Of a stretch of DNA of 64,000 nucleotides, positions 1-64,000 are shown piece by piece. The DNA is from Oopsacas minuta (lineage: Eukaryota; Animalia; Porifera), in the NCBI GenBank assembly GCA_024704765.1, contig JAKMXF010000300.1, positions 62,001-126,000 of the forward strand, in the 5' to 3' direction. The notes beneath the pieces are model-generated. The model was not told the origin of the DNA, did not search any database, and saw nothing but the letters and a program-made list of their open reading frames with translations. Made by a program: the position numbers and the translations under genes. Each line of letters starts with the position of its first letter. Positions within the stretch are counted from its first letter, which is position 1.

Positions 1-3000
1 GTTTTGAACAAATTCATTTGCCCTCTCTTGAATCTCAAGTTTATTGATACAGTGAAGATTAGAAAAATAAATTCTTATCTGGATGCTATTGCCATTTCCC
101 AAATCCGTTCTCCAAAAATAATTATTAGTTGTATCTCTCACTCGAAGGACATTACTGCTTCAGTAACTAGCAAAGAAGTTGACAAATTACTTCAAATTAT
201 AAATCAAGTTGATGTGAATTCACTTACCCAAGATGAAATTACTGTGCTGACTTGTCTCAAAGTCTTTCAGACTCAATCAGGAGAGTATTGTTCTTTGTCT
301 GATTGCGATCAATGCTTCATAAATAACTTCAACTTAGATTTAGGTACTGTACTACTACAAACACTTTTACAAAAGTATAGATTAGTCATTTTCTCTTCAA
401 ATAATTCAAGCTTAATTCAATCTTTGGGTAGAAGAGCTAAGATACAAATTTTAGACGTGTCTCACTTGCTCTCAGGGATGATATTCCCTCATCTCGCTGA
501 AATACCGGTTGAGGAACAGAAGAAAATTATTATTTTCATATCACATAATCTAGATGGCCGAATGAACTTATCAAACTTAATTAGAACTTTGGCTAAAATT
601 GCTTTTGTGTTAAGCGATGACGGGCGAAAATTTAGATTCAATCAGTTCTATTCTCCCGAAATGACATTCTTTACAAAATTCCATTCTCACACTACTCTAC
701 CTTTGTTATGGAGAGATGGTGGCATTAGACATCTCATTATAAAGCTGGGACTACGGACTGAAATTTCACTTCAAGATATACATGACGTAATACTAATGTT
801 TTCTCAAAAAATATTCCCAAGTTCAGATCTACCTGAACTATTTGATGCATTTCGACCTATCCTACAAGCTAACAAAGAATTAGACTTGACAACTCTTCAC
901 AATATTGCTAATATTCAATTTCTCCCTGTCTGGAGAATAGAATGTATTACAGCAGCTAATGAAAAAACATATTCTGAAAATTTAGTTAGATTCTGTGATG
1001 CTCAGCTAAGACAGTTTCAAAACTGTTGTTGTACAACAGCCTGGATCCACAAATTCGACTTTAATTTCCCAACAGAATACTACCAACATCTTCGCATTGG
1101 AGAATATCCAGATCCTGCTACAGTGAGGGATCATTTAATCAAAATCACCAATCAAATAATACAGGTCTATTCTCTTTTAAATATACCAACTTGTTATGAA
1201 AAATATTTCCGGAAATCTTACGAGCTTCTAGAAATGAAGTTTCCAGCTGAAATATCTTATGAAGGACTTTTCAATTTACCTTGCATTCTATGGGACAATA
1301 AACTGTACTACCCAATCAATATGTTAATTAGTTCAAATGAGATTCTATCTCCGTTTGTCATACAACTGCCTGCAAAACTCGCAGGAGACTATTTGAATTT
1401 TTTCAAACGAATCAAGGTCAGTGAGAGAGCTACATACAAACATTTTGCGCTTGTTCTATTAGAAATATCAGAGCACTTACGTTTATCCGATATTGAATTG
1501 AGTGAGAGTGATTTCTTACAACAATCTGAAAAAGTTTTCAACAGCTTCATATCTGCATTAAGAGAATTACAGATAAATCAAATATCTTTTTGCCTTGACT
1601 TGAATCAAACCATGCTTTTAACAAGAGACAGTAAGCTTGTTTCGAGCATCAACGTGGTATTTGCAGACAATCTTTCCCTACTTTCAAGGGTGATAAAACT
1701 AGATATAAATATAAATATTTTGAAACCATTAGAGCCTGATGAAAATAAATCATGTGTACCTCCAAGTTGTCTTAATTTGAACAATCTAACTGAACTTGTG
1801 TCTGAACAAATACATCCTAATGTATTGAATAATAATACAATTTCTCTAGGAACTTATTCTTCTCAACAACTACAAAAGACTTTGAAATGTCAGGTTGTAT
1901 TTCGTTCAATGCGTAGATTATACTTCCATTTGACGAAGAAAGATTTAGAAAAATTGTTGCTATTGAATGGAGAAACTTGTTTCAATGATGATGGCCTCTC
2001 CCATCCTGGTTTCCAGTCTATCTCATTTATTCTAAATAGTTTAATAGTAGTGTCTGTGACACAAATCGATACTATCATTAATGACAACCGTCAAAATCCT
2101 CCTGTACAATACCCTCTGGATAACTCATGTAGCTGTTACATTAATAAATCTAATAATCAATTTCTACTATCAAATCATAACTCTAAATCAAAATGTATGC
2201 AAAAAGACATAGCTTATTCTATCAATACTCATCTTGGTGGTATTTTTACAGATGTACTTTCATATTTTGAGCTCTGCTTCATGTTGGATCCTTATGATAT
2301 AATGGACAAGTTAGATGAATATAATATCAGTAGAGACCCTTGGGCAATACCCCCACCACCTCCTCCACCTGTTCCCATACCATCAGGTACAGTTTATAGC
2401 ACGCCTAGTTCTCATTATGTAGCTTCTACACCCTCTTACTCTTACTCCTATTCAGCCCCTAGGTACAGACCCAAACCGCGAGGGATTTCAATCGGGAAGC
2501 CTGATCTTCCTGCTGCTAGACTATGGCTTTTGATAGCACAATGTGATATTATGGCTGCAAAGAAACTAATTAGACAAACACCACCAGATAATGTTAATGC
2601 ATTTCCCTCACATGCTTGTTTCTTCTGTTTTGAAGCTGTAATAAAGATATTCACAGCTCTGTTACACTACAAGGGATCCAAAGATAGACTTAATTCTGAG
2701 CGAAATTTAAGATTTCATATTGATCATATTCCTTACCTTATACCAGGACAACCTCAAATGTATACGACAATTGAAGAGTTGACAATTCCTCTAATGAACT
2801 ATGATATAGACACTCGCATTCCTAGTGCTACAATTGGTTGCTATATTCCTCAGCAGACAATTACATTAGAACAAGCTATAGAGGCTATACAGAATGCTGA
2901 AGAAATTATTAATCTTATAACAAACGAGTTACCTGTTATGAAAGAAATGATGCTTGATCAGAACGATCCTATTTTCCGGTGTCTGACCTCTAATCAGCCT

Positions 3001-3087
3001 CATCTAATTACCGAAGTCCTCAATTGTAAGTTATTACAGTCAACTCTCTTCATATCGAATACACTCTGTAATAAAATGTTTAGCTAA
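1..3087 (+). CDS. Sacsin-like protein, 3' part (open at window edge), with C-terminal HEPN domain; possibly spliced at 3025 onto the downstream PARP exon
   Basis: Reading frame is open from position 1. The body has sacsin-like motifs (LLTRDSKLVSSINVVFAD). The C-terminus ARLWLLIAQCDIMAAK...ACFFCFEAVIKIFTAL...YDIDTRIP...AIEAIQNAEEII aligns with the sacsin-type HEPN helices. A Pro/Ser/Tyr linker precedes the HEPN. Confidence 0.85.
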   Translation, partial: VLNKFICPLLNLKFIDTVKIRKINSYLDAIAISQIRSPKIIISCISHSKDITASVTSKEVDKLLQIINQVDVNSLTQDEITVLTCLKVFQTQSGEYCSLSDCDQCFINNFNLDLGTVLLQTLLQKYRLVIFSSNNSSLIQSLGRRAKIQILDVSHLLSGMIFPHLAEIPVEEQKKIIIFISHNLDGRMNLSNLIRTLAKIAFVLSDDGRKFRFNQFYSPEMTFFTKFHSHTTLPLLWRDGGIRHLIIKLGLRTEISLQDIHDVILMFSQKIFPSSDLPELFDAFRPILQANKELDLTTLHNIANIQFLPVWRIECITAANEKTYSENLVRFCDAQLRQFQNCCCTTAWIHKFDFNFPTEYYQHLRIGEYPDPATVRDHLIKITNQIIQVYSLLNIPTCYEKYFRKSYELLEMKFPAEISYEGLFNLPCILWDNKLYYPINMLISSNEILSPFVIQLPAKLAGDYLNFFKRIKVSERATYKHFALVLLEISEHLRLSDIELSESDFLQQSEKVFNSFISALRELQINQISFCLDLNQTMLLTRDSKLVSSINVVFADNLSLLSRVIKLDININILKPLEPDENKSCVPPSCLNLNNLTELVSEQIHPNVLNNNTISLGTYSSQQLQKTLKCQVVFRSMRRLYFHLTKKDLEKLLLLNGETCFNDDGLSHPGFQSISFILNSLIVVSVTQIDTIINDNRQNPPVQYPLDNSCSCYINKSNNQFLLSNHNSKSKCMQKDIAYSINTHLGGIFTDVLSYFELCFMLDPYDIMDKLDEYNISRDPWAIPPPPPPPVPIPSGTVYSTPSSHYVASTPSYSYSYSAPRYRPKPRGISIGKPDLPAARLWLLIAQCDIMAAKKLIRQTPPDNVNAFPSHACFFCFEAVIKIFTALLHYKGSKDRLNSERNLRFHIDHIPYLIPGQPQMYTTIEELTIPLMNYDIDTRIPSATIGCYIPQQTITLEQAIEAIQNAEEIINLITNELPVMKEMMLDQNDPIFRCLTSNQPHLITEVLNCKLLQSTLFISNTLCNKMFS

Positions 3088-3455
3088 AATGGTAAAATAC
3101 CATCACTGATTTATTTATCTAATTTAACGTGGAGCATTTGGCTTCGGTGTAACGAGAATTGACTGCGTGTATTGTATAATTGATAGAATGGTAAGTTGCT
3201 CTGGTATTCAGAATCAGGCTTTTTGTCTAATTACGTACACTAAACGATATGAAGTTTTACATTTATTTTGCAAATTATAAAGAGATTAAAATCGTAGAAA
3301 CGTTTCTTTTGTTCAAAGTGTCTTTACCAAGACACTTTGACACATGTTATTTTTCAATATTCGTACATTTGGTGATAATTACTAAGTAAATTGACTTTCA
3401 TCTTTTTTTTTGTATGTATATTGGCAATTCTAAATTTAATTCTTAACTCCAATAG

Positions 3456-4030
3456 TTGACGTGGGAACATTAATGTGTCAGGTTTTGCTCAATCCAGAAG
3501 ATGAAGAGTTTAAAAATATTTCTCGCTGTTTCCATAACTCAATGCCTTACAGTGAGGTTATATTTATCAAGAAAATCTTCAATCCAACCAGCTGGGAAGC
3601 ATTTAAAGCAAACTTTATCCGTGAAACTAATAAAAACCCAGACAGCTGTATCTCCATTCGTACTCTCTTCCACGGATCAAGCGACACAAACCCTGAACTC
3701 ATAATTAACGATCCAGAAGGTTTTAATATGCAGTATGCACAAAGAGGTCTTTGGGGTTGTGGCATTTACTTTGCAACAAACTGTTCTTATTCGCATACGT
3801 ATCGTTATGATTTGGGAGATGGTTTGTGTAGCGTGTTTGTAGCAACAGTATTCATTGGCTATGCAAAAGAGATGACTAGAGATAGGAATATTACATGTCC
3901 ACCCATACGCCCCAATAGCTCAGAGAGGTATCATAGTGTACAGGGGAGATTGGGAGGTGAGGTCATCCATATTGTCTATAAAAACTGTATGGCTTACCCA
4001 TCATATATTATTACATATAGGAAAAATTAG
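3456..4030 (+). CDS. PARP-type ADP-ribosyltransferase catalytic domain, H-Y-I (mono-ART) type; either the terminal exon of the sacsin-like gene or a stand-alone ORF from ATG 3473
   Basis: Motifs LFHGS, GCGIYFA, VFVATVFIG, YHSVQG and IHIVYKNCMAYPSYIITY. The catalytic-Glu position is Ile. An acceptor-like CTTAACTCCAATAG ends at 3455. Confidence 0.85.
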
Positions 4031-4124
4031 TGTGAATATTTTATGTATATCTTAGCCTTGAAAAGGATTATCTTTTGTAGTTTAGTTTGTGAAATATTTA
4101 ATGTGGTTGTATATTTATTACGTA

Positions 4125-4222
4125 TTAAGCCCACCATACACAGCGTAACATTGTACATAGTCCTCAAAATTCCAAAAACCAATTTCATTGAACAATGTTG
4201 CATCGTGTATGGTGGGTTTTAA
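4125..4222. mobile_element. Small MITE-like element with ~30-bp imperfect terminal inverted repeats (AAGCCCACCATACAC family; PIF/Harbinger-like termini, tentative)
   Basis: Left arm ttaagcccaccatacacagcgtaacattgt. Reverse complement of the right arm is ttaaaacccaccatacacgatgcaacattgt. Related ends occur at 16866-16916 and 23090-23114. Confidence 0.65.
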
Positions 4223-4464
4223 GCTAATTATTGCATTATATATTCACATCAATAATACCAGAATAACCAACTTTGATCTTTGGCTGTGTCCTGACATGAA
4301 GCTCACATATCGAGCCGTCGAGATTTACTAAACAGCATAATTATTGTGCTTACCCAAGTAACCAAAGCTATTTATTTGTTTGGTTCTGTTTCTGATTAAC
4401 CGGTGGCCTAAGCTCAAACCAATATCCCTATTAAACGGTTGATTGTATATTTTGCTATACGTAG

Positions 4465-6105
4465 ATGGCTAAATTACATGATACACAAGAGTATACAGAT
4501 TTAGACAATCCATTTGGAGATGATAATCTCACTACTCCGTTTGTGTGGGCGAAGAAGAGAGAAGCGACTGAAAAGAAGATCAACAAACGACTGTCTAAAC
4601 GTGAACACACTCATCGCGACACTGAGAGTCAGAGACTGAATAGAGAAGAACTGTTACGTGTCAAAAAGCGCAGAAAAGAACGCGAAATTGAACTAAAAGA
4701 GAGAGAAGAGGATAGGAACAGAGAACAACGTAAGAAAGAAACGGAACATTTTAGAATTTGGGAGAAACAAGAAGATGAGTTTCACTTGAATCAGGTCAAA
4801 ACACGTTCAGATATACGCCTAAGTTCCAACAGAGCTAAACCAATAGACAAACTAGCTAACTACATTAATCTGTCATCATCTGATAATGTTAATGAATTAC
4901 AGATAGAAGATCCATGTAAAATATTGTGTGGGGTGTGTGTAGGGGATCTTGAAGATTTGATAGAAGATATTAAAGTTTATGTCAGAATGGAGGAAGGTAC
5001 GAATCTACATTTTTGGCAGGATATATCTATAATAGCAGAGGAAGAAGTGACGTCACTGAAACGATTAGAGAATAACTCGAACAGTAGAGCTGTAATAAAC
5101 GCTCAATTGTCACCAGAAGTTGCTAGCTTGTTTAAAGATAAATCTCATTCTGAATTAGCTTCTTTGTACGTACAGATTGAATCTAGTCTAAACAAACAGG
5201 AATTGGATGGGAGAGCTTATTGGGAAACAGTGTTAAGACAACTCAGATCTCATATGGCGAGATTAAGACTGAAGGAAAGACACCAGGAAATGTTGAACAG
5301 AAAATTAATTTCATTGAAAGCAGAAAATTCTGTGAATAAGACTGAGTCAGAATTATCATGTGATAAGGACGTGAGTAAAACAACAAGGGATATTACAGTA
5401 CATACTTCTAGTAATGCAATGTCTGAACAATGTACTGATATTTCTGGTATTAGCAATGAAGATTCTAGTTTCTACTTATACGAACAGGGTCGTTATTCTC
5501 CTAACCTTCTCTCTCTATCTGAAGTATCTGATGAACAGGTTATCAGTAGTACACAAGCAGATACAGGATTGTTAATTGCTCAGTCACGTGTCATGCGTGG
5601 AGAGCTAGCTGATGATAAGTTATGTAGCTCCGAATCAGATGAGAAAATGGTCAGTCGAGCTGAACAGAGCGATTTCACAGAAGGAGAAGACTTCACGACT
5701 GAAGTACGAATTGAACAACAATATCTTTGGATGGATAAGTATAAACCTAGAAAACCACGTTACTTCAATAGAGTACACACTGGGTTTGAATGGAATAAAT
5801 ATAATCAAACTCATTATGATCATGATAATCCACCTCCTAAGATTGTACAAGGCTACAAGTTCAATATATTCTACCCTGATTTAATTAATAAGACTAAAAC
5901 ACCGGAATATTTCCTCGAACCTTGTAAAGACAGTAAAGAATTTGTCATTCTACGTTTCCGTGCAGGTCCACCTTATGAAGATATAGCTTTCAAGGTTGTG
6001 AACAGAGAATGGGAGTATTCGTATAAACACGGGTTCAGGTCTCAGTTTAATTGTAACATATTCCAACTTTGGTTTCACTACAAAAGGAACAGATATAGAA
6101 AATGA
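4465..6105 (+). CDS. CACTIN: Cactin (spliceosome C complex subunit)
   Basis: DNPFGDDNLTTPFVWAKK, the coiled-coil mid domain, and the C-terminal KPRKPRYFNRVHTGFEWNKYNQTHYDHDNPPPKIVQGYKFNIFYPDL...AGPPYEDIAF signature. Confidence 0.97.
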   Translation: MAKLHDTQEYTDLDNPFGDDNLTTPFVWAKKREATEKKINKRLSKREHTHRDTESQRLNREELLRVKKRRKEREIELKEREEDRNREQRKKETEHFRIWEKQEDEFHLNQVKTRSDIRLSSNRAKPIDKLANYINLSSSDNVNELQIEDPCKILCGVCVGDLEDLIEDIKVYVRMEEGTNLHFWQDISIIAEEEVTSLKRLENNSNSRAVINAQLSPEVASLFKDKSHSELASLYVQIESSLNKQELDGRAYWETVLRQLRSHMARLRLKERHQEMLNRKLISLKAENSVNKTESELSCDKDVSKTTRDITVHTSSNAMSEQCTDISGISNEDSSFYLYEQGRYSPNLLSLSEVSDEQVISSTQADTGLLIAQSRVMRGELADDKLCSSESDEKMVSRAEQSDFTEGEDFTTEVRIEQQYLWMDKYKPRKPRYFNRVHTGFEWNKYNQTHYDHDNPPPKIVQGYKFNIFYPDLINKTKTPEYFLEPCKDSKEFVILRFRAGPPYEDIAFKVVNREWEYSYKHGFRSQFNCNIFQLWFHYKRNRYRK

Positions 6106-6434
6106 TACTACATTCTTAGAGCAATTTCTTGTCTCTGAATTAATGTCTTTATTTGGAATTAATATTAATATTTAAAACTTACTATTACTTCCTTTATTCT
6201 GATGCTTTTTAGGATATTTTAATTAATTTACACAACTAAACCGAAAACCAATGTTGCAAGGAAAATATGGTTTAATAATATGTCTTTCATATGATTAGAC
6301 ATAGATTTTTAATTATTTAATGTCCATTAAGCAACGAATCATTTATTTCTGAAAATTCTTTGTAATAGTTAATTATGATTATCCCTATTCACTGTCAATA
6401 TATATACATACACATAGTTACGTAATATGAGAGT

Positions 6435-7568
6435 ATGCAATTAGCAAACCAATTGATTAATTCGGCTATTCCCAATCCATTAACCCATATATCAGCTGAT
6501 TACGAGAGTGGACATATATTCAACAATTATCTACGTGGTTGTAAATGGTCTCCAGACGGTACTTGCCTACTCACATCAAGTAATGACAAGTGTATGCGTA
6601 TTTTCGAGCTAGATTTAATCCTTGATTCGAGTTTTGATTCTACCTCCTCTTCAGCTGCTCTGGTGCTGTATGAGCCGGAGATAGTATATGATTATGCATG
6701 GTACCCTGCTATGTGTTCTGAAGCTCCATTGACTTGTTGCTTGGTTACAACGTCTAGAGACTGTCCAGTTCATCTATGGGATGCTTACACAGGGTCTGTT
6801 AGGTGTTCTTACCTACCTTATGATCATGTACAGGAATTACATGCTCCATACTCTGTGTGTTTCTCTGCTGATGGTGATTATATTATTTGTGGTATGAAGC
6901 ATTACCTTAAAGTATTCCACACAGCTATCCCTGGTTCATATTCTACTAATATTCAACTGGTTTTGGGTAAGAAACATATTCCTAACAATATTGTTTCCAC
7001 AGTCACCACACGTGGAAGCGCTATTTTGTTCGGCTCATTTGGGGGGAATGTAGGTTTGGTTGGGGAGACAGGAAAAATAGAGTTACTGCTAGAAGCACAT
7101 ACACAAGGAGTTACACATATTGATGTAACAGCTGATGGAAATTATGTTGTAGCTGGAGGGAGAAAGAATAACAATATTTTTATTTGGGATCTGCGAAATA
7201 CAACACAGTTTGTAGCTAAATTGAATAGAATATCACTAACAAGTCAAAAGATATATTTCGATATTGACAAATCTAATTCTATAGTGTCTGGGAACCAGGA
7301 TGGTAATATTAGTGTTTGGAGCGAATATACGTGGAAATCTCATAGGGAAAATTTGAATGGAATTTCTCCGGATTCTCAAATACTTGCGCATAAAGATTCT
7401 GTGAATGGAATAAGTGTGCATCCGAGTAGAGGCTTGATAGCTAGTGCTTCTGGTGAGAGGAAATTTTGGGTTGATTTTGACTTGGAGTATGGAGAAGATG
7501 AAGAAATGTCAACTGTTTCTTCAGAGAATTGTATTAAAATTTGGAATAATTTCAATAGATTTATATGA
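6435..7568 (+). CDS. WRAP53: Telomerase Cajal body protein 1 (WD40 repeat)
   Basis: YLRGCKWSPDGTCLLTSS, IVYDYAWYP, SRDCPVHLWDAYTG and AHKDSVNGISVHP...IASASGER match WRAP53/TCAB1. Confidence 0.92.
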   Translation: MQLANQLINSAIPNPLTHISADYESGHIFNNYLRGCKWSPDGTCLLTSSNDKCMRIFELDLILDSSFDSTSSSAALVLYEPEIVYDYAWYPAMCSEAPLTCCLVTTSRDCPVHLWDAYTGSVRCSYLPYDHVQELHAPYSVCFSADGDYIICGMKHYLKVFHTAIPGSYSTNIQLVLGKKHIPNNIVSTVTTRGSAILFGSFGGNVGLVGETGKIELLLEAHTQGVTHIDVTADGNYVVAGGRKNNNIFIWDLRNTTQFVAKLNRISLTSQKIYFDIDKSNSIVSGNQDGNISVWSEYTWKSHRENLNGISPDSQILAHKDSVNGISVHPSRGLIASASGERKFWVDFDLEYGEDEEMSTVSSENCIKIWNNFNRFI

Positions 7569-8364
7569 CGTAATATATTGGCAACAACACATTCTAATGA
7601 AGTAAAACATAATTTTACGTTGTAATTTTGAATAATATAGTTGCAGTTTCATATTTTATTGCTCCATTACATGAAGTTACTACCTACGTATCTTTGTTCA
7701 ATTTTGAAACCATTCTTTTTGGGTTGGAGTTTCTTGTCGTTTCGGTTTGTGTGTTGACCTGTAGCATTATTGCTTCGAGAACGTGATAGCATTAAACATT
7801 TTGCAATGGAGTATGTTATTCTGTGGAGGTATAGCTTGACATTGGCATTTTTAGTATTTCTATTAGGATGTTGTACTTAATATTAGCAGAAGCACTTTTT
7901 GTAAAACACTAAATTATTTACAGAATTTTATTGTCCTTGTTGAACTTTGACAAAATGATATATTGCATATAACTTTATGACAATTGTTACTCAACAATAT
8001 TTTAAGAATATTTCATAAGATACAATTGTACAATATTGCTAACTACACTCGTACTATATTTATATTTAATGGGAGAATGTTTTCATCTTTCGATCTTTCC
8101 CGAATTGAAACCTATCATCTTTGTTCTAATTTAGAAAATAAGAAATATCAGTTTTGTTTCAATCGTGTATTATTCTACATAATTTGTTCTCATTTATGTA
8201 GTTGATTTGAAATAAATTCACAAATTGCTAATTTCCTGTTTAGCCTGAGAAATGTGCACACATTACCACATTCTAAATATATGGGAACATTTATCTGTTA
8301 CTATTTACTCTGTTAGTACTGTAGTAAGCATGTTAATAACCTACGTACAAGTACCTAAGTCTTA

Positions 8365-8403
8365 TCGAATACTTGAACTGATAATTCGAATACTTGAACT
8401 GAT
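8365..8403 (+). repeat. 18-bp direct repeat (TCGAATACTTGAACTGAT x2, period 21)
   Basis: Exact copies at 8365-8382 and 8386-8403. Confidence 0.8.
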
Positions 8404-11400
8404 TACTTGAGCACATTATCTGACTAAGTAAGAATCTTAGAATGATAGAATAGAGTGTATAAGCCCTCCATTGCGATATCATACATTTGAATAATTATTA
8501 CGTTTGGTGAGCACATTCACTTTTCGTATAAATGTGAATTCCAATATTAATTATACAAACATATGCCTTATTCAGGGAATTAATGTCCCATGGAATAACC
8601 CCGAAGAAATTTGACTCACTAACATTAACAGGAAATGGGGCAGAGCATTTTTGAATACACAAAATTAACGCGATTATTATTCGAATAATTCAATTTTTCC
8701 AAAACCTTCCCAAAATGCTAGGCTTCCAATCTACTATATGGTATCCTCTCAATTCAGTTGTACATCGGGAATAGCTTGAAGTTCTGAATATCAATCGGGT
8801 GACTATGTAGGAAATAAAACCGCGAAATAAAAAGTGGTCGAATACTTCATGGAAATAAACGCGAAATGTTAAATTTCGTTAATTTGTAATTAAGTAATGA
8901 ATTGGGAACAGAAGTGCAGAAATTAGTGTTTCAAGTCTTTGCTCCAGCTAATATTTTAAGAATATGTCTACCACTGCAAATTCATTGCACATTTATGAGT
9001 ATTTAATTGATCTTAACAGACGGTAAATTCACATAATTGAATCTTATTGTCAGCTACTGAACCAATCAAGTATTAATTATTATATAAAACTGTCCACATT
9101 CTCTAGATTTTATAACTCTACACTCAATTATGGCGAAATATTTCATAATAACTATATTCATTCGCTTATTACTAATACAATACTACAATAGTGTATTTAT
9201 GAAATTATAATTGTCTGTATAAAACTGATCATATGCTCGACCACTTGGTAGACTCATTAATCTTAACTTCACTTCCTGATGACAGCGCTGATATAACACC
9301 CACTTCAATTCTCGATACAGCAAATCATAGCACGAAAATTTGTTGTAATATTATTTATGTGAATAATAATTATCTTGCGTTTTTTCTGATAAATATTCAA
9401 AACAAATCGAGAGTGTACGCTTTATCATGCTAAACTCACTGAATGTCTATTATTTCATATCATTTAGATTTTTTATGATTATGCATCCACAAGGATATGC
9501 GAATTTTTATTTCAGGAAAATTAGTAAGATTGGTAAAATGGTTTATCAATTTTTCCTGAATCGATATTTTCTTCTTTTTTGGGATTGTTTTTGCTTAATC
9601 CTTCGAAAAATATGATAGTTTAATTTTTAATAATCGCGATATTCTGCAGAGATTCGACAAGTAACACTAGTCTCTTTATTCAATTCGTTTTCAAATGTTT
9701 CCAGGATTCCCGCTGAGTTTTGTGATAATAATGTTAACTGTAATTACAAGATTATGTAGAACTGGGCTGAAACATTTCCCAAATTAATATACTTCTCGTT
9801 ACGTAGGATTATTTTGATATATTCACTGTTCAACTACCTGAGATGTTATTGTAACCTAGCTACAGTTGAGCATTACTTTGATTTACCAGAACTCCTTTGA
9901 ATGGTTGTGTTCATGTGATGTGAGCCTTTGAATTATGAAGCAATTTCTTATCATCCTAACTGTAATGTATAATATTTGTTTTAGTAGAAATTGCTAATGT
10001 ATATTGATATTATGTTTAAAACACGCCTATTAGACTAATACAAAGAGATTCTTGCTAATCCTGAACACACAAATCATTGAGTTATACTCACTCTAGAGCA
10101 GATTGTGCGTAGATATATACAACAGTATATGACACTTATGATGAGTTAATATAATAGAAAGGAAGTTAGCTGATAGAATGTCATAACTACATTATTAACA
10201 ATAATGATGTGGTTATGACATGTCTTTGAACTATTGGTAGATTTGATTAAATTTGCGGATAATTACTACAAATTGCTTATATCTAGAAAGCTACAACTCT
10301 GCTTTGTTCTAATTGTGATCCAAATACACAATTATTGCAGAAAATCATTTTCATTAAAGTTTTCCTACATTGATCTTTATTGATTTATGATTTGCTTAGA
10401 ACAAATTTCTGAGACTCTTTATAACTAGAAATATCATCTTTATCTATTAATTTAATTTGAAGATGAAAACAAAAAGTATTTGAGAATTGATTACTTTTGT
10501 TCTTTTGAGAAATTTGTAGGAAAAGAAGAATCAGGAATAATATGTACAAACTTTGAAGACAACTAAATTTCACATTATTAAGATTTCAGTTTTTCCGGAT
10601 TTGTTTTGTCGTAGGAGTTTTAAGAGAACCTTTTGGGTTTTGAATTGATGTGAGTTATTTGGAAATTACATAATAGAGAATGTCATGGTGCATATTACCA
10701 GTATTTAATTCAAATTAATACACAATTATTTCTATAATAACACTAAATTTATTCTTGTTAAACTGTATTACTTCTTTAGAATTTAGTTACTGAAATATCT
10801 TCTGTTTCCCCCTTGGTTAGAGTAGACTAAATTCGTTGTATTACGTTTGGGGTTTATTTGTACTATTGTTAATGTATAATGCTTGCAATTGCCATTACAA
10901 GAAAGTAATTAAATCCAAATAATATAATAATTGAAAATATGTTGTAACTAATGATAAACTCTATCATACTTATGTTGATAACATATATCTCTAAACCATT
11001 ATATAAACTGTATTTCCTTCCAAGCAATGTGTTCACAAATATGAATTATCACACTTTCCTTTATGGATATTTTATAGTATAAATGACTTCAGTATTCTCA
11101 AGTAATACTGCTAATAGAACTGAACTCCCCGGATATATGAAGTAAACTCGTATATTCATTAAAGACTGCCCTTTGGTTACACATAGTGCATGTGTGATAT
11201 ATATGTATATTTAATCAAATCTCCAAATATTGATAAAAATTATCCCTACAAAATTACTATAAGGATGTCAACCGGAGTGCCGCATACGCCTCTAATGCAG
11301 CATTACAAGTAAATCTATAATTCTTATTATTATTCTTGTTACCTGCTAAAGTAATACTATTCAAGAATTTTATAATATCCTATTGGTAATATATTTCATA

Positions 11401-11670
11401 TTAGGACATTTCTAATACTTATAGTATTTTGATTACCCTGGTTACCAAATACATCATTTGAATGTATCAGGAATGAGCAGATTACAAACTCAGTAAATTC
11501 TAATTTTCACCGGAAATACAAATAGACTATTACGCGATACATAAATGTAAACTGTCTATGTGTTTTTATAGCATACGTTTTACAAGAAACACCTGTTATA
11601 TAAATATGATATATATTATTAAATTTCAACCTTCAGCTGTTGTGTTTTCCAAATCGTAATATTTAAGTGA

Positions 11671-12156
11671 AACACTAAATTTCCTTGTAAACATATTTGT
11701 TATATTGAAATTTTTAATATACAATTCGAAAGTGATGAAGCTCAAATTGAAACAGATAATGCCTAGAGGATACACAATTTTTTAAACGAAATATCAACAA
11801 ATATCCTAGTCTGCGAAAAACCTGTTTCAAGAAAATGCGAATTTCGTTATGATTATTGTCAGCATATATTTCCAACTACAAACATTATTTGTGTTGAAAT
11901 ATACCACGATGTTGTTTGTATTGATAAATTAAGGATTCAAAGTTTTGAAGAGATGACTTTTTCTGTTAATAACAGTTCATAAGTATTATTGAATCAATCA
12001 AATACTGAGACAATTGTGGTTAGAATTGAAGCAATCAATTCTATGAATGATACAAACATTAAAAGAATTATTATAATCGGCACTCTAACTTCCACTTTGA
12101 AATATGTTAATGTAATCTTAAGAAAAGTAATTAAGTCTAGCGAGATTTTGAAATGA
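11671..12156 (+). pseudogene. Decayed ORF of unknown family (162 codons, two internal stops)
   Basis: Frame reads IEIFNIQFESDEAQIETDNA*RIHNFLNEISTNILVCEKP...SFEEMTFSVNNSS*VLLNQSNTETIVVRIEAINSMND...SSEILK*. The only internal stops are TAG 11764 and TAA 11980, far fewer than expected in ~30% GC DNA. Confidence 0.5.
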
Positions 12157-14001
12157 TTTCAATTCTATTAACAACCTCTCTCTCTCTTCAATTAATATAG
12201 TCAAATTGAATAAAGGGCTATGATAGTGACTTAAAGCTTTTAAATTACAGAGTTTATTATAGTACTATAGTGGGTTAGTGGACTAATGGGAAAGGATAGC
12301 AGGATCAGGACATCTGTAGTTTAATGGTTCTGATAATATTGTGGACATTTAAGAATGCGTATTTTAATTATTCAATGTCGTGCACATAAGATTCATGAAT
12401 AATATATGATTATACGATTACAAAATTGGACCACAAATGTTCTATAATATATTTTCTAAAGTGCTTTTCTGGAGTTCAGTTCTTAGTAACTTAAATTCTT
12501 ATTCGAAAATACTCATTGAAATAATCCTAGAAATATCCTTCAATTATCTGTATAACTCACCTCCATAAAGTGTCTTGCCCAGCCTACACCAGTACTTTGT
12601 ATATTATTTACCCTCTAACGATCTACAGAAGATCTAGTATTTCGTGACTGAGTTCAGTACCATTTCGTTATGAAATTAGTAACAAAATATTCTCCTATAC
12701 AGATAAGCACAATCCAATGACTGTACGTACATAGTTCGTCATTACTATTTCAGGTTCTCGCTACTGATGAATAGAACACAGACTCCTATAAAGAATCTAG
12801 ATGGAATACGATATATGCGAATTATACATTTGCTTGGTATTTATCAGCTGATAAATTCAATTAGTAGTAAGAATGAATATCTGTACAATAACAGGGCAAC
12901 CTATACCGTTATCGTAATCCAGTTTCACTTCTTTAAATGAGCTAAAAACTGTCAATAATTAATATTACAGTATATTCAACAAGCATACAATTTGGCTAAT
13001 CTCATTACCTTGTGAACTTATTTATTTATTTATTTCTCCAACGTCAATTGCTGGTTACAAAATTTCCAGCTTTCCATACATGTATTCATTTACTGTACAT
13101 ATTTCTGCCCGATTAGATACGAAATATTATTCACTGAATATATTCATTAGAAACGTTAATTTTAATGAAATTCCTGATTGCGTCACATAATAAATATGGG
13201 AAATAAAGTAATTAATAGACTCTCTCCATTAATTGAATTGTTTCAAACCACATTAGTGTAAGTATGTGATTTATTAATCAGGTGATTCTGGAATAATTCA
13301 AACTGATGGAATAATTATGTGGGTTAATTAGTTACTTAGAATGTACTTATTTATCAATTTTCTGTTTAGGAGAGAAATGACTGTCGGAATGCCTCAACAT
13401 TGCCCTGGCCCCACCCTAATGGAAATACTAGAATTTTCTTCAGTAGAAAATAGAAATAAATAGTTTTGGATTGATTCATAGGAAGAATACAATTCGATTG
13501 AGAGAAGGCAGATATGTCTGAATTCATCCGGATTTCCGCTTTTTTATGAAAACTGTCATAGGTGTTACAATTTAAGCTTAGTGAAAATTTGCTAAAAATA
13601 TAATTACACCTTAGAAAAACCGTACTTCGCAAAATGGTGTATGATTTTTTGTGACTTTGAGCACTTGAGTACGATTTTTTACCTAACACAACATGACACA
13701 TTTTTTGCCATTTGTGCCACTTCCAATATTATATCCATTAGATTCACATTTCACAACAATAACGGTTCAAGAATTGTTTAACCTCGACATTTTTCACTGC
13801 TTGCAATGTTGTTTCATTCAGAATTATTTGCATTGATATCTTGCAATTACATCCTAGTTTAAAGGAGATTATTTTAAATTTTCCTTCAAATCCTAATTTC
13901 CTCTTACTTAGCCATTATGTGTAATTTGACGCTATCTAAGAGTAAGAAATACATGAACTTCAAATTCCAGTTGTATCATAGAGGTTGTAATAGAGTCTAG
14001 T

Positions 14002-14012
14002 AGTATAAATAG
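14002..14012 (+). promoter_or_regulatory. TATA-like AGTATAAATAG upstream of ankyrin copy A
   Basis: An identical 11-mer lies at 20961-20971 upstream of copy B, at a similar distance from the ATG (74 vs 69 nt), in otherwise diverged flanks. Confidence 0.5.
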
Positions 14013-14077
14013 AGAGCTATGTTGCAGAAGTGATATATACATTTAACTTTGCATCACTGAAAATACTGTCTATCAAA

Positions 14078-14818
14078 ATGTCTGTTATATTCGACAATAC
14101 CGAAATTCTTATTGACACAATCAAGGATAATTGCATTGAAGATTTGAAAACTGCGATTTCAGCACTGAAGAGAAATGACGTCAACAAGTTGTCACCTCAC
14201 GGAATGGCGCCAATTCACCAAGCATGTTTAGATGGAAAACTGGAGATGTTAGAATGTCTCCTACAACATAATGCAGACCCTTCTCTACAAGATATAGAGG
14301 GATGGACACCCCTACACATAGCAGCTGCTACTCATAACTATGAACTGACTGTGAGATTACTATCAGAAGGAGCTGATCCCTGTATTTACAACAATGATGA
14401 AGAAACAGCTAGTGATATAGCTGAGGAAGAAGATATACTGTCTCTTCTCAATACAGCAACAATAGCATTAACTGCTAGTACAGATGGAGAGGAAGATAAC
14501 AATCAGGAAGAGACAGATCTACTGGAAGCTCTTAAGAAAGCACACAAACACAACAATGTTAACAAATGGGAACAAAGTTTAAACATAAGTGAGGAAGGTA
14601 GCATTTTACATCTAGCTGCAGCATACGGTTACACCAGTCTTGTAGAGTACATCTGTGAAGAGAACGTGATAAATATGAATACACGAGACAGTGAAGGATG
14701 GACTCCTCTCCATGTAGCTAGTTACTGGCGACAAACTGATATCGTAGTCACCTTGTTGTCACATGGAGCTGATGTTAACCTCACTACAAAACTTTACAGC
14801 AAATTCACAGATTTGTGA
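14078..14818 (+). CDS. Ankyrin-repeat protein, PP1 regulatory subunit (PPP1R12/16/27)-like, copy A
   Basis: SVIFD at the position of the MYPT KVKFD motif, followed by GMAPIHQAC, DIEGWTPLHIAA and DSEGWTPLHVASYW ankyrin pairs. The ATG at 14078 is preferred over the GTG at 14030. Confidence 0.8.
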   Translation: MSVIFDNTEILIDTIKDNCIEDLKTAISALKRNDVNKLSPHGMAPIHQACLDGKLEMLECLLQHNADPSLQDIEGWTPLHIAAATHNYELTVRLLSEGADPCIYNNDEETASDIAEEEDILSLLNTATIALTASTDGEEDNNQEETDLLEALKKAHKHNNVNKWEQSLNISEEGSILHLAAAYGYTSLVEYICEENVINMNTRDSEGWTPLHVASYWRQTDIVVTLLSHGADVNLTTKLYSKFTDL

Positions 14819-15327
14819 AACAAACAAACTTTCAGTCAAATATGGTTTTAATTAATTTGTCTTCAAATATTTGTCAGCTGTTTTATTATTTTCAACATTT
14901 GAAATCGATTTTATGTATTAAACTCGAATAATAACTGACTGTTCCAATTGAATTTTAACTCAAGTTATTGGGAATATTTTAATGGTAATATCTAACACGA
15001 GGGCAACTACGTTTATGACGTGGATTCTAGTGGGATATCAGTTATCTGATATTTCATATTATTATGCTGTTATGCTGTAAATGGATAAATTGGGAAATGG
15101 TAATATTTCAAATTAGCTAGAAATACGTATCATAATAGATTAATACGCACTGATAGAGTTAGTTTCAATTATATATAACTAGCTAATAAGACCTGAAATA
15201 TTTATTAACACAGTTATCACATTTTTGTATGATTCCAAAATTGGCGTGGAGAATGCCAAATTTGCACCCGTCTGAATATTTCGTACCAGTATTTTGCAGA
15301 ATAGGAAATTTAATATACAATTTCGGG

Positions 15328-15595
15328 AGTATGACATTGGTGAAATAGTGAGCTAAAATCCACATAACCACCAATTCTAACCAATATTCTTAACTAATCC
15401 TATCAAAACCCCATTCATATCGCTTTAAAATACCCAATTTTACAACAAGGAGGTAGTCGGATCAGCGGATCAGACATCCGGACAACATCCAGACACCCAG
15501 GAGCAATATTGACACTAATCCAATGTAAAAAGCTAGTGTTGTTTGTGTATAGATATATTTGTAAACAAATCTCTCTGTACACAAACGTCTCACTC
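15328..15595 (+). repeat. Dispersed repeat, copy 1 (homologous to 29623-29851)
   Basis: Shared blocks AGTATGACATT.GTGAAATAGT.AGCTAAAATC, CTTAACTAATCCTATCAAA, TTTACAACAAGGAG and CCAGGAGCAATATTGACACTAATC.AATGTAAAAAGCTAGTGT. Confidence 0.85.
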
Positions 15596-15866
15596 AATAC
15601 AATTTCATACGTATTTAATCCATAAGGTTATGCTTCCGAGTTTGTTTGCCCACTGTTATGAATCCAGTAAATATTATCATTGATTACGACATAGAATAAT
15701 TGGACGTTCGGCCTTTGTTCACAATTAAACAGATGAGGATACCATCGTATACAATCTCCTATAGAAATATATGCTCGTTTAAAGAAATGACTTTCATCTT
15801 ACAGTTTCTTTAGACAGACTAGAATAATCACTGTTTACAGTCTTAGATTATTATTATTAGCTATAG

Positions 15867-15919
15867 GAATAGTTCCAACCTGACTTTTCAAAAACGGAAA
15901 AGTCAGGTTGTAACTATTC
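15867..15919. repeat. Inverted repeat / hairpin, 23-bp stem (1 mismatch), 7-nt loop
   Basis: GAATAGTTCCAACCTGACTTTTC-aaaaacg-GAAAAGTCAGGTTGTAACTATTC. Confidence 0.85.
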
Positions 15920-16865
15920 TTATGCTAATTACCCTGGATGAAAACACATTATCCAAGGAATAGCTGCTATGTAGTGATAACACAGATTTTTCCATAATTT
16001 ACCTCTTATTATGGGCATAGTTTTAACCAGTTAGTGGAAATTTAGCTATTATTTGACCACATGCGATCTTTTTCACACAAATTCCTAATCTAGACAAAAG
16101 TATTAATCCACAATATGAGATAATTAATTATTGAAATACTTCAATGATGGCAAATAGTATCAAGTTAATTATCACTTTTAAATCTTCAATTATTAAGAAA
16201 CTCAAATTAGAAATCTGACAAATGAATGTTCTCATAATATTTATCAAGAAGTGATAATCCTGAGAACTTGTCAGTTTTCATACTACTCATGATAGAAACA
16301 TAATCTTTCGATTAATTAAAATTCCAAATCTGCTAGAACTCGTGCTTCAGACTAGCTGACTTTCTCCCAGTACAAGTAGAGTAAACCAATTTGATTTATC
16401 ACTCAAGATCAAATGACAACCAAGTAAGCAGGTATTGAGGTGAAATATATTTGTCAAATATTAACTATGTGAATTACTTCATAATATAGCAATATATGGT
16501 AGTTGGTGAATGTGTTGAATTCAATGTTCTCAAGTTAGTTTCACCAATCATTCCATATTATAAACTTACTAATGAAACTTTTTGTACAATTACAAAAATA
16601 ATAATTAGATAGACACGTATACACGATTTAATGGTTCAATTACAGATTATTTGGGTGATCGAAGGAATCAATCTATTAACGAAAAATAAAACGGCTAATT
16701 ATCACACATATATATCCCAAATATAAACTGACTATCCGCGCTAACAGGCATATCACGTATCCAAGTAACAGCCAGCTGTCTGTAGTATCAGTGGAATACT
16801 AAAGCAATGACAGTTGCAAAATATTCTTGAATAATTTCTTGTAAACCTGTTGTTTAAATAATTAA

Positions 16866-16916
16866 TAAGCCCACACAATGCAAATTTGTTGCATATATTA
16901 TCGTTGCATCGTGTAT
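16866..16916. mobile_element. Collapsed remnant of the AAGCCCACCATACAC MITE family
   Basis: taagcccacacaatgcaa ... gttgcatcgtgtat resembles both ends of the element at 4125-4222. Confidence 0.45.
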
Positions 16917-19873
16917 CGCATAATTCCTAAGGACATTAAAACTCTACGTAACGCTACCAAGGGAAGGGGCATAAACAAATTGTGACCGCTCCATTCTTTA
17001 ATTTTACCAAATAGTCGAAAGCAGCAATAAAAATGATGGGAATATGAGCGAACCCTAAAATATATTATTTGAATTATACTTACTCCAGCTGCAGACTACG
17101 GATTCTGATATCTCAAAATTTTCACAATTTATGACAATGATAATTTGTATCAACCACATTCTTTATCCTCAAGCAGGTTTAAGAAATACTATCCCTAAGC
17201 TCTGCAAACAAGATGTGTAACAATATCTTATCAGTTATTAGACATTTAGACGATAGAATTTTGATTGCAGACTCGTCAGATATCTAGACAATTTATATTG
17301 AACGAATCTACATATTAAACTGTTAGAGTGGGTTGGATAAATAGATTACTTTTTGGAGAAATTAGAGATTGGGAAAAACAGTGAGATAGTCTACGTGATA
17401 GTTGTTAGATACTATCATATTTCTAAATAAGAACTCTATTACATTAATAATAGCTTAAAATACTAACATATTTGGATAAGGAGTTCAGCCATTAAAGTGA
17501 GCACCCCAAAGTGATCGGCCAAATATACTAGTCTGTCCAGGATTAGCAGCAAAAAGATGTATTAATTATTGATGTATCTAGTATGTTTCTTTGACCATCT
17601 TTGTACTAATTCGATATACGTGTTCGATATAGACATACTATAGTGTTGACTGTAACCGTATGTATACTATTTTGTGCTTATTAAGTAAAATTGCAATTGA
17701 TTCTTATGGAATTAATATTTATTTAGCAAACTACCATGAAAGCATGTTTATATATTGAAGTAAACAAGGTTGACAATCATTTGGAGTGAAAAGCATTGTG
17801 ATCCATATATGATATTCTTTCCATTTATACGTCTTTCGATAAAGGAGTACGAATTTGGACGATTCACAATGTATAAACGAAGTGCGAAAATGACTGATTT
17901 CAGCAAATGTATACTTGTCCAAAACATGTATACTTTAACCCAAAAGTTAGACATGAAACGGATTGGATAACATTTCTACGATTACGTATGATAAAGTATA
18001 AGTAAACATTTTTGGTATATACTAATGCTAATATCTGTTACGTTATTTCCAAAACCAAACTTTTAACTCCTTATAAAGTCAGCTGTTGGCTTGAAACTAG
18101 ACACATTTTTAATGGAAATTATAATATTATGAGAGAAATATCTAATTTTGTATGACATCATAAAATTATATTGGAAAGAGATTTGAGACAGTACTTATCT
18201 TGCTATCATCATGGGATTGATGGAATTATTCAATTAGAAAAATATCCAGATCTATTCTGTAAGAATATCTATGAGAATTTCGATAATATTTCCATAGGTT
18301 TTCCCATGGATTTTCTATGGAATCCAAATTCCCACGAAATCACTGAAATTTGTATTTACTGCAACCCTGTAACCTAACGGACACGATTCACAATAAATGT
18401 TATTTAGGAATTTTGATAAGAGAACGTCTGAATTATGAAATATACTTTCAAAACTCAAATTGTCGTCTATCAGGTATTCTCACATTTCATAATATCTACA
18501 ATACATAATTGTGGAAAATCACATATTCTCTAAAATTCAATGTTATTGCAGATAGTTTCATCTCGACTACACTCTATCAAGATAAATCAGCTGATAATAT
18601 TCAAGTTAACGTCTGCGAATACGATAACATTGACAATTATTTATCCATATGAATTCCCTGTAAACATTCATAACGAGTGAAAAGTACAGCAATTAATAAA
18701 TTTGATACTAGTTACGCGAATTACTGAAATTAGTATTGTAGTCAGCAACTTTAAACATCTCATCTTCTCTGGCTCCTCCTGCCAATAGAGATAGCTGCAC
18801 TGTTTAAATTTGCTTAAGTCGATCATGTGAGTTAGATAGAATACTTATTATTAATTAAATAACAGCTAGCCCAATCTCTTTATAGTGGTAATTATTTTAT
18901 ATGATATTCTCTGTAATTTTTCAGAGCTATCTCTCTCTCTTGATGCTACTACTTCTCGCCATGTTATTAAATGTTGAAACTATATGATTTTGATCTTTTT
19001 GATAACTTCAAAGAAATTAATTGGTAAAACTTTGTAGATTTTATTGATTTAATTACAAGCTAACGGATTAGTAGCTGGTTAGATACTCATACAAATGAAT
19101 TAGCATATCTTCCCGAATATGAATTAGCTCTTTATACTAACGTATTAATGTATGGACAAATTTTGTATAATTTCTATTATAACTAGAATTATCACAATAT
19201 TTGGCCTTTCAAGTTATAATAATTAGAAAGGACAAATATTGCTTTGAAATCTAGGTAAGGTCAGTCTCTCGTCATTATTGCAACATTTTGTGTAACAAAA
19301 ATAAACTACTATAGGACAGATGGATAGTAAAATGATGTATAATAGCTGAACTTGTTGCACTAGCATGTTCTGGTATCAAATTCAACGAACATAGTTCCTT
19401 AATATCTTAATGAGATGTAGAAATAACATCCTTTCGAGTTATAAGTTAAATGTAATGTGGTGCTGAAACAAGCTTACATTACGAGTGGCTAAAGGGAGAA
19501 AGATGATTACATAATATTATATTCTCCACAAATACCGTGTTAAGTTCAAGCAGAGAGGAAACTCATTAATCTTTATCCTCCATGCTAAGACAGAGCATTC
19601 TATTGGTTTACAACATCAAAGATGTCTAACATTTGTGTGTACTCTTGTATTATGGTTGAGCAATCTACATGTATTATCGAATGTTAACATAATTAAGGTA
19701 TTTTGTAACTGGACATATAGGGCAAGATATATGATCATATTAAGTTTCCCGAAGTTTCTTAAATCCAGAAAGATTCCCATGGAGGAAAAGTGCTCATTTG
19801 TTTTCAAAATACAGTCAAGCACACTGAGTCGTAGTATAAAGAGTTTAAAAGCGCCTGTCGAAAATCTCGCTCT

Positions 19874-19973
19874 AATACTTGCTAACTGTCCCGATTTTGG
19901 CAGGGCTCGCCTTTTTGGACATGTGATAAGGCTAATGTCCCGAATTTTTTCTTCACTCAGGTTGGTAAGTATG
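19874..19973. mobile_element. ~100-bp hAT-like MITE (CATACTT.CCAAC-type termini)
   Basis: Left end aatacttgctaactgtcccgatttt. Right end caggttggtaagtatg (reverse complement catacttaccaacctg). TGTCCCGA is repeated internally. No TSD seen. Confidence 0.55.
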
Positions 19974-20079
19974 AATTCGCAGAATACATATAATCATGAT
20001 CCGTCCGACTATAGTGCACTACAGAAAAATGTCCAGCTGACATACTAGCAGTGCAGCTAAGTGTTGTGTATTTTTGTTC

Positions 20080-20189
20080 TTTTCAGGGGGCACGTCCCCC
20101 CGTGTAAATGCCGCAATGTACCGGACCCGACTGATTTCGGGCTCATGGATCCGATAAATATTTCAGGATATTCCATATCATTCGCCCCT
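20080..20189. mobile_element. GC-rich MITE fragment ending in TCGCCCCT (reverse complement resembles the CAGGGGCGGA terminus at 34948)
   Basis: Local GC rise, GGGGCACGTCCCCC core and terminal ttcgcccct. Confidence 0.35.
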
Positions 20190-20960
20190 AATGTACTTCT
20201 TGTTCTATCCTCTAATCCTATAGATAAAATCTCTATCATGATTTTGTACAATATGCAAAAAAGGTGTGAAAAATATGATTATTCATATGATAAATCTGTT
20301 AAATTGTAACTTTCAGACTCTGAAAATGTACAATTCGGACTCTACGCACCCAATTACGCCTGACAACATTTGAAACCTAATCTCTAGCTTACTTTTGTAT
20401 TTTACATAGAAAGGAGTGAAAATATGATTACTATCCAAAGGTTTGTGAAATATTCACTTTATAAATTTCATTATGATATTCTAATGAGCTGTAGTAAACA
20501 TTGTGGAAAGAGATACCCGTAAAATCAATGAAATGTCGTATTCTAATCTAGCCAACCAGGGTAATCTGATCACATGGTCAGACCAGAACTATACAATAGT
20601 GTAATTGACTCTACTTAATAGGATCAAAACAAGTGATATAGCAAAGCTTCAATAAAACTCCATTATTAAGAGGGACTGGACTAATAAAAATGAGAATATT
20701 TACTATCATTTGATGAATGACGTTATAAATGAAATAGACCTTAAGTTACTAGATATCTAGAAGAGTATATCATATTACTTGATATCGTCTTGACCTGCCC
20801 CTACATGGCAAGCTTAACCACATTTTCGGAATTATCAGATCTTAAAATATCCTAGCAAGGAAACTAGTACATCATAATACATATTATATACTTCTATATT
20901 ATACAACAGAGCAGAGGTGGAATACACAAAATTGAACTTGACCTGTTAAACTGAACGAGC

Positions 20961-20971
20961 AGTATAAATAG
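20961..20971 (+). promoter_or_regulatory. TATA-like AGTATAAATAG upstream of ankyrin copy B
   Basis: Identical to 14002-14012. Confidence 0.5.
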
Positions 20972-21031
20972 CTAAAGTTAGTAGAAATGATAAATTGACT
21001 GAATAAATCAAAATATACTTCAATTGCAGGA

Positions 21032-21772
21032 ATGTCTATCCAATTCAATACAACTGAAATTATTTTCGACACACTTAAGAATGAAAGCAGTGAACAACTG
21101 AGCAAAGTTCTGGATACATTACACAGGAATGACATCAACAAGTTATCACCCCACGGAATGGCACCAATTCACCAAGCATGTCTGGATGGAGAGCTGGAGA
21201 TGTTAGAATGTCTCCTACAACATAATGCAGACCCTTCTCTACAAGATATAGAGGGATGGACACCCCTACACATAGCAGCTGCTACTCATAACTATGAGCT
21301 GACTGTGAGATTACTATCAGAAGGAGCTGATCCCTGTATTTACAACAATGATGAAGAAACAGCTAGTGATATAGCTGAGGAAGAAGATATACTGTCTCTT
21401 CTCAATACAGCAACAATAGCATTAACTGCTAGTACAGATGGAGAGGAAGATAACAATCAGGAAGAGACAGATCTACTGGAAGCTCTTAAGAAAGCACACA
21501 AACACAACAATGTTAACAAATGGGAACAAAGTTTAAACATAAGTGAGGAAGGTAGCATTCTACATCTAGCTGCAGCATACGGTTACACCAGTCTTGTAGA
21601 GTACATCTGTGAAGAGAACGTGATAAATATGAATACACGAGACAGTGAAGGATGGACTCCTCTCCATGTAGCTAGTTACTGGCGACAAACTGATATCGTA
21701 GTCACCTTGTTGTCACATGGAGCTGATGTTAACCTCACTACAAAACTTTACAGCAAATTCACAGATTTGTAA
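21032..21772 (+). CDS. Ankyrin-repeat protein, PP1 regulatory subunit-like, copy B
   Basis: 246-aa ORF paralogous to 14078-14818. Residues from LEMLEC to the C-terminus are identical. Confidence 0.8.
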   Translation: MSIQFNTTEIIFDTLKNESSEQLSKVLDTLHRNDINKLSPHGMAPIHQACLDGELEMLECLLQHNADPSLQDIEGWTPLHIAAATHNYELTVRLLSEGADPCIYNNDEETASDIAEEEDILSLLNTATIALTASTDGEEDNNQEETDLLEALKKAHKHNNVNKWEQSLNISEEGSILHLAAAYGYTSLVEYICEENVINMNTRDSEGWTPLHVASYWRQTDIVVTLLSHGADVNLTTKLYSKFTDL

Positions 21773-22282
21773 TAATTTTGGGGTAACGAGGAAATTTAAT
21801 TGTATACGAACAACCTTGTAACACTTTGTATTTTATTAAGAATAACTTCAAAGATTAAATTCAAATATAACCTTGTTCAATAAAGTAATTGTCTGTGTAG
21901 GAACAATTACATTAATCACTACACATATTTAGTTATTTTACTAATTTAGGAGTTACGTACCTTCAATAGAAAATTATACTTACACCATAAGGTATACTCT
22001 TAATAACTTTAAACGATCCTTATGTGGAAGTTGCAGAGGGACCTCGAAATTTGATTTATTCTATCGTATGTGGAATTTGACTTATGGAAGCTATAAAATA
22101 AGATTAATATTTAAATATCTAAGGCCCTTTTCACATACTATTATTTTCCTATTTTTGTTTTTCTCTCGAGATAATACAAAGTTCATTATTGCAGGGTGTA
22201 GTACAGAAGGATTATTTGGGGCTAACAAATATATTGAGGAATACAAACTTTAAGTAACCTTATTCATAGGATTTAGGTAGGA

Positions 22283-22654
22283 GATCGTGACCCTTGCACC
22301 AAAAATGATTGCGATCACAATCACGATCATTTTTCCGATCACATTTCTGAAATTTATAAGCGCATATAGGGAGATGCTCTGTTACCTGGGGCAGTCCGTC
22401 CGTTCGGGCGGCCATGCGAAATCTACCAGTCCGATTGCCATGAAATTAGTACATACATTTTAAAATACATTTTGGGGTCTAGATTAGCACATTTTCAAAT
22501 TCTGTCTGCCAAAAAAGATCGAAAATATGATCGAAAATTTCTCGGGAAAAAATGATCGCGATCTTACACTCGATCACTGTGTATAAAATGATCAGCGATC
22601 ATCCTCCGATCGTCAAAAACAGATCCCGATCGTAATCATTAATTCCCATCACTG
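22283..22654. mobile_element. GATC-rich non-autonomous element with a hAT-like right end and an internal GTCCGTCCG/CCGATTGCCATGAAATT block
   Basis: 14 GATC sites in ~350 bp, in two clusters. Ends in AATTCCCATCACTG (reverse complement CAGTGATGGGAATT). No matching left terminus found. Confidence 0.55.
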
Positions 22655-23089
22655 CATCTTATATTACGTCATAATTAATATGAAATTATACTTTTAGTTA
22701 ATTATTTCTGATATCGTAAATGAAGTTATAATATGTTAATGATATTTCCTTAGAGTTTGTGTACTTTACTCGTTCTGTGTAATCTTGTTTCATGAGCACA
22801 CTGTTTCAACTAAAGATCTCAAGATTGACCTTACCCAGTAATCATGAGTTCTTATTGCTGAATGTAAGCAAAAGATTAATTCCATACAAAATCAACAACA
22901 ACACTCATTAGCTACTGAGCAGATCACTTTATATAATCAATATTAAAGATAAATAATCAACGATTAGGAACACAATTTCTCTGTTGGTCAAAACGGTTCA
23001 AGTACGCATATTGAGGGCAATTTTGTTGTATACCACATCATTGCACCGTGCATATTGCCTTGTCGCATGCAACAATATTGTAGGTAATA

Positions 23090-23114
23090 GTTGCATCGTG
23101 TATGGTGGGCTTAA
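23090..23114. mobile_element. Solo right end of the AAGCCCACCATACAC MITE family
   Basis: GTTGCATCGTGTATGGTGGGCTTAA, nearly identical to 4197-4222. Confidence 0.6.
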
Positions 23115-24644
23115 GTGAACTGAGACGAATCAGACAACAGAAAATTCCACCTTCCAGGACCGAAAAATTCATCTATAATCATATATGAAAGTAGTTTCGC
23201 ATACTCACTTGGCAGTGAGCACTATAATACTTATAAATGACAATTTAACATGTAACCACATCCGGACAAAAATAATTAACTTTCATTTTGTTCTTATTTT
23301 ACTTTAAAAACCTTCAAAATCAATTTCGATCTTCTTACACGAGTAAATTTCTAGAATTAATTAACAAGTAGTCAATAGTAGATAATAAATCATTGAATCA
23401 TGAAATTGTCTCGATAGATTAGTCGGAAATATGATTACTAGTACAAGTATCCCCAGGCTAAAATGGAGGTTCAATAATACCCAGAGGAAATATTAATTAA
23501 TTCTATCAATATATTATATTCGCCAGATGATTGGTACAATCCTCCTTTTGGTAGAGATAACAGTTCAATATTACAAATTGATATGATAATAATCAGAACG
23601 GTGAAATCTATACTGTATTTCAATTCTAATCTGTAATGAAGTTAGAGTTGATAAGTCCAATATTATTCAGGAATATTTTGGTACAAATGAGAGGGAAAAT
23701 CTAACGGTTAGTTCTCCCATGCTGTATGAACCCAAATATACCAACATAATTATCAAACATTATGTGGAAGTTCCATCAGCTGTACATCATTTCAAAGCGT
23801 GGTTTGGTCAGGCAGGAACATGTGATTGAGCAATTCTTCTATACCTAAATACAGAGTCCATCAATCAGATCCTGAATAAATTCAGCTATCTGTTAAAGTG
23901 GTTTGACGTCATAGCTATATGTACGTTTATTGAAATAGTTACCTACTTGAGAGATATGCAGTCTTTTGACATTTAGATATCATATAGCCATATACTAAAA
24001 TATGATTTAACTGATATCAGAGACATCTCATGGGTCACTTCACTAGATTTGCTTATGAGTATCCATTTGCTTTGTGCATAATACTGCGAGGGAAGGATTA
24101 TATGAAAACTGTTATCAGCTATTTAGGAGGATCAGGAGACATGATTCTAGTAATCATAAATTGACTTCACGCCCTGATAGTAAGGCAATCGTGACACAAT
24201 TATTATTATTGGGTAATTTGAATAATATTAATTAGAGGAACTGCTGTATTACAAAATTAAAAACAGGACTCACGCATATTATGACGACATTTATTGGGGA
24301 AAATATAGATTCAAAATCGGAGAATATGAATTCTGATTTGTCGAAATAAGTTGTCCGAAATTTACAACTAATATTATTAGATGTATAGTCAATACAGCAA
24401 AATAAATAAGGATAGCATCAGTTTGGCTAATTATCATAGCTAATAAGCATTGACTATTGAATATTCGTGAATAAATTGAATTATATTTGTGACAGCAGTA
24501 AGTGATAGAGTTTCATCAAGAGATGAAATCGTAAAAATATAATCGTTACTTCCTTTAAAGGTATACAAGTCCAGACTAGATCATGAAAATATTTAATCTA
24601 CCAACCAAATTTATTTCGCTAAACGGACATTTCGTAATATGTGC

Positions 24645-24711
24645 ACACTCCTTACAAACACTCCTTACAAACACTCCTTACAAACACTCCTTACAAACAC
24701 TCCTTACAAAC
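24645..24711 (+). repeat. Minisatellite (ACACTCCTTACAA)x5
   Basis: Five perfect head-to-tail 13-nt units with no spacers. Confidence 0.95.
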
Positions 24712-27544
24712 TTGATGTATAAACCAAACAAATCAATACTATCACAATTCATAAATATATTAATTTGCAATAATATAAATATTATTATTGTTTAGTGTAA
24801 ACAATGATATGAAATCTTTGTTTTCCTAACTTACCATAATACAATTATTAATGAACTAATCGCAGGTATAATTAATACGCGATATTACGTCAGTAGAATA
24901 TTTTCACAATCGTGTGCGGAAATCTCTACAGTGAAATAGAACAACTAAACGTGAGTGTATGTTTTTCTTAATTGCTTTTCAGGGTTCAAGTTGTCAGTAG
25001 CATTGTCAGTATGCATGATGTATATTGTCAGCCATATTAATTATTAGGTCTTACAAGAATACAGATATTCCCCGAAACAGGAATTACATTTCCAAGTAAC
25101 CCAACGTTTTACTATTATATTAAGGTGAGCTGAGCAAGAAATGACAAGTAAGCAAGCGTTTGTGTGAGTTTCTGAATAGAATTCTGAATAAGACTATTTA
25201 GAAAAACCATGAAACATAAATTATTTGTTTAGTTGAAATTAAATAAGAGCTACGGTGTTGTGACATTCAAATTAGGACGACTCCATCTTCCGGTCCATTT
25301 TTCATAAATTGAGTACGTGAAATGGCCTTCCTTTCAGATGGGACAACGTACTATGATTCCGAAAATAAATACGCAATATTATAATATAATTAAAAGTCTT
25401 AATAATACTATTAACATATACCAAACTGAAACGGAAATTACTTGACATTAAGATGCAATTCGAATGTTACTCTAATGTTATCTACTATTGATCTCAAAGT
25501 ATCAGATAGAGACAATTCAATATTCGTAGACAATTATAATTTCACATATCTTTATTAAGATCATTAACTCAATAAAAGCTGTGACGTACACAATGTGCTA
25601 AATAATCAAGTAATTAACCAACGCACTTATCACGCGTAATATTTGTAATCATAAATACTATTTCATGGCAAATAGGCTATGAGACATACTAGGGCCAAGA
25701 TAATACAGTAATCATAATTCTGGATATGATTATATTTTAATAATATAGATTAATAAATATTGTCATTTTGGAATCCTATGACATTTTGCTCATGGAATGT
25801 TCCCTCATTCAACTTTGTTATATTAACTTATAATTCAAACTATTTCCCATGTTTATTTAAAGCGAACATCGTGAAACAAAAAATCAGTAGAATTTCCATG
25901 AAGAATTTTCAGCAGAAATGCCTTTTTCCGCTGTATTATGCAAACTAGTTTATAAGAGACATCTGGCAAGAAGAAATGTGCTCATGTTGTATACGTATAA
26001 AACATACATTTAGGAGTGCACGTAGGATTGTTATGAACAGGCACATACCTGCTATCAGTAACATACAAACATTATTCCTAGCAAAATTGTTTCCTATTCA
26101 TTAGTTATACTTACAATTATCAGCAAAAATATATTATTAATTCAGCAATCTCACGTATATGTATGTATAATCATTTCTATGTAATAATCTATAAAAGTTT
26201 ACTACCTATATAGTGCCATAATTATTGCCATATGTTTGATAAAATTCGATGAATCATAAATTCTTAGAAGCACTTAGCACCTCACTTCATCATTTTATTT
26301 ATCAATCGTATTTACATAATATTAGCAATTCATTATCGTCATTACGTTGAATATTAATATGAATCAAATTTTGCCCAGATCTTAATTAATTAGAATATGT
26401 TATCTTGTGAGGTTAATAATGATATTTGTGTCTAGAAATGCTTGAGGATAAAACGTATTATAGTGAAAGGTAGATATCTATTTTTATCATGATCAAGTTT
26501 GGCATTTCACGATTAAACTATATTTGGTAAATGCGTATTGTATATGTAAGTAATAAGCATTCCTTACTGCAAACCTACCTACCTCATTGTATCTGTACAT
26601 TCTAGCAATAAAATACTAATTATACTCTAAGAGTACTGGATAATGTTTCTTCAAAGATACGATAATTACTGTTACTCTCACCCCCAGAAGCTAAGATCGT
26701 TTGATATTATAAAATGCTTTGACAGTTGTGTATAAGTATAATTGTATTGACACAATAACTAGTCTGAACCAGGAGAGTTAACATATGATGAGACTTCAGT
26801 CTCGTAAAGTACCATATGCTATATACTAGTGTATTCAACAAAATAACAATCAAACAGAGCGATGGTTATAGATATTTCGAATTTGAGTTTAGAGATTATT
26901 TCATTACTTTAATCAGCTTAAAGGAGGATTAAATAAACACTTACTAGTTCCCCTTCAATGATTTTCAATATCTATTACGTCGGTTCTACTTCCTCCAATA
27001 GGAATATGAAATTTGCAAGACTTCTGGTGTATGTATTAACCAGAGTACCGCATTTCTTATTGATTCTATTACCAAAGCATTTAGCTGTGGAAGGAAGTAG
27101 GTATGCTAGAACTGTATACTTCCAATTGATGTGTGTTGTTTAAGCAAGATTCTTACACATGATGTTGTCTGGTATAATAGTTTAGCATACGATGATAGAC
27201 TTGAAGGCTAGTACAATATATTACAATTTCCAAGTAATCATATTTAATTGCAAATACCGCATTTTGTAAGAATATTAAACTGCCTTTTTTTGAGAGAATT
27301 TATAAATTAGACATTCTTTTGTTTCTTATAAGATGACATCATATACTGGTTGAAGGTTAATTTGTGTAAAATACATAATGTTGAGATTGTGTTCTAATAG
27401 TTAAGTTATAGGGACACAAGTGAAGTAGCAATATATTTATTTAACCAAAAACTTGTTGGAGAGAAGTTGTTGGCATTTAAAACAACCCACTTTAAATATT
27501 TAAGTTTAAAAGTGTGTGTTTGAATAGCCATAATAATTAATATA

Positions 27545-27930
27545 TATAGCAGATATCGGTTATAAGAACATGGTCGAGAATTGGACTACATACCGGTTAT
27601 GCTTTTATAGCCGGTATGTAGTATATAGTGGATACAGGTTACGAGAAAACTTAAACACATTTGGATGTAGGAATCATATTATAGAAAACAGTTCTCATAT
27701 ATATTTTGTATTTTTGGCTGATTCTACAAACATATCGGTAATGAGAACCAATTTTACTACTATTCTAAGAGTGGTCTTATAACTGGCATAATTATATTGG
27801 GGTAGTAGCAACCGTATTCCAGTATAATGTTCTTATAACCGGTTTAAATTCTGTGGAGTTTAATACAAAAGATTCCGAATTCAAGTCAAGGTTCTTATGA
27901 CCGGTGTTCTTATATCAGGCATCTATTGTA
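27545..27930. mobile_element. Tc1/mariner-pogo-like MITE with subterminal GGTTATAAGAAC/GTTCTTATAACC repeats
   Basis: 25-bp termini matching 18/25 (tatagcagatatcggttataagaac vs tacaatagatgcctgatataagaac), TA-bounded. Internal 16-bp hairpin at 27585-27622. Confidence 0.65.
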
Positions 27931-27983
27931 TTAGAGAAAAAATAGTCTATCTATTCGTTTCATTTAGAAGTGCCACGATAGCT

Positions 27984-27999
27984 GAGAGAGAGAGAGAGA
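27984..27999 (+). repeat. (GA)8 microsatellite
   Basis: Direct reading. Confidence 0.9.
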
Positions 28000-28439
28000 T
28001 GATTTCATACCATCATAATGCGTGTGTAAGTCTATTGAGTAGTACATTTGCATAATTCTGAAGTTTAAACATAAGCTCTGGTGCGTAGATGTGATGGGTT
28101 GTTAATTAGGCCGTAATCTATATTAGTATAGGATGAAATGGAATTGTAATATGTCAAACCCTACCAGATTATTAATATCCGTTAGTTAGACAATACATTT
28201 AATATATCTCTTTCATTATATTTACGTCAAATAATTTGTACAATTAATTTATCAGAGATTGTGTGGGAGTTTTAACACCAAAGTGATTTCTATGTTGTGA
28301 CTAGTAAATTTAGAATGTATTATTCTTCTCATTTTCAGTGATTTGTTCATCTCTTAATATGAAAATGCAACGTATTCGGGTTCAAGTTACAAATATATTA
28401 GCAAATATATAGTTCTAGTCTAATGGTATAATTGTTATG

Positions 28440-29200
28440 TCAGATGATTGAAGGTGATAAGATAATATTGTACTTAAACGTCGGAACTTTCAATGTAAAT
28501 TATAGGAAGAACAAATGATGCAAAATATTGGATATTATAATTGTAAAGTACTGTCAGGGACGCGTACTATTCTATCACATTATTACTCTATCGTGTGTGT
28601 GTATATTGTACAAATTGGTAGAACAGACGGCGGTTGCTTGTTTCATATTATTAGAAGAATTTTGCTATTTGGGATTTGGTGTATCTTTAATAAGGCTCTA
28701 CTATTCACTATCTCAAATATCTACTGTAATTATATTCAATATTATTCCTTCGGAGTAATTCAACTGACAATCGAAGGTCTTATACATTATCCTAATAATT
28801 GTTCATTAACGAAGTACTGTAAATGTAATCTAGAATTTAGCATCAATAGTCCAAATAGTTGTATCTTAGGTCAATGATTTATCTTATCAAACCTTACTAT
28901 CCGAATACTTTTTATGCAAAGATTCCTATGTTTCGATAGTACCCATTTTGGTAAAATCTATATTTATCTTGATTACAGGTCTAATTCGGTCGATATATCA
29001 TTCACAATACTCAGGTTTATATCATCATAGCAGATAAGTTTATTTCTGGAATAGGATTAAAGTTCATAAACGGATTACTGATGAAGAAGAGCTAAGATAA
29101 TTCTTAGTGCACTAACGGTGACAATTCAACTGTGAGTAATGATCTTATTTTGTGGAATTTCGACCCTATGTTTAAGTGTTATCTACTGTGAAGATAATTA
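28440..29200 (+). pseudogene. Possible decayed multi-TM (orphan 7TM-like) gene
   Basis: Hydrophobic fragments in alternating frames (ACFILLEEFCYLGFGVSLI; IHYPNNCSLTK; ILSNLTIRILFMQRFLCF; VMILFCGISTLCLSVIY), in an order loosely resembling the 7TM genes at 52-55 kb. Confidence 0.3.
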
Positions 29201-29436
29201 ACATGGCTTATACATGATGATGAAGACATGATGAAATCTGTGAATTGAAAGAATTGTAGAATCCTAAGTCTTCAATTGAGTCATTAAATATAAAGAACTA
29301 TGGATAAGTGAGTATATTAGACAGGGAGTATGACTCTTATGTATACAGAGACATTCGTGTACAAAGCTAGTGCGACGTTTGTTATAAATATATGGTACAC
29401 AAAAGTCGTGATGATTGTACACAAGCGTCGCAGTGG

Positions 29437-29607
29437 CAAAGATGCCAACTCTCACGGTTATCCAGCGATTTCATGGATTTCTAGCTCCATTTAAATGTAC
29501 TTCTGAAAGTTTTCCAAATCAATAAAGTCTCACCCTTTCTCAAGGGTAGTCTCACAAATTTTCAGACGGATTCTAACGGATCCTTGAGATGGAAGTTGGC
29601 ATCTATG
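29437..29607. mobile_element. ~170-bp MITE with AGATGCCAACT terminal inverted repeats
   Basis: caaagatgccaact ... agttggcatctatg (13/14 match). No TSD seen. Confidence 0.55.
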
Positions 29608-29622
29608 CATTAGCATTGTCTA

Positions 29623-29851
29623 AGTATGACATTAGTGAAATAGTTAGCTAAAATCACATAGTCACCAAGCATAACCAATACTCTTAACTAATCCTATCAA
29701 ACCCAATTCACCAAGTAAATATCGACTTTAAATATCCAAATTTACAACAAGGAGATGGTTAGACATCCAGGAGCAATATTGACACTAATCAAATGTAAAA
29801 AGCTAGTGTGACGTTTGTGTACAGATATATTTGTACACAAATGTCTCCCTC
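29623..29851 (+). repeat. Dispersed repeat, copy 2 (homologous to 15328-15595)
   Basis: See copy 1. This copy lacks the GGATCAG/ACATCC expansions present in copy 1. Confidence 0.85.
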
Positions 29852-30179
29852 CGAGTAGACGGGTCTAAAGGTTATACAACCTGTGTGAAATGTTCTAAAG
29901 ATTTTCAACTTTCAAGACCTGTTAAAATTCTACTACGAACAAATACATAATAGTATATTACACATTTTGGCAGTCTTTTCATCTTTTGTACAACTTTCGA
30001 AAAAATGTACTCCTAGATCCTATATTATTGTTTAAAGCATTTCTCTAATCCGAACGAATTATTTTTGCAATTGGAGTACTACTTCAAATTATCGTCCCCA
30101 CGAGGAGTTAATATACTCCCTAGCGGCCTCGCAGAAACGTGTAGCAAAAGCAGAGGTAACTACAAATTTATGTTACCGA

Positions 30180-30351
30180 TATTGTAGACTCCGCTGAATA
30201 GGGTCACATCGGGATCAGGCCTGTTTGACCAGATTAAGCGGAATAAAGGTGTTGGCCCGATTAACCGGAGTAACACTGCACTATTTGTATGGTCCTGTTT
30301 CTGGCAAAGTGGCCTGACTAACCAGTGGCTCTATTAGCGGAGTTTACCGTA
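30180..30351. mobile_element. pogo/Tc1-like MITE (~170 bp)
   Basis: Left tattgtagactccgctgaataggg. Reverse complement of the right end is tacggtaaactccgctaatagagc. TA-bounded. Confidence 0.6.
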
Positions 30352-30494
30352 TTATCATAAATCAAATACCCTGGCTACTGTAAAAACGTGAATGTAACAA
30401 ATATTGATTTTAATAACTTGAACTATTAATTAGAATCTAAAAGTGACGACAAATAATAATAATGGAAAAAGCTTGTCTATAAGAAATATAAGGT

Positions 30495-30947
30495 TTATTC
30501 TGGATATTTAGGATACCAAGGTTCATGATTAAAGTTTGGAAATATTAGTCTAATTTCCCTTCTCACATCATCTTGAGTATCTGAACAATGTATTGCATTC
30601 ATAGTCTCATTAGAAGCAAAACGTGCTCGCAGAGAATTCTCCCTACAACCTTCTTTGCCTTTCACTAAAATACTAAAATCTTCTATAGCATTATGTTTAG
30701 ATAAAATACATGCAATAACTGGACCGGTTATAATGTATCGAATACATCTTTTGAAATAGAATTTTGATCTTTTTGGATAATAGAATCTCTTCGCTTGAGC
30801 CGGGGAAAACTGAAATGTACGCTGTTGTACAATTTCAAAACCTTCATTATGTATTCTCTCAAATACTGCTTCTGTTTTTAATCGCATTTGGACTATTTCT
30901 GGTTTTAATATTGCCAGTGTTATTTGCTTTATTTTGTTTGTACTCAT
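30495..30947 (-). CDS. NME6: Nucleoside diphosphate kinase family, NME6-like, divergent
   Basis: ITLAILKP, RFY, SLRARFA, NAIHCSD (phospho-His), REIRLIFPNF...WY C-terminus typical of NME6. The ATG at 30947 is preferred over the GTG at 30968. Confidence 0.75.
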   Translation of the reverse strand: MSTNKIKQITLAILKPEIVQMRLKTEAVFERIHNEGFEIVQQRTFQFSPAQAKRFYYPKRSKFYFKRCIRYIITGPVIACILSKHNAIEDFSILVKGKEGCRENSLRARFASNETMNAIHCSDTQDDVRREIRLIFPNFNHEPWYPKYPE

Positions 30948-31397
30948 TTCTCTAATAAAAATACACACTGGTACATAAATGTGTTTGCATATAGACGTGT
31001 ACGTATGACTCAGGGATAAGAATTAAAACATTGTGGCGAACACTTAATTTGAGAACAACATAAACCACTGAGATCAACACTCAGCCTGAAGTATAGTCGG
31101 TACAGTAATATCTACTCCATGGCTCTGCAATATGGGAATCTCATATAAATGTATTGTATGTACAAGTTTTGAAACGGTAAATGATATTTTACTGCTCGTA
31201 AAAAGTGTTCTAAAATTTGTATAACTGAAATTTGAATTTTGACAACATAGCTTAATATTCTGAGTAAACACTCGGATTTTTCTATTATCAATATTATACA
31301 AACAAGATATCAATATTATATATGTTATAGGAGAGCAGAGATTACAAACATACAAAATATAAATAACAAAAAGTAAATGTCAAATGTCTATCAAGTT

Positions 31398-32021
31398 TTA
31401 GTTACAACATTTACCCCCTGCCTCATCAAGATTGACATTAGGATCAACATTAGTGTTGGGTTCTCTGGGATGGTTGGGCTTTTTGTTAACCATTTCCATA
31501 ACACTGTGTGCCATATTTATAAACACTTTATCCACAGAATTCTTTACTTTGAGATCGTACTCCAGATAACTCATTTGCTCTGATTCAGCAAACTGGGTGG
31601 CTTTGTCCGTTTGTACTTGCCGCTCGTAGTCATAACAACCTGTTACGTTACCAACAACGATCTTTGGAATGTTTGGATTTTTAACATGTTCATCAGCTTC
31701 CTTCATCCAATACTGAATAGAATTGAATGAGAGCTCATCTTTTACATCAAATACCATGATGATACCATGCGCGCCTCTGTAAAACGATGACGTCATAGAT
31801 CTGAATCTCTCCAACCCAGCTGTATCCCATAAATGAAGTTTTATTCGCTTCCCATCCAATTCAATAGGCTTTACTTTAAAGTCAATTCCACCTACTGTTG
31901 TGTTGTCAGCTCCAGTAGTTTTACCATCGTTGATATAAGTTGATAGAAGTTGAGTTTTACCTGAACTAGCTTCGCCTAATAGTAATATTTTGAAAAGTTG
32001 GTTGTATGAACTAGTTGCCAT
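31398..32021 (-). CDS. Atypical Rab GTPase (Rab1/8/10-like scaffold)
   Basis: FKILLLG...GKT, TVGGIDF, LWDTAGLERFRSMTSSFYRGAHG, C-terminal GGKCCN. G4 and G5 motifs are degenerate. Confidence 0.9.
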   Translation of the reverse strand: MATSSYNQLFKILLLGEASSGKTQLLSTYINDGKTTGADNTTVGGIDFKVKPIELDGKRIKLHLWDTAGLERFRSMTSSFYRGAHGIIMVFDVKDELSFNSIQYWMKEADEHVKNPNIPKIVVGNVTGCYDYERQVQTDKATQFAESEQMSYLEYDLKVKNSVDKVFINMAHSVMEMVNKKPNHPREPNTNVDPNVNLDEAGGKCCN

Positions 32022-32493
32022 CTTCGCTATTAATTAAATAATTAAATGAATTCTTTATAAATACTAACTAGTTATGATTGCTTCTAATCTCACTCTCAAA
32101 TACCAGATGGAAACCTGGTTGTTATGTGAAGCTTGATTAGAGTGAAGGTAAAAACAGTTGACTTCATGTGATTTATGATTTGTTATCGTTTACATACGAA
32201 TATTAATTAGTGGATATTTCTCATCTTGTGCAAACATTGAATTAGTAGAATCATTATGATTCAATAATCGTCAAAGAGCAGTTCAAGCAGTACAGTGTAA
32301 ATCAAAATAGTAGTGGCTAGTTACAAAATTAGATTTGCAAGAAATCTCGTGTTTTTGTAGGATTCTCTTAAATATATATCGAGTTTGTGAATATAATAAA
32401 TTCGCATAAAATATAATAAATAGGTAAAAGCCTAATACGTACATGATGCGTAAAAGTGATGAAATCGAATAAAGTGTGGTTGCTTTTGTAAAA

Positions 32494-34893
32494 CTAATTA
32501 TTGGGTTTGATGGTTGCAGTTGAATCGAGTTTAACTTCCATTCTTCCAACCCTTTTATTAAGTGTATCAACTGAAGCAGCTACATTCGAAATATTTTCAT
32601 TTAGCGCGAATAATAAATTCTCGAATCGAGTTGCGGACAAGGCTTGTTCATCTTCTACTTCATGGTGTGCTTGACGGCCTTTTGAATGTTTAACAAATTC
32701 CTCTAAGGTATCATTCATTCCATTTACCTTTGATAGAATGTTAAGAGTTGCCAATTTAATCGCGCGCTCTCCACCTGAATCAGCTGCTCCTTCATCAAAA
32801 TTTTCAATAAGAGGTGAACATTTATCATGAATACGATTATAATAGTATTTCAAAAATTGGTATGGTAGCTTTTTCTCTGTGCTTAGAAGTAAACGGGCTT
32901 TTTCCATTATAGCGGTTGCCTGTGAATTGTCATAGATAGTTTGAAAGGTATTTGACAATAATGCAATGAAAAGATTCAAACTTACGATACTGACAATTGC
33001 AATATACGTACCAACGATGAAATACGTCATCCATTCGTCTTGATCCCTGATTATATGGAATGGATAATCATCTACAACTATCATGCGAAATACAGTGAAA
33101 ACGGTAGATGGAAATGAATGTAAATCTTCATTCAAAGATCGAAATAAAATCCAAAAACCAAGTGAATAGGGAATGACCAAGGTCACGATGAATATGAGAA
33201 ATCGAAAAATATCCGACTTGAGGTATATCAAAATTGCAATGAACCAGCCAATAAATTCAAAAGGACGTAAATATTTTAGCAAACGAAACCAGATTAATAT
33301 CAGTGTGATAACAGAAATCCTAGCATGCCATTCTGCCAAAATGGTTGAGTGAGCAGCAATATCTACAATATGTGTAACTGCTGTAGCTGTCATTAAAAAG
33401 TAAGCAAGCCAATCTATGTAATTCCAAAAATCGCCGATATAAGGGTTTTTAAGTCGGTTCAAATCTTTCATCAAAGATTTTATATGTTCATGCTCTGTGG
33501 TTAAGTAATCTGGAAATGACTTTTTATCTTTCTTATAAATAATATTCATTTTCTTGGCAAAATGTCGTTCTTCTGAGATATCCTTGGTTAGTTCAGTGAT
33601 TTCTTCAACAATTTGAAAAAACAGAAAAGCGAAGCAAAGAAAACCAACGACAATTCTCCAAATATCTGTCGGTAGATTATATATGTATTTCTCCTGTTTA
33701 GGAGGATGAATAGCAAACAGCGACCAAAAAGTCAAATTGATTAGATAGAAAATAAGCTGAAAAATAGCAAAAGCTCTTCCATACATTCTCCATTTAACTT
33801 TTAGTAATTTCCTGAATATTGGATGTAATACCAGCTCAAAACGTTTGAATTGCACTATAGAATCAAGTGGAGTACGAGTAACATCCAAATTAGTCTTCTT
33901 TTCAAGCAATTGTAAATAAAACAGCTGTTTGCGACTGAGTACATCTGTGACGTAGAATTGGTCTAGAGCTATGTTAGACACGAATGACATTTTCTCAATC
34001 ATCTGTACCATACAGAATTGATCATATGAATCAAAAGTTGCTGCGTATGATAAAGAATGTTCTAGAAGATATCTAGCAGATGTACTTCTCTCATATTGTG
34101 TAGCTAGATGTAATGCTGTTCTTCCTTGATAATCACGTGACTCAAGCCATTCCCTGAACGCACTCTCCCTGTCAGGGTCACTAGATAGAGAAATCTTCAT
34201 GTAATGCACTAGTTCTATTATGACGTCATTCGTATCACTTAATGCTGCTATATGTAAAGGAGATAATAACATTCTATCAGTTCTGTAGTGTAACAGTTTA
34301 TAACTAAGTTTACATAGCAAGCTAATAATGTCAGGACGATTCTCAATACAAGCTAAGTGTAGAGCTGTCCAACCCCAATAATCTACGGTCTCTATCTTGG
34401 CTCCATTGTCGATTAGCCAATGGGTAACAGATAGAGGGAACTTTATCACGGATTGGTGAAGAGGGGTAAGACCTTTGTCGGTACACGCGTTTACGTCCGC
34501 ACCCATGGCGAGGAGACGATCTAACTCTGATAGATCAACTTCCGACTGGTTTGATTGAGATTGTAAATGAGCTAAATAGTTCATAATCTTTTGTCGATTG
34601 CATTTCTCTATAAGTTCTACACTTACACCGGGTTCTACTGGAGAACTACACTGAGAATTATTATCAATATTAAAGGAAATTGGCTCTAGGAGAGAAGAGA
34701 AATCGAAAATAGTTTCTTGTCTCATTTTAGCAAGTGAACTGCCTCGTTTTCTGGATACAGGTGCTTTAGAGTACTCAATGGTAGGACCGTCATCATCAAA
34801 ATGGTTGATAGAAGTAGAGGAATATGCTTCTCTTATTAGAGGAGTGCGTTCTGTGGTTTCTGGCGAAACTTTGTTATTTGGCATTTCTAGCAT
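32494..34893 (-). CDS. Ankyrin-repeat TRP cation channel (TRPA/TRPV-like)
   Basis: About 5-6 ankyrin repeats and six TM segments (WNYIDW; WFRLLKYLRPF; LNLFIALLSNTF), plus a C-terminal coiled coil. The real start may be the second ATG (34884). Confidence 0.88.
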   Translation of the reverse strand: MLEMPNNKVSPETTERTPLIREAYSSTSINHFDDDGPTIEYSKAPVSRKRGSSLAKMRQETIFDFSSLLEPISFNIDNNSQCSSPVEPGVSVELIEKCNRQKIMNYLAHLQSQSNQSEVDLSELDRLLAMGADVNACTDKGLTPLHQSVIKFPLSVTHWLIDNGAKIETVDYWGWTALHLACIENRPDIISLLCKLSYKLLHYRTDRMLLSPLHIAALSDTNDVIIELVHYMKISLSSDPDRESAFREWLESRDYQGRTALHLATQYERSTSARYLLEHSLSYAATFDSYDQFCMVQMIEKMSFVSNIALDQFYVTDVLSRKQLFYLQLLEKKTNLDVTRTPLDSIVQFKRFELVLHPIFRKLLKVKWRMYGRAFAIFQLIFYLINLTFWSLFAIHPPKQEKYIYNLPTDIWRIVVGFLCFAFLFFQIVEEITELTKDISEERHFAKKMNIIYKKDKKSFPDYLTTEHEHIKSLMKDLNRLKNPYIGDFWNYIDWLAYFLMTATAVTHIVDIAAHSTILAEWHARISVITLILIWFRLLKYLRPFEFIGWFIAILIYLKSDIFRFLIFIVTLVIPYSLGFWILFRSLNEDLHSFPSTVFTVFRMIVVDDYPFHIIRDQDEWMTYFIVGTYIAIVSIVSLNLFIALLSNTFQTIYDNSQATAIMEKARLLLSTEKKLPYQFLKYYYNRIHDKCSPLIENFDEGAADSGGERAIKLATLNILSKVNGMNDTLEEFVKHSKGRQAHHEVEDEQALSATRFENLLFALNENISNVAASVDTLNKRVGRMEVKLDSTATIKPNN

Positions 34894-34947
34894 ATTGTGA
34901 ATAAATGAATAAACTACTGTGAGTATACTCTAGTTACTACTAACACG

Positions 34948-35208
34948 CAGGGGCGGATTGGGGAATTCAAACGGCCCCCTGGCAAAAGTTCTAAACAAAT
35001 TATGATCTTAAACTCACCAGCCCACCAGCATGGACGTAGCAGCAACAGGATTTTTGAGGTGGCACAGTCTCTAAAATCTATCTAATTTCCCAGAATCCCT
35101 TGTTATAATCAATGTATTCAATAGTTTTTGGTCCCCTGGCGCTACGCCCATCAGCCTATATTGTCACAGGCCCATCGGGCATTTGCCCGGTGGTATTAAG
35201 ATTAATCC
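34948..35208. mobile_element. hAT-like GC-rich MITE/mosaic (CAGGGGCGGATT terminus) upstream of the TRP gene
   Basis: Starts CAGGGGCGGATTGGG and contains GGCCCATCGGGCATTTGCCCGG near the far end. Internal GGACGTAGCAGCAACAGGATTTTGAGG resembles 63634-63662. Confidence 0.5.
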
Positions 35209-35390
35209 AGAAATGCCTAAAATTATTACTATAGTAACCATATCGAGCAAGTCAAAAACATAATTTATCCTAATTATTTTTAGAAAATGCTTGTACATTA
35301 TTTTTGGCCCTTCAGCTAATCCTAAAAGGATAAATTGCTTAAAATATAATTTTAAATAAAGCTCGTATATGGACAAGATTAGATGCAAAA

Positions 35391-36620
35391 TTACGATCCA
35401 AATCCATAAGGAATTTCTTTATCAAAAGGTGTCAAAGCGAGCACTTTGAATCTTTCACCCATGTACTTTTTACTTGTCAAGTATTCATAGCTTTTAATAT
35501 GAATATTTTTCTGTGCTTTGTTAACAGAATTCTTTAGTAATGTTGCAATTCTCTCTCTAATACCCATTCTATGTAAGAATATATTCTGTGTAACAGGTCC
35601 ATATACTGTAACGTATTTATTTGCAATATCTTTTAATGAACCGAAATTTACATCTGCAGTCAAATCAGCTGTTCCAGGATCAAGTAACACATGCCATTCT
35701 TTATGTTTTTTAAAACCACGCAGTGTGAAATTTCGCGATTCTACATCACCGTAGTCAACAAAAATGCAAGAACCAACCTGACTATCCTTCAAATATCTAC
35801 TTATATGTTCTGTTATAGCAATTGATAAGGGATTAATTTCAACCTTTTCAAAAGTAGAATTCTTAAATAAATGAGAATACACAGCTAATGATGTTGTATT
35901 ATACTTAGGAGCTATAAATCTAAGATCGTTATCTTCTCTATCAATCATTATTTCTTTCCATTTACCTTCAGTTCTCACAAACTGGTGAATAGGGAGAGCA
36001 TCGAAGAATTCGTTAGCTACGAAATAGCTAGGTGCTTGGGGCATATCCTTGACAGAACTGTACCAAAATAAAGGTATACCATTTCCTGTGAAACCTGATT
36101 GAATACACAAATCAGGTTTATTCGTATTTTCTGTTTTACATAATCTATTGTATTGTACTTTAGTGAGAAGTTGACTAGTTTCTATCAAGTTTATACAACC
36201 AAATTGGCTATGTACTTTCAATTGAGATATTACCCTGATTATATCATCAGTGAGAGTACCGTTACCTGGACCTAGCTCTACTATTTGTGCCTCTTTAGGT
36301 CTACCTTGTTTTATCCATTCAGAAACCAACCAAACACCAACCAGCTCTCCGAATACCTGTGATACCTCTGGTGACGTAACGAAATCCCCTCTCGCTCCGA
36401 TATTTGGATGAGACGAATAGTAGCCATATCGGGGTGTGTTCAAAGCTTCCTGCATATACTCAAATATTGTTATAGGTCCTGTTGCTTTAATTTTCGAAAT
36501 AATTTTCGACTTTAAATCTGTTTGTAATTGTCTAACATTTAGCTGTAGAACTTTATCACTATGTGGTTGTATTGTATTCCGAATAAGTCCATGTTTAGAT
36601 ATTAGATTCTTGAAAAACAT
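35391..36620 (-). CDS. NDUFAF7: Mitochondrial protein arginine methyltransferase NDUFAF7
   Basis: GDFVTSPEVSQVFGELVG, IVELGPGNGTL, ANEFFDALPIHQF, PGTADLTADVNF, MGERFKVL. Confidence 0.95.
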   Translation of the reverse strand: MFFKNLISKHGLIRNTIQPHSDKVLQLNVRQLQTDLKSKIISKIKATGPITIFEYMQEALNTPRYGYYSSHPNIGARGDFVTSPEVSQVFGELVGVWLVSEWIKQGRPKEAQIVELGPGNGTLTDDIIRVISQLKVHSQFGCINLIETSQLLTKVQYNRLCKTENTNKPDLCIQSGFTGNGIPLFWYSSVKDMPQAPSYFVANEFFDALPIHQFVRTEGKWKEIMIDREDNDLRFIAPKYNTTSLAVYSHLFKNSTFEKVEINPLSIAITEHISRYLKDSQVGSCIFVDYGDVESRNFTLRGFKKHKEWHVLLDPGTADLTADVNFGSLKDIANKYVTVYGPVTQNIFLHRMGIRERIATLLKNSVNKAQKNIHIKSYEYLTSKKYMGERFKVLALTPFDKEIPYGFGS

Positions 36621-37023
36621 AAATGATTGATAAACGTTCTAAGAATCAAATGATGCAATACTAATTAAACCGAGACTACCCTACGTGTGTAGAATATTCT
36701 TATCGTAATTAACAAAACACATATCTTGCTTCGTAATCTAAATATCTTAATTTAGTAAATTAGCATACATAAATCTGCGTAATTACAAAAATATGTTGAA
36801 TATCAAAGAAATATACAATAGAATTCACCCCGGTGGTTACAAGTATCAATAAATGGATTTTCAAATGATGTTATAAAGAAAGAATTTAGATAATTGAACT
36901 GTCAGAATATGGCAAGGCTAGTTGCTAGTGGTTGAACATTACATACGTAAGTAATTGGTAAATGCTAGGAGAACATTTATAAATACAGATTTTGTAAAGA
37001 ATTAATATTCACTGGAGCTTGAT

Positions 37024-39459
37024 ATGCAATACATTTCTGCGCTTTTCATTCTCTCTACAATACAGCTAACGGCTGCGTGTACATTACAATGTTTACAGTT
37101 TCAGCATATTAACGGAGATTACCATGCTAGCTGTGGCTTCACAACAATCGGGAATGCGAGTAAATGCGAGCTTACGGAATTCAATGATGTACTTTTCGAT
37201 GCAAATATTACTCCGTTAATTAAAGTTGTAACCATTCAACTGAATTTTAGAGAAGATGTGACACGAGTAGATCTCCGATTAACGTCTGTACCATTACAGA
37301 AAATTCTTGTAGAAGTAGAGAAAGAGAATTTTAATATCACGATACTTTATCTAGTAGGGAAATTCGAAATACCAGGAAGGAATTGGTTCAAAAACTTCCC
37401 AAACATTAAATTATTAGTACTTCAAAGCGCATTCTTCCCTACAGGAATGCCCATATTCACAGACTTGAAACAAGTAACCAGGATATACAGTGATAAAACA
37501 GAGATAGGAGGGAGTAATCTCGTGATTGGGGAAGATTTCGTGAGTAGACTACATAGCCTAGATTACCTCTACTTCAGGACAGAACGAACTAGCCTTTTAA
37601 GGACTGACAACAATGCTAATATATTCAGAGAATTAACAGCTCTAAGTTACTTAAATCTCTACAGAATATCATTCAGTAATGTAAACCCGAATATCCTGGA
37701 AGAAATGGTTAATCTCAAAGCATTTCTTTCGGTTTCAGCGGAAATATCTGATTTAACGTTTCTCGAACATCCACTAGTGAAATACATTGAGGAAATTAAC
37801 CTTGCATTTAACCGAGTATATTTCATCAACGTTTTCGGGAGATTCAGTAGATTAACAAAATTAGCGCTTTACAGTAACGAAGTTACAAATCTTGTCAGGT
37901 CAGATTTTATGGGAATGAAAGGATTGAAAGAACTTGATTTACAAAGCAATAGAGTTAGAGACATGAATGATGACGTATTCCATGAGTTAAGAGATGTTGA
38001 AAAGATGAACTTAATATCAAACCAAATAACAACAATATCTTCCAAACAATTCGAACATTTGATGCAACTCAGTCTTGTAAGTTTGGATGATAATCTCTTA
38101 ATTTGTGACTGTAAGCTAAAATGGATTGCAGAAATTAACTCACAATACGGAATCGAGTTCGAAGGAGAATGCATTGACTCTGTAAACGCTGGGAAACCAA
38201 TTATAGACCCCACCAATTACGTCACGTGTACGGAAACTTTGTCGCTTGAATGTTTCAACCGTTCAATCACGTGTAGACCAAACTCTCGCTGTGTCAGTTT
38301 TGAAACAACATACACTTGTGTGTGTATAGACGGATATGAGGAAATGAATGGAGAATGTATTGATATAAATGAGTGTGCTAGCGGCAATACAGAGTGTCAG
38401 CACAACTGTACTAATCTACCGGGTACTTATGAGTGCTGTGCACCTGGGTTAAAGTTGGATCATACAGATACGTGTATTGATCAAGATGAATGTTTGGTTG
38501 GTATCGATGGGTGTAGTCAAGAATGTGTGAATACAGCCGGTTCATATTTTTGTGAGTGTAGAGAGGGTTTTGAGCTGTTGAATGATTCTGTGACCTGTGT
38601 AGACATTGATGAGTGTTCTCAATCAGATAATGGATGTGTTTATAGTTGTGCTAACGAGGTAGGATCTTACCAATGCCTTTGTCCAATTGGATATCTGCTA
38701 GATGGTATGACTTGTTATGACGCGAATAATTGTACTTTTGAACATACAGAATGCCAGAGGTATTGCAGTGGGCTTGATGGAGCATTTGTGTGTGTTTGTG
38801 ACGTAGGATTTGTCTATAGTGTTGTTGATGGGATGCAACGTTGTGTAGATATTGACGAGTGTCAAAACCCGCAATTGTGTAACCAAGGCTGTCAGAATAC
38901 ACAAGGAAGCTATGCATGTCTATGTGATGCAGGGAGTAAATATATTCATGAAAATCAAACCTGTGTTGATATAGATGAGTGTAGTGAGGGAATAGATAAT
39001 TGTAACTCTTTAGAAATATGTATAAATGTAGAAGATTCGTATAACTGTGCATGTGTACATGAGTATATTGTAGAGGGAACAGATCAGTGTGGAATTCTAC
39101 CTAGTTATGCAATATACACGATAGTAGGTGGTGTTATAGCTATTATCATTACAATTGCAATGGTTATGTCCATAATTTGTTGTATCGTGATGTTCAATCG
39201 TAAGAGACGTATGAGGAGAATAGAGAAGATGAATAAAGCTATTTATAAAGAAGTTAGTCTACAGAAAGCAGCTAGACACACTACAGCATATGATCCTGTT
39301 ACCTACCTAGATAACGGAGAAAAGGATGAGTCTAGACCATCTACAGCTGCAGAATATGAGAGAATGAATGAATGCCATATTTATGATTCCATTAGGAATA
39401 TTAATGAGAATAATGAGAGTATAGATAGTGGAACTAAGCTTGTGAACTCATTTCATTAG
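37024..39459 (+). CDS. Type I membrane receptor: signal peptide - LRRs - LRRCT - 7 EGF/cbEGF - TM - Tyr-motif tail
   Basis: Hydrophobic N-terminus; LxxLxLxxN repeats; DNLLICDCKLKW LRRCT; repeated VDIDEC...C.N..GSY.C.C; TM YAIYTIVGGVIAIIITIAMVMSIICCIVMF followed by RKRR. Confidence 0.9.
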   Translation: MQYISALFILSTIQLTAACTLQCLQFQHINGDYHASCGFTTIGNASKCELTEFNDVLFDANITPLIKVVTIQLNFREDVTRVDLRLTSVPLQKILVEVEKENFNITILYLVGKFEIPGRNWFKNFPNIKLLVLQSAFFPTGMPIFTDLKQVTRIYSDKTEIGGSNLVIGEDFVSRLHSLDYLYFRTERTSLLRTDNNANIFRELTALSYLNLYRISFSNVNPNILEEMVNLKAFLSVSAEISDLTFLEHPLVKYIEEINLAFNRVYFINVFGRFSRLTKLALYSNEVTNLVRSDFMGMKGLKELDLQSNRVRDMNDDVFHELRDVEKMNLISNQITTISSKQFEHLMQLSLVSLDDNLLICDCKLKWIAEINSQYGIEFEGECIDSVNAGKPIIDPTNYVTCTETLSLECFNRSITCRPNSRCVSFETTYTCVCIDGYEEMNGECIDINECASGNTECQHNCTNLPGTYECCAPGLKLDHTDTCIDQDECLVGIDGCSQECVNTAGSYFCECREGFELLNDSVTCVDIDECSQSDNGCVYSCANEVGSYQCLCPIGYLLDGMTCYDANNCTFEHTECQRYCSGLDGAFVCVCDVGFVYSVVDGMQRCVDIDECQNPQLCNQGCQNTQGSYACLCDAGSKYIHENQTCVDIDECSEGIDNCNSLEICINVEDSYNCACVHEYIVEGTDQCGILPSYAIYTIVGGVIAIIITIAMVMSIICCIVMFNRKRRMRRIEKMNKAIYKEVSLQKAARHTTAYDPVTYLDNGEKDESRPSTAAEYERMNECHIYDSIRNINENNESIDSGTKLVNSFH

Positions 39460-39553
39460 CTGTATTTAGGCCTTAGTAATCTGTAAATGTAGATACATGA
39501 GTTATGTTTGTTTGTTTGTACATTAACATTTACAGTATAGTCCATATATAAAC

Positions 39554-39728
39554 AACAGTCACCTCCCGTTATACCGAACACGGCAAGGATATACCGAAAT
39601 CTGAAATTGTACAAACATGGTCCCAAACTCTCAAAGTAACATGAAATTTATTGGTTAGAGCGAGCTCAGCTGATATCGAAGCAATTATTGTGGTCTCTTG
39701 AGCTTCGATGTAGCAGGAGTTGACTGCA
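39554..39728. mobile_element. pogo/Tigger-like MITE, copy 1 (same family as 53942-54103)
   Basis: acagtcacctcccgttata ... gagcttcga...ggagttgactgca. Shares TCTGAAATTGTACAAA.ATGG..CCAAAC..TCAAAGTAACAT with copy 2. Confidence 0.75.
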
Positions 39729-39762
39729 ATAATATAATTTAAAATATACACCAAAAATTACA

Positions 39763-41130
39763 CTACAATTTGGTAAACTTTGCAATAAAGAATCCAATAG
39801 TATCTTCCATAGAATTAGATACTGATTCATTGTAAATTGTAGGACCAAATCTTCTAACTTTCTCCACAGAGCTCTGATCCAATCCATACCCCAGTAGCCC
39901 ATTCCTACCCATAATCACACCCGCATCAATAAGTATTATTTCTGGCCATTTCCCTAACACCCAAGCTACATTTTCCTCGTTTTCTAACGGATTAATAGAA
40001 CAAGTTGAATATACCATATAGCCCCCTATCTTTAACAGGCGTACTGCTTGAGAGAGGAATTGTCTCTGATACTCATTACAAGATTTTAGTTCTGACATAA
40101 AACATTGTGGTCTGTGACCTAGACCGCTACAAGGTGCATCTACTAATATTTTATCAAAACTTTCTGGTGGATAAGGCGGTAGAGAATCCATTGTTATTTC
40201 CAAAACTGGTTTTTTAATATCACAAGATTTGGTAGAATCGAATTTTATAGTTTTGATACAATTTAGTTGAAAATTGCTAACATTTGCTTGTAATACATCT
40301 ACTCTACTCTGTTTGCAATCTAATGCAATGATAATTCCTTTACCCAACATTTTGAGTGCGGAATGTATCGCCTTACCTCCAGGAGCTGCACACATATCCA
40401 ATATGACGTTACCTGGTTTTGGTGCTAATGATTCGGCGACTAACATTGATGGGAAGTTTTGTAGGTAAATTGTATCTAACATTAAATTATTTAAACTTGG
40501 CGTTTTGTAAATAGGCTCTGTCATTTCAATAGCAAGTCCTTTCTTTACGCCTTCTCCTTTAAAAATCTCCCTACCCATTTTAAGAACTCCATTTCCTAGA
40601 AAAACGAGTGTAAATTTATCTTTTTGTATTTGTGTCATACCGCGTGTACATTTCCCTTCTACATCACAGAACACTGAAACGATATTTCCAATATTAACCA
40701 CATTACTAATCGCCATTATACCTGGCGCATACACATCTGCACCTCTTAAAACAGCCATACCACACTTGTATTCTACTACAATATGTACTGTTGATTCACA
40801 GTGTATTTGGGTTGGATTTCCAATTTGACTTTTCATTAAAATACATTCTGGTACTGAAGGAGATAGTTCAATCGAGTATTCGTATTTAGTTAGTTTTTGC
40901 AGTTGAGCTATCGTATAATCTCTTGAAGTTAATAATGTATTAGTTAGTATGGTAGTGTGTATGGGAGGTGTTGATAGTTGTTGGAGAAAATGAGTGAATA
41001 CTTCTGAGATATTTGATTCTTCTAAATTGTGTTGTTTTAACGTGTGTTGAGTGTAGAGAAGTTTCTTTAAATATTCAGCAAAATCGTGTGTTACTTTAGC
41101 AGGAGGTAGAAGTGATAGTTTACTTGCCAT
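39763..41130 (-). CDS. NSUN6: tRNA (cytosine-C5)-methyltransferase NSUN6 (PUA + RsmB)
   Basis: CGMAVLRGADVYAPG PUA domain; LQNFPS, DMCAAPGGK, ILVDAPCSGLG, VYSTCS, DTIGFFIAKF. Confidence 0.95.
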   Translation of the reverse strand: MASKLSLLPPAKVTHDFAEYLKKLLYTQHTLKQHNLEESNISEVFTHFLQQLSTPPIHTTILTNTLLTSRDYTIAQLQKLTKYEYSIELSPSVPECILMKSQIGNPTQIHCESTVHIVVEYKCGMAVLRGADVYAPGIMAISNVVNIGNIVSVFCDVEGKCTRGMTQIQKDKFTLVFLGNGVLKMGREIFKGEGVKKGLAIEMTEPIYKTPSLNNLMLDTIYLQNFPSMLVAESLAPKPGNVILDMCAAPGGKAIHSALKMLGKGIIIALDCKQSRVDVLQANVSNFQLNCIKTIKFDSTKSCDIKKPVLEITMDSLPPYPPESFDKILVDAPCSGLGHRPQCFMSELKSCNEYQRQFLSQAVRLLKIGGYMVYSTCSINPLENEENVAWVLGKWPEIILIDAGVIMGRNGLLGYGLDQSSVEKVRRFGPTIYNESVSNSMEDTIGFFIAKFTKL

Positions 41131-41846
41131 TGAAAATTCTTAGCTGTATCTACAACTAATTCAGTACGTAAAATTAAATCTTAAAGCATCTTCAATTTGA
41201 AGTATACGTATACACAATTGTTTTTCCTATATCGCTTTAGTATTACGTAATGATTTTAGCATTACATAATGATATTTTGGCTCGCTTGCAAAGCTGTCTT
41301 CTTTACAAACAACACAAAAGACCATTGCAACAGTATTTCATATTTTGTGTTTGTCCCAAACCTTCTAAACCAACAACAGACCCCTGCTCAATTTTCTTTT
41401 GAGTCTATTTTCTTGATTTGAAGTAGATTTTCAGCATTATAAATAGCGTAGGGAGATCCGTCCTATATACCATCGAGCAATAGTGATGAGTATGAAGTCC
41501 GCGATGCTAAATGCTCACAAGTGTTCATATCAAGTGCTGATGTCCCCATATGCCTAAATGCCCAAATTGATTGGCCTATTGGCCAATCATTTGAGGACTC
41601 AGAACAGACAAACCTCACAGCATAGCATTTTGCAAACCTACCTTGAAAAGTTCTCGTGATCAGGAAAACCCTGTATATCAAGAAGATGAAGTTCAGGGAC
41701 AATCGATTTATGGTGAAGTCAAGTAAGACAGCAGCAAGTTTGTTCTTACAAAATATAAATTATACCCAAATTTCAATATTGTAAATTACGTATGAAAACA
41801 ATAATAAGTGATTTAATAACTAATAATAAATCAAAATAAATTTCGA

Positions 41847-43247
41847 TCATTTCCACCCTGAAGAGTATATATCAAGAGGTCTCCGTTTCCTAGATGCAGT
41901 TTTGAGTTGTTCAGCTAGTCTCATATCTCTATGCTTCACAACTAACACACTAACTTTATAGAATAACCTCTTCCCTTCTACATGGAGATGATTAAGCCTA
42001 CCAGTACGTCCAACTCTGTGTAAGTAGTCCAAAGGTCGGCTTGGGAAGTCAAACATAATCACATGCCTAACGTAGATAGTATCAATACCTCGTGACGTAA
42101 TATCAGTACTGATAAGTATGTTATCTTCTTCAGATTGGAATTTATTAATAATAGAGTGTCTTTCGTCATCAGGCATATCTCCATGCAGTTTCATAACATT
42201 AAAATTGTTAGTCGTTAAATGATGGTATAACCATTCAACAGAAACTATTGTGTTACAGAAAATTAGTGTTTTTAATCGCGTATTATTTTTAAGCACGTTT
42301 AATATGGTATCTTCCTTTTCTCCAGGCAAACAGCGATGGAATCTTTGCTCTACATGAGGGAGAACTTTATGTAAACCGTCTGAGCGAATGAATTCCATAT
42401 TTGGCATGTGTGTAAGTATTTCCTTTTTTAGCTCAGGAGCAAGTGAAGCACCTGCTACGATCGCCTGTACACCTTCCTCTGAATCTGATGTACTACGAAT
42501 GTTCAGGGACTTAAGAATGAAATAGTTAATACCACGAAACGACCTGTCAAATAGCGTATCTAACTCGTCAAATACAACATAAGATACATCATTCAAGCTT
42601 ATTGTTTTGTATTTTCTATGTAGGAATAGAGTCATCGGAGTACTTATAAGAATGTCAAAAGGTGTTTGGATTGAGGATTTAAGTTTCGCACCTGCCATGC
42701 CTTTATAAATTGCAATAGGACGAAGTTTCGCGACATGTGAGAGAGATTTCGCGACAGCCAACACCTGTACGCACAACTCAGCTGTTGGCAAAAGGATGAT
42801 AGCACGAGGTCGTGTCTTCTTGGAATGTATTTTAAGTATAGTTTCTTCCTGTTTCAAAAGATGATATATCGGAGCAAGATATGTAATAGTTTTTCCTGAA
42901 CCAGTTTCTGCAGCTAAACACACATTTTCACCCTCAACGATTTTAGGTATCGCCAAAGCTTGTATTTGGCTAGGCTGGGTAATATCAATATTGGTGAGAG
43001 CATCTACAACATCAGTTCTTAAATTGAGCTCACTGAATGTCTTTGGCAATTCTTTCTTGAATCTTTTATTATTAACAGTCATTTGTTTTGATGTAAGTGA
43101 GGGATGTGTTGCTTCTTTGAAGGTTAATTGAGTTTTACTTACTTTTCTTGCGAGATTACACACATTTGTGTGTATACTGCTTTGGTAATGTGAAAGAGAA
43201 ATTCTACTTTTGCAAGTTATCCGTCTCCCAAACGATTTGTAACTCAT
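41847..43247 (-). CDS. DDX28: Mitochondrial DEAD-box RNA helicase, DDX28-like
   Basis: Q motif FSELNL...PSQIQ, AETGSGKT, PTAEL, DELD, TDITSRGID, YLHRVGRTGR. The basic N-terminus resembles a mitochondrial presequence. Confidence 0.8.
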   Translation of the reverse strand: MSYKSFGRRITCKSRISLSHYQSSIHTNVCNLARKVSKTQLTFKEATHPSLTSKQMTVNNKRFKKELPKTFSELNLRTDVVDALTNIDITQPSQIQALAIPKIVEGENVCLAAETGSGKTITYLAPIYHLLKQEETILKIHSKKTRPRAIILLPTAELCVQVLAVAKSLSHVAKLRPIAIYKGMAGAKLKSSIQTPFDILISTPMTLFLHRKYKTISLNDVSYVVFDELDTLFDRSFRGINYFILKSLNIRSTSDSEEGVQAIVAGASLAPELKKEILTHMPNMEFIRSDGLHKVLPHVEQRFHRCLPGEKEDTILNVLKNNTRLKTLIFCNTIVSVEWLYHHLTTNNFNVMKLHGDMPDDERHSIINKFQSEEDNILISTDITSRGIDTIYVRHVIMFDFPSRPLDYLHRVGRTGRLNHLHVEGKRLFYKVSVLVVKHRDMRLAEQLKTASRKRRPLDIYSSGWK

Positions 43248-43414
43248 TTTTTGGCAAAATATCCAAAAATATTAAGTTTGTAGTCCTGTTAACAAAATGT
43301 AGTTAAGATATTTTCTCAATAAAATCACAAATCTAATCTATAATCTCTAATTAATATACGTATTTTGCTAAAATATGTACAGAATTAATACATTTCAAAT
43401 TCCCCAAAAATGTG

Positions 43415-45742
43415 CTAAATCGAAAATTCAGATAATCCGTGTTCAAATTCTTGAGAGAATCCTATACTCTCTTTTATATTCAATACAGCCTGTCCCCACA
43501 TATCCGGGATATAAAGTAGATCCCCTGAATCCTGGGTACAACCTAGATACCCTTTGTCCTCGATAGAATTCAACACGTCATCTCGATACCAGTCGAGAAC
43601 ATGTTGTTTCGAAAAGAACGCTTTATTCGGTGGGAATAAAAACAATCTTCTCTGTCCGTACAAGAGAACGTCCCAGGAATGACTGTGGAAATGTGGTGGA
43701 ACCCCTGATAGAGCAGGACCGATATAAAACTTATAATTCCGCAGATGAATATTCTGTTTGTCAGGTGACAGAATTTCAGGAAGTTTAAAATCTTCAAGAA
43801 GAGCTGAATCATCTGGAATATTCTGGTATATTGAATCAGATGGAAATATTTCTTCTATTAGTAGTTGATTATTTTCTGTAAATATATTAGTCATTTTAAC
43901 CATAAAATCGCTTAATATTAATTCAGTTGTATTGTCCAATGACGTCATAACGACTCCATAGTTTACAGCTTTACTCTGAAAAGTAAGAGAACCAAATTTC
44001 TTTTCCAGATTTTGTCTCTGGAAACTGAGTTTAAGTTTGTTCCTATCTTTCAGAATATTTCTAATTAATACAGGTTTTTGTATTGACAAATAATCAATCA
44101 AGAATCTCTCAGGAGAAATAGTCTCTAACACGTCAATGCCACAACTGTCACTCTTCAAATCATCAGGAATTGCTTGTGGCCCTTCTAGCCATCCACCTAA
44201 TCGGGTAGGCTTACTCGCAACAAATGCTGGCTCTATTAAGCAGCCTCTTGGAATCTTAAGGCCGAGGGCATTAAAGAATTTTTCAGCTGCCCATCGTTGT
44301 TGACAAGCAAGATCTCCAGCTGTCTTCTGGAATAGATCACCAGATGAAAAGTTAAAATCCGTCCGACTAAGATACTTAACTAGATTGAAACTACCATACA
44401 TTGTAGCTATATGTAGACAAGTCTGTCCTAATGCGTTTCTAGCATTCCTATCAGCCCCTGCTGCTACCAACTGATCGAGGAAATTATTAGAATCTAAGCT
44501 ACAAGCTTGTAATAGAGGTGTCCATCCGAATTGATTATTTATGTAAAGTAAAGCTCCTTTGTTTACAAAAGGCTTAACTAAATTCTGTCTCGCTAAACAG
44601 CGTTCTAACACTCTACGAATTACTGTGAGATACAAATTATTGTCTCTTAAAGAATTAAAATCTTTCTCTACTAATTCACAAGCATCATTCATTATCTCAG
44701 AAGCAGAATCAGGACTTCGTAACAGGGCTCTCACCATGCTAATAATATGTGAATTTATTCCTGATGTCAATAACAACAATGACTGTTCTCCTACAACATT
44801 ATAAGCCTCATGTAGCGAACCACGTTCTTGTTTTATGAATTCAAGAATCATAAATCTTTGTAGCTCTACAGCACCTCGTAGAGGTATACCAATTCCGAAA
44901 GAAAACGTAGAATAGTGTAAATGTAACAGCTGATCATCTGGCCATAGAGAAGAGAGAATATCATATGATTGATCAGCTTTTCTAAAATCTCCAGTCTCAA
45001 TGTAACACACAATCATTTGATCTACTATCTGCTTTAAGTCATCTTTATCAAACATTTCTAGTAGAAAAGACTTCTCATCATCTCTAATCATGTATAATTC
45101 ATTCAGCAAAAGAGGCCAGTCAACTACACCCCCTTTATTCTGTAGATAAGCTTCTAAATGAGGGCCAGCTGATTTATACATGTTACGATACATATAGAAT
45201 TCTGATAGACCCTTTCTATAGGAAGCTTCCTTGGGATCTAATTCAACTGCCTCTTCCATCCATATTCTAGCTTCATCATATCTTCCCATTTTTAGTAAAA
45301 CTACTGCCATGTTCCATCTAACTCCTGAGTTATTTGGTTCTTGTATAGCACAAGCAGCCAGTAGGTCAAGAGCTGAATCATACCAATCGACCCCTCTGGT
45401 TACCATGCTACGTGCGTGTAGTAATAATTCGCTACAATTGTAACTTGAGAGTCGTTCTTCAAATTCTTTATCTTTCTCTTTATTAGAAAACTTTCTTCCA
45501 TTAGCAAGGGGTCTAGAATTGTCAGTAGAGAATAGTCTCTGACTATTGGGGTAGAAGAGATATAGGAATATTGCAGAGATGATCAGGATTACGGTTATGA
45601 GCAGAGCATTGCGATAAACTTTGGGGTCTTGTTGTGGTGTAGAAGGTTGTGACTTTTTAGCTTTAGGGGGTTTGTCATCCTTTCGTTGAGAATCCTTAGC
45701 TGTAGTTGATGGTTGAGGTCGCTGTCGAATATTAGAACTCAT
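43415..45742 (-). CDS. Type II membrane protein with TPR, ankyrin and JMJD8-like JmjC (cupin) domains
   Basis: TM ALLITVILIISAIFLYLFY; TPR WNMAVVLLKMGRYDEA...AVELDP; ANK GWTPLLQAC, GQTCLHIA; JmjC GPALSGVPPHFH...WDVLLYGQRRLFLFPP...GDLLYIPDMW. Confidence 0.85.
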   Translation of the reverse strand: MSSNIRQRPQPSTTAKDSQRKDDKPPKAKKSQPSTPQQDPKVYRNALLITVILIISAIFLYLFYPNSQRLFSTDNSRPLANGRKFSNKEKDKEFEERLSSYNCSELLLHARSMVTRGVDWYDSALDLLAACAIQEPNNSGVRWNMAVVLLKMGRYDEARIWMEEAVELDPKEASYRKGLSEFYMYRNMYKSAGPHLEAYLQNKGGVVDWPLLLNELYMIRDDEKSFLLEMFDKDDLKQIVDQMIVCYIETGDFRKADQSYDILSSLWPDDQLLHLHYSTFSFGIGIPLRGAVELQRFMILEFIKQERGSLHEAYNVVGEQSLLLLTSGINSHIISMVRALLRSPDSASEIMNDACELVEKDFNSLRDNNLYLTVIRRVLERCLARQNLVKPFVNKGALLYINNQFGWTPLLQACSLDSNNFLDQLVAAGADRNARNALGQTCLHIATMYGSFNLVKYLSRTDFNFSSGDLFQKTAGDLACQQRWAAEKFFNALGLKIPRGCLIEPAFVASKPTRLGGWLEGPQAIPDDLKSDSCGIDVLETISPERFLIDYLSIQKPVLIRNILKDRNKLKLSFQRQNLEKKFGSLTFQSKAVNYGVVMTSLDNTTELILSDFMVKMTNIFTENNQLLIEEIFPSDSIYQNIPDDSALLEDFKLPEILSPDKQNIHLRNYKFYIGPALSGVPPHFHSHSWDVLLYGQRRLFLFPPNKAFFSKQHVLDWYRDDVLNSIEDKGYLGCTQDSGDLLYIPDMWGQAVLNIKESIGFSQEFEHGLSEFSI

Positions 45743-46075
45743 TATTCTAATTATTTAAAGGAAGTATGAATTTGAATTTAGAATTATGAGGATGTCAAAG
45801 GGTAATTACCCTGAATAAGCACACGGGTGCCTCTTTCATGGCCAATTTTTGTTGTAAACTTATCGTAATATTTAAGAATACAGCAAATCTTAGGATTTTG
45901 ATTATCCCAATGGGTTACACATTGAAATCAGGTGTTAATTTAGTACAGAAAATTATTCCACCACGGGGTATAAAAATATAGTATATTCTTATCCAGCATT
46001 TTTTTAGCTTTTGATTTCAAATAAGTCATCGTGAAGGAAAATAGAAAACCAATCACCATAATTCATGTTATTGAT

Positions 46076-48004
46076 TTATCCTTCAAATTGAGCATATTTG
46101 AGAGCAGATGTACCGAATCGTACAACAAGATCTCTAAGAAATCTATCCTTTACTTCCTGTAGACATAATCTGTAATCATGTTTATCTCTGAATTGTGAAA
46201 TATCGAGTGATGGTGAATGTGGCATGTGAATCATAAAAACATCAGGAAGTACCCAAAATTCATAGTTTAGCGCGTCTAATTCGATGATAAAAGAAACTTT
46301 ATTCCATCCGAATCCAACAAATCTGGTATCAAATATAGGACCTTTTTTAGGTAGGAGAATATAAGGTTCATAATCCATATCCCAATCTACCCTATAAGGA
46401 GATATAGCCTCTCTCCAGAGGGTGTAATTTGTCGCAGCGTGACCTCGCGACCACTCGAAATGTCTAAAAGTGTCAATCAACCCATCATCCCACATTTGAA
46501 TCAGGTTTGACTTACCGTCAGGCGAGGAGAATTTGTAACGTAATGTTTCAAATGCTGGTACGATGTAAGCTTTCATATCTGAAATGGAATGAGAATTCTC
46601 ATTCGCTAGCCAATTCTTGAGTTTTGAATCTAAATCAGCCATTGGAAGGAAATCAATATCAGAAACGAATACTGCATCTGTAGAGCTGAAGTTCATGGCT
46701 ACATTTCTCAGATAGTTCACAGGATATAAGTCCCCTGTTCGAAACACAATATGGAATGATATATTTTTTCGCGATTTCAAATAATGACATTCACTAATGT
46801 ACATTAGAATAGCTTCTAGCTCATAATCCATGGTGTAAATAGCTATACTCATATGACCTTCCCATTCTTTCGCTATTCTCTCTAGCATGTGTAATCTATC
46901 CATTGAGAGTTGAGCTACTAACGTAATATCATTGGATGCGGGTGTTTCTGAAGATGGAATGAAATATGGGTGTGTACGATATACACGCGTACCAGCTTGA
47001 TGGATCGCCGCACATGGAGCGATGTTTAGATCGTTATTTGTATGCTTTTTGTTTGCCTCCAGAAAAATACGATTCTTAACAGCATTACCGTCTAGCTTAA
47101 GGTATACATGATATAAGTTAGCAACACTTCTCGCTATTTCAGTTTCAAGTTCGTGTTTTGAAGGAGAGTTCCAATGTACTATTGTATAACTATTTTCGTT
47201 ACAAATTTGCTTGGCAAGAGACTTTGCACTGATTTGATAATTCCATACACAAGGAAGCTGGTATACATAATCAGGATAATGAGATAGAAATGAATTTATT
47301 ATATCTTGATCTGCTTGCTGGACTCTACCAATTTTCTCTTGCAGTAGTGTATGTTCTTTTTGCCATAATTCTAACCATTTCATAGCACGCATCTTCTCCA
47401 AATCCATCAACATAACACCGGTATTGTAACCACGACCTAATGAAGTGAACATTCGTTTTTCAGTATAATAATTACTGAGATTTTCAACTAGCCCAATAAA
47501 TTGATTTCTACCCATTAATTCAAACAAATCCCATAATCCTTGTAGACTATCGATAACAACTATATCTGTATCTAATAGAATAACTTTGCTAATTGTTATT
47601 GGCAATATCTCTTCAACAATTAACTTGCTTAGACCGAATATGCCAGAGTGATGTGAGTTTGGAATGTAGTTTAATAAATGTTCAAAATTCTCTAAATGAT
47701 AAAATGAGAATTCCACGTCTTCGATTTCCCAAGATCTGAAAAGCACAGATAATGTAGTGTAAGCAGGCGAATTTGTAATAATATGCAGGTGTAGTCCTGA
47801 GCGTCTATGAAAGAGAAGAGATTTTAAGAATGGCATTGCTGTTCGACAAGAAACCTGTCCAGCTATAACTGATACAATATGTATCACTTCTCCATCAATA
47901 TTCGTTATGTCCCGAGGTTGGGACTTTGGCCATTTTGTGTATATAAGAAATATAAGAATTATTGGAATTATGATTAGAATCAGTGTACGATATTTTTTCT
48001 TCAT
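46076..48004 (-). CDS. LARGE1: LARGE xylosyl- and glucuronyltransferase (GT8 + GT49)
   Basis: N-terminal TM; HHSGIFGLSKL, LDTDI, ADQDIIN, LPCVWN; ITLVAQLSMDRL, YPVNYLRN, DIDFLP, GFGWNKVS. ATG at 48004. Pro-ortholog of LARGE1/2. Confidence 0.93.
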   Translation of the reverse strand: MKKKYRTLILIIIPIILIFLIYTKWPKSQPRDITNIDGEVIHIVSVIAGQVSCRTAMPFLKSLLFHRRSGLHLHIITNSPAYTTLSVLFRSWEIEDVEFSFYHLENFEHLLNYIPNSHHSGIFGLSKLIVEEILPITISKVILLDTDIVVIDSLQGLWDLFELMGRNQFIGLVENLSNYYTEKRMFTSLGRGYNTGVMLMDLEKMRAMKWLELWQKEHTLLQEKIGRVQQADQDIINSFLSHYPDYVYQLPCVWNYQISAKSLAKQICNENSYTIVHWNSPSKHELETEIARSVANLYHVYLKLDGNAVKNRIFLEANKKHTNNDLNIAPCAAIHQAGTRVYRTHPYFIPSSETPASNDITLVAQLSMDRLHMLERIAKEWEGHMSIAIYTMDYELEAILMYISECHYLKSRKNISFHIVFRTGDLYPVNYLRNVAMNFSSTDAVFVSDIDFLPMADLDSKLKNWLANENSHSISDMKAYIVPAFETLRYKFSSPDGKSNLIQMWDDGLIDTFRHFEWSRGHAATNYTLWREAISPYRVDWDMDYEPYILLPKKGPIFDTRFVGFGWNKVSFIIELDALNYEFWVLPDVFMIHMPHSPSLDISQFRDKHDYRLCLQEVKDRFLRDLVVRFGTSALKYAQFEG

Positions 48005-48209
48005 AAACACAGAGATTCCCTTGACGAACGTGAATATTTATCTAAAAAGAAAAAGATAATTACAGTGGAAACTCGTTGTTGCGAACATCAACGGACATGC
48101 GGAGATATCCCAATATTCGTATTAACCACTGTAATGATATTTAAATAGAAAATACAATAATATGGGCAGTAAATCAATCACTCAATTCAATCTTTATGAA
48201 AACAATAAT

Positions 48210-49418
48210 TCAACTGATAATACATTTCTCTTTCCTTCTAGGAACAGGTCTTTGAATATAATTCCCAGAACCTCGAATCAACGTTAATTCTTCCTCATAA
48301 TAACTATTTATTTCTAAGTCTTCTAACTCCTTAACTAGTGAGAGAGTAGCGTTGAGCTCTTTCTGTTCACTCTTAGCACTTTCAATACATTTTTCTGAGC
48401 AACACCATTGCATAAATGCCGCTATACTTAAACCCAAGAATGAGTGAAGAACGGATTTTAATATGAAACCCTGGTATGCATGGGAGTACACATTGTTACA
48501 TACGAAACATAGTTTACACCTCTCAATAGCACGATCCAACACTCTGCAGAGCAGAGGAGCTAGAGAACGATCTTGCCAACAAGTTGGATTTTGCTCTATT
48601 ATAATTTCACAGGCTAGAATTTGCAGAGATAGTGCATTGAATAATTTTCTATGTTTGTCTTTAAGTGTAGAAATAATTGTATTTTGTAAATTTTGATTTA
48701 CATCTTCACGGTATTTTGCGGTTGTGTTTGAAATGATTTTTATTTTTGGGAGTTTTTGAAGTATGAAAGGTAGGAAATCCATTCTACTCGTTTGATAGTG
48801 TATTTCACGAAGATGTCCACAGTTAAGTAATGTGAAAGGGAAATTGCTTGCTGGAATAATATTGCAATCTACGTTTAGAATTTCTAATTTGTTCAACATA
48901 CCAACAGATGCTGGGATCGAAGTTAATTCATTGGATTGCAAATCTAATAGTTTTAAATTCGGCAAATTCCAGAATTGAAGTTGTTCCTTGCAATCTCCTA
49001 AACTGGAATGACGAATTGAAAGACATTCTAGATGCTCTATGTTTAGAATGGAAGAGAGAGCTCGTTCCAAATCAGGATCAAGAAAATGTAAATAGGAAAC
49101 TTCAAATTCTTTTAAGAGTGGAATATATTCTGTAGTGAAAAAGCGAATAAAGAAAATTCTCCAATCAAAATGCTGAGTAAATAATAATGTTAAATTTTCT
49201 AAAGATACTGATTTTGACTTTAAACCTTCAAACAATTCCTTACAAGATATTTCACAATATTTACGACCTTCTTTCGGTGCATTTAGATGTGCTTTGAATT
49301 TAATGGATAATTTCGTTACATTACGAAATGAGTTGAAAATGTCTGTAATCAATATTTTCAAATCTATTCCTATCTCAAGTGGTGAAAGTATAAGATCGCT
49401 TTCAAATTGTTCTACCAT
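48210..49418 (-). CDS. LRR protein with BC-box-like helix and Cys-rich C-terminus (LRRC58/LRRC63-like)
   Basis: LKLLDLQSNELTSIPASVGMLNKLEILNVDCN; SLQILACEII; CFVC...CCSEKC. Confidence 0.7.
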   Translation of the reverse strand: MVEQFESDLILSPLEIGIDLKILITDIFNSFRNVTKLSIKFKAHLNAPKEGRKYCEISCKELFEGLKSKSVSLENLTLLFTQHFDWRIFFIRFFTTEYIPLLKEFEVSYLHFLDPDLERALSSILNIEHLECLSIRHSSLGDCKEQLQFWNLPNLKLLDLQSNELTSIPASVGMLNKLEILNVDCNIIPASNFPFTLLNCGHLREIHYQTSRMDFLPFILQKLPKIKIISNTTAKYREDVNQNLQNTIISTLKDKHRKLFNALSLQILACEIIIEQNPTCWQDRSLAPLLCRVLDRAIERCKLCFVCNNVYSHAYQGFILKSVLHSFLGLSIAAFMQWCCSEKCIESAKSEQKELNATLSLVKELEDLEINSYYEEELTLIRGSGNYIQRPVPRRKEKCIIS

Positions 49419-49662
49419 CTGGATAACTACTTAAACCAACTTAGAAATGAGAAAATAAAGAATCTTAGAATGAGAATACAAATTATTAAAGGTTAAGCTG
49501 TAGAGGTCAAAGTCAAATAGGGTTTTTATAATATACAAAATCGTTTATATTTATCTAAATTGTAACAAATCGGCAAGTAAAATATTAAGAAATTTGTGCC
49601 TATCAGTATCCTGAAAAGTGAAAACTAATAATATACTGGGGAATGGATATATATTGAATATC

Positions 49663-51429
49663 CTATTTATAACTGGAAATAGCATTCCTTATCACCGGAT
49701 TATCCTCAAGATATTTATTCGCAATAGATACTGTGAGATTCCGCGAAGCGATAAGAATCGCAATAGCAACCACCTTCTTGGCTCCAATAGCCCTACTCAC
49801 ATGAATTGTAACATCATTTGATAGGTAAGGAGTTGGATCATCATCTTGATAGATTGCAGAAATAATTGCATTAGTACATTTCTCAACTGAAGCACCGCTG
49901 AATCTCATTACAATCTCAAGTAAACGGTTGTATAGTTTAAAGTTTGTTGGTTGTACATCTATCATATAATTCTCTAAGATTTTACCTTGTAATATGTGTG
50001 CTCCTGTTGTGATAGTGTTGAGAATCCATTTTAATATGATTTCTTCGTAGAAATCAATTCCAGTTACGTTCAATATTTCACTCGAAGAGAGTAGATTTTT
50101 AGGATTAAGAATTTCAATGCAATTATCAAATAGATCGATCAGAGGTTTGTTCCCTGACATTTCTTTAATAATGCCAAACATAGTACAAGGCAATTTCTTA
50201 ACTTCATTGATAACACGTTTGGTATATTCTAAATTGTCGGATTCAGAAATAAGAAGTATAACAGTATCGCATTGATTTAAGCTAGAGAATAGTAATTCAA
50301 ACCGATTCCATGAAATTGCGTACAAGTCACCGAATTTAGCTTCCAAATCTCCTTCAATATTACATAAAGCATCATACGCATTGTATAAGAATCCTCTTAT
50401 TGTATTATAATCAGTTCCGAATGTAGGAGGACATTCTGAAGCATCTATCAGCCCCAGAACCCCAAATGTACCGTTAGCAACATAGTATATGTGTCCATCT
50501 TCTTTGTTTGGTGTTTTCTTTATGAGAGAATCCCCACAGGATTGTATTAACGAAATTGTTTGATTTTTGTAAACAGGATATTGTTGGTAAGCTTTGTAAT
50601 AGATATTTTCAAAGAAATACTGTACGATTTCAGGGTATGTTTTGGTAGATAAATTTGATGGGATATGTCCAGCTTTCAAATGCGCGGCTATAAATATTGT
50701 TTCTAGAATAATCTTAGTCGCAGTTCCTCCTTTCATTCGGGAAGATCCTGTAATTGGTTCAGCGCCTAAAACAGGATTAATAATATGACTATTTTTCATT
50801 TCTACTGCGATATCATAAAAACATTTCCCCAGACCATGTAGCGTATGTTTCCGAGCTAATTCAACAGGGTTAAAGCCTAGAAGAACTGGTATGAACTTGT
50901 CGTTGTGTAGACAATAGTCCAATTGTCCAGCTACATATGGAGCAGATAATCCACATGTTATACCGAAATAAATTACACGGGAGTAACTCTTCGCTAGACT
51001 TGCTAGCTCACTTGATCCTACATTCCATTCATCCTCCTTTGCTTCTTGGGAAATGAAAAGAGAACGATCATCTCCAGCTAATAAATACTCGTAGTATTTC
51101 GGTAGAGACAGATTATTTAGAATTTTATTAAATGCTCGTGTAACCATGAATCCAATACGACCTGAAGTACCACACCCACTTAATACTATTTTACCATTAG
51201 GATTTGTGAAAATATTTTTGACAATTGTCTCAGCAACTAGAGCACATTGTTCAATACAAATTTTGTTTAAGATTCCATTGCAAATTGGATCATCAGAGTT
51301 TCCGTGAAATGTTTCGTTATTAGCAGTGTGTATAAGGTCGAATATTTGTTCAGCATTGGCTATATCGATGTTCTTGGTTATGTCATTAGACCGTTCAGTA
51401 AAAGGTGTAAGTGATGGAGTAGTAGCCAT
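49663..51429 (-). CDS. GCKR: Glucokinase regulatory protein-like (tandem SIS domains, MurQ-related)
   Basis: SGCGTSGR, GITCGLSAPYVAG, LGFNP, GAEPITGSSRMKGGTATK, DASECPPTFG, KWILNTITTGAHILQGKILENYMIDV. Confidence 0.85.
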   Translation of the reverse strand: MATTPSLTPFTERSNDITKNIDIANAEQIFDLIHTANNETFHGNSDDPICNGILNKICIEQCALVAETIVKNIFTNPNGKIVLSGCGTSGRIGFMVTRAFNKILNNLSLPKYYEYLLAGDDRSLFISQEAKEDEWNVGSSELASLAKSYSRVIYFGITCGLSAPYVAGQLDYCLHNDKFIPVLLGFNPVELARKHTLHGLGKCFYDIAVEMKNSHIINPVLGAEPITGSSRMKGGTATKIILETIFIAAHLKAGHIPSNLSTKTYPEIVQYFFENIYYKAYQQYPVYKNQTISLIQSCGDSLIKKTPNKEDGHIYYVANGTFGVLGLIDASECPPTFGTDYNTIRGFLYNAYDALCNIEGDLEAKFGDLYAISWNRFELLFSSLNQCDTVILLISESDNLEYTKRVINEVKKLPCTMFGIIKEMSGNKPLIDLFDNCIEILNPKNLLSSSEILNVTGIDFYEEIILKWILNTITTGAHILQGKILENYMIDVQPTNFKLYNRLLEIVMRFSGASVEKCTNAIISAIYQDDDPTPYLSNDVTIHVSRAIGAKKVVAIAILIASRNLTVSIANKYLEDNPVIRNAISSYK

Positions 51430-51770
51430 TCTGAACTAATTGCATGATAGAATATAAAATAATTGAATGAGAGGCATTACGATATTGTGTACAAATACGT
51501 ACGTATATGGTTTATCTCGTAAAACAAATAATCAATTACTGGTTTTATGCCATTGAAAGAAATCGTGATGGTATGTATTTGTATTCATAGACTGAAGTGC
51601 GGTCAGTTGGTGGCTCATCTTTTACTACTATACGCAATATGAACGTATTTGAATACAAATAAACCGTATTTCATACTCAGTTATTTATCCCTGTATTACT
51701 ATTAAACTAAGTAGAGTTAGCGATAAGTTAAAGTGACTTATGAATTGATGAATTTATCAAAATATTCAGT

Positions 51771-52091
51771 TTACAGAAACTTTTCAGGTAGGTCAACATT
51801 TCCCATAGCAATACCCATCATAATATTCTTCTCAACCATAGGTCCTAACTCCATCCATCTCAGTATAGTTCTATTCCTAACATTAATCAATTTATCTAAA
51901 CATAGTGCTGTACATCTCTTCTCCTCTTCAGTTAGTTTACGTTGTGCATGAGTTGATACACAATTTGTATAACAAGTTTCTGTTAATACATTATACATTT
52001 TCATTACCATTTTGAATTGATTAATCTGATCAGCTGTACCTCCATGCTGTTGTTGTGTTGAGGAGAATTCTTGTTGGATTAACGGATTCAT
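51771..52091 (-). CDS. Small Tim intermembrane-space chaperone (Tim9/Tim10B family)
   Basis: Twin CX3C (CYTNC...CTALC), YNVLTETC and KLINVRNR...MELGP; resembles TIMM10B/TIMM9. Confidence 0.88.
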   Translation of the reverse strand: MNPLIQQEFSSTQQQHGGTADQINQFKMVMKMYNVLTETCYTNCVSTHAQRKLTEEEKRCTALCLDKLINVRNRTILRWMELGPMVEKNIMMGIAMGNVDLPEKFL

Positions 52092-52260
52092 TATATAAAT
52101 ACAAAGCTATTAATGAAACAACAAAATCATAGTTTGTAAATTCTATACAATTCCAATCGATATGAGCAGTGACAATTTACAATAAAGAATTACAACAAAA
52201 AATGGTAAAATGCAAAAGAAATGATTACACCAAAATATCCGAAATAGAAATCTGAGATAA

Positions 52261-53349
52261 TTAATATTCGCCCATCAAAGGCTCATATAAAATGTTATTC
52301 ATTCTATCAATGTTTGCTTTTCCAGTCCAACAATTGTACAGTTTATGAGTTATGTGGAGAAGTAATATAAGGAGAGATGGGAGGAGTAATAGGATGACAT
52401 AGATTAAAAGGAAGAATAAACCAGACCAACCGATTATTTCGGCTCCCATATGAGATGGTAGATGAAAATGTTTGTAGTTAATAGTTACATTTAGTTGTAT
52501 CCCATATAAGGTATCGAAGTAACAGTTTGAGTTAGGAAGCAGGACATTTAATTGAAGAATTAGAAAAACTACCGTAGTCAATATCAAGAAGAAAAACGCT
52601 GTAATAAAAATTCCCATCGCGATTTTATAATGCCTGAGAATCAAAGTGTGATTCCTGAAGGTTTCTGGGTTCCATTCGAAGAGACAAATCTCTTTTATCT
52701 TAGACTGAATAGCTCTACACATCTTCTTGCTAGTGCGAATTACATTCACCCAATTGATGAAGAAGAAAATTACGATAATCGCTGGAAATAATATTTGAAG
52801 CCAGGGTATCATTAAAATAGTATGTATTAAATATTGGAGAAACCAATATAGTAGATATTTGATGCCAGTCCCTTTTGGAAGTTTATGTCCGAAGTATCTT
52901 CCTACTAAGTAGGAATTCAAGATTGAGATTAACATGAATTGTGTGATGAACAACATAGATGTAGTGACGAAGACAAAGAATATAACGAAGGGAAATTTTA
53001 GTGCGTATTTGTATAAAGTGGGGAGATTGCAGAAATCCTCATCATGTACCAAGTGCAGCTGTGTACTAATTCCAGCAATTCCGAATGTCAAAAATAAGAT
53101 TATTAGTATTTCTACCAGAATCAGAATTACAAGACAATAATCCTTGGTTCGAACAGTATTTAAAGCGAAAAGTACTTCGGAGCGGGTTCTTGAATCAACA
53201 TCATTATACTCTAAGTAATGTAAACGTTTTTTCGATATCAAATACAAACGGTATAATATAATTACCAACCAATAGAACAAAACAATTAAACCAATTATTA
53301 AGATAACTACCGCAATAGAATAGTGTATTAGCGAACTCACAGACAGCAT
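52261..53349 (-). CDS. Orphan 7-TM (GPCR-like) protein, paralog 1
   Basis: Seven hydrophobic segments; shares a core with 54333-55448. Confidence 0.75.
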   Translation of the reverse strand: MLSVSSLIHYSIAVVILIIGLIVLFYWLVIILYRLYLISKKRLHYLEYNDVDSRTRSEVLFALNTVRTKDYCLVILILVEILIILFLTFGIAGISTQLHLVHDEDFCNLPTLYKYALKFPFVIFFVFVTTSMLFITQFMLISILNSYLVGRYFGHKLPKGTGIKYLLYWFLQYLIHTILMIPWLQILFPAIIVIFFFINWVNVIRTSKKMCRAIQSKIKEICLFEWNPETFRNHTLILRHYKIAMGIFITAFFFLILTTVVFLILQLNVLLPNSNCYFDTLYGIQLNVTINYKHFHLPSHMGAEIIGWSGLFFLLIYVILLLLPSLLILLLHITHKLYNCWTGKANIDRMNNILYEPLMGEY

Positions 53350-53941
53350 CTGGAATGTATTGTCAGTGTTACTAAGACATTTATAGTCCTTGAAAAGTGA
53401 AAGAAGAATTGTTTTCCCGAATAAACAAGATATCTTTCAGGGTATTTAGACTAATTATATCCATTTGGATATCTCCCCAGAAATAAATCAATGATATAAA
53501 TATAACGATAACATCCTGGTAACCGCTAACGTCTGGTTATTAATTAAAAATGCAATCCTACATCACTAATTATAATTCTGGTTAGTCAATTGTCATTATA
53601 TTCAGTGAAAAAGTTCGTTACAAATATCTTAGCAATTATGATCAGATCGTCCAATACAAATATTGTTAATGATCCCATCACAAAATTGGGTAATTGAGTA
53701 TTAAGGATATTCTATAATAATGCATTGCATAATCTCCAATAAAACGCAAGGTTTGTAACTATGGGAATTGAAAAAAGGAAATCAAATTTAAGTATCCTGA
53801 GGTGTGGATGGGAACAGAAATAAGATGAAATTTGTGTAAGCAGTAATAGCTAACGAATTAGAGAGTTATAGTGGAACTTTCCTAAGCAAGGTGTTAGGTA
53901 TAGGATTAGTGAACAGATTGAATCTTGATATACAATACGTA

Positions 53942-54103
53942 CACAGTAAACCCCCGTTATATTGAATATCAAAATACCCGATTATTTGAAGTCTGAAATT
54001 GTACAAATATGGAACCAAACCGTCAAAGTAACATATATTCATCGAATATACCGAAGTAATAATCGCAGTCTGTTGAGCTTCGAATTAATGGGAGTTGACT
54101 GTA
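53942..54103. mobile_element. pogo/Tigger-like MITE, copy 2
   Basis: cacagtaaacccccgttatattgaa ... ttcgaattaatgggagttgactgta termini; homologous to 39554-39728. Confidence 0.75.
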
Positions 54104-54332
54104 CATATCACACATTATGCGATCTGATATATATAATTGATCATTCAAGCTCTCCAGCTCAATATTACCCTAGAATTCAACCAAATACACTGTAAGTTAT
54201 CTTATAATTATTCATAATAGCCATTTACTGTCAAATATTCAATAATCAAATTGAACTTGTAAAGTAAATTAGTTACAAACGGAATTACATTAAAATGAGT
54301 AAATACATATCTTATTAGAAACGGAAGCATTT

Positions 54333-55448
54333 TTAATAATGGTTGATGAGAGGATCAAATAGTGTGTTATTGAATCTTTTAAAGGTAATTTTTCCAGTCC
54401 AAACATGGGAAATCGAATTGGCCACATGGCAGAGGAACAGCAAGAGAGATGGGAGAATTAATAGGATTGCATCTATTAGTGCAAAAACGTAAGCAACATA
54501 TGTTGCATTCCGAATGGTACTATTTTGGAAATACCAAACCACACTAGGAGGAAGTTTAAGATTAAGATTTATTCCAAACACTATTTCTAGGTAACAATCA
54601 TTCCCCAGCATAACCTCTAAGAAATGGCTCAAAGATAGAACGAAAATCGCCAATATTAAGAAGAAAAACGCTGTAATTAAAATACTCATCGCAATTTTAT
54701 AATGCTTGAGATTTGTGGTTTGTTTCCTGAATGTTTCTGGATTCCATTCGAAGAGACGAATCTCTTCTATCTTAGACTGAATAGTTCTACACAGCTTCAT
54801 GCTAGTGCGGATAACATTCACCCAATTGATGAAGAAGAAAATTACCACAATTGGTAGTATCAATATTTGAAGCCAGGGTATTATTAAAACAGTTTGTATG
54901 AAGTATTGGAGAAACCAAAATATTATATATTTGAAGACAATCTTTCTAGGAAGTGGGTATCCGAAATATCTCCCAGCTAGGTAGGAATTCAGGAACGATA
55001 TTAACATGAATTGTGTGATGATCAACATATCAATAGAAATGATGACAAATGCATTTGCTGGGTAGATAAATGACAACGCAAGGATCGAGTCTATACTACA
55101 ATCTGGAAAAGTATCATTAATTTTGCGTTTAGCAAAGTTAGATTGATAGAGTTGAATGTTTAACTGAGGCAATGGAATAGTTACGACAAGAAGAACAATG
55201 ATTTCCAATATAATAAGTATGAGAAGAAATAAATCTCTGTTTCGAGCCGTTTTCATTGCAAATTGTAGTTTTGAGTGGACATGAGAGTTCACAAAATGTG
55301 TATGGAGATAATATCTATACTGTTTAATATATAACCTCAGGCGAAAAGCGATAATAATAAACCAGTATATTAAAAGGAAGATGCTTACTGCCCCAAGGAA
55401 TATCCCGGATAAGAATTGTAGATTGTTAGAAGATTTGAAATAATCCAT
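54333..55448 (-). CDS. Orphan 7-TM (GPCR-like) protein, paralog 2
   Basis: Shares ITQFMLIS.LNSYL.GRYFG, FFINWVNVIRTS, IQSKI.EI.LFEWNPETFR and HYKIAM.I.ITAFFFLIL with paralog 1. Confidence 0.75.
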   Translation of the reverse strand: MDYFKSSNNLQFLSGIFLGAVSIFLLIYWFIIIAFRLRLYIKQYRYYLHTHFVNSHVHSKLQFAMKTARNRDLFLLILIILEIIVLLVVTIPLPQLNIQLYQSNFAKRKINDTFPDCSIDSILALSFIYPANAFVIISIDMLIITQFMLISFLNSYLAGRYFGYPLPRKIVFKYIIFWFLQYFIQTVLIIPWLQILILPIVVIFFFINWVNVIRTSMKLCRTIQSKIEEIRLFEWNPETFRKQTTNLKHYKIAMSILITAFFFLILAIFVLSLSHFLEVMLGNDCYLEIVFGINLNLKLPPSVVWYFQNSTIRNATYVAYVFALIDAILLILPSLLLFLCHVANSISHVWTGKITFKRFNNTLFDPLINHY

Positions 55449-56305
55449 CTTAAAATAAACTAGAACAAGTATCCATGGATTATATAGACATCATACTGAA
55501 AGATCATTGGCGATATATTAACCACTATTTGTATGGTCAGCTGTTTGAATATAATATGCTATTAGGAATTATCTGCAGTCAAGTAATTGGGTCCTTTCCA
55601 ATATAATTTTCAAAACTGCTAACGATACAATATTAATTGAAAGGAAATAACTTTTAAAGGGACAACTTCAAATCCTGTTAAATATAACAAGAGGTTGTAT
55701 AATATGTCAATTATTTGAAGTATACAAGTTCATAATTTTTGGAATATGAATTTATTTATTACAAATTTACAGAATTTGAGTAATAACAATTTAGTGTGAA
55801 TGTCAACTTTGCTGATTTATCAGCAAATAATTCCAAAAATCCACCTCAAGCTTGGCAAGAATAAATAATATGGCTCGTCTAACCAGCAACCTAGGAAGGA
55901 CATTGTAATTCAATTATTCCTTCATTTTATATCTCAAATACGCGAAATTATTATAATTTCTGTATCAATCAAAATATGAATTTTTAGGAAAATATACACA
56001 TTCACTGTCTGAATATTGAAAATGTATCTAGCAATATTTCGCTACAAACTTTCCTAAATATTAATTTTAGAATTGTGTGATTGGCTGCTGTACGAATACA
56101 ATATGTATGATTGCATAACGCAATTGAAATAAATATTCTCAATCAACAATCTCAAAAGAATTCTACTGCAATATGATGGACAGCAAAAATTTCAACTAAG
56201 AGCGCACAAGATTACAAGGCAATTGATTAACCTGAGAATACAACATAAGATGTTGTGCTTGTAATACATAAATTAAGGTATAATCCAGTAGTAAAGTAAT
56301 CGGGT

Positions 56306-58414
56306 TCATTTAGTTTCTGGTTGATGTAATGCCATCATTTCCTTTGCAATTCCCTGCAAATTTTCATTCTTGCCTTCAAAATTCTTAATCTCAAGTTCTA
56401 GATCAGATAATTCCATTTTCTTAGTACGTAATTCAGTTTTCAACACAATCAACTTTTGATTGTATTCTCGCTCATAAACTCCGTGCCATTTGTTTGCATC
56501 TTTTAGTTTTGTCATAACTTTATCTTCTAAATGATAGTATCTAGTCTCGCTTTCATTAGCTGTTTTAGCTGTTTTGTTTATTTCCATAGTCAGCTGGGAT
56601 ATTCTGTTCAGATTCAGCTGAATTGAATCGGAAGCTTCGCTTATTTTAGTTTGGAAATTAGCAAGAGTGTTTGTCATTTCATCAAGTTCTGAAACAACAC
56701 GACATTTCCTAGTTTGAAATCTCTCCGTATCTTCAACTATTTCTTCCATTCGTTCTTCTACATTATCAATCGTTTTGAGTCCGTCCAGAGATTCTTCTCT
56801 CAGATCATCTCTCCTATCTCTGAGTAGACTAAAATTAGCTTGAATAGCTTGGTACAATCCTTCAATTCGCGTTCTGCCACTCGTAACAGTGGAAAGAGAT
56901 AGTTTTTCTTCATCTTTAATTTTGTGTAACTCATCTTCTTTCACTTTCATCATATAACAAGATTTTTTACGTTCATCCTCAATCAAGTCGGTCAATCCCG
57001 CTTTCTCAATCGCGAGTAATTCATTTCTTTGATTATCAGAGTATTTGACCTTTGATCTCAGCTCTTGTTTAACCCTCTTTACCTCAGCATTGACCTCGCT
57101 AGCTGTATAGCAGAGTGCACTAGTATAAGAATTGGAGGATAATAGTACATCATTAGCTGGTTTATCAAGATACACAGGCAAGGCTTGACTGTTGTTAGTC
57201 TCAGTGTCTTGTAGTTTGAGTGTAGATTTAGGATTTCTAGGTGTTTGCTGCTGCTTTTTGGGTGGAGTAGAGAATGTTAGAAGATTCGCGTTTTTGATAT
57301 TTTTCGCAGTAATATCAGAGTTGTGATGCGGATTATCTGGATTAGAGAGTTGACTATTTCGCCTCAACAATTCGCTATGTGGAATCGCCTGTTGGGTGAG
57401 AGGGTCGAACCGCGTGAACAAACTCTCTCTCGCCATGTTAGGGTCGTGTATACCAATATCAAGATCTTCCAAATACTCTAGGGCTAAGTCAACTTCATGC
57501 GAAGGACGAAATTCCTCATTCTCAAATGAGTAACTAGATTGGCTAGAATCTGTTGGAAGTGGACAATTTATATCTTTTTCATCAAAATGTATTGGATCAG
57601 TAATGAAAAAATCCTGGCCAAAATTATCAACATTTTTCAGATTACTATTGTTGGAATTCGGTTTACTGATAGGAGATGAAATATCTGGAGGTTTAGCATT
57701 GATATACTCTTCATTCGTAGATTCGTAATCTTCTCCAGATGTCAGTCCATCTCCCTGTATTTCATCTGGGAACTTTGTATGACAAGAACAGAAACTGTTC
57801 TCTTTATTATCAGACAATTCTGAATCTGAACTAGAACAATCAACAATCAATTCTTCCTGCAAGAAATCGATTGATTCAGCTACATTCGGTACATCCTTGG
57901 TGGCAATCTGTGAATCAGGTTTTTCGCAGACAGGTGGTGGCTGACTTGCTAAAGGGTCAAAATTACGGAACAGACTGTCTCGAGGCAAATAATCAATATT
58001 CGGACCTGAATTCAATTGCTCGAAATAACTCAGTTCAAAATCAAAATTAGAAGCAGGTTTGAATTCATTTTCACTCGAGAAATTATTCTCAGTAATATTT
58101 TCGTTATGAAGTTGACCAGTATTCGTATCAACAAGAAGATTACCGAAATCAAGAGGATTCAATGTAGGCAGTGTTGTATTATCTCTTACATCAAGTTCCT
58201 CAGTTAGAATATTATCATGTTCAATTTTGATATGTGAGTCTATGACGTCATTAATAATTTCTATAACTATGCGATTAATGGCTCGGAGATTATTCTTGTG
58301 TTCATGTTTGGTAATTATAGTATTTCGATCTCGCCACTTTTCAAAATCATCAAGTTCGCGGATTTCTTCCCAAGTATTGTTCGGAGAGAAACTTTTGTCA
58401 CATGGTGGTTCCAT
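56306..58414 (-). CDS. TACC: Transforming acidic coiled-coil (TACC) family protein
   Basis: Acidic Ser/Pro-rich N-terminal half; RDSLFRNFDPL and RESLFTRFDPL match the TACC RxSLY.KFDPL motif; ~200-aa C-terminal coiled coil ending KNENLQGIAKEMM. Confidence 0.75.
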   Translation of the reverse strand: MEPPCDKSFSPNNTWEEIRELDDFEKWRDRNTIITKHEHKNNLRAINRIVIEIINDVIDSHIKIEHDNILTEELDVRDNTTLPTLNPLDFGNLLVDTNTGQLHNENITENNFSSENEFKPASNFDFELSYFEQLNSGPNIDYLPRDSLFRNFDPLASQPPPVCEKPDSQIATKDVPNVAESIDFLQEELIVDCSSSDSELSDNKENSFCSCHTKFPDEIQGDGLTSGEDYESTNEEYINAKPPDISSPISKPNSNNSNLKNVDNFGQDFFITDPIHFDEKDINCPLPTDSSQSSYSFENEEFRPSHEVDLALEYLEDLDIGIHDPNMARESLFTRFDPLTQQAIPHSELLRRNSQLSNPDNPHHNSDITAKNIKNANLLTFSTPPKKQQQTPRNPKSTLKLQDTETNNSQALPVYLDKPANDVLLSSNSYTSALCYTASEVNAEVKRVKQELRSKVKYSDNQRNELLAIEKAGLTDLIEDERKKSCYMMKVKEDELHKIKDEEKLSLSTVTSGRTRIEGLYQAIQANFSLLRDRRDDLREESLDGLKTIDNVEERMEEIVEDTERFQTRKCRVVSELDEMTNTLANFQTKISEASDSIQLNLNRISQLTMEINKTAKTANESETRYYHLEDKVMTKLKDANKWHGVYEREYNQKLIVLKTELRTKKMELSDLELEIKNFEGKNENLQGIAKEMMALHQPETK

Positions 58415-58576
58415 AATTCTGATATTTGTAAGCTAAATTGTGAATAAATAGAAACTGACAAATGAAACTATTAAATATATCAGAATACATGGCTTTATTG
58501 TAAACCCATTCGTGTTGTATTAAGGTCATATATATATAGTAGTTGAGTTTGGTGGATTTCAAAATTGACACACAAA

Positions 58577-60235
58577 ATGTCTAAAGATATAATTTCAAAA
58601 TTTTACGGCTCTGAAATAAAATCCACTCACCTGTTACATTACGCAGTAACTTCAAACCAGCCGTTATTAGTCGCTGCTATTCTACACGATCATGACGTCA
58701 ACCAGGTGGAGGTTACGACAGGCTATACCCCTTTACACTGTGCTGCGATACAAGGGTATCCTGACATAGCTATAGCACTTATCAAATCGGGAGCTAATTT
58801 CAATGCAGTAACCTTACAGAAAGAGACGGTATTACATTTAGCATGTAAATCTGCATGTTCTCAACTTGTATTGTATTTGGTAGCAAAAGGAGCTAATATA
58901 AATGATACAGATTCAAAGGGTAGGACACCATTAATGCTAGCTGCTAATAACCGCAATAGTTATGACCTTATACGAATACTTATCAAGTTAAAAGCGAGGG
59001 TGGATGTTTGTGATAAGATTGACAAATCTACTGCACTGCACTATGCTGTGAAGTGTGATAATTCGCCTGCTGTAGCGTATCTAGTTAAAATAGGCCATGC
59101 TTCGGTGATGTCACAGAATAAGAACGGATATTCTCCTTTGATACTCAGCAGTCAGCCTTATGACCAAATTCTAATGCGGGCTACACTTTCAATAGATCCA
59201 TGGTTCAGGAGCAAAGCATTTTCTACTCGTCTATTGAGGATTATACCATGGATATACATTGGGTTTATGGGAATTATACCTTCACTATGTCCTAACCTAG
59301 TGACAACTCTAATAAGCGGTTTTAGCGTCACAATTTTGACAGCTTTGATATTATGGAAATATATCACATTGGTGTATCCGAGACAACCAGCTATGCCTAG
59401 CTTAATGATGGCATATTTATTCTATTTATACGTGTCCAGTTTCACACATAATATACCGGAGAAAATCTCACCTCTTCCATTCGTTATTTTATACGTAATA
59501 AGCACTGTAACTATTCCTGTATGCATGTACTATATGGTAATGGGTGACCCAGGATATATTATTCGTGATAGGAAAGATAACCTCTGCGCTATAGTTAGAA
59601 AATTTGAACAAAATGATTTTAAAATGAATGAATTCTGCACTACTTGTATTCAGTTTAGACCTCTACGCAGTAAGCACTGTAGAACATGTGATAAGTGCGT
59701 GGCTAGATTTGATCATCATTGTCCATGGATTGATAATTGTCTAGGAGAAAGGAATCATTTATTTTTCTGGCTTTTCCTTGCAAACGGGTTAATAAGTCTA
59801 ATTCCGATTATCTATGATGGATTTACGTATTTCTACCAAGTATGTGATGATGACTACAGACAGTCAAGCTTTGTGATACCAAGGTTCTGGTATGCTTATA
59901 ACTGTAGTCCATGGTCCGCTTGGATGGGTAGTCTATTGACACTATTCTACATGTGGATGTTATTCATGTTCGTATTACACACATATACAGTTTTATTGAA
60001 AGGAAAAACGACAAATGAAATGATGAATTCAGACAAGTATAAACGAATGAGGCCTGACTTTGAGAAGGAAAGGAAGTTCTATCATAAAGGGCTGTTTCAG
60101 AACTTTGCTGATTTTACTGGATTAAAATTGTTCAGTTCAGATTTAGAGATAGGAAATTACAGACATCAATATACTGGATTCAGACCAAGAAATATTGATT
60201 GGTATAATATTGAAAAAGTACCAGATGATGAATAG
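58577..60235 (+). CDS. ZDHHC17: Ankyrin-repeat DHHC palmitoyltransferase (HIP14 type)
   Basis: N-terminal ankyrin repeats; FCTTCIQFRPLRSKHCRTCDKCVARFDHHCPWIDNC; TTNEMMN. ATG at 58577. Pro-ortholog of ZDHHC13/17. Confidence 0.9.
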   Translation: MSKDIISKFYGSEIKSTHLLHYAVTSNQPLLVAAILHDHDVNQVEVTTGYTPLHCAAIQGYPDIAIALIKSGANFNAVTLQKETVLHLACKSACSQLVLYLVAKGANINDTDSKGRTPLMLAANNRNSYDLIRILIKLKARVDVCDKIDKSTALHYAVKCDNSPAVAYLVKIGHASVMSQNKNGYSPLILSSQPYDQILMRATLSIDPWFRSKAFSTRLLRIIPWIYIGFMGIIPSLCPNLVTTLISGFSVTILTALILWKYITLVYPRQPAMPSLMMAYLFYLYVSSFTHNIPEKISPLPFVILYVISTVTIPVCMYYMVMGDPGYIIRDRKDNLCAIVRKFEQNDFKMNEFCTTCIQFRPLRSKHCRTCDKCVARFDHHCPWIDNCLGERNHLFFWLFLANGLISLIPIIYDGFTYFYQVCDDDYRQSSFVIPRFWYAYNCSPWSAWMGSLLTLFYMWMLFMFVLHTYTVLLKGKTTNEMMNSDKYKRMRPDFEKERKFYHKGLFQNFADFTGLKLFSSDLEIGNYRHQYTGFRPRNIDWYNIEKVPDDE

Positions 60236-60380
60236 TAATACTTGTAGAGTTGTAGTATAAGAGAAATAAAAACCTATTATGCAGATCCTACTATTGTATC
60301 ACGAATACTTTAAGAAAAAATATAAATTTGAATCTACTTTTAATGATAAAACTGTGATACTAACTACCAGCTGTTACTAA

Positions 60381-60974
60381 TTATACTCTGGGTGCACCAT
60401 ACGCCTCTGGCATTCTCTCAATACTGTATTTCCTCTGGGTAATATACATGATAGGAACTCCAGGGACTTTTCTTATTCTCCGTTTCAGGTCTCTATCACA
60501 AGTAGCTACAATATAGCATTTGTGTTGTGTGACACGATTGACTAAGCAATCGTCAGCGTAGGTACCTTGATGTAGACAGGGTATTCGTTCAAATTGAGGG
60601 TCTTTCGCTATTTTAAGAGCTAGCCGGAATTTCGGACCGAGTTTTTCGAGTTCGCCCATTACGCAATCTGTTATATAAGGAATGCATTTAGCATATAAAC
60701 AATCCATCATAGAATGTAATATGTCAAGTTTGTTTTTGATTGAAAAATTTATGAAATTCGTATCAATTAGTATATGATATGGAGGCCCTAATTGTTCGTT
60801 ATATTTGAAAAATAGGGCAGATGAGTATTTGGGCACATTCTTAACTAATTGGCTTAGTTCCTCTTTCTGTTTCTTTTCGAGTTTTATTTGGTTGGCTTTT
60901 ATACGTGAATCTTTTGGTGAAAGTATTTTCTTCGTTACTGCATACTTTTTCTGCTTTTTTCTTGACTTTCCCAT
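60381..60974 (-). CDS. FCF1: rRNA-processing PIN nuclease FCF1/Utp24
   Basis: [60 protein letters not shown]. Confidence 0.97.
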
Positions 60975-61036
60975 TTCAGTGAATAAAAGTTATCAAACTA
61001 TTTAGATGAATAAAATAAAATAGATCTCTTTGGGTA

Positions 61037-61103
61037 CAGCAACAGCGCACCCCCCACAAACGGAGGTGCCAGAGGGGCGCCGAAAAATGCTACCCTGTTA
61101 CTG
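61037..61103. mobile_element. 67-bp hAT-like miniature element upstream of FCF1
   Basis: CAGCAACAGCG ... CCCTGTTACTG (11-bp inverted repeat, 9/11) around a GC-rich GGGGCGCC core. Confidence 0.45.
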
Positions 61104-61422
61104 CTAAATTCCCTGTTTGTGGAGGAACGTTTGTTTGGGACTACGTAGGAATTCGTTCTATTATTTTTCACTCCGTTTCCAGAAGTTTCTCATTACTACA
61201 GCCCCGTTAGTGGCGGTTACACTGTAATAGGAAAATACATATGTGAAAAGATTTAATTAAACGCAATATTATTGCAAAGATATGAAAAATCGGTATAGAA
61301 AGGGTTCCAAAGTTGTACTGTTGTAAGAGTAAAGTTATAATTATCCTAACTGCTATATGTAAGTGTAATGAGTGAAATAAAGTGAATAAAACGAATTGTA
61401 GCTAATCTGTGAGAGAAATGAT

Positions 61423-63339
61423 TTATACATTTTCACCTTCTACGGTCTCAATGTAGTTATCAATGAATGGTTCGATCAGTTTCCAAATTGTTCCATCGCG
61501 TAGTATATCTCTACATTTGTTTATATCAGCAGCCATATAGCGATCTACGTCATAGAAAGGGATGGAGCTCCTTACTAATTTGTGAACAGATTCTAAAGGC
61601 AGATTTGTACGATTTGGTCTAACCAGATCGATCCCTTGACACGCAGCTAGCAGTTCAATAGCTAGCACATATTCTACGTTATCAATTACTTTCAATGCTT
61701 TTCTTGCAGAAGTTCCACCCATTGACACATGATCTTCCTGACCAGCTGATGTAGTAATGCTATCTATACTCGACGGATGACATAACACTTTATTCTCTGA
61801 TACAAGACTACTTGCTGTGACGTGAGCAATCATAAATCCAGAATTCAATCCACTCTCCTTTACCAGAAATCCTGGTAGATCTGATAAATACGGATTAATC
61901 AATTGCTCAATACGACGTTCACTGATAGAAGCTAACTCATGTACAGCAATAGCAAGATAGTCCAGTACTTTAGCTGGGTATTCTCCATGGAAATTGCCAC
62001 CAGATAGAATCTCGTTTTGCTCAGGAAATACATTGGGATTATCAGTTGCACTATTTATTTCTGTCTCAATTATCCCAGACACGAAATCTATGGTATCAGC
62101 TACAATACCATGAACCTGGGGTATACACCGTAGAGAATAAGGATCTTGTACTTTACCACAATTAGCATGTAGTTTGCATATTTCAGAAGGATGTAGGTCA
62201 GAGTGTAATAAAGCTCTCAAACGTTGTGCGCATTTACCTTGACCCTTGTGTGCTCGTATTTTGTGTAGACAGGAACTGAATGGAACTTTAGAACCTGAAT
62301 ACGCTTCCAGTGTTAAAGCCGCGATGACGTCAGCTTGTTGACAGAGTAGTTTAGCACGACACACAGCTTCTGCTCCTAAACTAGATATGAATTGAGTACC
62401 ATTGATAAGACACAGACCTTCTTTAAACATTAGAGTAATAGGGGTCAATTTATTAGCCGATAAAACATCTCTAGCTTCTCCCCAACCTGTAACAGGACTC
62501 CATAGCTCACCGTTACCCATAAGAGCATGTGATAAATGCGCCAGTGGCGCCAAATCTCCACTAGCCCCAGCTGTTCCCTGCTCAGGGATACGAGGTATAA
62601 TTCCATCATTGAATATCTCAACTAAATGCTGTAGTAATGAGAACGATATTCCACTGTAGCCTTTTGCTAATACATTAATTCTCAATGCAAACATCATTCT
62701 AGTATGTTTCATAGATAAATCAGGGCCTACACCAGCTGAATGGGATAGAATTAAGTTCTCTTGTAGCTGTTTGATTTTTTCATGAGGAATTCTAGTACTA
62801 GCTAATCTACCAAATCCTGTATTTACTCCATATATTGTATCACCTTGTTCTATTCTATATTCGAGGTAATTTCTAGCTAGGTCAATTCGTGTTCTTACTT
62901 CGGGAAATAAAGCGATTTTCTTCTCAAAATCTGAGAGTGACACAAGTTCTGAGATAGACAAGGTGTTTCCGTCAATTTTTATAAATTCTGACTCATTCTT
63001 CGTCTTTTCACGCAATATAATCGTATCGAAGTTAGTTAGGGAGGCAGATAAATCTAACTTATCTCCACTAGCCAAATGCGAAATATCTAGGGTTTCGATT
63101 TTCTCGTTACTTAGCCCATAAGCAAAGTGTATTGCATTCTTCACAGAAATATCATCTTCTAGAGATTTCAAAATTACAGTTTCTAATTTTGGTTTATCTT
63201 TCCCCTTACTATAGAATAATATATTTAAGCTAGTTGATATTTTACCAATCTTTATTTCTGCTTCTTGTTTGTTTGATTGTTCAACCTGAAGGGAGTCATA
63301 TTTGTTATCAACGTGTTCCGGAGAATTTTCGAAATGCAT
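61423..63339 (-). CDS. HAL: Histidine ammonia-lyase with N-terminal extension
   Basis: YGVNTGFG, LQENLILSHSAG, GASGDLAPL (MIO Ala-Ser-Gly), EGLCLINGT, QDPYSLRC, GGNFHGEY, QEDHVSMG. Confidence 0.96.
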   Translation of the reverse strand: MHFENSPEHVDNKYDSLQVEQSNKQEAEIKIGKISTSLNILFYSKGKDKPKLETVILKSLEDDISVKNAIHFAYGLSNEKIETLDISHLASGDKLDLSASLTNFDTIILREKTKNESEFIKIDGNTLSISELVSLSDFEKKIALFPEVRTRIDLARNYLEYRIEQGDTIYGVNTGFGRLASTRIPHEKIKQLQENLILSHSAGVGPDLSMKHTRMMFALRINVLAKGYSGISFSLLQHLVEIFNDGIIPRIPEQGTAGASGDLAPLAHLSHALMGNGELWSPVTGWGEARDVLSANKLTPITLMFKEGLCLINGTQFISSLGAEAVCRAKLLCQQADVIAALTLEAYSGSKVPFSSCLHKIRAHKGQGKCAQRLRALLHSDLHPSEICKLHANCGKVQDPYSLRCIPQVHGIVADTIDFVSGIIETEINSATDNPNVFPEQNEILSGGNFHGEYPAKVLDYLAIAVHELASISERRIEQLINPYLSDLPGFLVKESGLNSGFMIAHVTASSLVSENKVLCHPSSIDSITTSAGQEDHVSMGGTSARKALKVIDNVEYVLAIELLAACQGIDLVRPNRTNLPLESVHKLVRSSIPFYDVDRYMAADINKCRDILRDGTIWKLIEPFIDNYIETVEGENV

Positions 63340-63574
63340 TTAGAAAGTTCCCTAAATTTAGTCAAATGAGATATTACAGATTATATAAAATGGACAATTG
63401 GGCATGACCGTTGGTAGATAATGAAAAGTGGGTTACCTTTTGCCAGGGTCTCACCACTCTCTGGTACATAAGTCACATATAGACAAATGCAGGGAGTGGT
63501 ACCAAAGGTGTTCCCATATACACATGATTTCCAGTTAAAGATTCTAATAAAAGTGACGTAATGACAAACTATTA

Positions 63575-63960
63575 GTAGTGAGCTTAATGTTCCGACCCGA
63601 TGCGCAACCTGTCCGATTACGTAACGGGACCAAGGGCGTAGCAGCAAATGGATTTGAGGGGGCCTGGCAGAATTTTGGGAGGGCAAAGCTTGTCAAAATA
63701 CATTCAGTTTTCAACTAATCCGTAATATAATCAATATTTTTGGAGTCCCCAGCGCTTCGCTCATGAATGGGACTCCCGTTAGGTTACGTAACGGGATGGA
63801 AGTTGGGCATCCGGACAGAATATATATATATATATATATATAGGGATGCGAAAATCGACCAAGATTATCGAAATACAAGAGCGTCCCTAATTCACGGAAC
63901 GGAAACGGACAAGTTTCTTGAAGAAATGTAAAATTCTTCGATTGTAGCACATTTGGCTTT
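63575..63960. mobile_element. Mosaic repeat region upstream of HAL (hAT-like terminus plus hairpin/microsatellite block)
   Basis: TTACGTAACGGGA x2; GGGCGTAGCAGCAA terminus-like motif; GGAGTCCC...GGGACTCC hairpin (63742-63776) around GCGCTTCGC; (TA)11 at 63821-63842. Confidence 0.45.
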
Positions 63961-64000
63961 GTAAATCCTTATTTTTGGTATATACAAACATTGACGTGAA

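Follow-up and report, generated by a model that had tools for sequence, protein, structure and literature searches.

Introduction

Sacsin (SACS), the product of a human disease gene, is a giant protein that has three SACS, or Hsp90-like, repeat regions and a HEPN domain at its C-terminus, and the vertebrate form also carries an N-terminal ubiquitin-like domain and a DnaJ domain ahead of the HEPN. The HEPN domain of human sacsin lacks the histidine of the Rx4-6H motif (PMC3710099). In Amphimedon and other invertebrates, sacsin-like proteins are fused to Death or TRADD-N domains, and a role in conflict or apoptosis has been proposed for these fusions (PMC3710099; PMC8195603).

We analyzed a 64,000-nucleotide stretch of the Oopsacas minuta genome (contig JAKMXF010000300.1, positions 62,001 to 126,000), referred to here as the window and numbered from its first base. 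Bases 1-4030 very probably form the 3' end of one gene, whose product is a sacsin-like protein of ~4350 residues fused to a PARP-type ADP-ribosyltransferase (ART) domain. The SACS-HEPN-PARP combination is already present in public glass-sponge gene models. We found no description of it, or of any sacsin-PARP/ART fusion, in the literature searched, and the Oopsacas genome paper mentions neither sacsin nor a PARP/ART fusion.

Results

The locus comprises a long coding exon, one intron and a final exon, with the following features.

1..3025, + strand: 3' part of a giant penultimate exon (exon 1), corresponding to residues 3171-4155 of P0007, the stored protein, and to base 1 of a split Phe codon
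2387..2455, + strand: 69-nt in-frame GT...AG segment within the Pro/Ser/Tyr-rich linker, absent from P0007 (23-aa gap)
2518..2919, + strand: predicted sacsin-type HEPN core, a four-helix bundle (hhalign, AF2 model and fold match)
2815..2832, + strand: degenerate Rx4H motif R-I-P-S-A-T, aligned with RYPxxH; Arg 2815-2817 is kept and Thr 2830-2832 takes the place of the catalytic His
3026..3455, + strand: phase-1 GT-AG intron of 430 nt with donor GTAAGT and acceptor tract CTTAACTCCAATAG; position and phase are kept in related loci L001-L005
3456..4030, + strand: last exon (exon 2), a complete PARP catalytic domain (3458-4027) and the stop codon (Pfam PARP and PDB PARP14 alignment)

The stored protein encoded by the window, P0007, is an automatic gene model of 4346 aa in which Pfam recognizes three SACS stretches (E 4.9e-187) and a PARP domain. 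RNA-seq hints were used in the Oopsacas annotation with Braker/Augustus (PMC10280926). The SACS stretches lie upstream of the window, as does the gene start. HATPase_c_3 is also carried by relatives, and alignments of full-length relatives with named sacsins have ~24-26% identity and E values down to 1e-160. Frame 1 of the window is open from base 1 to a stop at 3085-3087, and this open reading frame is identical to P0007 except for the one 23-aa skip in the stored model. Either a mini-intron or an artefact of annotation could account for the 69-nt segment skipped there. Neither DnaJ (PF00226) nor ubiquitin-like (PF00240) domains gave a match at E<=0.1 in P0007 or exon 1, which distinguishes the protein from vertebrate sacsin. 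It also differs from sacsin in that its HEPN is not C-terminal, since a PARP catalytic domain comes after it, across the intron.

Sequence comparison supports the predicted 430-base intron, which joins the sacsin-like tail, including the HEPN domain, to the ADP-ribosyltransferase exon. The donor follows T3025, the first base of its codon, and reads GTAAGT at 3026-3031. At its other end the intron closes with the tract CTTAACTCCAATAG, whose acceptor AATAG reaches 3455. Exon 2 begins with TT (3456-3457), continues with GAC GTG GGA and stays open to the stop at 4028-4030. Joining T to TT across the junction creates a Phe codon and gives the product ...HLITEVLN-F-DVGTLMCQ. The acceptor is effectively unique: a TAA keeps the exon-2 frame closed until 3440, and from there to the conserved DVG the sole AG is the one at 3454-3455. 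Alternative phase-1 GTs ahead of the 3085 stop (3068 and 3077) are non-consensus, and an Rfam scan of the intron and its flanks gave no match. We searched the exons separately; three stored proteins, P0007, P0028 and P0001, show the joined, spliced form. The junction in P0007 reads exactly ...EVLN-F-DVG..., matching the predicted intron. Thus the splice sites, their phase and the spliced product proposed from the letters alone all recur in an existing gene model.

The same junction is found in other assemblies. Five related loci, L001-L005, share the donor GTAAGT after a T and the acceptor AG followed by T(T/C), and in each of them the intron is in phase 1 and splits a Phe codon. The agreement of P0007 and these five loci on donor, phase and split Phe is far beyond chance. 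Intron lengths vary widely, from 430 nt in the window to 93 (L001), 112 (L002), 360 (L003), 93 (L004) and ~2700 nt (L005). HEPN-region identity between the window and the five loci ranges from 33 to 65%, and HEPN and PARP identities are broadly in step (65/65, 62/75, 46/53, 43/50 and 33/39%). We identify L003 as the syntenic ortholog because the cactin gene and the WD40 gene downstream of the window's locus also follow L003. Between the window and this ortholog, the PARP exon is 75% identical in DNA, and the intron does not align. L002 and L004 share a common neighbor that differs from the window's, and the fusion is therefore older than these duplications. The family is multi-copy, with some copies in tandem, unlike sacsin. 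Within the window itself, tblastn found no paralogs. One further copy, P0028, annotated at NCBI as 'Sacsin-like [Oopsacas minuta]', has the same spliced sacsin-HEPN-intron-PARP design as P0007; it comes from a different locus and has 2722 residues as opposed to 4346.

Assigning the HEPN domain required profile and structural comparison. Pfam HEPN matches were sub-threshold (E 0.0019-0.05) and occurred in 9 of 17 family members. Searched by sequence against the PDB, phmmer returned nothing relevant, and the family profile matched a HEPN protein, 1wol, at no better than E 0.65. Alignment by hhalign to 14 canonical sacsin HEPN domains gave a probability of 98.4% (E 8.5e-15). An AF2 model of the domain (pLDDT 80) had human sacsin HEPN, 3o10, as its best PDB fold match in Foldseek, followed by other HEPN-T structures. 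Because hhalign and the fold match settled what the PDB sequence search could not, we assign the domain, on profile and model evidence, as truly sacsin-type (HEPN-T).

The sequence-only reading had treated this HEPN as an effector, and in the RNase sense that proposal is unlikely to hold. Each of the 17 family members has T, S or V where Rx4-6H has its catalytic His, while sacsin-like proteins from Nematostella and Amphimedon carry RYPxxH where the window has R-I-P-S-A-T. An RNase effector role is unlikely because this His is missing in the whole family, and the window HEPN is probably not an RNase. Another candidate for the active-site motif, RNLRFH, was rejected: it falls in the helix 2-3 insert, its His is not conserved, and the true position aligns to TRIPSAT.

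The PARP exon was identified with Pfam PF00644 (E 7e-14; 52 bits, above the 26.7 cut-off) and by alignment to PARP14 in the PDB (E 9.5e-16), in which residues 6-189 match chain residues 9-193; PARP15 and PARP12 also aligned. The triad lies at His 3671-3673, Tyr 3767-3769 and Ile 3965-3967, and H-Y-I is also the triad named in the sequence-only reading. The third residue, Val in L005, aligns with a Leu of PARP14. An H-Y-I triad predicts mono-ADP-ribosyltransferase (mono-ART) activity. For the PARP domain, AF2 gave a low-confidence model (pLDDT 54), which was left out of the fold evidence. Among nine intact copies of the exon, LFHGS, G(I/L)YFA and SY(S/A)H are invariant. The dN/dS values of 0.04-0.15, obtained with dS saturated, indicate that the exon is under purifying selection.

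The PARP domain had been described as lacking an N-terminus of its own. This is correct for the start codon, as none is conserved. The sole in-frame ATG near the start of exon 2, at 3473, is conserved in 0 of 8 relatives. In closer relatives the first Met lies 29 residues into exon 2, by which point the alignment to PARP14 has already covered the first beta strand and helix, and this Met is missing in L005. The fold itself is not truncated, given the end-to-end alignment to PARP14.

Discussion

We considered whether the two open reading frames could be separate genes, with the sacsin-like gene ending at the 3085-3087 stop and a stand-alone PARP of 185 aa starting at ATG 3473. Each frame is open by itself, ORF-based callers on related assemblies treat the PARP part as an ORF of its own, and an AATAAA is present at 3070-3075. 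Yet the residues ahead of the unconserved ATG 3473 (DVG...QV.L..) are conserved as protein, and in every copy VLN is followed by CK, which is the GTAAG donor read as codons. Phase agrees in six loci despite their differing intron lengths, L001, P0017 and P0018 hold the HEPN and PARP parts within one open frame, and the spliced models P0007 and P0028 exist. Two genes are thus very improbable. A single gene with two isoforms is a better candidate, though still unlikely: intron retention or intronic polyadenylation would add a PARP-less sacsin-HEPN form with a 21-residue tail and make the ART conditional. A retained intron reaches its stop 20 codons past the donor, just behind the AATAAA, and some paralogs have a 93-nt intron that can be read through in frame. 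However, the loci do not share a conserved intron-encoded tail, stops occur in the intron frames of L002, L003 and L004, and an AATAAA is expected by chance in an intron of 28% GC.

A PARP exon without function, whether a relic in decay or a captured pseudo-exon, is barely credible. The catalytic Glu is missing, as in some inactive PARPs, and nothing else specifically favors decay, but active mono-ARTs, PARP10 among them, also have H-Y-I. The nine intact copies with their invariant motifs and the low dN/dS likewise speak against it. The reading we favor is the one-gene fusion, in which a sacsin-like body and HEPN lead into an H-Y-I PARP-type ART. This design, anticipated before any database search, is supported by the P0007 model, an intron kept in six loci, the lack of a conserved PARP start codon and the homology of the HEPN to sacsin HEPN.

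In this fusion, three sacsin (Hsp90-like ATPase) repeat regions would be followed by a long conserved body, the Pro/Ser/Tyr-rich linker, the sacsin-type HEPN and a C-terminal PARP14/15-like catalytic domain, with the conserved phase-1 intron 3026-3455 splitting a Phe codon to link HEPN to PARP. Without its catalytic His, the HEPN is probably a dimerizing or nucleotide-binding module. A HEPN dimer would bring two ART domains together at the end of a chaperone-like scaffold driven by ATP. Selecting clients or sensing a trigger would fall to the sacsin-like scaffold, and the ART would modify the clients or itself with ADP-ribose. The many paralogs, some of which are tandem copies, would be compatible with a putative role in stress or immunity. 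A more tentative and rather doubtful proposal is that glass sponges use multi-copy, ATP-driven sacsin sensors with a HEPN-dimerized ART pair as an animal counterpart of the ATPase-sensor and effector design of prokaryotic conflict systems, serving antiviral or anti-symbiont immunity and not housekeeping proteostasis.

The window protein shares with sacsin its giant size, the three repeat regions and a homologous HEPN that lacks the Rx4-6H His. Like the PARP14/PARP15/PARP12/PARP10 class, it has a catalytic domain that aligns end to end with PARP14, PARP15 and PARP12 and a triad of H-Y-(I/V), not H-Y-E. Unlike that class, it is without macro, WWE, CCCH and RRM domains (macro and WWE gave no matches in P0007), and its N-terminal partner is a sacsin-like ATPase and HEPN. 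There are parallels with the Death and TRADD-N fusions, which are also lineage-specific sacsin paralogs with an added signaling or effector domain. In those proteins the addition is an adaptor, N-terminal in the case of Death, whereas here it is an enzyme, a predicted mono-ART, at the C-terminus. Among the sacsin-like matches listed, PF00644 is restricted to the window family.

A public gene model already contains the junction, so annotation itself gains little in practice. The PARP fusion adds an enzymatic effector beside the known invertebrate adaptor fusions. As a natural, conserved fusion of a scaffold to a predicted mono-ART, it offers a testable hint about the role of the sacsin HEPN and the logic of giant ATPase scaffolds, namely that the sacsin scaffold may present clients to an enzyme.

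A predicted splice junction joins the HEPN and PARP exons

Frame 1 of the window is open from base 1 until a stop at 3085-3087. T3025 occupies codon position 1 and is directly followed by the donor GTAAGT (3026-3031); all other phase-compatible GTs upstream of the 3085 stop in the window sequence are non-consensus. The acceptor tract CTTAACTCCAATAG has its last base at 3455 and is followed by TT and then GAC GTG GGA, in a frame that stays open until the stop at 4028-4030. This frame opens no earlier than 3440. The acceptor at 3454-3455 is unique because it is the sole AG between that opening and the conserved DVG. Joining T to TT creates a Phe codon and gives ...HLITEVLN-F-DVGTLMCQ... across the intron.

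We compared this structure with stored gene models. A search with a long ORF from a relative identified P0007, an automatic model of 4346 aa encoded by the window, with Pfam SACS and PARP matches. Exon 1 corresponds to its residues 3171-4155, and it contains the exact junction ...EVLN-F-DVG.... Its three SACS stretches bear out the sacsin-like ATPase repeats that the sequence-only reading had expected upstream. The NCBI model P0028 ('Sacsin-like', Oopsacas minuta), which UniRef names poly [ADP-ribose] polymerase, has the same spliced architecture. Oopsacas gene models were built with Braker/Augustus using RNA-seq hints (PMC10280926). The splice predicted from sequence alone (3026-3455) was correct, yet the gene structure is not new, as the junction is already present in public gene models.

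P0007 differs from the window ORF at one site:

2387-2455, forward strand: in-frame 69-nt GT...AG segment in the linker ahead of HEPN, skipped in the P0007 gene model

The segment encodes 23 Ser/Thr/Tyr-rich residues, and the window ORF stays open throughout. A similar TCAG|GTACA lies at about 15563 in L003, the syntenic ortholog. Either a mini-intron or an artefact of annotation could explain the skip.

The intron is conserved among related loci

We retrieved five related loci (L001-L005) from four ENA assemblies via the proteins P0001, P0002, P0012, P0003 and P0031. All five have T|GTAAGT right behind the HEPN tail, and in each of them AG|T(T/C) precedes the PARP exon; the intron is phase 1 and splits a Phe codon in every case. 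The intron lengths are 93, 112, 360, 93 and about 2700 nt, respectively. A seemingly conserved 'CK' behind VLN is the translated donor. In L001 and the related proteins P0017 and P0018, the HEPN and PARP parts fall in a single ORF because the 93-nt intron is open in frame and ORF callers read through it. L001 holds two sacsin-like genes in tandem (10001-13954 and 16548 onward), and this intron is the first gene's. L005 is only distantly paralogous, its HEPN region being 33% identical to that of the window, and has the same donor and phase-1 acceptor at 16229-18922. Their spacing of ~2.7 kb is large for a genome of this type. The mean intron size reported for Oopsacas is 341 bp (PMC10280926). 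The comparative evidence indicates that the sacsin-like body, HEPN and PARP form one gene.

Downstream of the window gene, on the same strand, lie two single-exon genes, one for cactin (4465-6105; Cactin_mid and CactinC) and one for a WD40 propeller (6435-7568). L003 is orthologous to the window gene because cactin and the WD40 gene follow both in the same order. L002 and L004 have a common neighbour that differs from the one in the window and L003, so the fusion predates these duplications. Across loci, identity to the window declines broadly in parallel for HEPN and PARP.

A sacsin-type HEPN domain and a complete PARP domain

Exons 1 and 2 were run as separate queries. The Pfam HEPN match of exon 1 stayed below threshold, and PDB sequence searches with its HEPN part failed to identify the domain. 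Aligning the 17-member family HEPN alignment to 14 canonical sacsin HEPN domains with hhalign gave 98.4% probability (E 8.5e-15). In a fold comparison with the PDB, the structure closest to an AF2 model (pLDDT 80) was 3o10, the HEPN domain of human sacsin; further HEPN-T structures ranked next. The Rx4-6H motif aligns with TRIPSAT in the window. The Arg is retained, and the position of the His, the catalytic residue of HEPN (PMC3710099), is Thr, Ser or Val in all 17 members. Sacsin-like proteins from Nematostella and Amphimedon have the His (RYPxxH). An RNase effector role is unlikely because the catalytic His is replaced in every family member and human sacsin HEPN likewise lacks the motif (PMC3710099). 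The HEPN domain itself is of the sacsin type.

Two other His-containing elements were seen. ERNLRFH (2701-2721), in an insert between helices 2 and 3, is a HEPN-motif-like R-N-x3-H string in which Arg and Asn hardly vary across the family, unlike the His position (H/L/Y/F). A second, nearly invariant His ends HEPN helix 2 (LLH[FY]).

Exon 2 encodes 190 aa (Pfam PARP, 7e-14). Its strongest PDB match is a PARP14 crystal construct (E 9.5e-16), whose residues 9-193 align to exon-2 residues 6-189; PARP15, PARP12, tankyrases and PARP10 come next. The H-Y-I triad named in the sequence-only reading was located:

3671-3673, forward strand: triad His, exon 2
3767-3769, forward strand: triad Tyr, exon 2
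3965-3967, forward strand: triad Ile, exon 2

The N-terminus that the reading found lacking is present, as the PARP14 alignment covers the complete fold; what is missing is a conserved start codon. The relatives do not share ATG 3473. The first Met in closer relatives is 29 residues in, downstream of the fold's first strand and helix, and is absent from L005. Exon 2 thus lacks a start codon of its own, and it is very improbable that sacsin-HEPN and PARP are two separate genes.

An AATAAA lies within the intron (3070-3075), shortly upstream of the stop (3085-3087) that intron retention would use; a PARP-less isoform could arise from it, or it may be chance in 28% GC sequence. Such an isoform, arising through this site or intron retention, is unlikely and would be compatible with the fusion. 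That the PARP exon is a dead relic has the slightest of chances and is contradicted by evidence for selection. Between the window and L003, the PARP exon is 75% identical in DNA (dN 0.17, dS saturated) and the introns do not align; against L001, dN/dS is 0.15. These comparisons indicate that selection acts on the PARP exon of the fused gene, not on the intron.

Distribution and possible role

PF00644 is confined to P0007, P0017, P0018 and P0028 among the 120 sacsin-like proteins listed out of 184; other sponge sacsin-likes (Amphimedon, Dysidea) have Death or HEPN domains instead. An exhaustive HMMER search, for which the query was a natural HEPN+PARP ORF fragment, found both parts together in this family only. 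Its other top PARP matches showed ≤45% identity, save a few short PARP-only pieces (≤75%), and included no sacsin-sized protein. In the literature that could be searched, we saw nothing that describes the sacsin-HEPN-PARP combination, and the Oopsacas genome paper (PMC10280926) mentions neither sacsin nor PARP.

Our analysis shows the architecture and that it is conserved, and it shows that the ART exon is under selection. In the mechanism we propose, an ATP-driven sacsin scaffold would select clients or sense a trigger. The HEPN domain would be non-catalytic; human sacsin offers an analogy for a role in dimerisation or nucleotide binding, by which HEPN may pair two ART domains. Mono-ADP-ribosyltransferase activity would be expected from the H-Y-I triad and the affinity to PARP14/15/12/10. 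Sacsin-like proteins elsewhere have published Death and TRADD-N fusions (PMC3710099, PMC8195603), whereas the partner here is a PARP domain. Because the family is multi-copy, with some tandem copies, and such fusions are known, a stress or immune role for the sacsin-HEPN-PARP family is plausible.
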